A stretch of DNA of 63,754 nt, filler included, from Ministeria vibrans ATCC 50519 (lineage: Eukaryota; Protista; Filasterea): assembly GCA_943704425.1 (NCBI GenBank). It is 14 parts of 14 records of this genome, joined end to end, with 100 filler letters (N's around TTAATTAATTAA, not from the genome) between each part and the next. Parts side by side here need not be neighbours in the genome. Positions count along the whole stretch, not along the records: positions 35,286 to 46,906 come from CALSCP010001933.1; 13 more parts are not named here. One strand, 5' to 3'. Within the stretch, counting starts at the first letter, position 1. Each line of letters opens with the position of its first letter. A program made the position numbers and the translations under genes. Below the pieces are notes generated by a model. That model had not been told where the DNA came from. It saw nothing but the letters and a program-made list of their open reading frames with translations, and ran no database searches. Below, piece after piece: positions 1 through 63,754 of this stretch.

Positions 1-194
1 ATTTTATTAATCAACTATAAGGTGTGTTTGAAAATTATATGCATGCCTTTTTTGATCAGCCATGATTAAAATATTCTCTCAATTGCTTTGTTGATTTGTT
101 GAATTCATTCTGTCTCATTCATTTTTTGACCCATTTCATCTCATACTTGAAATAAAGCTTAAAACTAATTTTTACTTGAATTTTATTTGATCGT

Positions 195-634
195 TTATTC
201 AGTGTTGGGAGTGAGTGACAAAAGAGCCTTGGGGGGAGAAGGGTGGTAGCCGCTGAGGGAGAGGGGATGATCGTGGTCAAAGACGGCGTACGTGGCAAAA
301 GGAGACTGGTCGAGTGCATCGGGCTGAAGCAGGAGCAGCGAGAGACACGGAATGGAGATGGAGGAGTAGCGGGCAATGGTGGCGGCAAGATGAGAGCGGG
401 CAGTGGCACACTGGCCGGTGTGAGGCGAGTCATTGGTGAAGAAGGAGCCCCAGTGGGGAGAGTAGAGGTAGGTGGGGGCAATGAGGTCGTCGCGGTCGGG
501 GTTGAAAGGGTTGTTGGGGGGTGGAGAGGGGATAGTGTCGGTGAGAGGGATGGAGGCGGTGGAGGTAAACTAAGAAGTTGGTGTGTGAGTGGACGAGTGA
601 TTCATTTAGTGTGAGTGGGTGAGTGACTCATTTG

Positions 635-709
<75 letters not shown>

Positions 710-2360
710 TGTAGCTTCTTACCCATTGTGAATCATCGAGTCGTTCAAGAGGAGCCGAATGTGAGGTCAAGTGGTTCGTTTCAATGGTCAAATGGGTCTC
801 ATTGGGATCCTTTGAAGACACACTCACGTAACAATCGTCTGTAATTTCCTCGACAACACTGATTGTATGCCAGTTTGCGTGCACATGCGACACAACAACA
901 TCTGAAACAAAAGAGTGAGGGTGCGTATAAACGGAGTGTTTTGGGTGTTTGCGTCCTACCAGAGTGAATGTTATCACCAACGTAAGCAACTTTAAGATCC
1001 TTTGGACTCTCAACTGACTCCTCAAAGAACCGTTCGAGTTCCGTCTGATTACCCGCAGAGAAGACGGGCAAACGTTGTTGTGGTGGTGATTGCGGCTGAG
1101 CGGGGAAGGGAGGGAGAGAGGCAATGGGAGTGGCGTTGCGAGTGTGGGTGTGCGGTTCAAGCGTGTAGAAGGGATTCGTGCCAGTAAAGAATGCTAAGAG
1201 TACGGAAAGAGAAAGAATGAGTTTGTAAGTATGTTTGAGAAAAGATTTTTGTCTCTCTCCTTGTTGTGTGTCTCATTTAATATTCCCTTACTCTCAATCT
1301 CATTCTCATTTTCTCACTCCTATTCTAATGAATATTGTCTCATTCGTGTCTCTCAATCCCATTCTCATTTTCTCACTCCTATTCTAATGAATATTGTCTT
1401 TTTCGTGTCTCTCAATCCCATTCTCATTTTCTCACTCCTATTCAGTCTCTCTTCTCAAAGTTGCATCATCTTCACTCGACAGTCATTCTCTCTCAAACAT
1501 TTTAACGTCAAAGTGTCTATCCCACACAATCAAACTCATTTATCATTCTCAAGCTTCAGTCTCACAATACACAATAATAAATGAAAATAAAATTAATATT
1601 AATAATTAAATATCTCCCTCTCACTCCACTCCACTCCACACACACACACACACACGTGCACACAAACACAATCGACCAAACATCATAATTTGCTCTTACT
1701 TGGCTTTTGCGCATGAACAACCACCAAATCAAAGAGATCTCTCCAGTTACTTCCAAAAGCAGCATCCATCAAGAGATAGGAGTAGTCGGCGAAGGAGTTG
1801 GTCATGAGCCAAATGCGTGTAGACGGGTGTGCGGTACGGTGAGACTGCAGAAATGTGTGAAGGGTCGTGCGCGGGTAGATGTAGTGCAGAGGGTCGCGCT
1901 GGGAAAGACGACATGTTGAAGGTAAGTGACTTGATTACGTTGTTCTGTGAGATGTGTTGATAGTTTAGGGTGCTTGACGTGTGCAGGGGGGTAAAAAGTG
2001 AGTGAGTTGAGTGTTTGCGTGTGTGTCGGGGAAGAGTTTGAGCAACACGATGAACGAGAAGAACACCACGACGATTGAGTACTTTGATGGCGGGAAAGTA
2101 GGGTCCTTTGTCGAGCGCAAAGTTCTCCGGATCAAAATTGTAACCAAAGGCGTCAAAGAGATCGCGAAAGAGCGACGACGTGTCAATCTCAGGGACAGTC
2201 GCATTGTCTATAGAGAGTATGAGCGGGGAAAAATCTCAGTCCAACATTTTGTGCGCAAGTACCTTGAGTGAAGGAGGTGAGGGAATCGACAACGCGCGCA
2301 CAGATGAGAGCGGCCGGTCGGTCAAAGTGAGTGGTGAAGTAGAAGAAACGCGAGGATCGT
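195..2360 (-). CDS. NT5DC1: 5'-nucleotidase domain-containing protein (NT5DC1-like HAD hydrolase), multi-exon, 5'-truncated
   Basis: Spliced minus-strand exons give FGYNFDPENFALDKGPYFP, IWLMTNSFADYSYLLMDAAFGSNWRDLFDLVVVHAQKP, VAYVGDNIHS|DVVVSHVHANWHTISVVEE and a C-terminal WGSFF...GYHPSPPKAL; TAA at 195-197. These match NT5DC1 motifs. Confidence 0.85.
1291..1443. repeat. Intronic tandem repeat, ~59-bp unit x ~2.6
   Basis: tctcaatcccattctcattttctcactcctattctaatgaatattgtct recurs head to tail. Confidence 0.85.
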
Positions 2361-2460
2361 NNNNNNNNNNNNNNNNNNNNNNNNNNNNNNNNNNNNNNNN
2401 NNNNTTAATTAATTAANNNNNNNNNNNNNNNNNNNNNNNNNNNNNNNNNNNNNNNNNNNN
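2361..2460. other. Artificial contig linker (N-run/TTAATTAATTAA/N-run); same linker at about 4023, 5515, 7954, 11020, 32982, 35186, 46907, 54681, 56006, 57713, 59200, 61120
   Basis: Identical 100-nt spacer with stops in all six frames, repeated 13 times. Confidence 0.99.
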
Positions 2461-3191
2461 TTATGTTTTATCTAACACTAATAGTAATATTAGTTGGATG
2501 ATTCTTAGCATTTATAGTTTTAAATTAGTTCTGCGCGCAAGCCAAGCGGCGCCTCTTCTACGCCTCCTGCTCTCTGCCTGTCCCGTGCAATTGATGGACA
2601 TGCCAAATCCTGCCAAGCGCCTCCGCCCCACCCCCTCCTAATGCTCAGACCGCGCCCCTCCTTCCATCGAATTTTTTTTTTCTTTTTTTAAAAAAACTGC
2701 TCTTGGCCTGACGGCTTCTGTGCGTCTGCCTGCCGCGCTGCACCCCGCCGGCTGGGATTGTATGGGTGGTGTGGAGGCCTGCGTTGCATGGCTGGCCGGC
2801 CTAGCACGCTCGCAAGATGGACGGGGTTTGGGTCGCTCTCTCTCTTTTCGTTATCTGCCTACCCCCCACACCAAAACCACAGTGGCATTCTGCGGCAATG
2901 GTCCCTCCCGTGGATCACATTGTCTGCACTGGGCTGCCTTGACTCCATCCGGCTTGTGCGCTTGCCCAGATTCTCGCAAGAGACGACTCTGCTCTCCGTT
3001 TTCACGTCATCAACCGACACCTAAAAAAAACGCTTGTCGACTTCGTCATCGCCTTGCGCTTGCACGCCGCATGCTGCACACCGCCTTTTGAGTGTTGCAC
3101 CCCAAGCATGCGCTTTGTATGCGCCTTCCCTTTTTGTGTGGTGGTCGATTGCGATGAAACAGTGCCCCAATCTGATGTGTTGTGTGTGTAG

Positions 3192-3747
3192 ACGGGCGAG
3201 TCAAGAATGCAAGAGTTGCAACGCCAAGAAGATGAACATAATGCAAAGGCGGCGGCCGAGGCCGAGGAGAAAGAGGCTGCGGAAAAGGCAGCAGTGGTGG
3301 AGAAGGCAGCCGCAGCGGAAAAGGAGGCGGCTGCAGCGGCGGAGGCTGCCAAGGCAAAGACAAGCGCGAGTGCGCCACACGACGACGAAAAGCACGACGA
3401 AGTTGTGCCGAACGCCGAAGCGAAGCCTATTGTTTCGGCCGACGTGAAGATCCTCGTTGTCTTGTGGGACTATGCGCCTCGCACGAAAGAAGACCTCAAG
3501 GCGACCAAGGGTGAGCGACTGCGACTCATCAACGACAGCGATGCCGACTGGTAAGAGTAGCACAATATTCTTCGTGTGCCCTCGCTCAGTACTTGTGCGA
3601 ATTCATTAGAACAAACCTATTTTTAATTATAATCTTGGCTCTTTCTTTTCTGTTATGCAGGTGGCGATGTCAATGTCTCACTACTCAAAAGGTCGGTTAC
3701 ATTCCGGCGACGTATCTTGCGCCTGCAGAGTCCCTGAAGAAGGAGGA
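3192..3747 (+). CDS. Src-family tyrosine kinase, N-terminal fragment (Ala/Glu/Lys-rich region + SH3); start exon uncertain, 3'-truncated
   Basis: Exons 3192-3550 and 3661-3747 give VVLWDYAPRTKEDLKATKGERLRLINDSDADW|WRCQCLTTQKVGYIPATYLAPAESLKKEE, an SH3 plus the Src-type linker preceding the SH2 Trp. SH2 and kinase domains are not in the contig. Confidence 0.75.
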
Positions 3748-3861
3748 GTAAGAATCTTTTTGGAATAGGAGGAATGTGACTCATGTTCTTCTTTTTCTTT
3801 AATCACTTTGTTTCTTACTGTATCTTACTTTTTTGTCATTTTGTTTTCGTTTCCTTCTCTC

Positions 3862-4022
3862 TCTATCACTTATCTCCCTCCTCTCTCTCTATCACTTTGT
3901 TTCTATCTCCCTCCTCTCTCTATCACTTTGTTTCTATCTCCCTCCTCTCTCTATCACTTTGTTTCTATCTCCCTCCTCTCTCTATCACTTTGTTTCTATC
4001 TCCCTCCTCTCTCTATCACTTT
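3862..4022 (+). repeat. Intronic 31-bp tandem repeat (ctatcactttgtttctatctccctcctctct)n
   Basis: At least 4 full copies, running into the contig end. Confidence 0.95.
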
Positions 4023-4122
4023 NNNNNNNNNNNNNNNNNNNNNNNNNNNNNNNNNNNNNNNNNNNNTTAATTAATTAANNNNNNNNNNNNNNNNNNNNNN
4101 NNNNNNNNNNNNNNNNNNNNNN

Positions 4123-5514
4123 GAATTGACACCGTCAACACAGGTGCCACCGCTAAAGCACGGGTTGGAGGCGCACTCGTTGTTGTTGGTGGCACAAGCG
4201 GTGCCCGAGAAACCTGGCACACAAATGCAAGAGTAGCCGTTGATTGAATCTTGGCAAGTGCCTCCATTTCGACAGGGATTCGACGCGCACTCGTCTACGT
4301 TCGTTTGACATAGATTCCCCGTAAAGCCAGTCACACAAGAGCAGGTAAAGCGATTGAGGATGTCGTTGCAAGTACCAGCATTCTGGCAAGGGCAAGATTG
4401 ACACTCGTCAATGTCTGTCTGGCACTCCGTGCCAGTGTAGCCTGGCACACAAGTACACATGTAGGAGCCAACGTTGTTGGAGCAGGCCGCGCCGTTACGA
4501 CATGGGTTCGAGGCACACTCGTTGATGTCGGTTTGACACTGTGTGCCGGTGTAGCCCGTGACGCAACTGCAGGTAAATTTGCCCGAGAGATTGGCACAGG
4601 TGCCGCCGTTGAAACAAGGACGGGAATCACACTCGTTGATGTCGGTCTGGCACTGTGTGCCGGTGTAGCCTGTGACGCAAGTGCATTGAAATTTGTTCAC
4701 TTGGTCGACACATGTACCAGCATTCTGACACGGGTTGGACGCACACTCGTTGACGTTAGTTTGACACAGAGTGCCTGTGTAGCCTGCGACACACGAACAC
4801 AAGAAACTGTTGACTCCGTCACGGCAAGTGGCACCGTTGTGACAGGGATTGGAGGCGCACTCGTTGATGTTAGTGCTGCACGTGGTTCCGGAGAAGCCCA
4901 GAGCACAGGTGCACACAAAGCTCGCGAGTTTGTCGGTGCAAGTGGCGCCGTTTTGACAGGGATTGGAGGCACACTCGTTGATTTCGGTTTGACAGAGGGA
5001 GCCAGTGTAGCCGGCGGGACAGGCACAACACTCGAGACCCGTCAACTTGATGGTCATGTAAGAGCCTGGGCACACCAAGCTTCCAACCAACGCGCTTGCT
5101 GTTGCCGTAAATGTGAGAGAGTCACTTGTGATCATGGTGTTGATAGTGCTTTGATCGTAGTAGAGCGTTTGCGTGTAGGCTTGGCATTGAATCTCGTTTC
5201 CCGTGTCAAACACATTGGCATGAAACGTGCCTGCAGTAAGAGCTACATACTCTGGGTTAGTCCCTGTCGTCTCACCATCCAAGTCCCCGAGTGCAGTCAA
5301 GGCCAGCTCGGCGCCGCCTGAGCATGAGGTGTAGGCACCAAAGGCAAAAGTGAGTGTGTTCCCCGTGTACAAATTGAAGTTGGGGCCACGGGTGATGGGC
5401 GTTGGATCAGTACACGTTCCGCCATTCTGACACTGGCATGTGGGAAGAATGGCAGTTGAACAAGTGGCGCCCATGTAGGCGCCGACACAGCTGCACACAT
5501 TGGAGCGATACAGG
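4123..5514 (-). CDS. Notch/fibropellin-like EGF-repeat protein fragment: one split EGF with a 127-aa insert, then 7 complete and 1 partial Ca-binding EGFs
   Basis: Open frame across the contig with repeated [D/N]INECASNPCQNGxTC...CxCxxGYTGxxC units; both ends truncated. Confidence 0.92.
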
Positions 5515-5639
5515 NNNNNNNNNNNNNNNNNNNNNNNNNNNNNNNNNNNNNNNNNNNNTTAATTAATTAANNNNNNNNNNNNNNNNNNNNNNNNNNNNNN
5601 NNNNNNNNNNNNNNTTTTTTTTTTTTTTTTTTTTTCAAA

Positions 5640-6720
5640 GGCTTTCAGCAAGAACATCAAGCTTGGAATCCACGAGGACAGCGTCAACCGTAGCAAGCTC
5701 GCTGAGCTTCTCCGCTACCACACCAGCAAGTCGGGTGAGGAGATGGTCGCACTCAAGGCATACGTCGAGCGCATGCCCGAGTGGCAGAAGAACATTTACT
5801 ACATCACCGGCGAGAGCAAGACCTCCGTCGCCACCAGCCCCTTCGTCGAGAAGTGCAAGCAGAAGGGTATCGAGGTGCTCTACCTCGTCGACCCCATCGA
5901 TGAGTACGCCGTGCAGCAGCTCAAGGAGTACGAGTCCAAGAAGCTCATCAACCTGAGCAAGGAGGGCGTAAGTTGCAAAAAAAAAAAAACCTTTTGGATT
6001 TTTTATTCAATTTTTCTTCTTTTCTTTTTACATAGGACCTCGAGGACTCGGACGAGGAGAAGAAGAAGCTTGAGGAGGACAAGACTCGTCTTGAGGGTCT
6101 GTGCAAGGCCGTCAAGGAGATCCTCGGCGACAAGATTGAGAAGTGCCAGGTCTCCAACCGCATTGTTGCATCGCCCTGCGTCCTTGTCACCGGCCAGTAC
6201 GGCTGGTCCGCCAACATGGAGCGTATCATGAAGGCTCAGGCTCTCCGTGACAGCTCTTCCATGTCGGTAAGAAGACGTTATTATTATTGTTTGTTGTTGT
6301 TGTTGTTGTTGTTGTACTTGTTGTTGTACTTGTTGTTGCCAGTCGTTAATTTGTTTTGTTTCTTTTTCATTTCTGATCTTTTTTTTTCTTCTCCTTTTGT
6401 AGTACATGTCGTCAAAGAAGACTCTCGAGATCAACCCCGCCAACGGTATCATCAACGAGCTTAACAAGCGCTCCGAGACCGACGCCGGCGAGAAGAGCTT
6501 CAAGGACCTCGTGAACCTGCTCTACGACACGTCGCTCGTCAGCAGCGGCTTCTCCCTCGACGACCCTTCGCTCTTTGCCGGCAGAATTCACCGCATGATC
6601 AAGCTCGGTCTGTCCATTGACGATGTCGAGGAGGAGGCTGCCGCCGCTGCCGCCAGCGACGACACTGCCGCCGCCGAGGCCGAGGCACCCGCCGACACCT
6701 CCATGGAGGACGTCGACTAA
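5640..6720 (+). CDS. HSP90: Cytosolic heat shock protein 90, 3' part (3 exons visible)
   Basis: [62 protein letters not shown]; ends MEDVD*. Introns ~5968-6036 and ~6267-6402. Confidence 0.98.
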
Positions 6721-7001
6721 GCCCCTTTTGAGACTGTGTGTGTGTGTGTTTTTTCAAGCTGCTCCCTCCCCTCTCAACAAACAAATAAAATTTACCGTAT
6801 ACAAACCCAAAGAAACTACCAAGAAGACAGAGAAACAGAGAAGACACTAGTCGTATGTAGAAACAAGCTTTAGTCTGTGATTTCATCAATAGTGCAAAAT
6901 AATTAGTAATATTAATTCATTTCATCTTAACTCTCTTACTAGTCAAATTCAATACTCGTGAACGGTGAAACCATTTTTTTTTCACCCCCTTTAATTACGC
7001 G

Positions 7002-7721
7002 ATGTGCACCAGACTCGCGCTCGTCACCACGCTTATTCTAGTCACACTCATTCCCTTGGGCGATTCGGTCTCCGAATTCCAATTCGCTTCGTACACAGTG
7101 ACGCAGAGGGCGCTCGACGGTACACAGACGACATTTCGAAAAGCAGTGTGTTGTGAACTCCTTGTGCACAGATGCCCCCACGAGGTATTCGAGGTTCCTT
7201 CAAGACGCCCTCGATGCGGCCGCCGGTATACCACTGCCTGACGCGAACGATGGCGGCAGCGGGTGTCGCGTTCAATGGGAGATCGACGGAACAAAGGTAT
7301 GCAACCTGTCGCGCAACACACTCTCACTGTCTCACGCGCACAGGCCGTCAAAACGTTCACCATTGTCCCTGGCACCCTTCAAGTGACCATATTAAACACC
7401 ACCTCGATCAGGGTGTATGGCGTCACGTCCGTCGTCCTCAACGTGCCCGTCTACCTCAAGGCCTGCAAACGGTTCATCTTCTGCTTTTGCCACAGCACCT
7501 GCGACAACTCCAAGATGACCTCGGTGACCACAACTGCCTCCATTACGGCCGATCTCACGCTCAAGCTTGACACAAAGTCCGGAGTGCTTACAGTCACACC
7601 CGTTGTGTCCATCTCCTTTGCTGCTTTCGACATTGAGGGTTGCAACTTTGGCGGCTTCTTAGGTTGGCTCTTTGGCGTCAAAAAGCGCGTTACTACCGCT
7701 CTTGAGAATCTAATTGTACAG
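7002..7721 (+). CDS. Secreted BPI/LBP (TULIP)-like lipid-binding protein, 3'-truncated
   Basis: Signal peptide, then TVTQRALD and GIPLPD resembling the BPI N-terminal ITxxGLD...IxIPD pattern; beta-rich body ending in an amphipathic helix (FLGWLFGVKKRVTTALENLI); two short GT-AG introns. Confidence 0.5.
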
Positions 7722-7872
7722 GTATGCCTAAAAGGTTTAAAAGGAGGTGAAGCAAAGCCACTCTTAGCATCATCATAATAATAATAGAGAATAGACGGTA
7801 GACGTAGACGTATAATAGACATAATAATTATTATTATAATAATAGACAATCATTATTATAATAATAATAATA

Positions 7873-7953
<81 letters not shown>

Positions 7954-8545
7954 NNNNNNNNNNNNNNNNNNNNNNNNNNNNNNNNNNNNNNNNNNNNTTA
8001 ATTAATTAANNNNNNNNNNNNNNNNNNNNNNNNNNNNNNNNNNNNNNNNNNNNTTTTCGTCTAATCGGCGTTAGGCGAACGCAGCGCTGCGTGGGCTCTG
8101 TTTTGCAGGGCCGTCACGCTTCACCGTGTCCAATCTAATGCTTCAAGTCGTTCTTTTTAAAGTGTTTTTTGCTTTAGATTTCTCCTGGAAGAGTTCTTTT
8201 CACTCTCCCCATGAAGAAGGCCAGGGGTTGTGGAGGGTGTGCGTGTTGTGTTGCGTGTTTGTTTGTAAGGGAAAGGATTGAAAGAAAAATTGTGCAAGTC
8301 ACATTTTGGGATATGGAAATGGGTTTGGATTGAATGTGTCGTGGCAAAGGGTGGCGTTTGAGGAATGGTGTCCGTGAGTGTGTTTAATGGGAGATACTGT
8401 CGTGTATGAGATTAGTGGTTTGGAATTTAGTGTGTATTCTGGCACGTGGCGTGAGGTGATCAAATTATTTATCAGCGACTTCATGACCAAAATAATAAAA
8501 ATATCAAGTCGTCGATTCACTACGTCTTGTCTTCTTCTTCACTAC

Positions 8546-9106
8546 TTAGCGCCAGTAGTGGTACGTTTGACTACCCTCATGGTAGAACACCTTCATCGAA
8601 CCGCCCGGATTTGGCTTGTTCGGCACAGTGGCTGCCTTTGCCTTTGTCTTTGCGGTGCGACGGCCTTCCGCCACAGCAATGGTTATGTCCTTGAAGAGCC
8701 GGTTGAGCTCGTCGTCCTCGCGGATGCACAGCTGCAGATGCCGCGGGATGATCCGCTTCTTCTTGTTCGCACGCGCTGCATTGCCGCCCAGCTCTAGCAG
8801 CTACTCGCACACATCCCGTCCCGAATGTGTTGAAGACGGAAAACGGAGCGAAACGGAGTGTAAAACGGAGATAAGTTCCTTGACAACGCCCACAAAAATC
8901 CCCTTAAACTTAAACCGGACACCCCCGCTCACCTCGGCCGCAAGGTACTCAAGCACCGCTGCAAGATAGACCGGCGCCGCCCCCGAGATGCGTCCCGTTA
9001 GCTTTCGTTGTTTCAGCTGACGATGAACTCGACCCACAGGAAATTGAAGGCCCGCCCTCGACGATCGCGAGCGAGGAGCCTGACGTGCACCGCCTGGTCG
9101 ACCCAT
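8546..9106 (-). CDS. H2A: Histone H2A variant with divergent C-terminus (142 aa, one intron 8932-8801)
   Basis: [32 protein letters not shown]|[42 protein letters not shown]; TAA at 8546-8548. Confidence 0.95.
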
Positions 9107-9210
9107 GGCTTGATGGCTACAGAATAGAAAGGAAGAGAGACAATAATGAGACGTCGTAATCTGTAATCTCAATTGAACTCAAAAAGGTTTATTTATATTT
9201 ATTTTTCACA

Positions 9211-10723
9211 ATGACGATTGTCGTTTGCCTTTTCGTCGCATTCATTGGTACCTGTATCGATGCAACACCGCTGAATGTGTTGCACATTGTCGTGGATGAT
9301 CTAAGACCGGATTTGGGCGCGTACGGCCATCCCTTTGTGCACAGCCCAAACTTTGACGCGCTCGCTGCCGAGAGCACTCTTTTCAACCGTGCCTACGCCC
9401 AGTACTCCTTCTGTGCGCCGTCGCGAAACTCGTACGTGCAACGTTGTGGACGAAATGACCGCAGAGGGACTAAGTGAGCGATCTTTGCTTGACCGTGTCT
9501 GCAGATTCATGTCGGGCCGTCGCCCCGACCGCACGCAAGTCTGGAACTTCATCGACTCGTTTCGCGAGCCTCAGTCGGGTCTCAACTGGACCTCGCTGCC
9601 CGAGTTTTTCAAAAAAGCGGGCTATTTGTCGCTGGGCGCGGGCAAGATGGTAATCTTTCCTAACCCTAACCCTAACCCTAACCCTAACCCTAACTCATTT
9701 CCCTTTGTGCTAGTTCCATCCAGATGTTCCCGCGGTAAAGTCATATAGATATATTTCATATTTGCGCTAACGCATAATTATTCTTTGCAGTCCTTTGATT
9801 ACCCTCACTCGTGGACAACGGTAAGCATCTAAGTAGCCACATAGAAAATTACTACAATAAGAAAAATAATTAATAGAGCATCAAGAGCTGTACTCAATGT
9901 CAAAACAAGACATACAAAACAAAAAGCAGCACAATACTTCCGCCGTAGACTTCAAATTACTACAATAATCAAAATTATATTGCGCTATATAGGAACACAA
10001 ATACATTTGTCCAGGCATTTGCAAACCCAAATGGCAAAACTCTTTCTGTCCCATTGCACTCGATGGTTGTTATGTGGGAGTGAAAGAAGGGTACAAAGAC
10101 AGAATACAAAGAATACGTCACTAACTCTCAATCACAAACGAAACTAACACGTCATTGCTTTTATCTTTATTCTTCTTTTCTGCAGTGCTGGTGATAAAAG
10201 CTGGTGTTCCATTGACGAAAAAAAATTGTTTGGCATTCCGCTGCTTGACCAATCAGTCGCCGATTCAACGCTCAAACATTTCGACTTGGCTCAGCAGCAA
10301 AACCAAACGTTTTACATTGGCTGTGGATTCCACAAAGTACGACGGTTGGAACACACACACACATTTTCCCATTTACGATCCCTCCCAAACGTGAAACAAC
10401 ACCAATACGAAGAGTGATTTTGATTCAATGTATTTTCTACTTTTATAGCCTCATCTTCCTTTTGCGGCTCCCTCACAATTTTACGATTTGTATCCCAAAG
10501 CGGACCAAATTGCTCTGCCAAAACACAGATTGGTCGCAACAAACGCGCCAGGTAAAAAAAAAAAATTAATTGGTATGTGTGTTGAAAGTGAGTTTTGTGT
10601 GAATTAGATGCGGCGTGGCATCCGGGAGGGATGAACAATACGTTTACGGTGGCAACGCCAGAGAGGGAGGCACAGGAACTTCGCAGGGCGTACTATGCGG
10701 CGGTGTCGGTGCGGGACTGTGTC

Positions 10724-10768
<45 letters not shown>

Positions 10769-11019
10769 GTGTCTTTGTGATGTGTCTTTGTTGTGCGTGT
10801 TTGTGGTGTGTATGTCATTGTGTTGTCATTGTGTTGTCATTGTGTTGTCACTGTGATTGATTGTATTGTATGCATATGTGTTGTTAGTGGACTGATTCGC
10901 AGATTGGACGAGTGATTGCGGGTCTCAAGGAGCGCAATTTATGGGACAACACGGTTGTCGCCCTCCACGGAGACCACGGGTGGAACTTGGTAATAACCAA
11001 TGAGTACCCTATCCCTTAT
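9211..11019 (+). CDS. IDS: Iduronate-2-sulfatase-like Cys-type sulfatase, multi-exon, 3'-truncated
   Basis: Signal peptide, [25 protein letters not shown]|FMSGRRPD (formylglycine motif), GAGKM|FHP, GFHK|[22 protein letters not shown]. Confidence 0.92.
9659..9694 (+). repeat. Interstitial telomeric-type repeat (CCCTAA)x~6 inside a 63-nt intron
   Basis: cctaaccctaaccctaaccctaaccctaaccctaac between donor GTAATC (9650) and acceptor TAG (9712). Confidence 0.9.
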
Positions 11020-11139
11020 NNNNNNNNNNNNNNNNNNNNNNNNNNNNNNNNNNNNNNNNNNNNTTAATTAATTAANNNNNNNNNNNNNNNNNNNNNNNNN
11101 NNNNNNNNNNNNNNNNNNNAAAAAAAAAAAAAAAAAAAA

Positions 11140-11380
11140 AAACAAGTCTTGAGCGCTCACAACAAAGTCAGCGTCACTCCTCTTCTGCTGGGCTTGCCAT
11201 TTGGCATAACTAAGCACTGCTTCAGCAGCAAAGGCAACGAGACGCACTGAGATGTCCAGCAAGTCCACAGCGTCCACTTGGTTGCTAGGCGACACATCCA
11301 CATCATACCATCGCTTCTAGTTTCCGATTCGCCTCGTTTGCAACCATCGGGAACATCTCCTCCTCGTTCAACGATCCCAT
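11140..11380 (-). CDS. Hypothetical protein fragment with a weak histone-fold-like (TAF13/Spt3-type) helical pattern
   Basis: NQVDAVDLLDISVRLVAFAAEAVLSYAKWQAQQKRSDADFVVSAQDL; exon structure unresolved; truncated at the contig end. Confidence 0.25.
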
Positions 11381-11535
11381 AACGAGAGCACTCAATAATA
11401 ATCGATAAATAATAGGAATAAAAAATATTATTATTATAATGCGTATGCAAAAGTACTAGTACAATACTTCCGTCGTAACTTCAATATGAATATAATTATT
11501 ATTCTACAAAAAAAAAACAGATACACCTTTAGGCT

Positions 11536-12562
11536 TTAGGCAACCAGCTTGCGCCTCAGCGAAATTTGCTCGTCGAGGAGGAATCCATTGCGTGCGAGGT
11601 ACACGGCAACGCCGCCGTGTTTCGCGTGAAGCGCATGTAAAAATCGCTGCATTGTCGCAGCACGAGCGCCTTCAAAACTTGGATCAAGTCGAACGCTCGC
11701 CAGCTCTTGCCTCATCCGCGCTCGTGCGTCGCCTGCCAGGTTTGTCTGGGTCGCAACATAGTCGGCGACCACTTCTTCGTCGGAAGCACCACACAGCTTG
11801 AGTACCAGTGCACAAACCACTCCCGTTCGGTCTTTGCCATGAGCACAGTGTACAAGAGCAGGTAGGGCAGCGGGCCCGTTGAGTGCTCGCAGGGCTCGTA
11901 CAATCCCTCGACCACAGTGTTCCAGGAAGCCCTCGTACTGCGCCTCAATGCCCTGCTGATTGATGACACGTTCCACAGCAAAACACTGGGCAAACTGCGT
12001 GTTGCACACCTTGTCCAGAAAGTACAGTGGCACAATACTCAGCTTCTCGCAGAGCGATAGTCGTTTGAGAACTGCACACAGTGAATGAGAGGGGAGAAGG
12101 ATGAGTCGCTCGACGCCCAACGACACACGCCCGTACCAAATTGAGCCACAAACGAACTGTCCAGCACGGTAGCAAAGACGACGCGTCTCTTGGGCTCGCG
12201 CTGGGCATTGGCGTGGACCAGGGCGTCGCCGTATTCGTCGTATCGCGCCCATTCCGAGGCGGTGTGCGGCTCAAAGAGCTCACGCAGCGACTTCGAGGCA
12301 TCCGTGGCCGCAGGAAAGGGCCCGTGGTAGTCACGCGGACTGCGAAGATCCACAATGGTCCGTATGTCCAGCTTGTCCGTGAGTGTTTCAGCATCTACGA
12401 GACACCGGTCAGTTCGCAAACGACACTGATCAAAGCACAATCAAAGATGGCACCATCGTCGTTGAGAAAATCGGGTCTTGCACTCCGATACATTAGTCCC
12501 GGTTTCATCTTGGTCGTACACCAGGCGACGTCACGAAAGTTGTCGAGAGACTTGAGAGACAT
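11536..12562 (-). CDS. Tyrosine/serine protein phosphatase, Y_phosphatase3 (IphP/MptpB-like) family, 2 introns
   Basis: NFRDV, LMYRSARPD, IRTIVDLRS, catalytic HCAHGKDRTG, VVADYVAT. Confidence 0.92.
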
Positions 12563-12789
12563 ATTAAAATGATTAAAAGAGTGACGAATAAGAACAAAAT
12601 CTAAAAATGCCGGTTGATTCAGCTCGCAGTTGACAGCTGTAAACTATCAAGCATTGACTATTAACCAATGTCGTCAGTACTCGATTGTCTAGAAAAGTTG
12701 AAGGTGCGTGTGTATCAGTGAAGAGATTGGATTATTTTGAATAGTAGTTAGTTCTCAATAAATGAATAATATTGAATATCAAACTATTC

Positions 12790-14063
12790 ATGCTCTTTTT
12801 GCGACGGTCGCTGACTCGGCTACCGGCCTTGCGGCGGGCTCTCTCGTCCGCCTCGCCCCCCGCTGCCGCCGCCACTCCGCTTCCCTCGCGTGTGTGCAGT
12901 GGCTGTGGCGTCGCCATGCAGACAGCGGACCACACGGCGCCTGGCTTTGTGCCGGCACGTCAACCCAAGCGCAAACGCATCGTGCTGCACGACAAGGAGG
13001 GCTCTGCGTCCACCGTCATCCCCCTCACACTCGACCAGCAGCTCAAGCTGCTTCATGCCGAGAACATGGACACCCCCGAAGACGCCAAGTCCTTCTTGGG
13101 CGACGATCTTCTGCTGCAGGTGGGGCGCGCCACTCCACACGCTAACCCACTCCTTACTCACTCACTCACTCACTCACTCACACACACACACACACACACA
13201 CCGCCCCTGCGTAGAGCCTCCTTTTCGACTCCAAAGACTACGTTGACGAGCTTCCACGCGACCAGCAGGGCGCCAAGCAACGCCCGATCAGAGCAGACGA
13301 CACAGACGACGCCTTGGCCGTCGGTGTTGACGAGCTCACGCGCGGCGAAGAACTCGCGTTTGCTTTCAGCGATCAGACGCTGCCGGGCGAAGCCACTGCG
13401 ATCGACGTCAAAGAAGCACTCACAGGCTACGACGAGGCCCTGTCACAGCACGAACAGAGCATTGAGGACCGCCAGGATCACCTTCAGCGTCGCCTGAAGA
13501 AGGCCCAAGCCGAGGCACAGCCGTCCCCACGACCGTCTCAGCCGTCGGACAGTAGGACGCCCGAGAACTCCACGTTAGCGTCGAGCGAAGAAGAGTTGCC
13601 GGAAGAGTTGTCCCATTTTGACTCGCCCGAAGACGAAATGGTGGTGTGCCAGCGGTGCTACCGTATGCGTCACCAGGGCGACGAGGGGCCCGTCCATGTG
13701 ACTGCACCCGAGATTGGCCTCAGCGAATTACACGATACACTAAAGAGGGCCATCGAGAGCCCCACCAAGCGCAAGCACGCCGTCGTCCTCCACGTCGTCG
13801 ATCTCGCAGACTTTCCCCTCTCCTACATCCGCGACCTCGACAAGCAGATTCCCGAAGACCTCCCGACTATCATTGTCGTCAACAAGGGCGACATCATCGG
13901 CACCAAGCACGCCGAAGACCCGTACGCCTTCCTTTTTCTTCTTCTCTTTGTTTCTCTCTCTCTCTCTTCTATCATTTTGTTTCTCTCCCTCTCTCCCCTG
14001 TATCGCTTTCTTTCTCTCTCTCTCTCTCTCCCTTATCACTTTCTTTCTCTCTCTCCTTTATCA

Positions 14064-14131
<68 letters not shown>

Positions 14132-15418
14132 CTCTTTTTTTTTCTCTCTCTCTCTCTCCTTCATCACTTTCTTTTTCTCTCTTGTTTTTCTTTCTTGTTT
14201 TTCTCTCTCTCTTCTATCACTTTGTTTCTTTCTCTTCCTTTTCTCGATCGCTTTATTTCTCCCTTGTCATTCTTGCGTCTTTCCTTCTCTCGTTGTCCGC
14301 TTCTTTTGATACCTACATACACAGATTCACACTCACGCTCAAATTACCACACTCACACCAAACACATTAAGCACACTTTTGCACACCACACCACACACAA
14401 TCACACATACTCACACCTACCCCAATGACTGACCATGTACATTCTTTTGCAACGTAGAACGGGCCGGATTCGAGCGTGGGTGCGCCAGACGGGTCTCGAA
14501 GCGGGCATCACCGACATTGAGGACTACGCCATGCGCGTTGTGTGCTCACGTAATGGAGCTGGCATTACATCGCTTATTCGCTTTATTCGCAAACTTCGTC
14601 GTCATCCTCGTCAAAGCGTTATTGTCGTCGGACGCACCAACGTCGGCAAGTCGTCCCTCGTCAACCGTCTGCTGCCCTCCTTCCGCGGCCGCGGGCGACG
14701 ACCCCGTGCGACCACATGCCATCTGCCCGGCACCACACTCGGTAACGTTGCCTTTACCATTGGCGAGGAGACTTCCATCGAACCCGCCGTCTCGTCCGAT
14801 GCCAGTCTCAGCGACGTCCCCGTCATGCTTGACACACCCGGCGCCACCTGTGCCAGCGGCGTCCTCCCTTTCCTCACGCCCCGCGAAGGCGCCCAGCTCG
14901 TCGCCAACAAACCCCTCACACCCATCACCTTCTCCATGAAGCCCGGTCGCACTATGTTCCTCGGTAGCATTGCTCGTATCGACTTTCTGCACGGTGCCGA
15001 CCACGCTTCTTTCACCGTCTACGCCTCAAGCCACGTTCGCGTCCACGTCACGAACACCAACAAGGCCGACCGCGTCTATGCCAAACACGCTGGCACTCCC
15101 ATGCTCTCCCCTCCCCACGGTGGTCCTGATCGTCTTGCCGCCCTCCCCAAAATGTCTTCGCCCACTCCCTACTTGGACATCAAAACGATAGGACCACGCG
15201 AGAGCTCGCGCGACATTGTCTTTGGTGGCCTTGGCTGGGTCGCCGTCGCCGGTCCACGCGACTGTACCCTCCGCGTGTGCGCGCAGCAGCTCAGCGGTCG
15301 CGACATCTGTACCCGTCCCGCCCTTGCGCCCTTTGCCGTGCGCTATCAGGGGCCTCGCATCCGCAGTGGTGACCGTGCCCGTCACTTTGGCAGTGCAAAG
15401 GGCGAAAACTTGTTTTAA
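12790..15418 (+). CDS. NOA1: NOA1/YqeH/Gep3 circularly permuted GTPase (mitoribosome assembly), exons 12790-13119, 13215-13921, 14458-15418
   Basis: Arg-rich mitochondrial presequence, CSGCG...CQRC zinc ligands, VVDLADFP, NKGD (G4), GRTNVGKSS (G1), PGTT (G2), DTPG (G3), DIVFGGLGWVAV. Confidence 0.93.
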
Positions 15419-15707
15419 ACTCCTGTACCACAAACATTAAAAAATTTCAATTCTTTTTATCAGTATTTCTCCGCTCGCGCTCGAGGCCTTAGAATGTGTT
15501 TTTCATGAGCTGTTTGTGTTGTTTTTCTTCGTGTGCGATTGATAATAAATTCAACATACTTCGACATTAATAATTATTATTACTATCTTTATCTTATAAT
15601 AATAAACTTGAACAAATTATTAATAATAATAATAAAAATTATTATGGTTTTCTTGTTGCTTTTTCATTATTAATTCAACATAATTATATTTTGATGCATT
15701 AGCACTG

Positions 15708-18700
15708 CTAGTGAAAGAGCGACGCAACCTGAGCCAGCAACTGGTCGGGTGCAGGTCGGTTGCGCGACGGAAGGGGTTCTTCAGGGGATGCCTCAGCAGC
15801 AGCTTGCCCCTCGCCATGTTCGCGCTCCCGCTGCCGCTGCGCACAAAAGGCACGATAGGCATCCGTAGTGGGCAACGTGCGCGTTGGAGGAAGGCTCACT
15901 CGTGACAGAAGTCGCGGGTGGAAGTCGTCGTCGGCAGCAACGCTCTCTTGTACAAGGTCCAGTGCCCGTTTCACACGCGCCAGCTTGTCCGTGCGCGACG
16001 ATACCACAATGTCCACAAGACTCACACGATCGCCACTGGTTCCTCCGGCCCGCAGACGCAATGGATCACCCACAAAGGGCACCATCTTCAACGAGGGCTG
16101 CTGCTGTCGCACCAAATGCACATCCCACGGTCCTACCGCGCCCAGTGCACGCTCATCCGCCTCGAGGGGTCGCAGCTCACCACGCTCCACATCGACCGCT
16201 CGCTCGCAGACAAACACGTCGCGAGCACAAAAGTCGGCGGGCCACCGATGCTGCAGCAGGTCCGCACCGAGCACTGCACAGCGTCGCGCAATGTCTGCAA
16301 CAGTAAACACCGTGAGCGCCGACGGTGTGGCCACCAGAATCACTTCGTTTGGGTAGAATTTGGCAAAGGGCGGACGATGAATCTCATGAGGTCGCTTCAT
16401 GGGCACGCCCGCAAACTGAATCTGCTTGTCGGTCGACGGTGCCGTCCAAATGGCCACAATGCGCATAAGCGCACCCGCACGCACCAGCGCCACCGTGTCA
16501 CCCACGGAGTAGGGCACCCCATTTAGAAAGATGAGCGAGAAGTACTGACACTTGCCAATGTCCGTCTCCTCGTCGAGCGCCGAGTCGGGTGCCGCAGTGC
16601 GCACGTCTTGCGGCGCCAGCATTTTGCTCATTTGCGGTAGTTGCCGCGGACCGAGTCGGTCGCAAGAGGTCGCCACGGGCACACGGCGCAACACGAGTCG
16701 TTCGGGACGCGCCTCGAGATGCACACGGGACTGTACCGACAACTCTAGTGTCTTGATGCCCACGAGAATCTGACGCTGTTCAACAAAGCGATTCTCGCAC
16801 AAATAAACATGCTCACTCGCCAGGCCCACTGGAACCATCTTGACATACTCGCGCGAATGCATCACAAGACACTTGCCCGATAGCAAGGCGACACTGTGGC
16901 CCGCAAACAACTGCCCAATAAACACCTCCTGTCCGTGGAATGAACGCGCCGTCTGATGATTCGCCTCGGCCGGTCGGTAAAAGTACGTGCCAACGGCCCA
17001 GCGAATGCCTCCCGCCCGCTGGTCTTCAAGAATCTTCTCTAGACACATAATGCGGTGACCCGTTGCCAGACCTAAATCCACATAGACAAAATCGCCGGGA
17101 GTGTACGTGACGCCGCTCACCATGACCGACGCGACCCCAACCGAATGCTTCAGCGTCTCCTCATCCGCCATCAGATGTTGCAGTGGCTCGCGCTTCAGCT
17201 GCACCGCCATCTCCGACGAGTGTAACACAGGCAGGTTAGTGCACACAAGCTCGTCACGTGCGTCCAGGTACAACTGCTGCAGCGCAATCGAGTCGGCGTA
17301 CAGCTGCTGATCGGGTGTGAAGGCACGTCGCGTGTTCTCGAACACCAGGTTCATATCGCGATCAAACTCGAGGAAGTTGTTGTACTGATGGTGTTGCACA
17401 CGCTCGCGAATGGACGCCAGGTCCACAGCATCCACCACCAGCGAGTGGTACGCGGGGTCTTCAAGCCGTGTGGGTGCATGTAAAAATCCCGCGGAGAGCA
17501 CTCGCGGCTCGGGTGTGCTTTCGGCGACACGACAGGTCAACACCTCGTGCAGCAGGGCACTCACACACGAGTGTGTCGAACGCACATTCTTGCTGGAGTC
17601 AATCACCACGCCAAGTTGCTGAGCGGCACGAGGCATCGACAGCGACAGCAGGCGCACGTCAATCAATTCGGGAGTGTCAACGTTCGCCGAGCGCAACAGC
17701 GCTGAGGTAACATGGTCGAGAGCCGCAAGCATGTCGGCCGCAAAGGCCGCCGCCGACATGTACGCGCCTTGGCGACACTGTTCCACCACACCGTGCACCG
17801 TATGCTCATGCTCCACGCCCGCACTCACATGTGGATTGCCGCTCCCAAAGATTCCGTCAAGTGTCTCCAGCACACGCACACCGTCGCCCGTGCGAAACGA
17901 CGCCACATGCTGAAGCAGCGCCGCAATGCACACTTCTTCAATGTTTGCGGTGCGACCTGCAAGATGTACCGCAGCCGAAAACAAGGCGTCCGCCACCGCG
18001 TCGTGGCCCACGCACACGTCCACAAGCGCATTCAACAGCGTCTCCTCGACGGCCACCACACACTGGTAGTCGGTCGAGGCGGGTGGAAACAGCGTCGCTG
18101 CCTTGCGTATCACGCTGCACACGTCGCGTGTGAAAGCTGCAAGATTGCGGTAATGACCTAGTCGCAGCTTGCAGTGCACTTCGGCAAGTGAGAGAACTCC
18201 GACGAAACTGGAACCGCCGTTGAGTGTCCACAGTGCCTGACACACCAACTGTGCACCGCTGTCGAGACGCTTCGACAAAATCGCGTCCATGACACGCTCC
18301 ATGCGCACAGACACCTCGCACAGATTGCGACGCTCCAACGACGTGAGTGGTGGCAACGCGTTCACTCCCTCCTCCTCCAATTGTTGAAAGAAGGCAGTGT
18401 GCACCGTAAGTGTTGCAGGTACAATCGTGTGCGAGCGCCATCCAGGCAGGTGAACAGCACGCTCGCCATTCAGATTGACCTGTGCCATGTTATTCGTCTC
18501 CTCCACAAAGTACGCCTCAAGCTGGCGCATGAGATCCGCTCGTCCCACGCGAGTCTCGTCCGCACCCACGTTCAAGGCGTCAACACCCAGATCAGCCCCA
18601 ACGCCACCATTTGTAAACGCTGTCGACGACGCGCACCGATCCACCGCAGCGATGCGCAGCACACGGAGAATGTCCGCGTCAAACGCCTCCTCGGTAGTGT

Positions 18701-21700
18701 ACTCGCAGCGCACCAGATGCTCTTGAACATCCATCATGTCGAGTGGCTGAGACCAGGCACCACGCGCCGTTGGCAACAAACCAAACTCGTCGAGGACACT
18801 CTGCTGAAATGCAGGAACACAACGAGGCGCAGTCAAAAGGAGCGATGCCATTGAACAGAGTGACTCAGCCCGCTGACGCACCAGTGCAAAGCGCGTGCGC
18901 AAACGCCGTTGCAAGGGCGCATCGCCCGCCGATAGGTCCACAAGACGGTCACGCACGGCCAGGATGGCAAGACGTTCGTCCACAAGACGCTCCATGGTGG
19001 CAGCGTCACGTGAAATTGCCGAAAATATATGCTCGCCACGTTCGCTTCGACGTGCACACTCCTGATTCCACGCCTCCAGCACAGCAATGGTGCGCTTGAG
19101 GAGCACCACAAAATCAGAGAGGGACGCGCACGCACCGCTATCTATACAGCGTTGGAGTGCCCTCAGATCAAGCGGCTCTGCCCAAAGGCTATAGTAGGCG
19201 GCAGCGTCGGCGTCGCACTGGATTTCACTTGCACGCGGCGCAACACAATTGAAGTGAACGTGGCCACCGCTGCCGGCGGTGTCCGCCTGCCATTGTAGTA
19301 GCGTTTGCAACAAATCTTGTTGAAGTTGGACCGCCGTCACGCCACTGCCCAATAGACGTGTGCTGAGTGCCGCTGTACACAGCAGGGGTGGCGCACGCGC
19401 AAGATGCGTAGGGAGTGTGCGTGCCTTCCCACGAGGAGGAGCACTCGAATGTCCGCACGAGCTAGAGGCAAGTGCGTGAGTGGGTGAGACGCGCGTGGTG
19501 AGGGGACCAAAGTGCGCAACGAGAGGCCACTGTCGCGCAAGAGCCGCTTGGAAGGCCGCGCGAAGGGTGGTTGCATCTGTGTAGATGGCGGAACCCTCCA
19601 CATTGTACATGGTGGCGTTGCGGAAAATAAGCATCATGTCTGACTCGAACTGGCCAACTTGCTGGTAGGCGCCGCTGCGGAGACGCTGCTGCACCGTGCG
19701 AATGTCCATGGGTGAAGAAATGACGCGGTAGTAGTCGGGGTACTCTTCCGCGTCCGGCATCACATTGAAGGCGTCCAGAAGGCGATACCCTTCGCGCGGT
19801 TCACGCAGCGTGCCCAAATATGCGAGAATTGCATCACCAATGGCTCGCACAGGCACTGGCATGCTGTACGTCATTGAAGCGTCGGACGCAGCGGCATTGG
19901 CAGGGTAGGGCGTGCCGAACGACGACGGCTCAACCTGACTGACGAGAGTTCGGGTGTGAATGCGAGGCAACAGATGATCACAGGTGGTCTGAAGGACGGT
20001 GAGGAGCGCGGTTGCGGCCACGTGAGGGCCCGTGCCCGACGAGTACGCATGGAGGGCGTTGGTGAGGACCGCGCGACAGTCGCGTGCAAACATGGAAAAA
20101 TCCAGGTAGTGGCCGCTCTGCAGGCGCTCTTCGACCGTGGCAAAGTCGTTGGCGCTGTCGGCATGGACGAAGAGTGAACGCGGTTTCTCGGCGCCCACCT
20201 CATTGGCACTTCGGTGGCGAAACATGTCAGCAAGTTCGCGACCCGACTCGTCACGATAACACACAATCGTCTTGAAGGCGCGACGACACGCGAGTGCGGT
20301 GTCAAGCATACCCGAGTCAGACGAAGCGGCGGTGCCGCTAGCGCCAATGACGAGTGGACCGTCGGCCGGACCGCCCCCACCGGATCCCGCAGCGCTACTG
20401 CCGCCGGTAGCGATGGCCGTGGCAAGTGCCACTGGGGACAAGTGCTCCTTGCGCAGGCTGGTGAAGAGCGTCTTCATTTCACGCGCGCCCTTGTGTAGTA
20501 CTGTGTCGGGCGCAAAGCCACTGAGCGTGTTGTCAAGCACGCGATAGCAGTCGACAATAAAGCGCCCCGGATTCATGTACTTGCTTCGCTTGAGGCGGTC
20601 AAGAATCTTGCCAAAGCCCAGCGGCTCCTCAGCCATCTGGTAGTAGAGAACGTTGTTCTCGGGATCGGGTGGCGTGAGCATCTCATCGAAGATGCACTCG
20701 TCCGCTGGGCCCTTGACTTCACGCAGTGCGTCAAGAATCAGTCGAATCCCTGCGCGCATTGGCTTGCGCTCAACCGGGTCAATCTCACGAAAGACATCCT
20801 GCTCGACGTGCGTCGTCTCACCACCACGACGCGTAAACTTGAGATGGGTTGTCTTTGGCTTGCGACCACCACCAGTTGAACCAGCGGCAGCGGCGGCCGC
20901 CGCCGCAGCAGCAGCAGTAGCGCCGCCTGCACCTGCTCCACGCCCGCTGCTCGACAATATTGTGCCTGCTGCGGCGGTCGCTGCGGCAGCCGTAGCCGCT
21001 GCTGCACCCATGACAGCGGAGGCAGAAAGATCACCATCGATGGTAGAGACGCTCGGCATCGAATCTTGTAAAAGTTTGAGTTGTTTGCGTTTGTTGCGGC
21101 GAAAGCCATCGCGCAGGGAACGCGCATCGTCGTACACCTCGGAGCCAGCTTCATTGAACTCAAAGGCATTCTGAAACATGAGCTGGATGTCTGCGTCAAA
21201 CTGAGCAAATGACGTGTAGGCGTCCGTCTGGATGCGACGCTGAATGTCCACAATGTCGACGGGCTGTTGGATAATCTGGTAGTACTCGGGCAGTTCGTCG
21301 CGTGTGGGAAGTCGAATGAAAAGCTCGGCACGCACGCGACCATCTGAGTCGGTCTGGGCGACCATGGCGTCGAGCAAAGTGGTGCACAGGCGCTTGAGAT
21401 GAATACCAGAGAGATGCTGAAATACATCGTTTGGGGCGGTCGGGGCACTACTTGCACTCCCAGAGATTCCCTTTGTCAACGGGGGCGCCATGCCCAACGC
21501 ACGCGAGCCTGCACCAAACGACGCTGAGTCCACGCCACCGGTAGGGTTCGTCAGTGGCATAGAGTGGAGCGACAGGGCCACTGCAGAGCCGAGCGGGTTC
21601 GTGACGAGCAACGCGTTGTTGCCATTGTGGGAGTTGTTGTGGAATTGGCTGCTGCTGTTGGGGGTGGCGGTGGCGGCGGTCGCGGCGGTGGCAGTGTTGG

Positions 21701-22214
21701 CATTGGTAATGTCGTGACCAGAGGGAGCACGAGCAGCGCGTCGAGAGCGACGGGCGACGAGATTTTTACGACGCCGTTTGTAGACGGAGGAGAGAGCACG
21801 AGCGTCGATTGCGATCTGCGAACTTGGCTCGTTGTACGTGAGTGCATTGGTAAGCAGCAAGTTGATGTCGTTATCAAACTGCTGGAGGCGCGCGTAGGTG
21901 TTGCCGTCGATGCGACGCTTCACCATGGCCAAGTCGATGGGCTGCTCGATGACGGCGTAGTAGTCGGGCAGCTCCTCTTCCGTGGGCAGCTCGTAGAAGA
22001 CCTCCGAGAGAGCATAGTAGCCACCGCTACCGTCCGAGCCTTGTTCGTTGATGAGAGCATCAAAGAGGTCGATGGCAAAGGCCTTGACCTCGGCCGGTGT
22101 CATCGACGAGATGCTCGAGTTGATCGGGAGCGTTGTCTCAAGCAATCGTGTTGCCGTGGCAAGGTCCTGAATAGCCGCAGGAGATGCTGCCTCGGTGGCG
22201 GGAACAAGCGGAAT

Positions 22215-22248
<34 letters not shown>

Positions 22249-22741
22249 GTGGAGGCTGGCGACGCAGTGGAAGTGGCGGCAGAGCTGCGACGGTCGCGTT
22301 GCGCCGAGGGGGTCCACTCGCCATAGTCGTTGTCGTCCTGATCCGAAGCAAAGTCGTCGTGAATCACTGGCTTGCGTGCGCGTTTGCGACCCGACGACGA
22401 CGCTAATGGCGTTGCAGGTGCGGGCAGAAGATCGGCGCGAAAGGCAAAGAGCGGCGGGGGCGGTGGGGGCAGACGTGCGTTCAGCTTGAGCTCAGCGTAT
22501 TCGCGCCGGACGCGCGCCGCATCCCGGCACGCAGCGCTTCCATGCCGGTGGATCACGCGGTAGATGTCAATCGCATTGAGTAGATCCAGTTCAAAGGCAT
22601 CCACCGACTCGTACGCTTCTGACGCGACCTACATTCGCCAAAAGAGAGAGAGAACGGTTATTTTTTTTTCGTGTGACCATCTCCAGTGTAACTGCTGGCA
22701 AGGAGACCTCAATTTTGCCTCGTCACTGTGCNNNNNNNNNN

Positions 22742-22773
<32 letters not shown>

Positions 22774-23160
22774 CCTGTATCATACTCGTTGGTCGACATC
22801 GGCAAGTGTGAGAGTGGTGGGAGTGACGCTGGACGCTGCGGCGGTGAGGTCGGGAGAGAGTGCGTTGAAAAAGCGCTGGGCGGCCTTGAGGTGTTTGAGC
22901 GCGGTGAACAAGGTGCTGATTTGCGCAGAGACGGGTGCAGGCGCCGCTTGTGTCCCTTGGATTGGCTCGTGGGGTGGAGGGGCATCAATGTGGGTGGTGT
23001 TGGCTCGGAAGGCGTCCGATTCGTCTGCTGCCGCTGCAACTGGTTCAGCTGTCACGACTTGAGTTGCCATGACAGATTCAAGCGGCAGGACGGACGCAGC
23101 TTTACCCACGATCGGTGGCGCAGAAGCAAGGGCCTGCTGAGGTGTGTCAGGGTTGTCCAT
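15708..23160 (-). CDS. PBRM1: Polybromo-1/BAF180-like protein (~2430 aa): ~11 bromodomain-like repeats, 2 BAH domains, degenerate HMG-like end
   Basis: Exon 1 23160-22786, phase-0 intron 22785-22629 (contains a 10-N gap), exon 2 22628-15708. Canonical bromodomains (PDYYAVIEQPIDL...NALTYN; PEYYQIIQQPVD...NAFEFN; PDYYRVISSPMD...NATMYN); BAH1 YTPGDFVYV...FYRPAE...QEVF; BAH2 YSVGDTV...KFYPNEV...VFVCE. Confidence 0.9.
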
Positions 23161-23950
23161 AACCGTTGAACGAAAAACTTTGAAATTCTTAAAATGATTA
23201 GAAGAAGAATAGAACCCATTTATTAATGATACAGTCACCACGCGAAGACACAGCCAGACCGCCTTGCAAACTCGACCGAAACTCTAGAGGTAACATGGGA
23301 GAGCAGTGGCAGGTCATAGTGCTGTGTCGACGCTATCCAGTGAGGCAATCGCAATGGTACGCCATACCCCCAGAGGAGGCTTAGGGCTCTGACACCATGA
23401 AGGTGTCTGTCGGCAAGGAGTGTAAAATGATTAGAAGAAGAAGAAGAATACAACCCATTTATAAATGATTAGAAGAAGAAGACATTAATTATTCCTTGAT
23501 TAAAATGATAAAATCACAAACGAAAAGTGTTAAGCGACAACACAAGCAGTTGTAACACCACTTTCTAAGCTACAGCACCATCAAGAGTTAATGGCCAGAC
23601 GATAAGAAGCCGTTCTGAAAATAATAGGATCACAAAGAAATAATAATATAATAATCAGAAGTTACGTCGTGTATAATACAAGTACAAATCAGTTGCATGG
23701 AAGGCGGGTGAACAGACGGGCTTTCATCGAGTCTATAAAAAAAAGATGAATTGTTGAGAGGTTTTATGGAACTGATGCGCCACGGGGTAAAAGGCGCGCG
23801 TCTGGTAAGTCCTCGCATTTGAGTTGTGTTCCCCTCGCCAAGGCGGATTCCAGTGCGATAGAATAGTCACACGGCCGCACAATTAATAAACGAGTTGGGG
23901 AGAGAGAAAAAGAAACGATATAGAGGGAGAAGAAGAGAAAAAGAGCTACC

Positions 23951-25800
23951 TTATTCGATTTCGTGTTTGTTGCGCTTCTCTTCGAGCTCGTCGTACATTT
24001 TCAAACGCTTGTTGATTAATTTTGGCATTTTGCCATAGCATTTTTTGCAAATGGGTCTTTGATCCACCTGGAGCAAGAAGGAAGTAAGGGTCAGAGGTAA
24101 GTTGGAGTGAAAGTTGACACACTACATACCTCTTTGAACTTCATTCCCATGTCGCGCATGAGAAGACCGCAAAAGCCACAGGTAAAGTGTTGCTCACACC
24201 AGCACTTGTTCATCGTGCGCACCACTAAGCAAGAAGAAGAAAAAAAAAAAGAAGGGTGAGCGAGTGAGCGATCACGACACACAAAGGCAAGAAGCACGTA
24301 CGGTCGCCGCTTGCGGAATGGCTGCACACAAAGCACATCTCACCGGCCACCTGCGCGCACATTGATTCATTCTCACGGTTGATTCAAAGCGGGGCATTTG
24401 TACCTGCTGGTAGTGCAAACGGCAAAAGGCCTGTCCTTTGTGCACGTAAAAACGTGCCCCCGAAAAGGGCTTCTCGCATTTGGCACACATAAAATGCTAC
24501 GGAGGCGAGCCCAGTGTGAGTAGACAACTCGAGGTTTCAATTAAGCTGCGCGTTTGTGTGTACCTCAGGATGAAACTTCTTCCCAAGCGCCGATACACTG
24601 CGACCCTCCTCAATGGGCTTGCGACACGCACCGCAGATGGGCACCCCTGCGTAGTGGAAGTCCTTTGCACAGTAAAACCGTCCCTCAAAGTGCTGCACAA
24701 CATGAAACAAATTAAAATATAAATCCAGTCAGTCAAGTATCGACTTTTCTTGGTACAAGTGTGCTGTTACCTTTCCCGTTGAATCGAGCTTCTCGTTGCA
24801 AATGGTGCACAGCTTGTGGTGTGCGTGTACCGTCAGATTGTTGTACTGGAGAAGGTCGCTGGGACTTACAATCTCCTTGCGACACTCCGAGCAAATTGTG
24901 CGAGTGTCTACATAACAACCACACCATTACAATTAAGGAATGTAGATTTTGTATGTTTCGTGACATACAAACACACATACATATACACACACAGCCTCAT
25001 GCATACACACATACATACATATACACACACAGCCTCATGCATACACACATGCATACATATACACACACAGCCTCATGCATACACACATACATACATATAC
25101 ACACACAGCCTCATGCATACACACATACATACATATACACACACAGCCTCATGCATACACACATACATACATATACACACACAACCCCTCACAGACAGTT
25201 TGGGGTCTTTGCACAGAGACAGTGATGCACAATCATTATTCATGTTCAGTCAAAGCCGTGCACTATACCATACCTACAGTCATCGGCTGGACAGCACACG
25301 TGTTGCAAATGGGCACACCGTCACGACGCGTGTAGTCGCGCGAAGCAAGCGAACACTGACACAGGTTGCAGACAAAGTGATCCGGATGATACTACAAAGA
25401 GAGAAAGAAAAAAAGAAATTAACGAATGTGGACGCTCGATATGGAATTTGGCGTGAACACCATCAACTGTACGCTCAGTCTCATTAAATCGGTTTTGGAA
25501 TGGAATATCGCCACGGTGTTTTTGGTACGATTACAGAGGTTCATCACTGCTCAAGTGCAACATAAAAAGTACAATGTTCGTCTGTTTACCTTGAGACCTC
25601 CAGAGCCAAGTACAAATTTCCCCACAATCGATTCGCCACAACTTGAACACTGCAAGGGCGAAAAGAAGAATTTTGAAGGTGAGAAAGAGAAAACTTGCGT
25701 TTGGGGTTGTGCTGACCTTGGGACCAAACAGAGTGAGAAAGTCCTCTTCGCAATAGTGACGTCCTACACAACAAACACATCAGCAGCGACTCGACGCCGT

Positions 25801-25834
<34 letters not shown>

Positions 25835-26332
25835 CTTCGTGTTCAAAGAAGACATCGTCCGGGAACTCGCGAAAGCACTGGACACACACGAAACACTGAT
25901 CGTGCCAAGCCTGCAAGATGCGAAAACGATGGGACGTCAACGAAAGACAGCGCAGTGCAGATCGCGCCGCTCCAGCCACATACACACATCACTGGGATCA
26001 TGGTAGGCAAATTACAACGGAATAACCCCATCAAATGCGCGCCAAATCGCCTTAAGAGGAGGAACGCGTTTTATTTTTAAAAAAAAGAAGAAAAAAAAAA
26101 GAAAAAAAATGGAAAGCGTGAAAGGATGAAGAAGGCGGGCGAGGCATCCACATACAATGCCAATAGACCCCAAGCAGGCCCGACGCCACGCGCAGGTGAC
26201 GTCAATGGCTTCCTGTGACGTCTTTTTCCTCTTTTTTTTCTCTCTCTCTCTTCATACGTAATCGTCAACTTCGACAATTTCTTCTTCGTGCGATAGGTCT
26301 CCTCTACACACTGTGCATCGAAGAGCACTCAT
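23951..26332 (-). CDS. LIMS1: PINCH/LIMS five-LIM-domain adaptor (ILK-PINCH-parvin complex), multi-exon
   Basis: [61 protein letters not shown], and C-terminal [19 protein letters not shown] matching the PINCH tail PVCKKCYEKFPLELKKRLK. Confidence 0.93.
24970..25183. repeat. Intronic 38-bp minisatellite x~5.5
   Basis: tacacacacagcctcatgcatacacacatacatacata repeated. Confidence 0.9.
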
Positions 26333-26770
26333 CGTGTGCAGCAAAGAATAAAATTAAAATTAAAAATAAAATAATTTGAAAATTCTAAATAGAAAATAAA
26401 ATAATATAAACTTTTTGGAGTTAGTCCGTGGCGGAAGCATTGTATTACTCTCTTTTATATGTGTATTAATATCTCTCTCTCTCTCTCTCCTTTTTGAGTA
26501 AACTTTTCGACTTCATTTATTCCTAAATATTATTAATAATTATTTTTGTGTTTGTTTTACACAGTTTACCACTGCAAGGGCCTCGAAGACCAAAACATCC
26601 ACTTCAACTTTTAAATTTTTTGTTTTTTTTATTGAATTTTATTATTTTAAATGGGTTGAGTGAGTGACCTTTGTGGATCGGGTTCTGTTACATGTTGTGT
26701 AATCCAAATTGAAATCATGATACAATAATTGTTACACGATTGTTATATATACAGTCCGCTCACATTCTAT

Positions 26771-29700
26771 TCAGTTGTCGTGCAGATGAATCTTGCGGAG
26801 CTTCTTGCGACTCGGGATATGGATGGGACCAATGAGAAGTCGACTGACGCCGAACATGATCATAAGAGTGATAATAAAAAGAATCATCACCGCAAAGCGG
26901 AGCATCGCCGTCTCCACCTCAACCCAACTGGAAAACAGCAAAAAAAGAAAAATAAAGTAAAAGAGAAGGAGAAACACCGTTATGCATTGTAGTGAGCTTG
27001 TTGCCTTCAACAACAGACTCCTGATGATGTACCTTCCGTGCAAGTTGATGAGCAGAAAGAAAAAGTTAAGGGTGACAATGTCAGCAAGGATAAGCACCAC
27101 CAGAAAGAGGCTCATGGCGGGTACGGAGAGCGTACGGGCGACTGCCTGGAAGGTACAGGTGACAACAAAAAAAGGAATGAGATACTTAAAAAAGATGAGC
27201 GACGCCGTGACGAGCCACGCCGAGCTGTGCGAATCGGTGAAGAACCGCCCGAGAATGTCATCATCGAGCACAAACAGCGCGTCTACATCGCCCTGACCAA
27301 AAAATATAGCGGCAATGAGCACAAGGAAGAAGACGGCAGGCCGTGTGTCGTGCGAACTCAACGGACGCAATTCGACCTGGCGCTCTGCCAGCAGTGCCGT
27401 CGGCACCAGTGGCTGTGCGTAGTAGGAGGGCGAGGCGCTGGAGACAGCGACGGCGGTGGCGGCGGCGGTGGTAGGCGACAATGACGACGACGGCGACGAC
27501 GAGTCGAGGGAACCAGCGCGTCCACCCAAGAGAATGCCTGTGCGCGATGGCGATAGCTTGTGCTCAAGGATGAACCAGGTGTAGCAGAAGGCAAGGACCA
27601 CGTTGAGGAAGACAGCCTCGTGCGACACAGAGAGCAGGATGTAGGGAGCCGCAAAGCCCAAGCCGACATGCAGCATGCGACTGAGGTAATAAGGGGAGGC
27701 AAACAGTGGAATGATGGGGGGCACGGTGAGCAGAATCCACGCCAGCATCTGATTAACAAAGGGCAGAGGGCGGCCCTCGGCAATGGCAATGCGCGTGCTG
27801 CGCTCAACCACCAAACACAGCAGAATGAGCGCACACTGAACGACGGCAAGCGCAATGGTGGCGCGACGAGCGATGCGACAGCGACGCTGCTGAGCCAGCG
27901 TCTTGGGCAGCACATGAAAGTAGGGCAGGTAAATGAGAATAAGTGCAATAGTGCACAGCAGCACGGTACCCAGCTCGAGCGTACGCGGGCTCACATGCAA
28001 GGGCAACAGTGGGAAGACGCCCAAGGCGACCACCGAGAAGGTCCAGCCAAGTAGAATGTCGAGTTCGTCGCGTCGCCACAGACGCGTCGTTACAGGGTAG
28101 AGGAGCAGCACGATGAGCGCAAGCACAACGAGACCGCGTCGGTAGAAGCAGGCGACAATGAGCTCGGCGACAACAATGGCAAGGAGTGAGAGGCGCGCGG
28201 CACTGACGCCCGCGATGCGCTGGCCACGAATATACACGATGGCGTCGTACAGGATAAAGCGTCGCTTGGCGACCTCCGCCAGTAGCCCCACCGGCACCGC
28301 CAGATAGAGGTAGTACGAGAAGGGAGCGCACACGCGGTATAGCAAGAAACAGCCGGCGACAAAGACGGCAATGGCAACGCCCGTGACCCACAGGTCCGAT
28401 CCAATGTGCTGTCCGCGCATCTGCTGCTGCAAAAACTCCCGGTAGTTGTGGTACACCGTGATGCCCGTGTAGTGCCGAAACACAAACATGGTGGCGAGCA
28501 TCATCCAAGCAACCATGCCCAATCCAATCAGTGTCATGAGCAGTGGTCGATCTTGGCCCAGCAGCAGACCAATGCCCTCGACACCGTGACGTGCCACCTG
28601 TGTACACAGCGTCTCGGCACGCAACCACTCACCGTCGCCTGCGTGGCGCAGTGCCTCGCCCAGCAGCGACGCATCCCTTCCCTCAGCCAGTGGCTCGTGC
28701 ATCAGGCCGCGCACAGACTGCGCAATGTAGCGCACTGACGCACGATGCTGATGAAATGCAGCGATTTGCCAAGCGTTCAGACACACACGGCGCACACGCT
28801 CGTCGTCACTGAGACCCCTCAGAAGCGCTGTTGGTAGCACACCTAAATTCTTCGAGGGAATGGGAGTGCCCAGCAGTGTTGCCACAAGGGGCACAACGTC
28901 AATGAGTCGAATGGGCGCGTGTGCTTCGTTCGGTGCCATTCCATCGGTTTCACACAGCGTTCGTGATGAAGGATTGCGCGAGCCGTCCGCACGGCGGTTG
29001 TCCCAGCACAAGAGCGGAAAGTGCGTTGAGCCACCACGACCAGGCGATCCGGACACAACAAAGGCGGTGTCGGTGAAGTTGGAAAAACGTTTGGCAACGG
29101 CCGCGTGCAGCGCTCCAAGTGCTTCGTCAAGCACCAGTGTATGCTGTTGAGAGCACGCTTCAGGTAGTCGTGCATGAATATAATACAAAGTACTCTCCTC
29201 CTCGTTCTCCTCATCGCTATCGACACCACCACCATCATCATCAGCAGCAGCACGACGAGGATCTTGACTATACTCTTGAGAAAAGTAGCGGGTGGCCAAT
29301 CGGATGGGCTCAAGATCACCGTCGCCACCGGCCTTGTTAGGCGTCGCGAACTTGCGAAGAGTGCTTCGCGCGTCAAACGCATCTGCGATCGTTGCTGGAG
29401 CCCATAGGATGGCGCGAGGCACATGTTCCAATATGGTATCGTCTGCCTTGGGGACGGCGCGCAAATTCACCCAGAGAGGACCGAGCGACGACACGCCGTC
29501 GTGGTCGTTGCCTTTGAGGATGGTTGTGTCACCCGGCAGCGACCCGGCCTGCGACACGGCCATGGCCGGCTGTATACGACGCAAGAAGGTCAGAGACTCG
29601 TCGATGGCTATGGAATGCTGCGCAGGCGCGCCTCTAGCGGGGTCAACCGACGCGACACGGTCGTGTCCAGATGTAACATGCTTTCTCACATCATCGCCGT

Positions 29701-29981
29701 CGTCTCCGTGACGAAAAAGCACGCGCTCGTCCATGGCTTCAATGACAACAAACACGACTCGCCGCTTTAGACTGTCCAGCGAGCGCACAACACCCGGCGA
29801 CGGCGACTGCGCAAGGTACAGATCGTCTAGAATAAATCGGTGGTCAATACAGCGACGAAAAGGGAAACCCCAACGCGTGATCCATACGTATTGAAAAGGC
29901 ATAGAGTACGTGAATGGCAAGACCAATCAGTAACAGGATCGGTGCGCTATATCGAGGCTGTCTCGAAAAGACGAACACCAT
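26771..29981 (-). CDS. PIGN: GPI ethanolamine-phosphate transferase PIG-N/Mcd4-like membrane protein with degenerate catalytic site
   Basis: Exon 1 LLLIGLAIHVLYAFSI|HDLYL.SP, RVVFVVI, DVVPLVATLLGTPIPSKNLGVLP, NAWQI, LLSVSHEAVF, IFFGQG, IPFFVV...DIVTLNFFFL...G|SW. Introns 29887-29827 and ~27032-26928. Confidence 0.85.
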
Positions 29982-30027
29982 GTAAAAAATAATGAAAAAG
30001 TATTATCAATGAATACGACGAGACTAT

Positions 30028-30195
<168 letters not shown>

Positions 30196-30471
30196 TATTG
30201 TGCTGCTCTTTGTTTTGTATATAGTTTTGTTTTGACATTGAGTACAGCTCTCGATTCTCTATTTATTTTCCTATTATTATTATTATTATTATTATTAGTG
30301 GGGAAATCGCAGAATGCACACCCAAAAAATTCAGAATCGCAGAATGTAATAATAATATTTGGGTCAATTTTCGTGAGAAGTTTATTATTGCAGGGACTTT
30401 AAACTCTTATTACAAATTAATATTATAATAATAATAATAATAATTCATTTTAATCTTATTTACAAAAAAAA

Positions 30472-30752
30472 TCATCGCTTGGGCTTCTTGGCACCTCGAG
30501 GAATTGGTCCTGATCGAATGGCGCGAATAGTTAGATTGCTAGGATGAACGGGAGGCTCGACAATGCCGACGGATGGGCCCGCCGTGCCAAGTGGGCCTGG
30601 TGAAAACATGCCAGACACAACGTTGAAGTAGAGTGGCGGGGGTGGAGGTTGCAGAGCGTCTGATGATGACGTGGACGATGCTGCAGCTGCTGCTGCAGAC
30701 GCTGCTTTTGGTCTTTTCTGCTTCGCAAGAGCTGGCCTGGACAGACTTTGCC

Positions 30753-30787
<35 letters not shown>

Positions 30788-32786
30788 AGTTGTGAAGGAC
30801 CAGGCCGAGTATAACTGGACGTGGCATGACGCCCGCCTCGCTTCGCTCTGCCACGACCACCACGTCGTGCCATCGTACTCATGGTCGACTGGTGATGTGG
30901 TGGTACAGCATATCCGGAGGGCGTCATCGAGTAGTCAGGTACATAATGCGGTGGAAAGTGGTGGTTGACGCCGCCGACGGAAGACTCGCTGGTGGCGCCC
31001 GTGCTGCCATCGGGGTAGTAGACCCTGGGAGGTGCTCCACCTGCCGTCACACTGTCGTGGTACCATTCGGAGTAAGCGGACGCGTACGGATCGTCAGCAA
31101 AAGAAGGCGGTTCGGGAGGCACAGGCGACGTTGGCAATGAATCACCTCCAACGGAAAGCAGTGGGCTGGGCGAACGGTGCATTTCGTCGCCGTCACCGTC
31201 TATGTCGATAAACGACGAAAGGGGTCTCTTTTTCTTCTTCGATGCTCTTGACGACACGGGCTCTGTAGGTACGGCGGCAGGGTCAACAGCGGAGTGAAAT
31301 TTTTGTGCTGGCTTTCGCTGACGCACCAACGGGCCAGCAGTGTGGTCGGCGGACGCGTGGCTGGCTGAGGTGGACAGGCGGATCGCATTTTGCAGCTCTT
31401 CCTCGTCAAATCCCTCTTCATCGTAGCGATAGTCCTGCATGTTGTCAAGCCGTGCGTTTAGAGTGCCCTGTCCGCCGAGTGTCCTGGGCTTTGAGCCCCC
31501 TTTGCCATGAACCATCTCTTGGTACTCGTTGAAGCCCACATGGCCACTTGCCAGCTCGTAACTAATGCCCTCGTAGTCGTCGTCTTCGTCATAGTTGTCA
31601 ATGTCAATCTCTTCGTCCTCGCCCTCGTCAATCTCTTCCTCGTACTGATCATGATCCCACCTCACTTTCGGCGACTTCTTTGCACGCGTCGACACAAACG
31701 ACTCACCAAAGTCCTTCTTGCGATTTTTCGAACCGGGTGGCCGCCCGAGACGCTTCTTCGCCTTTGATGGCCTCGGTGGCTTGGATGTCTTGGGTGCCTT
31801 AACTCGTGCGGGCTTTGGCGGCTTTGGCGGCTTTGGTACCTTGACTGGTTTGGGTTCGCGGACTTTTTTTACCCGCACTGCAGCGAACACCTGCGGCGCC
31901 TCGGGCACCTCCACAACAGGAATGTAGCGTGTTTGGGGTCGCACCAAGATTGGCTGAAAAAAAAAAGAACAACGTAGAATAACCATGAGAGAGTTGAGCG
32001 CGCGTTTATTTGATGTATGGGAGAGATGGATAGACAGGAGGGGACAGTCAGAGAGAACAAGATAGTAGATACACACGAGAAAAAAAATTAATTGTATAAT
32101 TATTATTTTTACCATGACCGAGACGCGGCGGAGTTGTGGTTTGATGAAGGTGACAAATGGTGAGGCGGGGTCGGACGAGGATACTTCCCAAGGGCCAGTG
32201 CCCATTTGGGTGAAGCTTGAGGGCGGAAAGACAACTTCGGGTCCACCAACGTCGATGAGATCCTCTGTCTCGAGATGAGGTGAAGCGGCAGACTCTGCAC
32301 CGTTGGGTGTTGCAGAGAACGCAGCAGTATCTGCATCTGTCGTTGCAAGCGGGGGTAAGAGTGGCTGTGGTGCTGTTGGTGACAATGGCATTGCTGCTGG
32401 CGTCTCTGCGGGTGCGATTGTTGGGGAAGCTTCTGTGCGGACCGACCAGAGTTGGCGGAAGCTCTTGATGAGTTTTTCTTGCTCTTGTACATGTTCAAGC
32501 GAGGTTTTGAGTTCCTCAGTGCACTAAAAAGAGGAAGACAAAAGTAAAACATGATTGAAATTACCTCAATTGTTATTACCGTTTCAAGTTGAATTGGACA
32601 GAAGGGATCGGTGAAGCGTGCGAGAGAAACCAGAATTGAGCGATAGGCGTCCTCATTGTCACAGGTGCGTTTCTGCATTAGAGTCACGTTCAGTCGCGTT
32701 TCAGGTTTCGTTTCCATTACCTTGACATTGTTCAGCCAGTCAATGAGCGTCGCGACTCGATTTTGAGACAGAACAAGCCTCTGTGT
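30472..32786 (-). CDS. Hypothetical nuclear protein with AT-hook-like, UIM-like, RGG and polyQ segments; 5'-truncated
   Basis: KKRLGRPPGSKNRKK, DEEELQNAIRLS, RRGGRGRAKRGG, Q-run, basic C-terminus; several GT-AG introns. Confidence 0.6.
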
Positions 32787-32819
32787 CTATTCATTTCAAC
32801 CAAAAAAATTAATTAGTAT

Positions 32820-32852
<33 letters not shown>

Positions 32853-32879
32853 TATTAATAATAATTATTATTATTATTA

Positions 32880-32981
<102 letters not shown>

Positions 32982-33603
32982 NNNNNNNNNNNNNNNNNNN
33001 NNNNNNNNNNNNNNNNNNNNNNNNNTTAATTAATTAANNNNNNNNNNNNNNNNNNNNNNNNNNNNNNNNNNNNNNNNNNNNGGGGGGGCAGGAGAGGGAG
33101 AAGACGGGGAATTTGGTAAGGGGAGGATAGGATGAAAGGAAGATGAAAGAAGAGGATAGGGAGTATAGAGCTAGGGAGGAGGAAGGGAGGTGGCGGTGGC
33201 GCGGTGCGCACACACTGCAACTCAGGCATTGACACCTGCAAATCAATAGAGACGCGAATCTTACTATTACTTAACTATTACTATCTACGTATCATCGATG
33301 TCGTTGAAGTCTCGACACTGGCGAAGTGACCCTCACTCTGTCACGGTTCGACAAATTCGAATTCCGGACTTTGACCTGGTACCTCGTAAATCCGACAAAA
33401 AAGTCGCTCTAGGGGCTCGAAATGGCCTTGATTTAGCACCTAATACCGGAGATAACGACACGGTGGTCTCCGCGCGAAGAACAGGGGTTAAAAAGTGCTC
33501 AAAAATCGAGAAAAAAAAATGAAACAAAATGAACGAAAATTCTGAAACTCTACACTTTCATACAATATTTTATCACCGTACATCTCTCAAATCTCATGTT
33601 GGA

Positions 33604-35185
33604 TCATTGGCACAGATCGTCGTCAAGGTGCTCAACAAACTCATTGTCCTCCTGCGCTTGCGCATACAACAGGGCCGCCCGTATGCCAGCGGTTGATCGC
33701 CGGCTCCGAGTGCCTTGGCCGCCTGGCAGGCCGGAGGCAGGCGGAGGTACTGCGCCGGAGTCGTCTGGCTGGCGGCCAGCGCCACCTTCGACTGACTCAG
33801 GTGCTGGAGACTGCGTGGGCGGTTGACGTGGAGCATTTGCCGGTACCGCGCGTCGCATGCGTTGCCGATCATCTTCGAGAATGCCACAGACAGATTGCAC
33901 GGCGTCGCCCTTGACACGATCCAACTCCTCGCTCGTCAGCTGCGTGCCCCCTGAAGTCGAGTTGGCAGGTACAGCCTTGCACACGGTGATAACGGCCGAC
34001 AGAGTGACTTTGTCGACCAGGTCGAGCGCGCCATCTTTGCGCGCCCGACCACCGTGCGATCCACGCGGTGCAGGCGCGCCAATTTTCACAGTGTCCTCTC
34101 CACTCGTCTCAATCGCGTGAGACCGCCACATAAGTGCCCTCTCGAGATCTGTTTTGTCCAGCGCCACACTGCCCTCGGCGAGCTCCGTGTCGAGGTATCC
34201 TGACATCTCACTGTAGGCAATCATCACGGCCTCCCTCGTCGTCGCACCCGCGTCCAGTGACACCGCGTCAATGCTCACCGATTTTACCGAGCGTCGGCCG
34301 GCCTTTTCCGCTCCACCTGCATTGATGCCTTTCTTTGTCATGTGCACGACTGTCCCGAAGCCAATGCGAAACGTTCTCGCGCCTGTTGCCCGCGCCGCGG
34401 CGTCGCTCTCAACCTCAAACAAAATCGCAATGACGCTTCCCAGACGCAAAACGTTGGTTTGCGAGCGCGCGAGTACACGCAGCTCCGCCCGCACCCGCGA
34501 GAGTCGGTCCGCAATGTGAGACAATGGAGCCGAGGACGAGAGTCTGTCGCCGAGAATCTCGTCGAGCGGAGAATGGGTGACGGCACAGTCCGCACTGAAT
34601 GACGATTGTGTCGTCGGAGAAGGTCGTGATATACGGACGCTTGGGCAGCGACAACGGAGCGATCGTCTTGGCGAGGAGCTTGTCAAACTCCGCTCGCTCT
34701 GCGGCTGTCGATGGTGCAGATTCGTCGCCCGACGACTCCACGTCGAAAATCGTCGGCTTGTCGGGGGCCGGCGATTCGTCGCTCAGCGGCACGCTCGGCA
34801 TACTCGAGTCGCCTCGCATTCGCTTGGGATCATGCTCGTCGTCAAGGTGGTCCTCCGGCATAGACCTCTTCGACGGTGCCGTCTGCGCCGAGTCGCTGGT
34901 TGCGCTGTCAGTTGCTTCGTCGGCCGTGGCGCCAACAACATCTCGAGCGGGCGTCTCGCCGCCGCCGTCGCGCGACTGTGACAGGCGCTTGTGCTGCCGG
35001 GCGCTGTGGTCGCTCTCCTCGTTGGGTCGCTTGCGAGCACCACGAACATCGGAACCGCCATCATCGTTGATGTGTTTTTCAACACCGACTTCTTGTTCTT
35101 GTTCTTGTTGCACGACGACGTCGACGAGCATTTCAATCATCTCGTACAAATCGTTCTTCGAGCAGGCAGCAGCCCAACGCCGGAT
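33604..35185 (-). pseudogene. Two overlapping intronless ORFs (35185-34415 and 34686-33604), probably one frameshifted gene; possibly transposon cargo
   Basis: ORF1 is acidic/low-complexity and ends in CGLC...SHC. ORF2 becomes globular-looking from ~34510. No recognisable family. Confidence 0.35.
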
Positions 35186-35285
35186 NNNNNNNNNNNNNNN
35201 NNNNNNNNNNNNNNNNNNNNNNNNNNNNNTTAATTAATTAANNNNNNNNNNNNNNNNNNNNNNNNNNNNNNNNNNNNNNNNNNNN

Positions 35286-35361
<76 letters not shown>

Positions 35362-35380
35362 GCGGACGGCAGACACGTAC

Positions 35381-36366
35381 AATCAATGGACTAGTGTAGG
35401 CAATGGAGCACGTTCCGCCGTTGGCGCACGGAGACGACACACAGCCATCGATGATGTCACACGTCTCGCCAACGACACCATATGCTATGGAAGGGGGGTG
35501 GGAAGAACGAGAAAAAAGAGTTGATTTTTGTTTGTTGTGTTTTTTTAGGGAGGTCCAAGTACAACAGTATTGTTCTTACGGCACGAGCAGTTGAAGGAAC
35601 TGGCGAGGTCGGTACAGGTGGCGCCGTTTTGGCAAGGCGAAGAAAGACAGTAAATGGGAAACTCACAAAAGGTGCCACTGAAACCAACGGGACACGCGCA
35701 ACCCGTCGAGCTGTCTGGGGATGAGCCTGAGCCGAAACACGTCGCGCCGTTTTGACAAGGAGACGAGGCACACAAAGGTTCCTCACTGCAAAACAGCCCA
35801 GCCCAGCCTCCGGCGCACAAGCAGGACCCTGTCGTCTGGGCAACTGTCACGTTGATGGTGTCGGACAAGGGCGCACAGGCGTCGAGGACGACGGCAGACG
35901 AGAAGGAGACAGTGAGCGAGAGGGTTCCCTGCGACGAGACGGCTGTTGACGCTTCACTTGCACTCATCGCCACCGACGCAACTGAGCTCGCACACGACTC
36001 GCCGCCTTCGTCAAAGAGAGTGCGTGAAAAGCTGGCTCCTGCTGTGAGGTCCACGTAAGCGAGCGGGCCGCCAATGTCGGCCACCACCGCAACGCTTATG
36101 GTCAGTGCTTCTGCGGTGGGAACGTTTTGAAAAACCAGCGTAGCAGAGCTCGCGCCGACCGAAGCCTCGTGCGAGACGTAACCATTGAGGCACGTTGCGC
36201 CGTTTAGGCATGGCGAATTGTCGCAATATTGTGCACTTGTGGGTTTCTAAATCGGAACTCTGTCAATTTTTTTCTTTTTTTCTTTTTTTTTTTCTCTGTC
36301 TACCAAAAAAATGACGAGAAAAGCTCCCAGAAGAAGGCACACGCTCGAATGAGCCGTTGGGCTCAT
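35381..36366 (-). CDS. Secreted EGF-repeat protein whose first EGF is split by a 122-aa insert; 3'-truncated
   Basis: Exon 1 36366-36304 signal peptide MSPTAHSSVCLLLGAFLVIFL; exon 2 36246-35580 KPTSAQYCDNSPCLNGATC-[insert]-CLCAGGWAGLFC plus 2 EGFs; exon 3 YGVVGETCDIIDGCVSSPCANGGTC. Confidence 0.88.
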
Positions 36367-36618
36367 ATTCGACACTAAACAAAGAAAAGAAAAAAAAAAG
36401 AAGTGAACTGATAAGAATAAAGAATAAAAAGATTAAAGAACCGCAAATAAACAAAAGAAACAGTACCACAAAAGTCTACCAAGAAACTACCATTCAGAAA
36501 ATAGTCAAATCTACAACGCACTTGCCACATTTGATGGGTTCTCCTTCATGACGTATTGATGTCGTGTCGTACCGCGTACGTGCACGCTCTCATCTTGCTT
36601 GTCTTCCCTGCCACGGCG

Positions 36619-36868
36619 ATTGATCGATGAGTGATCCGAGTTAGAGTGATTGATTGATCGAAGAGTTATCCGAGAGAGAGTTTGAGTGAGTGATTGATCG
36701 AAGGGTGATCCAAGAGAGAGTTAGAGTGAGTGATTGATCGAAGAGTTATCCGAGAGAGAGTTAGAGCGAGTGATTGATCGAAGAGTGATCCGAGTTAGAG
36801 TGATTGATTGATCGAAGAGTTATCCGAGAGAGAGTTGGAGTGAGTGATTGATCGAAGAGTGAGCGATT
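36619..36868. repeat. Intergenic minisatellite, 34-40-bp units (gattgatcgaagagt[t/g]atccgag...gagtgagt) x~6.5
   Basis: Direct reading; no unique spacers. Confidence 0.9.
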
Positions 36869-37124
36869 TATTTGAATAGGACGATTAAGCGCGCGCAGTC
36901 TTCTTTTCTCCCCTTATAAGACTAGATGTGGATTGCGCCACACCACGCTATGTATTAAATAACGTATACTACGTGTGGCCGATTGTAAGTGAATAAACAG
37001 TGGAAGAAAAATTGAAGAAGAAGATGTTCCAAATAATTATTGATGACTAATAAATTTATTATTATTATTTTTACTGGAGGACATGATCATAGACTGAAAC
37101 TCTCGCTGAGACTTCAGTATGTTT

Positions 37125-37959
37125 TCATTGCACACAGGCGCCCAGAGACACCTTGTCGTTAGCTTGTGAGACGATTCGCATTGACGTGGCGTCCTTGTCG
37201 CGCACCAACAACCATTGTTGATCTTGCGTTTTCCACGGAAAGTCGTGACACTCGTACAGCAGTGGCGTGGTGCCCACCGAAGGCGATGCGTCGCCCGCAT
37301 CAAGACACAGTTTTCCACACTGAAACTGACCGGAGACCACGTTGAATGCAAAGCGCTGTTCCCCACTCTTCTGTGCACAGTCGGCCAGTGCCAACGAGGG
37401 CGCTGCGGTGTTGGCGTTTGACACGCCCGTGAGACAGAGCGACGAGCCGAGCAGTTGGAGCTGCGACGACTCGGCGAGCATTTGCCAGCGCACGACCATC
37501 TTCTCGTCGGGCGTGTCCACCGGGTACATGGTGAGCACATGGTTGTCGGCTGGGGTGCACAGGGGATATTTGGGTGGGCCACGCGGATCGTCGTTCATGG
37601 GTGTAACATCGCCCGTCTGCACATACCAGCGCAGCAACTGCCGCATTAGATCCGTCTGCAACCCCGAATGTACTCCATCGTCCATCAGATTGTTCAACTC
37701 TCGCGGATCTGCGTGTAAATCGTACAGCTCGCTCTGACCCCGCGGTCTATAGACAAGCTTGTGTGTCGCATTGCGTAGCATGACGGCGCGTGGTGAGCCG
37801 TCCGGATAGTGTTGCATCTCCTCTTTGAATCGCGGGTAGTACATTCCTTTTGGGTTCTCCACAATGCTATGCTGCGATGGGTCATTGGGCTCCATTTCAT
37901 TTGAGTAAAAGCTATAAAGGAGCAAGACGGGAGAAAGGAGTACTGTGAGAGAAAAAATC

Positions 37960-37996
<37 letters not shown>

Positions 37997-40640
37997 CATA
38001 CAAGCCTCCTTCGCTGTAAACAGTGTTATTCGGGTAGGGATGTCCAATGCGATTAAACAGGCGCTCTTTAAAGCTGGTTGCAAACTGGACATGGTTGATG
38101 GTCACGTTGGCAAGGTCAAGTATGGTCGCAAAGGCTAAAGCAATTGCGGAGAGAGAGCAAACAAACAATCAGACATGCGCGGGAAAATTAGAGTGACTGA
38201 CCATCGAATGTGTTGACGGGGGAATCAATACGCTGGGTGGGAGTGCCACCGGGTGTGCGCACTATGAGAGGCACACGTGTCAGCATATCGTCAAGACCAC
38301 CCGGCCACTTCTCAACGAGATGCGCATCGCCCGCAAAGTCGCCTGGAGAGAGAGAGAATAGAGAGGACGGAGAAAGAAACAAAGTGGTAGAAACAGACAG
38401 TGAGAAGCGGACAGTAATAGACAGGCAGTAAGAGACAGAGAAAGACAGAGAAAGACAGAGAGAGACAGAGAGAGACAGAGAAAGACAGAGAAAGAAGAAA
38501 AAAAGAGAGTATGTGTGTGACAGAGAGAACCACACTTGAACAGAGCATATAAAGTGAGAGAAAGTTTTAATAATAATATAGTGAGAAATAATAAGCTACA
38601 CAGAGACCTACCGTGATCGGATGAAACAAGAACTGTAGTCCGATCAGCCAATGCCAACGAATCTATTCCGTTCAAGAGCTCTCCAAAGATCCAATCAGAA
38701 TAAGTAACTCGTCCAAGATAAACACTACAAATATTAATGATGAAGGTTGTTATTCTCTGTTCGAAAATTATTATGAGTACCTGTTGAGCTTGTAAAAGAA
38801 ATCTTCATTGAGAGGATTTAAGTTACGCCAGTGTGGAATACCATCAACGGTACTGTAATAATCGGGCTGGGCAGCGCAATGGGATCCGTATGAGTAGGTG
38901 TGAGATTAACAGTGTGCAAGTGAGATATATGAAAGACGGTGGCATTGCGTGAAAAACAGCGAGTTTGAGTGACGTTGCGCATGAATGACAGTGTGTGAGT
39001 GGCAATGACAGTGAGTAATAGTGAGTGTGAGAATGAATAATTAAGTGTGCTTCTCACTTTGTTTGGGAGTCCGACGGGTCGCAATGGCGATTTCTGTTTG
39101 ATTTGCTGGGGATCATACATTTCATGGTACTCCTTAGGTGCTCCATCTAACCGCAAACGCACGCACACAATACACAGAGACACAAAGATCACAGGGGGAG
39201 AGAGACAGAGAATACACAGTCAGAGTGAAGAGAGATGCGATGGGGTAATGGCCGTACATGGCGGATGTGCCCCCATCCCTGGAATCCAAATCAGAAACGG
39301 CTCGGGGGGAGAGTTTTGCATGAAATTGAGCTAATAGAGAAGAAAAACAACAATACGTAATTAATTTCAGGGTCGCTCTGAAAAGGTGATTCAAAGCGTA
39401 CGGCGTGGATAACTGCAGAGTAATCTCCATTCTTAGTGCTGTTTGGGGCGACGCCGCTGGGATGATCCATGAATGAGTAGTAGCCTACGCCACGCTCGCA
39501 CAGTCATCTCCTTCCTTCTCCTCTCCCCTCCGCTCTCCCTCTCTCTTCGTACCCGAAGTGTTGAACGCATAGGCGTTTCCGCCGTTCGACACCCCAATTT
39601 CGTTGTACCATTCACTCACACTGAGTGGCATTGAGTCTGCGCTCAGCATATCGTTCTTCCCGAGCCACAGAATATGCTGCAGAAGCGCCATTCAGAAGAT
39701 CTCTTCCTTTCCTCTGACTCTTCTTACGTATCCTTCGTCTTTGAGACGACGAAAAAAGTTATCTTCATAGCTCCGCACTAAATGAGTCTGAATAGCCGAG
39801 TGTTATTTTGAGAGTGTTTGTTTGTATCACTCTCAAACTCTCTCTCAAACTGAAACCTAATTAACCCCTCAATCTCAAACTGTCTCTCAAACTCTCTCAA
39901 TCTCAATCTCTCTCTCTCAAACTCTCTCTCAAACTCTCTCTCAAACTCTCTCTCAAACTCTCTCTCGAACTCTCTCTCTCAAACTCTGTTTCAAACTCTC
40001 CATGCCTACCTGAGTCCGATGTCCCAGCACATGCATGTAGCGTCCAGTAATGAGGGCGCATCGGCTGGGCGAACATTGGGTGTGCAGTACGTGTGCGGAA
40101 GTGAAGAGGGTGCCTTCCTTTGCGAAGCGATCGTAGCTGGAAGGGGAGAGAGAGACGGAGGGTATGACACGCTGCCGACTGATACACTGCCGACAGACCA
40201 GCTTGGGGCGAAGTAAGGCGCAACAAGAACGTCAACAAACAACAAACAAGCGAAGTTATGGACACAATTCAACCCATTTCAAACGGATGCCGCTCGCTTC
40301 CACTCTCTATCGTGAAACTGTACGTGAGCCTTACAGTGACTGGTGCAATGGACAGTCAAGAAGAGTCCCCGAGTGCGTTTGTCGACACAAAACGCACATT
40401 ATCACATTCAAACACTCAAAAAGTGTCCCTCTTGACGTGTTTCTCTCATCCACCCCCGGCATACTTTGGCGTCTTGGCTATCGGATGTCCATATACACCA
40501 AGAGACTCAGCGCGCGTTTCGTCTGGGAAGTAAAAGACAAAATTTGGCCGAGTGTCATTTGCGGCTCGCCTGATCCCATGCAAGGGCCGCCCCGCAACGA
40601 CTCCACTTGCAACGGCAATGGCGAAGAATACCATCAACAT
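37125..40640 (-). CDS. Secreted Cys-type sulfatase (bacterial-like family) with C-terminal ricin-B lectin domain, multi-exon
   Basis: PNFVFYFPDETRAESLGVYGHP, TQCSPSRCALITGRY, WLGKND, SSDHG|DFAGD, SELYDLHADPRELNNL; then LCLT...LADC...QRF, LCLDAG...LYECH...QQW (beta-trefoil). Confidence 0.92.
39830..40000. repeat. Intronic 12-bp repeat (tctctctcaaac)n
   Basis: Direct reading. Confidence 0.85.
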
Positions 40641-41238
40641 GGCGATCAAAATAATAATAATTATTATTAGGAATAAATGAAGTCGAAAAGATTATTATTA
40701 ATGATTGTTCATAAATCGGTTTTCTGTTTCAGTTTAATAATAACTATCAGCATTAATAAATGGGTTGTATTCTTCTTCTTCATAACTATCAGCTTCTTCT
40801 TCTCAAACCAAACCGAATATTCGTTTCCATTGCTCTTGCTCGCGCTGGCAAACGCAGTGACGTCTGTTGTATGACACAGTCAGGCAGTAACGACGTCTCC
40901 ATCTTGTGACAGGAAACGCAAAGTGGGCGGAGATTCGACAGAGATCGCATCACAGGAGGTTTAACAGCGTTTGGTGTATTCGAAGTGTATTCACGGTGTA
41001 TTTTAGACATGTCTTTGTTTCGATTAGAATGCGAGAAAAATTGGTGGATACTGAATCAACAAGAGCTATTTGTGGCGGATCATCCTAAAATTGATTAAGA
41101 GCGAGTGTTGAAAGAGACTAATTATTGCAGTAATTGAGATGGTCTGAATCAAAAACGAAAAACAAAAACAACAACATAATAATAATAATAATAATACAAA
41201 AGCAAACTACTCCGTATCCTAGGGGTAGATAAGCTAAA

Positions 41239-42834
41239 TTAAAGCAATATTTTTGCAATGAAGATTTCGGACACGGTTGATTGACGGGTGCGAAACAGGT
41301 TGCCGCCAGTGGTGCCAGCGACAAGTAGCGTTGAGCCAAACTTGGCAACGGCCTGACCAGCGTCGCTCTCGTTGGTGCCAATGAGGCGACTCGACGTGAT
41401 ACTGCCCGCTGCATCGTAGTAAACCAGCACGGCATCGGTGCTACCGCCAAGATAAGCGTGATTCAGGATGGTCCCTTCCGTATACCCAAATGCGATGGAT
41501 GTATCATCACCGTAGCTAACACCGCTGTGCAACCGACTTCCCGCAGAGCCAATTGTCTCGGTACGCCAGCGGAACGCACCCGTTGTCTTGTCGTACTGCG
41601 TCGCAAACAAATTCGTTGTTGGGTTTCGCTCTGTGAATCCGGCACACGTGACATAATTGTCGGAGGTCGAAACACCTCTGTTCATGTAGCTATTGATTCC
41701 CGCCTCCATCTGAGTGAATAGTCGCGTCTTCGCCGTGGTATACTTCATCAGGAGCACGTCATAGCCACCAACATGCGGCTCTCCATCGAGACCAAGGTCG
41801 GCGTAGCCTGCGACGTAGACTCCGGTCGAGTCGGTCACCACAGCGTTCAATCGCTCATGGCCGCCACTATTACCACGCTGCATGGTCCACTCGTGCGTGC
41901 CGTTTGAATCGAATTTTAGAATGAAGAGATCGCGATAGCCCTGGTGACTGCTTGACAGAGGCATTACACCGCGTGATGCACCAACAACAAACACCTCTTC
42001 GGCCGCGTTCACTGCAATGCCATCAACATCATCTTCACTCGAGGTTCTTGGGTTCGAACTTGAAGCCGTGTTAGGGCCGACCGAACCAAGCTGTCGAGCC
42101 CAGACAATTGTTCCGTCGCTTGTTGTCACCTTCATAACAACCGCATCATTGAGACCCGCATTAGAAGTGTTTGCAGGAATAAAAGATCCGGACGTCTGCC
42201 CGCATACGTAGGCGTGTTTGCCATCGTCGGCAACAGCAATGCCGGTGAAAGTCGTGACGCCAGAATCAGTCATGTTATATTCGCGTTTCCACTCGACAGC
42301 ACCGTTTTTGCTTATTTTCGTTATGGCCGGCACGGCCCACGACTCTCTGTATGCAACAAAAACTGCTCCGTTCATATCCAAGTCCATCGCATTTGGAGAT
42401 AGACTCTGACCGTTTGCAGGATCGGAAGTCAACTGCAGAGTCCAGATGTAATCGCCTGGGACAAGAGCACTCTCGCAGCTGGAACCAGTCCACGAATCCG
42501 GACAGTCGCAATGAAAACCTCCAACCGCACTAGTCGAAGAACAGCTTCCACCGTTCTGGCACGGGCTGGAAGAGCACAAACCACACGCACACGCCTCAAG
42601 AGCAAGAGACGCCGCCATTATGCGAGTCTCAATCTCATCGAATTGCAGCTGCATTTCAGCGTTGGTAAGCGCCTTCTCCCCCTTGATGTAAATATCACCA
42701 GTGGACAGGACTGACCCATTGACGAGTGGCATTAAGACCAAGTTGCCATCGTCATTCACAATCTCCGCATACTGCGCTTGAACCGACGTCAACGCAAGGA
42801 AGAATGTCACAATATACAACTCCTGTCGCATCAT
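41239..42834 (-). CDS. Secreted intronless protein: cubilin-N-like segment + coiled coil + EGF + SBBP-type beta-propeller
   Basis: Signal peptide; DDGNLVL...GDIYIKG; helical segment; CSSSPCQNGGSC...CDCPDSWTGSSC; repeats such as DLFILKFDSNGTHEWTMQRG, DVLLMKYTTAKTRLFT, GIAVNAAEEVFVVGAS. Confidence 0.85.
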   Translation of the reverse strand: MMRQELYIVTFFLALTSVQAQYAEIVNDDGNLVLMPLVNGSVLSTGDIYIKGEKALTNAEMQLQFDEIETRIMAASLALEACACGLCSSSPCQNGGSCSSTSAVGGFHCDCPDSWTGSSCESALVPGDYIWTLQLTSDPANGQSLSPNAMDLDMNGAVFVAYRESWAVPAITKISKNGAVEWKREYNMTDSGVTTFTGIAVADDGKHAYVCGQTSGSFIPANTSNAGLNDAVVMKVTTSDGTIVWARQLGSVGPNTASSSNPRTSSEDDVDGIAVNAAEEVFVVGASRGVMPLSSSHQGYRDLFILKFDSNGTHEWTMQRGNSGGHERLNAVVTDSTGVYVAGYADLGLDGEPHVGGYDVLLMKYTTAKTRLFTQMEAGINSYMNRGVSTSDNYVTCAGFTERNPTTNLFATQYDKTTGAFRWRTETIGSAGSRLHSGVSYGDDTSIAFGYTEGTILNHAYLGGSTDAVLVYYDAAGSITSSRLIGTNESDAGQAVAKFGSTLLVAGTTGGNLFRTRQSTVSEIFIAKILL

Positions 42835-43866
42835 GTGTTCTGGGGGCTGGGTGTGGAAATTAGAATATGAAGATTAGACTTATACGACGGAGAAAATTAA
42901 ATTATATTAACGGAAAGTCGGAAACAATCAGGAAAATAATATCCCCCTCCCCCTGGCCGCGCAGCTGCTCGGCCCCTATGACATAATTTATCCGGCCGGA
43001 ATTTCCCATGGTTTTTTGTTTCAAAAAGCAAAAAAGGGACAAAAAAGAACCCTATCGCCTGCAAAGTCGCCCCCGCACGACCACACAAACCAGAAATGCA
43101 TGAATATCATCAGGCATGCGCCAATGAAGGCATGACACGAAAGATAGCAAGCTTTCCCACGTTCAATCGTCAGGCGAGAAATTCGCGAGCAATACGTTCG
43201 CGTAACGTTCTAACTACGTTCTCCCTACGTTCCGCCTACGTTTCCCTTCTCGGACAGGAAATGCGCCCATATGCTTGCGGGTGAACTCTTTCACTCGCTT
43301 TGATTCCTCACTTGCGTCCAACTCAAGCATCACCTTCCGCTTGGCAATTTATGAAACAAGTCCGAAGAGAGCACAAACTAAATCGTCCGAGCGGCCCCAA
43401 ACGCCCTCAACCCCTCTCAACAATAACCTCACAACACATGGTTGCTTACTGTTGTTTGCTGGTGTTCAGAGAGTGCAGAAATCCTCAGGCAAGAGCGAGA
43501 AAAACGAAAATCTGTGATTTTTCACAAGTAGGGAGTATCTGATTTCGGAAAATTGAAATAATACCAAACAGGAGACGAAAGTTGTAGGTACCCTTAAAAT
43601 ATTACTGTTTATTATTAGTGGTTTCTAAGTAAAGCAAAACTGAAACCGTCAACCCGATCATATTTTATTTTTATTTCTTATGCAACCGCAAAACGAGACC
43701 GTCAGCCAGAGCAGCTCCAAACCACCACTAACCCTCCTTATAGCAGCGCCTGAAGAAAGAGAATTAGAGAGAGAACACAAAACGGATTGGCAATCGACAA
43801 AGCGAGACGGAGAGAAAAGAACAACCGCCGCTAAAAAAAAATTACAACAAACCCATCTTCAACTTT

Positions 43867-46653
43867 TTACACTTTCTTCTTCTCGAACCAACTTCGAATG
43901 TCCCCCACCCCGTGTGCCCATTGCTCTCGCTCGCGCTGTCGAACTCGGTCACGCAGCAACGCTGTCTCCGTCTCGTGACAGGGAACACAAAGTGTGCGGA
44001 GATTCGATAGATCACATTCACCTCCTCCCTCACTCACAGGAAGAATCTATGGAATGTATACAATAAAATAGTGCTTTCAGTGTCAAACATCTATGCAAAA
44101 AAAAAATATATTATCGCACGTACGTGATCCGCCTGCCAAAACTGACCCGCTGTTGGTTCGGTCACAATACGCTCCTGTTGCTTGGTCGTGAGACGCGCAA
44201 AGGAGGTCTGTTGCAGAGCAACGCGCCGTGCTGAGTGCGACAGCGAACACACACGCTCACAGAGTGCGTGCGCATCCAACCCACACACACGACAGATGCC
44301 TCGCTCAAGCGTGAACAGCTGCTTACGAATTGCCGACGAGCTTGTGCGCAAACGTGTTGCCTGACGACACTCGTGAGAGCAGTAGAGCACACCGGAAGGG
44401 ACCATGACCCGACCACAAGCGCGACAAGTACCCTCCTCTGTTGAGGCACCCACCGTCGTCCGCGTTTGCGTGACGGAATACCGCTCAAACGACGCCACAT
44501 GTTCACTGTGGGTGCGTTCACGCAGCGCCTCGACAGCCCTCGCAAGCGACTCACACGTATACCGTTCCGTACCCTTCGCCATCAATCCCAGACGCTCCAC
44601 CGCAGTCAGTTTGCGCCATGCACGCACAAACCGCACATCAGCGGGGAGTCTAGCCTCCTCCACCTTACACACACGCACAGCAGATGACAACGACACATTG
44701 TCGTCGGCCGCAGTCAAAAACACGTGCAACAAGTCCGTGTGTGCACTCACATAATAATACGCTTCTTCTTCTTCTTCTTCCTCTTCCTCTTCCTCTTCTT
44801 CAATCACAATCACTTCAGTCTCCTCTATCCGTCTGCGCTTCTTCTCCTTCTCTACCTTTACGCTTTTCTTCGCCGACTTGCACATTGCACATCGTAGCAC
44901 AGCACTCGCATTGGCGAACGTACACACACTACACTCCCACTCGCTCAATGACACATCATCAACCCGCCGCTTCGTCAAGAACGACCGCACATCGGGTGTC
45001 CCGCATGCAACTGGCAAGTTGCGCGGTGGTACCACATCCGCACCGGCGTGTGTTCCAGCCACACGCAAAGCCTCCTCTGAGGCAGCCCACAGTCGACACT
45101 CACGAAATATTCCCCGTGTACTCGCTTCCCCTTCGCCCTCGTGCTCCTTCTCCCTATCTGCCTCCGTCTCTTTCTCGTCAACCGCCAATCTCCCCTTTGT
45201 CTGATCCAGAATGGTGCCTACCACACGCAGTTTGCGATCGAGCAAAGGCCACAGAATCTCATCAAGTGTGCCCTCGGCCACAAGAAAGTGCACATTGACC
45301 GAGGCGTGCTGGCCAATGCGATGCGCGCGGTCCTCCGCCTGAACCAACACCGAGGGAGTCCAGTGCAACTCTCCAAACACAACCTGGTCGGCGGCCGTCA
45401 GCGTGATCCCTTGACCACACGCAAGCAGCGACAGTACTGCCACACGCACACCACTCGAGGGCGACTGGAAACGTCGCACAAGCTCGTGTCGTTCGGTGGC
45501 AGGCGTGCCACCGTGAATGAGAATCGCCGACTGACTGTCGCGCAACAGCGCCGTGTGCACGGCCTCAAGCACCCCACGGTGGTGCGCAAACACAAGAAAC
45601 TTCGTCGTGGGCGCACTGTTTCGCACTGCATCCAGCACGTAGGCGGCCGCCGCGACACTCTTGTGCTCGCCAGTGCGTTGGTAGCACTTTGAGAACGCCT
45701 GAAAGACTCGGCCGTACTCGTCACTGCCCTTTAGCACCTCGCGCAGTCGCTTCATTTCGTCGCGCATCGTCGCGTCTGAAGCGGCGCTGGTGCCTTCAAG
45801 ACGCACCCGCTGCCGTCGTTTCGCCGGCAACTCCGTCAGCACGTCCGCCTTGCGTCGACGCACCATAAGCGGCGTAAGACGTGTGTGCAACTCATCGAGA
45901 TGGCTGGCACCACGCGTGTCCCAGCCAAATCGACCGCGATGGGCGTTGCAGTAGCGCTTAGCAAATTCATTGAATGTGCCAAAGACGCCCGGATGAAGCG
46001 CATCCAGTTGTACATAGAGCTCTTCGGGGCGCGAGAGTGCGGGCGTGCCTGAGAGCAGCAAAAGACGACGCGCCGACTGCAGGAGCGGAAGGAGCGCCGC
46101 CGTGCGCTTCGCCTTGCGATTCTTCAAGTAGTGCGACTCGTCCACAATGACAGTGGGGAAAGCACGGGCGCACAAGCGTGCGTTCATGGCTGGCATACTG
46201 GCGAGAGCGTACGACACTATCACCAGACGGGCATTGGCCAGCGGTACGACGTCTGTGCCCGACCGTACCACGTGCACCTGTGCCGGTAGTAGGTTGAGCC
46301 AGCGATAGGCCTCGTCGGCCCACTGGTAGCGCACTGAGCTAAGAGAGAGAGAGAGAGAGAGAGTGTGTGTGTGTGTGTGTCACAACACACACAATCCTCA
46401 TTGTACATCGTTACCTTGGCACCACCACAAGGACAGGCCAGTCGTGCGCGTACATCTTGGCCGTGACAAGAGCCTGCACGGTCTTGCCCAGGCCCATGTC
46501 GTCGGCAAGAAGACAGCGGCCGCCCATGGCGACAATGCGCTTGATTCCGTCCAGCTGGAAGGGCAGCAGCGGAAGCGACAGAATCGCCGCCATGTCCGCC
46601 ACGCCCCTCTCGTCTTCGGGCGGTCTAGTGTGTGTCGAAGCGTGCGCCATCAT
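43867..46653 (-). CDS. ZRANB3: ZRANB3 annealing helicase/endonuclease (SNF2 ATPase, PIP-like box, NZF, HNH, APIM-like tail)
   Basis: LADDMGLGKT, DESH, LSGTPALSRP, QAEDRAHRIGQ, DVRSFL, WECSVCTFAN...CAMC, WQADH|ILPVSEGGGECDLSNLRTLCVPCH, GDIRSWFEKKKV*. Confidence 0.95.
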
Positions 46654-47039
46654 GGTGGCAGGAGGAAGAGGCGAAAGAGAAGAATAGAGTTAAAACTTAA
46701 ATCTGAAATTCTGAATCACCAATTCGATTTATCGTAAGCTGAACTCAATAATAAATATTATTATTATTATAATAATTGGACAAAAATAAGATTATATTAT
46801 TACAAGTCGATGGACGTGAAGGAGCCCTCAGGCACTGACGCAGACGCATCATGATTTGAATTGAGATGGAGGGTGTCGCTGAAGTGAGCATGCCGGACGG
46901 CAGTAGNNNNNNNNNNNNNNNNNNNNNNNNNNNNNNNNNNNNNNNNNNNNTTAATTAATTAANNNNNNNNNNNNNNNNNNNNNNNNNNNNNNNNNNNNNN
47001 NNNNNNGGGGGGGGGCGAGAGAGAGACAGACAGACAAAC

Positions 47040-47135
47040 CTGTAACCCTGGATGGGGAACATTGGGCGGTGCTCCTGGCTCGCGGACGAGTTCCTTGTCA
47101 AAGAACATGAATCGACGCCATTGGATGAGCGCCAT
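47040..47135 (-). CDS. VPS11: Vacuolar protein sorting 11, first exon
   Basis: MALIQWRRFMFFDKELVREP matches the VPS11 N-terminus (QWRRFVFFDKELVKEP). Confidence 0.85.
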
Positions 47136-47340
47136 TGTGAGTGAGTGAGTTGCGAATTCGAGATCAATAAAAATGAATATCAATTATCAAAATTGTTTCA
47201 CACACACACACAGTTTTTTCAATTTTTTATTATATTCACATTTTATTCGTCTCGTCAGCACATTTTTTTGACCTGGCTGCTTCATAATTGTTTTAAGAGC
47301 TAACCCTAACCCCAAAGGGAACACATTCACATTCACGTTG

Positions 47341-48470
47341 ATGAGAGAAACTCCTTCTATTCACGTCGACCTGGCGGAGGACACGAAAGCGCTGGAGCTG
47401 TTCCCTCAAATCCGCCGCTACAACAAGGGAGCTCTCATCAGCTGCTCTGAAATTTCGGGGGTGAATGCGACTGGTGAGAATAGCAGTGCTTTGTTGGATG
47501 AGTCGAGTTTTTCCTCCAGATATTTAGCCTATGATCATCGAGCTTTTGAGGTGACCCTCAGTGTACTGAGTCACACCATCAAGAGCGAGGCCGGCGCCGA
47601 CGCCATGCTCTGTGCGACCCTCGGGGAAAACGATGGACAATTTGTCAACGTCATGAAAACTTTGTTCCCTGGTTCTTTCTTCTTTTCCGACGTATTCCAC
47701 CGCCAAGTGCAAAAGGAGGTGACTGCGCGTCAGGGAGCAGCAGGTCTGCCCGGCAATATTGTGCCCGAGGTCCCGATGGCAATCATCCGCAAACTGCATC
47801 TGGCACTGGGAGAGCATGTCCGCGCCCATGGCGCGCACCGTGGACGCCGTCAAGGATGCGGCCGCCCGGCTGCTCGTGGAGCCCATGAAGGAGGCGCCTC
47901 AGCTGCACCGTCTTGTCAGTGCCACCGTCGACGAATACCTGCGGACCCAACACGAGCTGGCCTCACAGCGCACGGCCGATCTGCTCGACTGGGAGTCCAC
48001 TGTGCTCACGCGTAACCACTACTTTATGGACACGGTGCAGAGTATGCGCAAGCATCTCCTTGAGACGCCCAAAGCAGGCGAGCAATCGAATGCCTACACA
48101 CGCTTCCCTTTCTCACCAACAACAGCCTGCAGAAACTGCGTGCTATGAGCAACGAGGATCAGCGCATTCTCGACCTCCAGATTGAGATTTACTCATACTG
48201 GAAGACCATGCTGAAGCGCCTCATTGACTATGTAGCGCTTGCAACGCGCACGTATGTTGCGCGCCAGCCTATTAGCGACGGTGGGCTGCGGTGCGCCGTG
48301 GAACAGGCCGTGGAACAGGCAGCACAGCACACAGCGCAGCGCGACAGCTCACAAAATGGACTGTTGTCCCTTATGCGCCCATCGTCCGAGAAGCGCTGTG
48401 CGTACGAGACGCTCAAGCTAGCCTTCAGAACCTCAAAGTGGCGATGGGATTGCTTGATGAGCACCGTTGA
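47341..48470 (+). pseudogene. Mx/dynamin-like stalk + GED fragment with at least 3 frameshifts and no GTPase domain
   Basis: RQGAAGLPG, E..VLTRNHYF, SNEDQ...YSYWKTMLKRLIDYV, LLSLM, and the final helix ASLQNLKVAMGLL are in different frames (shifts ~47800, ~48120, ~48390). Confidence 0.75.
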
Positions 48471-48516
48471 AGAAGCGTAATAAACATTCTATAGCTGTTG
48501 CTTTACACATTGCACA

Positions 48517-49376
48517 TTACTCGACGAGAGGCCCGATGTACTCGGTGCGAGGGTATCGTTTCACCAGGTCGGGCCACATGACAACAAAACGATCGACAAA
48601 GGGGTAGAGGAGACGACCGGCCAGCGAAAGGCTCTTGACACGACAGATGCTCTCCACGTACACCAGCTGAATGTGTTTGATTCCAAGCAAACGAGGAACG
48701 TAGGCAGCAACACAGATGGGAACACAAGTGCCAGGTCCGTTGCACAGGATCACATCGGGCAGTGAACCGCGCAGGAGTACTACAAATGCAGAGAGAGAAG
48801 ATGATCAACAAGAAGGCCTTTTTAGATTGGATGGGATACCAAGAAAGCTGTGGACTAGAGCAACTGATGAGGTGAGTGCAGAGGAGGACCATGACTGGGC
48901 GACTTCGCGGCTGCGAGGGATGCGCTGGATTGTGTACTGGGGAGGGGCAAGAGAGGGCGTCAGGCTGACTCCCGTCAAGTGTGTCTGTCTTACGCTGCAC
49001 TCGTCCGCGCTGGAGGTGTCCTTCTCAAACGCCTCAACCTTGGACAGCGATGTGCTGTCGCTCGACGCGACAACGTAGGTGCGGGGCGTGTAGCGGGTCC
49101 GCGGGAGGGCGCGCAGCAGACTGAACATTTCCATGGTGTGTCCCCCTGCAAGACACACGCCCGCAACGACACGCGTTTGAGGCAGTGTCCACACCCCCCT
49201 GCATTGCACTGTGTGTGGCTCGTCGTACCGCTTCCAAGGACAATCAGAGTCGATGTTTTCTCGTGAGTGCCTTTCTTTCGCTGCGGTCTTCCCGCGCCAC
49301 TGCGAATGGCCGGGACGACCCACGCGATTCGGATCACCAGCAGCGCAGTGATGAGAAACACTATTAACACAATCAT
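48517..49376 (-). CDS. ALG14: UDP-GlcNAc transferase subunit ALG14, 3 introns
   Basis: IVLGS|GGHTMEM, IPRSREVAQS, ILCNGPGTCVP, YVESICRVKSLSLAG. Confidence 0.96.
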
Positions 49377-49501
49377 CAAACAAAATTGTGAATGATTTAT
49401 GATTGAAATTTGAAGCAAACGCGTTGAGTTGGCACTTCAAAGTTCAGATCAGACATTTTTCACATTCAAACCAAAAAAATAATAAATATAAAGTTTTTGA
49501 C

Positions 49502-50934
49502 ATGAAAACGACAGAAGAAAGGATTCTGGAGCTGACGACGCGACTTGTCGAGTGTGCCAGTCCATCGCACGACATTGGCGCCAACGAGGCGTGCATGAAG
49601 ATCGTCACAGACTTGTTCAAAGGTGGATTGAAAGCAGAAGTGAGTGTGTGACACTCTTGCGCCCCCACAGACACCAAGTGGACGGTGGAGGAGTTCCGCA
49701 AGACGCCCACGTCCGCGCCGACTGTTCTCATAGCGCCTCGGGCGGGCACGCGGCATGCGCGCGTCCTGTTTCTTGCGCACATCGACGTGGTGCCGATGAG
49801 CGACTACGGTGTCAGGGTGGAGACGGGCGCAGCGGGCACCGTGCTCTATGGGCGCGGAGTGAGCGACATGAAGGGTATGCCTGCGGTGCCCGTGGGCGGG
49901 GGAGGGGGTGGGGGAGCCCCGCCTGTGTGTTGATTGGCGTCTTTGTTTTTGTAGGTCCGACTGCGACTCTGCTGCAGTACGAGCGAGGGAGAACGCACTT
50001 GTATGACTAAGCCCTGTGTGTAGGATTATGCTTGAAATGGACGTGGGGAAGACCGATTTGTGTGCCGTGAGTAAGAGTGCAATGCAGATTAGTGTGTGAT
50101 GTGTATGACTCTGACACCGACTGTGCAGTTGTGAGCGATGAGGAGATTGGAGGCATTGACTGTGCCAAGTATGTGTTCTCGGACGAGGACGGACCCAAGA
50201 TCAACTGCGACGTGTGTGTGTGTCCCGATGGTACGTGCGCACACAAATGGGTATGATGTTGATTGGCGCGCCTGTGCGGTTTGTTAGGAGGCGACGGGTT
50301 TAAGCTGGTGACACATGAAAAGGGGGTGTTGAGGGCTGAGCTGAGTGCACAGGTGAGTCAGCGAGTAGAGTAACTATAAATTACAATGTGCGCGGCGGGT
50401 GTGCGTAGGGGACAGCGGCGCACTCTGCTTATCCGTGGCTGGGGCGCAATGCGATTGAGATGTTGATGGGGGATCTTGCGCGGGTGCGGGATGCCCGCAC
50501 AGGGGACGACGCAGACGCACCGTTGGTGTTCGACAGTGCTGGACCACAGTGGCACACGACCATGCAGCCCACCCTTGCCACGGCAGGAGCTGCCATTAAC
50601 CAGGTCTGAGAAGAGAGAAGGAGAGAGAGACAGTGAGGGGTGTTTGTCTTGAGTTGTATATACGTGAATGTCGTGTTCCTCTCGAATGTGTGTAATTCTC
50701 TCTTGCACTTCTGACTTGTTTGTATAGGTTCCTGCTGCTGCATCCGCCAAGTTAGACATGCGTTTTACTGAGGAGTGGACTGTGGAGACGCTCAAGGCCA
50801 AAGTGGCGTCGGTTGTGGAGCAGTGCAGTGTGGACTTTTTTTTTGCACAGCCTATGTTGGTGTGTCCCAAAGGTAAGAAGAGGGTGAGAGAAGAAAAGGG
50901 GGGGGGCAGTGTGAGTGAGTGTCATCGTGTGTTA

Positions 50935-50971
<37 letters not shown>

Positions 50972-51297
50972 AGCGTAGAGAGCCAGTGGATGCGCGATGC
51001 AGCGCAGGTAGTGGCCAAGCACACTGCCGTGGACGTCGATGCCGTCCAGTACAGCCGTGGTCACGGCACCTCCGATGGTCACTGGGCCCCGTTCCCTGTC
51101 GGTACATCTTGTGTTCTGTCTTCTTCCTCTTGTGGTGCGGCTAGTCGCTCACTCTGGACCTGTTGTGTTGTGTAGTGATGTACAAGCCTGTGGGCGGCGG
51201 TCTCCATCAAGTCGACGAGTGGGTTGACTTTGAGTCGCTCATCACCTACTACCACATTACGAAAGAGCTCACGCTTCTCTGGGCAACAAAGCAATAA
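49502..51297 (+). CDS. M20 family metallopeptidase (DapE/ArgE-like), multi-exon
   Basis: AHIDVVP, YGRGVSDMK|G, SDEEIGG, PD|GG, HEKG, AAHSAYPWLGRNAI, HGTSDG, GGGLHQVDEWV. Confidence 0.92.
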
Positions 51298-51630
51298 AAT
51301 ATTTGTTTTTTGTTTTTTTTTTGTTTGATTGGTTCCTTTGCTGTTGAGGCAGAGCACTCAGTATAACACGCTGCATTTATTGCTGCAAGTCGGGCAGAGA
51401 ATAAGAACCCTATCAACTCTCTTGGCTCTAACCTGATTCTAAACTTCTAATTTCTAACTCTCGTCACTGAGACACTCACTACTTAGTCACACTTCTGTAG
51501 CTTAAAAAGTGGTTCTAAGCTGTTTGTGTTGGTCGCTTTTCGTTTGTGATTGATAATAAATTGGAAATGTCTTCTTCTTCTTTCACTAGTCACTACTTAG
51601 TCACTCAATTATTTAACTTAGTCTGCTTAC

Positions 51631-54081
<2,451 letters not shown>

Positions 54082-54648
54082 ATTAAAAATTAATATCAAA
54101 AGAACGTATCAATCTTTGGCTTGGCTTGTCTCAATCATTTAAGGTACCGGAACGACAAAATGAAACATTCACATGAATGTCATTGATCCAAGACAACATG
54201 AGTGATGAGAAGCGTAGCTGACTGAGAAACCCCAAAGCACCTATTTCTCTCACTCCACAATCCGCACTCAAGTTGTTCAGTAAGAGTTCTACAAGTTTTA
54301 TGTGCTGGAACGACGCGTATTAGTGCATATTTCAATATGGATTCGCTCATTTAAGCCGTCAGAGTGACGTCATACCCCAGTTTATATTCATTATTTCGCC
54401 GTATATATATTATTATTAAATTCAACTATTTATAATATTCGCATTATATCTATTTACATGCTGTATTATTTTCCAATAATATATATTAGACGAAATTCAC
54501 ATGTTATTATTTTCTGTTTTCTGAAATTTGAGCGCTCAATTGATCTCGAGAATGAGTGACATCTTCAAGTCGTCGACGCTATGTATGCATAAAGAGGTTC
54601 TCCAACTTGACGAGACACGGTAGCACGAAGAACCGCGGGTACTTCGCT

Positions 54649-54680
<32 letters not shown>

Positions 54681-54780
54681 NNNNNNNNNNNNNNNNNNNN
54701 NNNNNNNNNNNNNNNNNNNNNNNNTTAATTAATTAANNNNNNNNNNNNNNNNNNNNNNNNNNNNNNNNNNNNNNNNNNNN

Positions 54781-54865
<85 letters not shown>

Positions 54866-54942
54866 TGTGTGTGCGTATGTATGTGTATGTGTATGTTTGA
54901 TTATGATTTGGAGAGTGGGCCTCACACGACGATTGAATGTAG

Positions 54943-55533
<591 letters not shown>

Positions 55534-55598
55534 CCAATAAATAATAGAACTGAAAATGCAAACTAAAACACACAAGGAGACGGGCCCTTTCATTCGGT

Positions 55599-55895
55599 TT
55601 AAGGTTGAGCAATGAAGAATGGCTCAACCGGTACACCGTTTGCAAACTGCGATGTCTTGGGAAAATTGGGCGAATATGTCTGACCCTGAGTGCGCTGCAT
55701 GAGTTGACCATTTTTTACCCACTGCACACGAGAGAAATGAGAAACAGGATTGAAAAAGAGAAAGAGTAATGTTGAGTAATGGGTGAGCGTGTGGGAGAAA
55801 CACGTAAGACACACCTGTGGTCCGCGGTTCTCACGCTCAAATTGGTCCACCATGCGCTGGCGCCACAGAGCCAGCGTGCTCGCATGCTCGGGGTC
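55599..55895 (-). CDS. Arylsulfatase C-terminus (bacterial-like), last two exons
   Basis: DPEHASTLALWRQRMVDQFERENRGPQ|WVKNGQLMQRTQGQTYSPNFP resembles the C-terminal tail of bacterial arylsulfatases. Confidence 0.65.
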   Translation of the reverse strand, partial: DPEHASTLALWRQRMVDQFERENRGPQVCLTCFSHTLTHYSTLLFLFFNPVSHFSRVQWVKNGQLMQRTQGQTYSPNFPKTSQFANGVPVEPFFIAQP

Positions 55896-55930
55896 CTACA
55901 ATACTACCATTACACACACAAAAAAGATAT

Positions 55931-56005
<75 letters not shown>

Positions 56006-56105
56006 NNNNNNNNNNNNNNNNNNNNNNNNNNNNNNNNNNNNNNNNNNNNTTAATTAATTAANNNNNNNNNNNNNNNNNNNNNNNNNNNNNNNNNNNNNNN
56101 NNNNN

Positions 56106-56166
<61 letters not shown>

Positions 56167-56526
56167 GACGGTTATTACTTTACAACAACTTTTTAGCGCA
56201 GTGTGAGCAACCAAAAGTACCTGGTTTGCGACGTGTACGACATGGACGGCGACCCATACGCCCCCTCGTCGACAGCAGGTGAGCCGGGCGTGTCTCGGTC
56301 GCGTCCGTTCTTGTCACGACCATTGTCATTCTACGGAGACGGCGCTTACAACCCCAACCCAGCCCCATCCGCCACCAAACGCAAGCCTACCGACAGCGAC
56401 CTAGCCTGCGGATCCCAGCGTCGCGGAACAAACCCACCGGACATGATTGAAAAAATTGATTGATCAACGAATATAAAAATTCAATCGATTTATTTACGTC
56501 TTACTCTGGTCGTTGTCTGTTCTGCC

Positions 56527-57601
56527 ATGCTATCCTTATTGAGACGAACTGCAACGCGAAGTCCGGCAATGGCGCGTAAGACGACTGGCTGAGTCATTTT
56601 GGGTTGAAACTGACTCTTTCTCAATGTAGTTTCGCAGCTGCGCGTTGCTCGTCGCTCCTTCAACGACATTCCTTCGGACCGTAAGATGCACAAACCCCTC
56701 CTTCTCTAAAATCAGAAAACAAGGAGCAGTTTTTTGGTCTTTTGTGTATTGCTTTTTTTTCCGTTTTCGTTTCGTCTGACAGTCTTCTTGTCGAACGTCA
56801 TCGTGAACGGTGCTCTCCGTCCGTGTCTAGTACACCCATTCATGCACCCCATCCCGTTGCTACTGGGCCACCATCATTAATATCGAGTGCTTCAATCTTG
56901 AAAATTTCAACTTCTTACCTTTCTTACCTCTTCTCTCTCTCACTCTCTGCGTTGCTACAGCGGTCAAGCCTCCACCCAAGGGCGAGCAACTGGCGGAAAT
57001 GGGTGCGTACGTGCTGAAGATGATGCCCAAGTTTGTGCAGGAGACGCGAGTGATGAACGGACGGGAACTGGAGATCCTCTGTGCGCCCACCGCCATTCTG
57101 CCTGTGCTGGAGTTCCTGCGCGACCACACGCCGCTGCAGTTCAAGCAACTGGTGGACCTGTGTGGTATGGATGTGCCGAAGCGTGAGAACCGCTTTGAGG
57201 TGATCTACAACCTCATGTCGGTGCGTCACAATATGCGTGTGACCGTCAAGACGTACTGCAGCGAACTCCAGGGTGTCGAGTCGGCGAGCGTTCTCTACGA
57301 CTCCGCCCTCTGGTTTGAGCGCGAAGCTTGGGACATGTACGGCATCTTCTTTGCGAACCATCCGGATCTGCGTCGCATTCTCACCGACTATGGCTTTGAG
57401 GGACATCCCTTCCGCCGCGACTTCCCTCTCTCGGGCTTTGTCGAGTGCCGCTACGACGACTCTGCCAAGCGTGTTGTTGTCGAGCCCCTTGAGCTTGCCC
57501 AAGAGTTCCGCAAGTTCGACCTGTCAAGTCCATGGAACCAGCTGTCGGGTGGTGGTCAACGCACGCCCGACGACGGCGAGCTCACCAGCCCAAAGAGCTG
57601 A
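56527..57601 (+). CDS. NDUFS3: NADH:ubiquinone oxidoreductase 30-kDa subunit, nuclear-encoded with presequence exons
   Basis: [75 protein letters not shown]. Confidence 0.97.
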
Positions 57602-57679
57602 GAGGCACCGCGCAAAAAAGCCAAAAAGAGAAGAACAGAAGAGAGTGACACCGAGTCGAGTGTATGTGTACAATTGAAA

Positions 57680-57712
<33 letters not shown>

Positions 57713-57812
57713 NNNNNNNNNNNNNNNNNNNNNNNNNNNNNNNNNNNNNNNNNNNNTTAATTAATTAANNNNNNNNNNNNNNNNNNNNNNNNNNNNNNNN
57801 NNNNNNNNNNNN

Positions 57813-57845
<33 letters not shown>

Positions 57846-57887
57846 GTCAAAGACTCGAAAAAAAAAAAGAAAAAAAAGAGTGCTTAC

Positions 57888-58412
57888 AGCGTAGGCCTTG
57901 GACACCTTGTTGAGGGAGCCAGCAGTGCGCATCTTGAGGACAACCTCGCCCTCGGGGGTCGCGGTGAGGCCAATGGTGCGGTGGCGGACCAGACCGTTCG
58001 TCTTGAAGGTGTTCGTGTTGGTCAGGTTCTGCGCCTCAGCCGAGAAGGTCGCGCCCTGCGACTTGCGCAGAAACGAAGACGATTTCTAAACGAGGCACAT
58101 GCAGGGATGAGTGACAAGGCGCCCAAGCGGCTTTGCGACCCAACAGACAAAGTCAAAAAAAAAAAAAAAAAAAAAAAACGAAAAAATGGAACGTGGAAGG
58201 AAGCAGAGTGGGGCAGAGACACGCAGAGGAGTGTGCGGCACAGGGATGCGGCTGAGCCAAGCAGGATCCGTTGCGAATGCGCCGTTCAAGTGTCAGCGTG
58301 CAACTGAGTTTTTTTTGAAGAAAAAAAAAACCGGCGGCCAAACGGGCGCCAGGAGACATGTAAGGGCTTCGTCTAGTACCTTGATGGTAAGCCACTGGAT
58401 CTCAGCCGACAT
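57888..58412 (-). CDS. RPL28: 60S ribosomal protein eL28, first two exons
   Basis: MSAEIQWLTIK|KSSSFLRKSQGATFSAEAQNLTNTNTFKTNGLV. Confidence 0.92.
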
Positions 58413-58760
58413 TGTACTATGCAAAAAGGACAGTTTCAGCGATTTTCACTTTTCGCGTAAAAAATGAGAGAGAGAGAGAGTTGAGCGAGAGAGAGAGAGA
58501 AAGAGAGTGAAAGAGCCACGAGAGAAGGTTAGAGACACAGGGTAGGTCACACTCACCAAGAGTAAGCAGAAAAAAAAGGACCCAAATTGGTTATTGGTTA
58601 TTGACTAAAAATTCGTCAAATTGGATAATGGTTTATAATTTTCTATGTATTTTTCTATTTATTTCGATTTGGTTTCTTGATTTGTATGGTTGGTAAAGAC
58701 AAAATATAAACTTCATTGACACACACACAGGCGAAAGTGGTAGAAAACAAAAGAAAGGAC

Positions 58761-59077
58761 TCACATGATGGAGCAGTTGTCCTTGTCGGCAGCACCGGCG
58801 CCGGCAGCACCGTGAGGCGACGAGGAGCCTGGCGAGCGGGGAGTGGGGTCACCACGAGAGCCAAAGAGCTCGTCGGCCTCGGACTGGGTCACCTGGATCT
58901 TGGACACGACGCGCTTCTGCGTGTTCTTGAGCTCGACGGTCGCTTCATGCTGGTCCCACGGAACGGTCTTTTGGGCCCAGAAGAGATCTCCAGCAGGCTT
59001 GGAACGCGCGTTGTAGGCGCTCTTGCCGGTCCACACCGTCACTGTGCTCTTGCCTTCCACTTCCGTGTTCTTCGGGA
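58761..59077 (-). CDS. Lamin-like protein, terminal exon (lamin tail Ig domain + CaaX CSIM)
   Basis: PKNTEVEGKSTVTVWTG...GDLFWAQKTVPW...VELKNTQKRVVS (lamin tail pattern), DELFGSRGDP, ends KDNCSIM*. Confidence 0.75.
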
Positions 59078-59121
59078 CTAAAAGAAGAAAAGAGAGAGAG
59101 AGAGAGGAGAAAGAAACAAAG

Positions 59122-59199
<78 letters not shown>

Positions 59200-59299
59200 N
59201 NNNNNNNNNNNNNNNNNNNNNNNNNNNNNNNNNNNNNNNNNNNTTAATTAATTAANNNNNNNNNNNNNNNNNNNNNNNNNNNNNNNNNNNNNNNNNNNN

Positions 59300-59334
<35 letters not shown>

Positions 59335-59807
59335 GCGAAATCGTACGACAGACGGAACAGTCCCTATCATGCCTGACCAACGCCGACCAGCCATCAGAGA
59401 GCCCAAGAACTACGCACGGCGGGTGTGAGAAGGGCATGCGGAGGGCGGAGTGTCGCGTGAGAGGGGTGATGAACTTTTCGGAGGGTTGTCCTGTACCACG
59501 CCAAGCTGAGACGCATCGCTCAGGCGACGGGACGGCGGCTCGTCCTGATCAGAGCCCAGGGATAGAGAGCTTGATCGTCGGTTCTCCATATGAGAGGATT
59601 TAATAATATTAGTTGTGAGTTGTGACTTGTGAATTCAGTCGGTCGTCAATATCAGAACTTTCATCATAAGTTAGTTATGTTTTGTCAATGCGCATTTTAC
59701 ATTATTATAGTAAAATACTTAAAATAAAACCCATGGGCCATGAAAGGGTGATTTTCCACAGAGAACGAGAGAAGAGAGAGTAAAAAATCGGGTTGTTCTG
59801 ATGTTTT

Positions 59808-60962
59808 TTACTGTGAGGGTTCTTTCGCCAGAGCGAAACCGACTCGTTCGGGTTTCACTGAGTTGTCGTAGACTGAGTAGTATTTGCGCAGAAACGGATC
59901 GCCTAAGAGATAAACAGAGGAAAAGGGACAATCGAGATCACAATCAATCGGAATGAATCAGTTTCACAATCAATAATCGGATTCAAACACCAATCAACTC
60001 GAACAACACACAATCATAAACAGACACACTCACAGAGAGATAACGAGAAAAACACAACCAATAAAACACTCACACCGTACCCATAATAAAAAAGGGCGTT
60101 GTCAGGAGCATACTCTCCATTCCCAGCAGACACTTTCCATCCTCCTTGATCACATAGAATTCCGGTTCCAGAGGATAGTCCATACCATTGAACACAAACG
60201 TCACAACGGGAAGCGACTTGACATTCGAGCAATCCTCGGACACATTTCCAATCTTCGCAATGATCGGATTGATCGCGTAAGGAGGACCTAAACACAATCG
60301 TGAGTAAGAGAAGGTACAAGTGACTGAAATTATTTTGTATCGTATCACAGTTAGACACTCCAACAACAACAACGTACCCATGGGAGTTGATAGATGAAAA
60401 GAACAGCTCCAACAACAACAAAAAAAAAAAAAAAAAACTCAAATCACACATATAGTTAATCATACACTCACATGAATCACACAACATACCACACTCACGG
60501 ATCACATTTCAATCATAACATGCACAAAATCTCTCCCCTCTCTCCTCTTTCTCCTTGTCACACACACTGACATACCAACAATAATCGAAGTTCCCGTATC
60601 AATCACTGCCGGACAGTACTCGTCCTTACAGTGGTGTGCCACTGCACCCCCCACTTTCACTTCCGCCATTCCCAACAGCCAATACCTTAAACATTAAAAA
60701 TACCCAAATATTAGTTCACTCTCTTTCTTCACACAATACCCTCATTCCTCTCTCACATTGCTTTTTTTTGTCTTTTCTTCTTACGACTCCAAATCGACAT
60801 TATGATAGGTAATCTCGCCCGAGTAGTAGCTTGGGTCGGTTCCGCCCAAAATGACTGCACTTGATGTTCCACCAATTTCCGACGACAGAAATACGCTGAA
60901 TATTTCCGACGCAATTGCGCCTGTTTCGACAAGTCGTTCCATAACAGTCGTCATTCCTGAAT
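59808..60962 (-). CDS. Pepsin/cathepsin D-like aspartic protease (A1), 3' part
   Basis: FSVFL, ILGGTDPSYYSG, YW, AVIDTGTSII, DCSNVKSLP, FIMG|DPFLRKYYSVYD...RVGFA. Confidence 0.95.
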
Positions 60963-60969
60963 GGCAGAC

Positions 60970-61063
<94 letters not shown>

Positions 61064-61219
61064 GGGGGAGAGAGAGAAAGGAGGGAGAAAGAAACAAAGT
61101 GATAGAGAGAGAGAGAGAGNNNNNNNNNNNNNNNNNNNNNNNNNNNNNNNNNNNNNNNNNNNNTTAATTAATTAANNNNNNNNNNNNNNNNNNNNNNNNN
61201 NNNNNNNNNNNNNNNNNNN

Positions 61220-63632
61220 TGATGCTGTAGCAGTGGTGGAGTCGTCGCGACTGCTGCGACGACCCTCATCGTGGTGGGAAGTGCGATGACGGTCACGTTC
61301 ACGATCACGTTCACGATCACGTTCACGACCACGTTCACGATCACGATCACGGTCGCGCTCACGATCACGATCTCGCGATGGCGCTGCAGAGGATGATGAT
61401 GCTTTAGGGTCTTCGAGATCACGTCGTGACGCCTTGAGTCGGTCGTAGCTGTACTCTTCGCGTGGCTTGGCACTGCGACTGCCTCCACGACCACCGCGTG
61501 ACGACGGCGGATACGGGTTGTACGGGGGCTGTGCGGCCGTGGGCGGAACTGCTCCGTACGGGTGAGGCAGTGGCAGAGACGCACCGGCAGTTGGGGGGAA
61601 GCCCATTCCACCGAAAGGCATTGGAAATCCTAGAACATACACACCACAATCAATTACGATGTCTCTCGAGTATCACACTGTTCCTCTTACCACCCATGAA
61701 AGGATTCATGTAAGGATTTCCATTGCTGTACATGGCGGCAGCCGCGGCAGCTGCCGCGGCTGCAGCAAACTTCTCGTCGACCGCGCCGTGTGCACTGATG
61801 AGTGGCGCAGGTGCAGGTGCAACAGAGGCAGCGTCGGCCGTCTGCTGTTGCGCATTACCCGTCTCGTTTGACACAGTGGCATTAGAAACATTGGTAGATG
61901 ATGGAGTAGAGATAGGCGTGAGGGTAGTGGAAACGACAGTAGTAGTAGTAGTAGTGGTATCTTGAGGGAGTGCATTGGTCGGGTCACCGCCACTTTCAGT
62001 GCGCGCGCGCTTCCCACTGCGCTCGCCCGTTCCCTCCCCTGCTGTTGCTGTTGCCTCCACTCCGTTTGCCCCTTTGTCCTCCTCCACCCCCACATTCTTC
62101 TTCTCTGCACCATCACCTTCTTCTTCCAGTGGGCGTTTGGTGCCCGCACTTGCATTGTCAGTGCTCACTTTGGAGCTCTCCTCTTCACTGTCTTTACTGC
62201 CGGAAAGATACTCTTTGATCTGTTTGCGCAGCGGTCCATTGACCAACAAATCATCAGGCGACACACCGTTATTCTGGCACTGTGGACACACAAATGACTC
62301 AATGAGCTTGGGACGGACACACTCATCACAAAAACTGGCGGCACAACACGGCACCGAAACGGCATCGCGCATCAGCTGCGAGCACAGCGGACACTTGAGC
62401 TCAATCGGCGCATCGGCATGCTTGTCTTCCGGTCCTTTCGGCAGCACATTCGACTCCTTTACATAGTTGTCAAACACTTCCCTAATATTAAGAGTGAGTA
62501 CACATGAAAACAATGAGGAAGAAACAAAAAAAGTGACACACTTACTCTTGCACTTTGACCTTGTAAAAGGACACTCCGTCCATTCCCACAACAATCTGGA
62601 CGTCCTTGCCGGTGTACTCGCTGGGGTCGTCAATGCGCTCAAGGAAGGCACGCGGAATGCCTGCAGCCGACCGGATTACTCGTCGGTCGTATGCGGGATC
62701 GCCATTCTTAGGGCAGTTGATGATAAAGTGACCTATGAGAAAAAAAAGAATTATTATTGATTATTAAAAATTCTAATGTTGTCGGGCCAATACTGAGCTG
62801 TTTGAAACAATACAACTATCTACTATGACCGTACTGTCAATTTTTTTCTGCGTGGGTTTCCAGCAATTGAAGAGAGGAAAGGACGAAAATGACGGGTTCA
62901 TTTCACAAAAAGTCAAACCCCGGTGCAAAGGTTACCAATTTACGATTTCGAACGCGACAACACGAAACAGCTCACGAGGCACACACACGAGAAGCAACCC
63001 CCCCCTCCCCCCCCCACCCCGGTTGTAAAAGAAATACCTTTCTCGCCGCATCTACGACAGGTGTACGATGCAGGTGGGGTACCCGTCATGCCACCACCAC
63101 GACGTACAAAGCCACCTCGTCCCATACCACCACGACCACCACCGCGGCCCATCATGCCACCGCGCTGCTGGAACAGCGGCTGGCCTCGTCCTGTACCGCC
63201 TGCGGTGGACTGTGACGCGGCTGATGTGTTGGACCCGCTGCTGAAGACGGGCGTACGACTGCTCTCCGCTCTGTACAAAACCAAAAAAAAAAACAATAAT
63301 ATATAGAATTGGAGAAAAAATATTAATCGAACGCAAACGGAACTCTTGCGAAGAGGGAGAAAGAGAAAATATCATGTCGTTGAGTTCGTTCTTTAGCGGT
63401 ATAAGTGCGTCTGTGGCTTTTTTTTTTTTTTTTTGTGTGTGTGTGTCGACTGAAAGCAAAAGTGAGCGAACGGAGGGAGAAATAGTGTGTGTCGTTTTTA
63501 TCAGTATGTAACGTCGTATACGTTGGAATGGAAGCCGACAGGTACGAAGCGAGCATGTTGGGACGGTCTGACGGGACGCGCTGAGCAACCACGACGGAGT
63601 TGGGGCCCACGATGTGTTTATCGTCGTAGAGA
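61220..63632 (-). CDS. RBBP6: RBBP6/Mpe1 (DWNN end, zinc knuckle, RING, RD-rich tail), truncated at both ends
   Basis: PNSVVVAQRVP, PPASYTCRRCGEK|GHFIINCP.NGD, GIPRAFL, ELKCPLCSQLMRDAV..PCCAASFCDECVR...CPQC. Confidence 0.93.
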
Positions 63633-63688
63633 ACTGAGAGTTTGAGAGATTGAGAGATTGAGAGATTGAGAGATTGAGAGATTGAGAG

Positions 63689-63754
<66 letters not shown>

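What the first reader, a model, noticed from the sequence alone, without database searches (positions are those of the whole stretch)
5025..5432. Split EGF: a ~127-aa domain is inserted between Cys3 and Cys4 of an EGF module (copy 1 of a two-gene family)
Seen: CQCQNGGTC is followed by 127 non-EGF residues (5411-5031) and only then by the second half of the EGF, CACPAGYTGSLC. The insert is beta-rich with its own Cys pair (LTALGDLDG...EYVALTAGTFHANVFDTGNEIQC...LTFTATASALVGSLVC...MTIKL). A homologous insert sits at the same position in a different gene on another contig (35824-36189), so this is a recurrent architecture, not an accident. Established: the EGF C3-C4 segment is normally a short beta-hairpin. 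Laminin domain IV is a precedent for a globular domain carried inside an EGF-type (LE) module, but I do not recognise this insert as that family. Inference: the EGF acts as a disulfide-clamped pedestal presenting a ligand-binding beta-sandwich on a Ca-EGF stalk, possibly an undescribed receptor/adhesin family. The GDLxGxxEY...FD...C pattern reminds me of uncharacterised domains in bacterial surface proteins, which is unverified.
Basis: partly seen in the sequence, partly recalled or inferred. Interest (0 to 1): 0.85.

Follow-up and report, generated by a model that had tools for sequence, protein, structure and literature searches.

The report
Bacterial-type beta-sandwich nested inside an EGF module
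A marine eukaryote's EGF-repeat surface protein carries, inside one EGF module, a folded 115-residue domain otherwise seen only in giant planctomycete surface proteins; this repeats, with an unrelated domain, the way laminin carries its L4 domain, so it is a real but not unprecedented architecture.

Summary
The piece is one open frame on the minus strand (463 codons). A half EGF (C-Q-C-QNGGT-C) is followed by 127 residues plus one extra Cys. The other half (C-A-C-PAGYTGSL-C) and a regular calcium-binding EGF array follow.

A profile built from the array's own modules matches the two halves at complementary positions (10-20 and 26-38 of 38). They therefore read as one module split in its Cys3-Cys4 hairpin.

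The insert is not an intron or a linker. A profile built only from bacterial sequences matches it over its full length (50.5 bits, E 7.6e-18). It belongs to an unnamed ~115-aa domain found once or twice per protein in 1500-2700-aa extracellular proteins, nearly all of Planctomycetota.

With that alignment AlphaFold gives a confident seven-strand beta-sandwich (pLDDT 80-94). Its nearest folds are CBM35/6/36-type jelly rolls (Z up to 7.7, not decisive).

The eukaryotic copy has gained four Cys. A second variant of the locus differs mostly by amino-acid changes within the insert.

Laminin L4 domains, also CBM35-like, sit between Cys3 and Cys4 of LE modules. This is therefore a new variant of a known design, using a new and probably bacterium-derived domain. 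Ligand binding is inferred, and the EGF fold itself could not be modelled.

The parts
5460..5513 (-). C-terminal part of the preceding EGF module (aa 1-18, ends V-C-S-C-x8-C); cut by the piece's edge
   Evidence: The own-EGF profile matches positions 26-38 at aa 6-18.
5439..5459 (-). Linker STAILPT (aa 19-25). It lacks the D/N-x-D/N-E calcium motif of the other linkers.
   Evidence: Translation compared with the module alignment.
5412..5438 (-). N-terminal half of the split EGF: C26-Q-C28-QNGGT-C34 (Cys1-3, with an unusual C-x-C start)
   Evidence: Matches profile positions 10-20 of 38.
5376..5411 (-). N-terminal linker of the insert (aa 35-46, Pro/Thr-rich), modelled with lower confidence
   Evidence: Lies outside the bacterial profile match; pLDDT 55-68.
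5043..5375 (-). Beta-sandwich domain (aa 47-157), homologous to an unnamed domain of giant, mainly planctomycete extracellular proteins. Holds Cys64 (5322-5324), Cys110 (5184-5186) and Cys148 (5070-5072), all absent from the bacterial copies.
   Evidence: Bacteria-only HMM: 50.5 bits, E 7.6e-18, profile positions 10-113 of 120. BLASTP to P0003: 2e-11. AlphaFold pLDDT 80-94, seven strands and one short helix. Alignments A1 and A3.
5028..5042 (-). C-terminal connector T-G-L-E-C162. The extra Cys abuts EGF Cys4. In the second variant a Gly codon is added between C162 and C163.
   Evidence: three-base insertion behind 5027 in runs X4, X16 and X18.
4992..5027 (-). C-terminal half of the split EGF: C163-A-C165-PAGYTGSL-C174 (Cys4-6)
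   Evidence: Matches profile positions 26-38 of 38.
4125..4991 (-). Array of seven complete calcium-binding EGF modules and one cut module (aa 175-463); open at the piece's edge
   Evidence: Pfam EGF 6.9e-59, hEGF 1.1e-41, EGF_CA 4.7e-21; module list.

Best explanation
The piece is an internal part of a large secreted or surface protein of a marine eukaryote, built as a rod of calcium-binding EGF modules. One module, which lacks the calcium motif, is split in its Cys3-Cys4 hairpin by about 128 residues. These fold on their own into a jelly-roll beta-sandwich of about 115 aa.

This domain belongs to an unnamed family otherwise found in giant extracellular proteins, nearly all of Planctomycetota. 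It was most likely acquired from such a bacterium and then nested in the EGF loop. Along the way it gained four Cys, presumably two disulfides, one of them clamping the exit next to EGF Cys4.

Shown: the open frame, the complementary EGF halves, the homology, the confident sandwich model, and the continuity of both junctions in independent assemblies.

Inferred: the two halves close into one EGF (1-3, 2-4, 5-6). The sandwich then projects sideways from an uninterrupted rod, as laminin L4 does from the LE rod, and serves as an exposed binding module for a glycan or a protein. The excess of amino-acid differences between the two variants would fit such a role.
For: - Open frame of 463 codons with a regular EGF array.
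- The own-module profile matches the N half at positions 10-20 and the C half at 26-38. Joined with a short loop, the two halves give one hit over positions 10-38 at 21.1 bits.
- HMMER against 1.84 billion representatives finds P0003 (E 1.3e-4 library-wide). BLASTP to P0003 gives 2e-11, 34% identity over 113 aa, and also hits its second copy.
- The bacteria-only profile of 24 copies scores 50.5 bits, E 7.6e-18, over the full length.
- The family-invariant residues are kept.
- AlphaFold with 21 sequences gives pLDDT 80-94 over the domain.
- Fold matches are CBM35/6/36, Cry domain III and BcsB, at Z 6-7.7.
- Contigs of four runs cross both junctions, and no joint skips the insert.
- Two variants occur at about equal depth in one run. 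All named relatives of the EGF array are eukaryotic.
Against: - The EGF halves were not modelled (pLDDT below 50), so closure into one module rests on sequence pattern and Cys parity only.
- Cys1 is one residue from Cys2, not four as in the neighbouring modules, and the aromatic residue before Cys4 is missing.
- Fold Z-scores lie below the tool's noise line of 8, so 'CBM35-like' is a class, not a family assignment.
- The RNA label of the runs is a guess.
- The near-neutral ratio of 10 nonsynonymous to 4 synonymous differences could equally mean relaxed constraint.
- No other eukaryotic copy was found, so the direction of transfer is inferred. The tree places the window's copy on a long, unsure branch.
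Confidence: 0.7

Rival explanations
1. The sandwich domain sits in line between two degenerate EGF remnants. Each remnant pairs its Cys locally or with the insert's Cys, and the halves do not re-form one EGF, so the rod is interrupted there.
For: The C-x-C start is unusual, the hairpin aromatic is lost and an extra Cys abuts Cys4. With 3+4+3 Cys, other pairings are possible. AlphaFold gave no EGF fold.
Against: The two halves cover complementary, non-overlapping parts of the module profile with nothing duplicated. Each half has an odd number of Cys. The laminin L4 precedent uses the same site.
Confidence: 0.17
2. The contig is bacterial (for example from an alga-associated planctomycete) and the protein is a bacterial surface protein that happens to carry an EGF array.
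For: All detectable relatives of the insert are bacterial and mostly Planctomycetota. The setting is marine and alga-associated. G+C content does not discriminate.
Against: Two variants occur at about 1:1 depth in one run, as expected for a diploid. The stretch is held by species-labelled runs of several studies. Every named relative of the EGF array is eukaryotic, at 44-56% identity. The insert is only about 30% identical to any bacterial copy and has four added Cys. No closer bacterial relative exists among 1.84 billion representatives.
Confidence: 0.08
3. The insert is an in-frame intron or a retained, non-functional segment.
For: Five in-frame GT..AG pairs can be drawn inside it. The differences between the two variants show no third-position bias.
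Against: It is a full-length, in-frame homologue of a protein domain. The frame is open in both variants. No read joint skips it, and contigs of probable RNA runs cross both junctions. The candidate splice sites lack consensus.
Confidence: 0.03

Closest known systems
Laminin L4 (domain IV type A, Pfam Laminin_B) inserted in an LE module; also found in perlecan
   Same: A globular beta-sandwich is inserted between Cys3 and Cys4 of an EGF-type module within a rod of such modules. L4 is described as CBM35-like and as sitting peripherally without breaking the disulfide pattern (PMC5338690 and PMC6744579). The host module here also begins C-x-C, like an LE module.
   Different: The host has 6 Cys, not 8. 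The insert has about 115 aa and 7 strands, against about 180 aa for L4. There is no Laminin_B hit and no L4 or LF chain among the top 50 fold matches. The relatives are bacterial, not metazoan.
Unnamed domain of giant extracellular proteins, nearly all of Planctomycetota (Pirellulaceae, Phycisphaerales), e.g. P0003, P0005-P0019
   Same: Homologous over the full length (50.5 bits), with the same invariant D-L, E, F and S..V positions.
   Different: The bacterial copies lack Cys. They lie in line after PPC domains among S8 protease, RTX, PKD and lectin modules, and are not nested in another domain. Identity is only 20-34%.
CBM35 / CBM6 / CBM36 carbohydrate-binding modules (galactose-binding-domain-like jelly rolls), Cry toxin domain III, BcsB carbohydrate-binding domain
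   Same: Best structural matches: about 100-118 residues aligned at 2.8-3.5 A, Z 6-7.7.
   Different: No sequence match. Z lies under the tool's noise line. Sugar- or calcium-binding residues were not examined.
Fibropellin / Notch-type calcium-binding EGF arrays
   Same: The flanking array is a textbook cbEGF array, 44-56% identical to metazoan fibropellin-like proteins.
   Different: None of those is known to me to carry a domain inside a module. The organism here appears to be a marine microbial eukaryote or alga, and its name is coded by the tools.

Membership tests
EGF-like domain (PF00008/hEGF): the split module | Six Cys with C2-x5-C3 and C4-x-C5-x8-C6 spacing and the G-Y/F-x-G motif | tested here: met
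   The N half matches profile positions 10-20 and the C half 26-38. The joined halves give one hit at 21.1 bits. The Cys1-Cys2 spacing is atypical (C-x-C).
EGF-like domain: the split module | 1-3, 2-4, 5-6 disulfides and the EGF fold formed across the insert | tested here: inconclusive
   AlphaFold left both halves below pLDDT 50, because no alignment covers them. Disulfides cannot be tested with these tools.
Calcium-binding EGF (PF07645) | D/N-x-D/N-E/Q before Cys1 and D/N..F/Y between Cys3 and Cys4 | tested here: not met
   The split module is preceded by STAILPT and lacks the aromatic residue. The seven following modules do meet the feature.
Laminin L4-in-LE architecture | Globular domain inserted between Cys3 and Cys4 of the host module | tested here: met
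   The feature is defined in PMC5338690.
Laminin L4-in-LE architecture | Host is an 8-Cys LE module | tested here: not met
   After C174 the next Cys (C181) is Cys1 of a regular cbEGF with its calcium motif.
Laminin L4 (Pfam Laminin_B) | Sequence match to the family profile | tested here: not met
   No Laminin_B hit at E up to 1. No L4 or LF chain among the listed fold matches.
Unnamed planctomycete-type extracellular beta-domain | Full-length match to a profile built without the window's sequence | tested here: met
   50.5 bits, E 7.6e-18, profile positions 10-113 of 120. This corresponds to about 1e-8 if scaled to 1.84e9 proteins.
CBM35/CBM6-type carbohydrate-binding module | Jelly-roll fold with significant structural similarity | tested here: inconclusive
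   Foldseek best E 1.5e-3; VIA Z 6.1-7.7, below the stated noise line of 8.
CBM35/CBM6-type carbohydrate-binding module | Carbohydrate binding | not testable with these tools
   Needs a binding assay.
RCC1-like repeats | Repeat match beyond compositional or multi-stretch inflation | tested here: not met
   P0001, P0002 and P0004 matched only insert aa 17-81, through 4-10 weak stretches. They are not hit by the family profile, and the model is a sandwich, not a propeller blade.

The most novel reading that the evidence does not exclude
A marine protist captured a surface-protein domain from a planctomycete and nested it in the Cys3-Cys4 hairpin of an EGF module. In doing so it independently re-invented the laminin L4-in-LE design. 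The nested domain would be a fast-evolving recognition surface of a new eukaryotic adhesion or receptor family, possibly one that mediates contact with bacteria or other cells.
Probability: 0.3. Interest if true: 0.65.

Novelty: new variant of a known kind. Interest (0 to 1): 0.5.

Why it matters
The finding gives a second, independent example of a jelly-roll domain carried inside the Cys3-Cys4 loop of an EGF-type module, outside animals and with an unrelated domain. This suggests that the loop is a generally permissive docking site for a nested domain on a rigid rod.

It also defines a previously unnamed domain family of about 115 aa. The family is shared between giant, mainly planctomycete surface proteins and a marine eukaryote, and is a candidate case of bacterium-to-eukaryote domain transfer followed by Cys stabilisation.

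The function of laminin L4 is still unknown (PMC5338690). A simpler microbial analogue could therefore be a tractable model for what such side-mounted domains do.

Tried and rejected
- Single-sequence AlphaFold of aa 21-178 failed (pLDDT 36).
- The insert and bacterial copies have no credible Pfam hit (the only matches are far below the family cut-offs), and none was found in NCBIfam, PDB sequences (best E 0.43) or the ESM Atlas (scores 0.80-0.87, lead only).
- The RCC1-like hits P0001, P0002 and P0004 were rejected as repeat-inflated partial matches.
- A word-indexed search of the insert within the 463-aa fragment found nothing among proteins of 255-810 aa.
- A JGI metagenome scan with the insert found 88 pattern matches, none confirmed.
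- The mixed alignment was too diverse for locus scans.
- The intron reading was examined and rejected.
- The organism could not be named, because the run labels are coded. A guess at a diatom was not supported by anything tested, so it is not claimed.

Full report
**1. What is in the sequence**

The piece 4123-5514 is open throughout on the minus strand. window:4123-5513:- translates to 463 residues without a stop and runs off both edges. Pfam finds EGF (6.9e-59, 8 stretches), hEGF and EGF_CA over most of it, and nothing credible in residues 35-161.

The order along the protein is as follows.
- The end of an EGF module (aa 1-18).
- A linker, STAILPT.
- C26-Q-C28-QNGGT-C34.
- 127 residues, T35-E161 (window 5411-5031).
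- C162, C163, A, C165, PAGYTGSL, C174.
- Seven complete calcium-binding EGF modules and one cut module.

Two adjacent Cys follow the insert, so the insert side has four Cys (64, 110, 148, 162) and not a single pair.

**2. Are the two halves one EGF?**

I built a 38-position profile from the seven regular modules of the same protein and scored the first 180 residues. The N half matches positions 10-20 (the residue before Cys2 through the Asp after Cys3). The C half matches positions 26-38 (the residue before Cys4 through Cys6). Nothing is duplicated, and only the tip of the Cys3-Cys4 hairpin (positions 21-25) is missing. When the insert is removed in silico, leaving a short loop, the halves give a single hit over positions 10-38 at 21.1 bits.

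Each half has three Cys, so neither can be self-contained. This supports a split module.

Three features are atypical. Cys1 is one residue from Cys2 (C-x-C, as in laminin-type LE modules). The calcium motif before Cys1 is absent. The aromatic residue before Cys4 is lost.

The fold itself could not be verified. In the AlphaFold model the EGF parts stayed below pLDDT 50, because the alignment covers only the insert.

**3. What the insert is**

A HMMER search of the insert against 1.84 billion representative proteins gave four hits. Three are RCC1-repeat proteins matched through many weak stretches over insert aa 17-81. They are not recovered by the family profile, and I reject them.

The fourth, P0003, is a 1678-aa bacterial protein with PPC and lamin-tail domains. 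It aligns over 113 residues at 34% identity (BLASTP 2e-11) and has a second copy that also aligns.

Searching with that region found 16 more proteins of 1138-2673 aa. Together they hold 24 full-length copies of the domain, one or two per protein.

A profile built from those 24 bacterial copies alone matches the window's protein at aa 47-157 with 50.5 bits, E 7.6e-18, covering profile positions 10-113 of 120. The invariant positions of the family are kept: the D-L pair after the second strand, the Glu that follows, a Phe, and the S..V motif.

Genome scans name the carriers as Pirellulaceae and other Planctomycetota, plus one Kiloniellales genome. One protein is labelled Phycisphaerales. These proteins carry the planctomycete extracellular signal motif, S8 subtilase, PPC, RTX, PKD, legume-lectin, CopC and dockerin modules, so they are giant secreted or surface proteins.

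No Pfam, NCBIfam or PDB sequence match covers the domain. The family is unnamed.

**4. Fold**

Without an alignment AlphaFold failed (pLDDT 36). With 20 bacterial copies aligned to the window's sequence (A4), the domain is modelled at pLDDT 80-94 with seven strands and one short helix.

Foldseek finds nothing below E 1e-3. Its best rows are CBM35, Cry toxin domain III and CUB. VIA-align, run against 48,161 representative chains and again on Foldseek's top 1000, gives Z 6-7.7 over about 100-118 residues. The matches are a GH115 C-terminal domain, the BcsB carbohydrate-binding domain, Cry domain III, and many CBM35, CBM6 and CBM36 modules.

These values lie under the tool's stated noise line of 8. 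I therefore call the fold a jelly-roll sandwich of the CBM35/galactose-binding-like class, without claiming family membership.

**5. Exon, not intron, and not an assembly artefact**

The full-length, in-frame homology to a protein family is the strongest argument. Several other observations agree.
- The insert frame is open, while the other five frames hold 2-11 stops, and GC3 is the same as in the EGF part (0.61 against 0.63).
- Contigs from four public runs cross both junctions. In X7 they cover 4836-5111 and 5117-5507; in X4, 4986-5108 and 5188-5514; in X16, 4836-5117; in X18, 4836-5074.
- No joint skips the insert.
- X7 and X18 are guessed to be RNA and X16 is filed as metatranscriptomic, but these labels are not certain.
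- Five in-frame GT..AG pairs can be drawn inside the insert. None has consensus sites or read support.

**6. Source**

The tools code the organism names. The stretch is held by species-labelled runs of several studies and, in part, by algae and seawater metagenomes.

In run X4, two variants cover the same ranges at near-equal depth (376 against 394; 355 of 691). A diploid eukaryote would show this. All named relatives of the EGF array are eukaryotic, mostly fibropellin- or Notch-like, at 44-56% identity. I take the source to be a marine eukaryote, and a bacterial origin of the contig keeps about 8%.

**7. Variation**

Against the second variant, the insert shows 10 nonsynonymous and 4 synonymous differences, with local divergence of 4-7%. 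The adjoining EGF modules show 1 and 4. The frame, every Cys and the family-invariant residues are kept. A Gly codon is added between C162 and C163, which fits C162 belonging to the insert and C163 being EGF Cys4. Most changes fall in predicted loops, with a cluster around Cys148. This may reflect diversifying selection on an exposed surface or relaxed constraint; the numbers are too small to decide.

**8. Origin of the domain**

No other eukaryotic copy was found in any library, whereas the bacterial copies are diverse. In a maximum-likelihood tree of 21 copies, a fully supported split (100/100) sets the three N-terminal copies of the L009-L011 proteins apart from the rest, and the window's copy falls with the rest. 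There it groups with the second copies of those same proteins and the copy of the Phycisphaerales-labelled protein, at 88/82 support. However, it sits on a long branch (1.73) with deviant composition, so the placement is unsure. Transfer from bacterium to eukaryote is the more economical reading but is not shown.

**9. Comparison with what is known**

[quoted passage not shown] Their function is unknown (PMC5338690, PMC6744579).

The present case uses the same site and probably the same fold class, and its host module even starts C-x-C. It differs in three ways: the host has six Cys, the insert is smaller, and it is unrelated to L4 by sequence. It works like L4-in-LE but is not a member of that family.

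**10. Verdict**

The feature is real. It is a new variant of a known architecture, built with a new and unnamed domain family shared with planctomycete surface proteins. The mechanism is a side-mounted, disulfide-stabilised binding module on an EGF rod. The architecture part is well supported, and the binding function is inferred.

Noticed in passing
window 4125-4991 (minus strand, aa 175-463): Almost every cbEGF module carries the Notch-type consensus motifs C1-x-S-x-P-C2 (CASNPC, O-glucose) and C2-x4-T-C3 (O-fucose), together with the Asx-hydroxylation and calcium motifs. The split module keeps the C2-x4-T-C3 motif. This is read from the sequence against textbook consensus and was not tested.
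   Followed up: no
window 4392-4394 (aa C374, module aa 371-402): One otherwise regular EGF module has a seventh Cys (C-Q-S-C-P-C). This leaves an unpaired Cys that could form an intermolecular bond.
   Followed up: no
window 5028-5222, second variant seen in runs X4, X16, X18: A second allele or young paralogue differs by 4-7% within the insert, mostly through amino-acid changes, and has an added Gly codon between C162 and C163. The flanking EGF modules are nearly identical between the two.
   Followed up: partly
L001:3001-8037, L004:101-7903, L009:101-8029 and other bacterial loci: The unnamed domain occurs once or twice in 1500-2700-aa extracellular proteins, nearly all planctomycete. Where it was mapped (P0003) it lies some 60-70 aa after a PPC domain. 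The N-terminal copies of L009, L010 and L011 form a distinct subtype (100/100 support). One carrier is a Kiloniellales (Alphaproteobacteria) genome.
   Followed up: partly
whole piece, run X4: Dozens of other contigs match short stretches of the EGF array at 90-95% identity. The source genome therefore appears to hold a large family of closely similar EGF-repeat genes, which also explains the many spurious 'joints' in the read table.
   Followed up: no

What the first reader, a model, noticed from the sequence alone, without database searches (positions are those of the whole stretch)
35824..36189. Second split-EGF gene: the same inserted domain placed at the mature N-terminus of a secreted protein
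Seen: signal peptide, then QYCDNSPCLNGATC-[122 aa]-CLCAGGWAGLFC. Manual alignment with copy 1 gives ADIGG/GDLDG, YVDLTAG/YVALTAG, LFDEGGE-SC/VFDTGNEIQC, TLSLT/SLTFT, SSAV..DAC/SALV..LVC, with both insert cysteines conserved. Overall divergence is high, implying an old duplication under structural constraint. The fourth EGF (CANGGTCSIAYTSPLI, then an intron at ~35381) also shows no nearby Cys4 and may carry another insert. Inference: two hits in 64 kb of arbitrary contigs suggest a genome-wide expanded family, perhaps for prey or substrate recognition.
Basis: partly seen in the sequence, partly recalled or inferred. Interest (0 to 1): 0.8.

Follow-up and report, generated by a model that had tools for sequence, protein, structure and literature searches.

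The report
Beta-sandwich domain nested inside an EGF
A secreted protein of an unidentified protist starts with an EGF module whose third-to-fourth-cysteine loop carries a 122-residue folded domain with no database family, much as laminin carries its L4 domain inside a laminin-type EGF.

Summary
On the minus strand, a signal-peptide exon (36366..36304) is followed by an exon (36246..35580) that reads QYCDNSPCLNGATC, then 122 aa (35824..36189), then CLCAGGWAGLFC. Two ordinary EGFs follow, and a fourth is cut by an intron and the piece edge.

The two flanks match complementary halves of one EGF profile. The insert has coding composition, unlike the AT-rich introns here.

A full HMMER scan of 1.84 billion representatives found one true relative. 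It is a 1.35-kb eukaryotic metagenome scaffold (L001) carrying the same domain twice, each time between Cys3 and Cys4 of an EGF inside an EGF array.
- Insert-only alignment scores z=10.5 against shuffles.
- Both insert cysteines are conserved.

Pfam, NCBIfam and PDB sequence searches give nothing for the insert. AlphaFold models of both copies (pLDDT about 62) agree on eight strands and one helix. Fold searches return a flat list of jelly-roll sandwiches, including CBM35/36/15 and PNGase F.

The closest known arrangement is laminin L4, a CBM35-like sandwich between Cys3 and Cys4 of an LE module. I read this as a real orphan domain nested in a canonical EGF, probably a laterally displayed binding module. 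Genome-wide expansion and a prey-recognition role are untested.

The parts
36304..36366 (-). Exon 1: start codon and signal peptide (21 aa, hydrophobic core VCLLLGAFLVIFL). The predicted cleavage site, after TSA, falls in exon 2.
   Evidence: ATG at 36366-36364, donor GTAGAC at 36303, phase 0.
36247..36303 (-). Intron 1 (57 nt, GC 0.26, GTAGAC...TTTAG).
36190..36225 (-). EGF1 N-terminal half, Cys1-Cys3 (CDNSPCLNGATC).
   Evidence: Matches Pfam EGF positions 1-15 and local EGF HMM positions 1-14. Notch1 EGF aligns to the two halves as two pieces.
35824..36189 (-). Nested 122-aa domain (the finding): predicted 8-strand jelly-roll-like beta-sandwich with one short helix and two conserved cysteines (35992-35994, 35875-35877).
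35788..35823 (-). EGF1 C-terminal half, Cys4-Cys6 (CLCAGGWAGLFC).
   Evidence: Matches local EGF HMM positions 20-34, and Pfam EGF_DL_JAG 11-24 and EGF_Teneurin 13-30.
35665..35772 (-). EGF2, canonical six-cysteine EGF.
   Evidence: Pfam EGF, best stretch exon-2 residues 159-191, E=2e-11 for the exon. Local HMM 41.8 bits.
35580..35649 (-). EGF3, first part (Cys1-Cys5). It continues in exon 3 after a phase-1 intron.
35485..35579 (-). Intron 2 (95 nt, GC 0.39, GTAAGA...CCATAG).
35459..35484 (-). Exon 3, first part: end of EGF3 (PYGVVGETC).
35381..35443 (-). EGF4 N-terminal half (CVSSPCANGGTCSIAYTSPLI), followed by donor GTACGT at 35380. The rest of the gene lies beyond the piece edge.
   Evidence: Pfam EGF positions 1-12, E=0.034.

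Best explanation
The 366 bases encode a real, folded, roughly 120-aa extracellular domain of a family not yet described. It is nested in the Cys3-Cys4 loop of a canonical six-cysteine EGF module, the first module of a secreted or surface EGF-array protein of an unplaced eukaryote.

Inferred mechanism: the EGF still closes through its usual disulfides (1-3, 2-4, 5-6), so the 2-4 bond clamps the base of the insert. The insert is a jelly-roll-type beta-sandwich with its own disulfide, and its two ends lie side by side. It therefore projects sideways from the EGF rod without breaking the array, as laminin L4 and LF do in LE arrays.

Its most likely role is a displayed ligand-binding (glycan or protein) module. 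That role rests only on fold class and analogy and has no direct evidence.

Shown: the gene model, the split EGF, protein-level conservation of the insert and of its host position, and the lack of any sequence family. Inferred: the fold, the disulfide pattern and the function.
For: - Gene model and exact coordinates.
- The flanks are complementary halves of one EGF. The N-half matches Pfam EGF 1-15, and the C-half matches EGF_DL_JAG 11-24 and EGF_Teneurin 13-30. A local HMM built from canonical EGFs of the window piece and L001 gives positions 1-14 and 20-34, and the same split appears in L001a. A single Notch1 EGF aligns as two pieces.
- The insert looks coding. Its GC is 0.61 against 0.26 and 0.39 for the two introns, and the codon score is best in the reading frame.
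- The only true relative among 1.84 billion representatives is P0005, with a single 37-bit stretch covering query residues 5-148. BLASTP gives 28% identity over 151 aa, pairwise E=3e-11.
- Its scaffold L001 has two split EGFs inside an EGF array with calcium-binding-type linkers and short AT-rich introns.
- Insert-only Smith-Waterman against 2000 shuffles gives z=10.5 (0/2000), z=4.5 (2/2000) and z=5.8 (0/2000).
- The first insert cysteine is invariant in all three copies. The second is conserved in the two complete copies.
- AlphaFold models of the two copies, built from the same three-sequence alignment with a different target sequence, give the same order of 8 strands and 1 helix. Core pLDDT is 65-86 and pTM 0.57-0.59.
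- Both models retrieve the same jelly-roll sandwiches at Z 7-9, including CBM35, CBM36, CBM15, PNGase F, BcsB and the GH115 C-terminal domain.
Against: - The EGF halves have pLDDT below 50 in both models, so closure of the EGF around the insert is not shown structurally.
- The library-wide E-value of the sole relative is only 4.4e-4.
- The fold-search lists are flat: Z is about 7 even at rank 50, with no family standing out. This supports a fold class and nothing more specific.
- There is no transcript evidence that the insert stays in the mature mRNA.
- The gene is cut off at the piece edge.
- The insert is rich in Ser, Thr and Ala (44%) and has almost no Lys or Arg, which could inflate similarity scores. 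The shuffle controls do keep composition.
Confidence: 0.75

Rival explanations
1. The insert is an unrecognised or alternatively spliced in-frame intron ('exitron'). Removing it would leave an ordinary short-loop EGF.
For: An in-frame GTTACG...ACAG pair exists inside the insert. Splicing there would give CLNGSCLC, a tenascin/teneurin-type Cys3-Cys4 spacing (read). Pfam EGF_Teneurin matches the C-half. An open 122-codon frame arises in about 3% of shuffles.
Against: - GC is 0.61 against 0.26-0.39 for the real introns, and the codon score is best in frame.
- The candidate donor has T at +3, where all four observed donors (three here, one in L001) have A. The candidate acceptor lacks a pyrimidine or AT-rich tract.
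- Decisive: the stretch is conserved at protein level with two copies in L001, z=10.5, with conserved cysteines.
- Occasional alternative splicing is not excluded.
Confidence: 0.04
2. The two flanks are degenerate EGF remnants that do not fold together. The protein simply has a short Cys-knot motif, an independent domain, and then a half-EGF.
For: The AlphaFold models give no confident EGF around the insert (pLDDT below 50). Each half alone scores weakly.
Against: - The halves cover complementary, non-overlapping profile positions in the window and in L001a, and the cut-off L001b copy shows the same N-terminal half.
- The cysteine count is exactly 3+3 around the insert.
- In L001 the split units sit in register within a regular EGF array with normal 5-7 residue linkers.
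- The same arrangement is experimentally established for laminin LE/L4.
Confidence: 0.12
3. The insert is a flexible, glycosylated Ser/Thr/Ala-rich spacer rather than a folded domain, like the interrupted N-terminal EGF-like module of fibulin-3.
For: Ser+Thr+Ala make up 44% of the insert, and it has one Lys/Arg. Overall pLDDT is only about 62. [quoted passage not shown]
Against: - Alternating hydrophobic strand patterns are conserved between copies at 26-38% identity, with invariant N, P, V, D, G, F, T, F and C positions.
- The two models agree on 8 strands, with core pLDDT 65-86.
- There is a conserved cysteine pair.
- Length is conserved (122 against 128 aa).
Confidence: 0.08

Closest known systems
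Laminin L4 (domain IV, Pfam Laminin_B) nested in a laminin-type EGF-like (LE) module
   Same: [quoted passage not shown] L4 is described as CBM35-like (PMC5338690). CBM35 modules are among the tied fold matches of both models here (2w46 Z 7.8, 3zm8 Z 7.7-7.8).
   Different: - The host here is a canonical six-cysteine EGF, whereas the laminin host is an eight-cysteine LE.
- From general knowledge, L4 is larger than this 122-aa insert.
- There was no Pfam Laminin_B hit even at E up to 10.
- No laminin chain appears in the top 50 structural matches.
- The organism is a non-animal-like eukaryote of unknown placement, and no other laminin domain is seen in the exons read.
Laminin LF domain (beta chains), inserted between LE5 and LE6
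   Same: It is a CBM35-like sandwich that interrupts an EGF-like array without breaking the packing of the array.
   Different: LF follows a truncated LE and is not nested inside a Cys3-Cys4 loop. It has an extra helical region and about 220 residues.
Bacterial carbohydrate-binding modules of the jelly-roll type (CBM35, CBM36, CBM15, CBM6-like) and the PNGase F N-terminal domain
   Same: The predicted fold class and size match. Z is 7-9 with 97-116 aligned residues at 2.9-3.4 A for both copies.
   Different: There is no sequence similarity (7-15% identity in the alignments). No family stands above the rest. Sugar-binding residues cannot be assessed. None of these modules is nested in an EGF.
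Interrupted N-terminal EGF-like module of fibulin-3 (short fibulins)
   Same: It is an EGF-like module at the N-terminus of a secreted EGF-array protein that is interrupted by extra sequence (PMC7563619).
   Different: To my knowledge, and not tested here, the fibulin interruption is a linker and not a conserved folded domain. There is no sequence relation.

Membership tests
EGF-like domain (Pfam PF00008), host module | Six cysteines with the motifs C-x3-P-C-x-N-G-x-x-C and C-x-C-x2-G-[FWY]-x-G-x2-C. | tested here: met
   CDNSPCLNGATC and CLCAGGWAGLFC read directly. Pfam EGF 1-15 matches the N-half. EGF_DL_JAG and EGF_Teneurin match the C-half. The local HMM covers 1-14 and 20-34.
EGF-like domain (Pfam PF00008), host module | Short Cys3-Cys4 loop (9-13 residues in the canonical EGFs of this gene, its neighbour gene and L001). 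| tested here: not met
   The loop is 122 residues here, and 128 in L001a. This is the feature of interest.
EGF-like domain (Pfam PF00008), host module | Disulfides 1-3, 2-4 and 5-6 forming one compact module. | not testable with these tools
   pLDDT is below 50 for both halves in both models, and no coordinates were available.
Laminin L4 / Laminin_B (PF00052) nested in LE | Insertion between Cys3 and Cys4 of an EGF-like module. | tested here: met
   for the window, for L001. The definition comes from PMC5338690.
Laminin L4 / Laminin_B (PF00052) nested in LE | The host is an eight-cysteine laminin-type LE module. | tested here: not met
   The host has six cysteines, and the next EGF starts five residues after Cys6. 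There were no Laminin_EGF hits.
Laminin L4 / Laminin_B (PF00052) nested in LE | Sequence match to the Laminin_B profile. | tested here: not met
   No hit at E up to 10 for any of the three copies, and none among PDB sequences with the profile.
Laminin L4 / Laminin_B (PF00052) nested in LE | CBM35-like beta-sandwich fold. | tested here: inconclusive
   CBM35 modules are tied with many other jelly rolls at Z 6.8-7.8. No laminin chain is in the top 50. The models are of moderate confidence.
Jelly-roll carbohydrate-binding modules (CBM35/36/15/6) | Sequence membership or conserved sugar/calcium-binding residues. | tested here: not met
   There were no Pfam or NCBIfam hits. Identity in the structural alignments is 8-15%.
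Fibronectin type III | A colinear match to one seven-strand FN3 domain. | tested here: not met
   Hits to fish PTPRH/J are sums of 6-15 stretches of 2-12 bits each. Each stretch straddles FN3 repeat boundaries. There is no Pfam fn3 hit, and the models have 8 strands with jelly-roll matches.

The most novel reading that the evidence does not exclude
The insert defines a previously undescribed extracellular domain family of protists that has been nested repeatedly in the Cys3-Cys4 loop of canonical EGF modules. It is either a very distant relative of the laminin L4/LF (CBM35-like) inserts or an independent reinvention of the same design. In the first case, the 'sandwich inside an EGF-like module' arrangement of basement-membrane proteins would have roots outside animals. 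In the second, the Cys3-Cys4 loop would be a generally permissive site for domain grafting in EGF arrays.
Probability: 0.2. Interest if true: 0.7.

Novelty: new variant of a known kind. Interest (0 to 1): 0.5.

Why it matters
Folded domains nested inside EGF-like modules are best known from laminin-type LE modules (laminin L4). This case uses the same Cys3-Cys4 loop in a plain six-cysteine EGF. The guest domain has no Pfam, NCBIfam or PDB sequence relative, and only one relative turned up among 1.84 billion representative proteins. It adds an orphan extracellular domain family and a second, independent example of this nesting geometry, in a microbial eukaryote. If the fold and disulfide pattern are confirmed, it tells protein engineers and matrix biologists that the EGF Cys3-Cys4 loop tolerates a 120-130 aa domain. 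It also gives a small, tractable model for asking what the still enigmatic laminin L4/LF inserts do.

Tried and rejected
- Retained-intron reading: rejected on composition, codon score, weak splice sites and protein-level conservation.
- FN3 relationship suggested by phmmer hits P0001 and P0004 (fish receptor tyrosine phosphatase eta), and hits P0002 and P0003: rejected. Their E-values come from summing many 2-12 bit repeat matches.
- Word-index protein search with the single sequence found nothing. With the three-copy profile it found only P0005.
- Two metagenome-contig scans and one viral-contig scan with the profile found no confirmed relative.
- ESM Atlas gave no usable hit for either copy.
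- NCBIfam and PDB sequence searches gave nothing for the insert.
- tblastn of the three inserts against the rest of the piece found no further copy.
- An exact look-up of the neighbouring 531-aa protein, meant to extend the contig, found nothing on record.
- Paper searches for the L001 sample identifiers found nothing. A first 'split EGF' text search was swamped by split-EGFP papers.
- The joined spliced protein (exons 1+2+3) was deliberately not submitted to any tool. All searches were made exon by exon, by reference.

Full report
**Observation.** The piece (35286..46906) is eukaryotic DNA with microsatellites and short AT-rich introns. On the minus strand I derive the following gene model.
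- Exon 1, 36366..36304, encodes MSPTAHSSVCLLLGAFLVIFL.
- Intron 1 runs GTAGAC...TTTAG (57 nt).
- Exon 2, 36246..35580, starts KPTSAQYCDNSPCLNGATC.
- Intron 2 runs GTAAGA...CCATAG (95 nt, phase 1).
- Exon 3, 35484..35381, ends at the donor GTACGT (35380). After that come dinucleotide repeats and the piece edge.

In exon 2 the cysteines lie at residues 8, 13, 19 | 85, 124 | 142, 144, 153, followed by two regular EGFs. Residues 20-141 are 122 aa and map exactly to 35824..36189.

**Is it one EGF that is split?**
- Pfam sees only EGF-type matches in exon 2 and nothing in the insert.
- On the 149-aa split unit, Pfam EGF positions 1-15 match the N-flank and EGF_DL_JAG 11-22 the C-flank.
- I built a small HMM from the canonical EGFs present in the window piece and in L001. 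It places the N-flank on model positions 1-14 and the C-flank on positions 20-34.
- A single Notch1 EGF chain aligns to the query in two pieces, chain residues 5-18 and 24-36.
- The flanks are thus complementary halves of one module, with 3+3 cysteines, and EGF2 starts five residues after Cys6.

**Is the insert coding?**
- Its GC is 0.61, against 0.26 and 0.39 for the two introns.
- A codon log-odds score trained on neighbouring Pfam-supported ORFs is best in the reading frame: +0.16 bits per codon, against -0.04 and -0.15 in the other two frames.
- An in-frame GTTACG...ACAG pair exists and would yield a tenascin-like CLNGSCLC if spliced. The sites are poor compared with the four real introns seen. 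The conservation described next argues against an intron.

**Relatives.**
- The word-index search found nothing. Because the claim rests on the presence or absence of relatives, I ran the full HMMER scan of 1.84 billion representatives.
- Five proteins reached E<=1e-3. Four are repeat proteins, including fish PTPRH/J fibronectin arrays. Their scores are sums of many 2-12 bit stretches, so I reject them.
- The fifth, P0005 (221 aa), matches in one 37-bit stretch covering query residues 5-148. BLASTP gives 28% identity over 151 residues with pairwise E=3e-11.
- P0005 is encoded on L001, a 1354-bp ENA metagenome scaffold (ERZ23497376, scaffold_11652).
- Reading L001 shows a eukaryotic EGF array with short AT-rich introns and calcium-binding-type linkers. 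Two EGFs in it are split after Cys3:
  - CHPQSPCLNNGNC-[128 aa]-CACDPRYVGLTC, which is complete;
  - CVSSPCSNGATC-[79 aa...], which is cut by the scaffold end.
- The three copies align with invariant N, P, V, D, G, F, T, F and C positions.
- Insert-only Smith-Waterman scores against 2000 composition-preserving shuffles are:
  - window against L001a: z=10.5 (0/2000);
  - window against L001b: z=4.5 (2/2000);
  - L001a against L001b: z=5.8 (0/2000).
- The first insert cysteine is conserved in all three copies, and the second in both complete copies.
- A profile search of the word-indexed 5.8-billion set, two metagenome-contig scans, a viral-contig scan and the ESM Atlas added no further member. 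No second copy lies in this piece.
- The family is real but very rare in public data.

**Fold.**
- No Pfam, NCBIfam or PDB sequence relative exists for the insert.
- AlphaFold2 on the three-sequence alignment gave the following models.

| Copy | mean pLDDT | pTM |
|---|---|---|
| window | 63 | 0.59 |
| L001a | 62 | 0.57 |

- Both models show the same order of eight strands, with one short helix after the sixth strand. The core is at pLDDT 65-86 and the EGF halves are below 50.
- Foldseek gave only weak sandwich matches: MAM, CBMs, GOLD, Cry domain III (TM <= 0.44).
- The Foldseek-independent aligner returned, for both models, the same flat list of jelly-roll sandwiches at Z 7-9. It includes PNGase F, BDI_1231, the BcsB carbohydrate-binding domain, the GH115 C-terminal domain, seipin, CBM35, CBM36, CBM15, and TNF/C1q heads.
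- I take this as support for a jelly-roll-class beta-sandwich, not for any one family.
- From general knowledge of the jelly-roll fold, its first and last strands are neighbours. That is what a domain grafted into a loop needs.

**Comparison with what is known.**
[quoted passage not shown] They also state that L4 and LF share a CBM35-like sandwich, and that the LE array continues undisturbed around the insert (PMC5338690).
- The present case uses the same loop and a similar fold class. It differs in three ways:
  - the host is a six-cysteine EGF;
  - the guest is smaller;
  - the guest shows no detectable sequence relation to Laminin_B.
- Fibulin-3 has an interrupted N-terminal EGF-like module (PMC7563619). 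As far as I know the interruption there is a linker.
- I therefore file the finding as a new variant of a known kind, and not as a member of the L4 family.

**Mechanism and function.**
- Shown: a signal-peptide protein whose mature N-terminus is a split EGF carrying a conserved cysteine-containing domain, followed by further EGFs.
- Inferred: the EGF closes with its usual disulfides, so Cys2-Cys4 clamps the insert. The insert has its own disulfide and projects from the rod as a binding module.
- The neighbouring genes do not inform function. They are a sulfatase with a ricin-B lectin domain, a secreted EGF plus SBBP-propeller protein, and a ZRANB3-like helicase.

**Organism.** The organism is unplaced. 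The ZRANB3-like ORF is at most about 50% identical to any database protein, with Salpingoeca rosetta best among the named hits.

**Fourth EGF.** Its Cys3 is followed by SIAYTSPLI and a phase-0 intron. This faintly resembles the first residues of the L001 inserts, but it cannot be resolved without more sequence.

**Limits.**
- There is no transcript evidence and no coordinates, and only one related scaffold.
- The gene is truncated by the piece edge.
- The joined spliced protein was not submitted to any tool. Searches were made exon by exon, by reference.

Noticed in passing
window 40792-41010 (-): A short ORF carries an HNH-endonuclease C-terminal motif (Pfam HNH E=0.0019). It is 65% identical over 26 aa to the HNH exon of the ZRANB3-like gene at 43870-44037 (-), about 3 kb away, with another gene in between. 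It may be a duplicated fragment or pseudo-exon.
   Followed up: partly
window 41239-42834 (-): An apparently intronless 531-aa secreted protein has one canonical EGF followed by SBBP-type beta-propeller repeats. No exactly matching gene product is on record in the public collection.
   Followed up: partly
window 43867-46653 (-): A multi-exon ZRANB3-like gene carries SNF2, helicase C, RanBP2 zinc-finger and HNH domains. It is at most about 50% identical to any database protein, with Salpingoeca rosetta best among named hits, so the source organism has no close sequenced relative in the protein set.
   Followed up: partly
window 37125-40649 (-): Sulfatase-like exons (SGSH_C match) end in a ricin-B lectin domain. 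The introns are filled with (GA)n and 10-30 bp purine-rich tandem repeats.
   Followed up: no
window 36638-36860: A 40-bp tandem repeat (5.7 copies, 85% matches) lies in the region upstream of the split-EGF gene.
   Followed up: no
L001:1081-1353 (+): The metagenome scaffold carries a second split EGF that is cut by the scaffold end. Several nested copies can therefore occur within one EGF array.
   Followed up: yes
window 36175-36180 and 35828-35834 (-): An in-frame GTTACG...ACAG pair sits inside the insert. If used as splice sites it would restore a short-loop tenascin-type EGF (CLNGSCLC). The sites look weak and the pair is probably chance, but RNA-seq could check it.
   Followed up: partly
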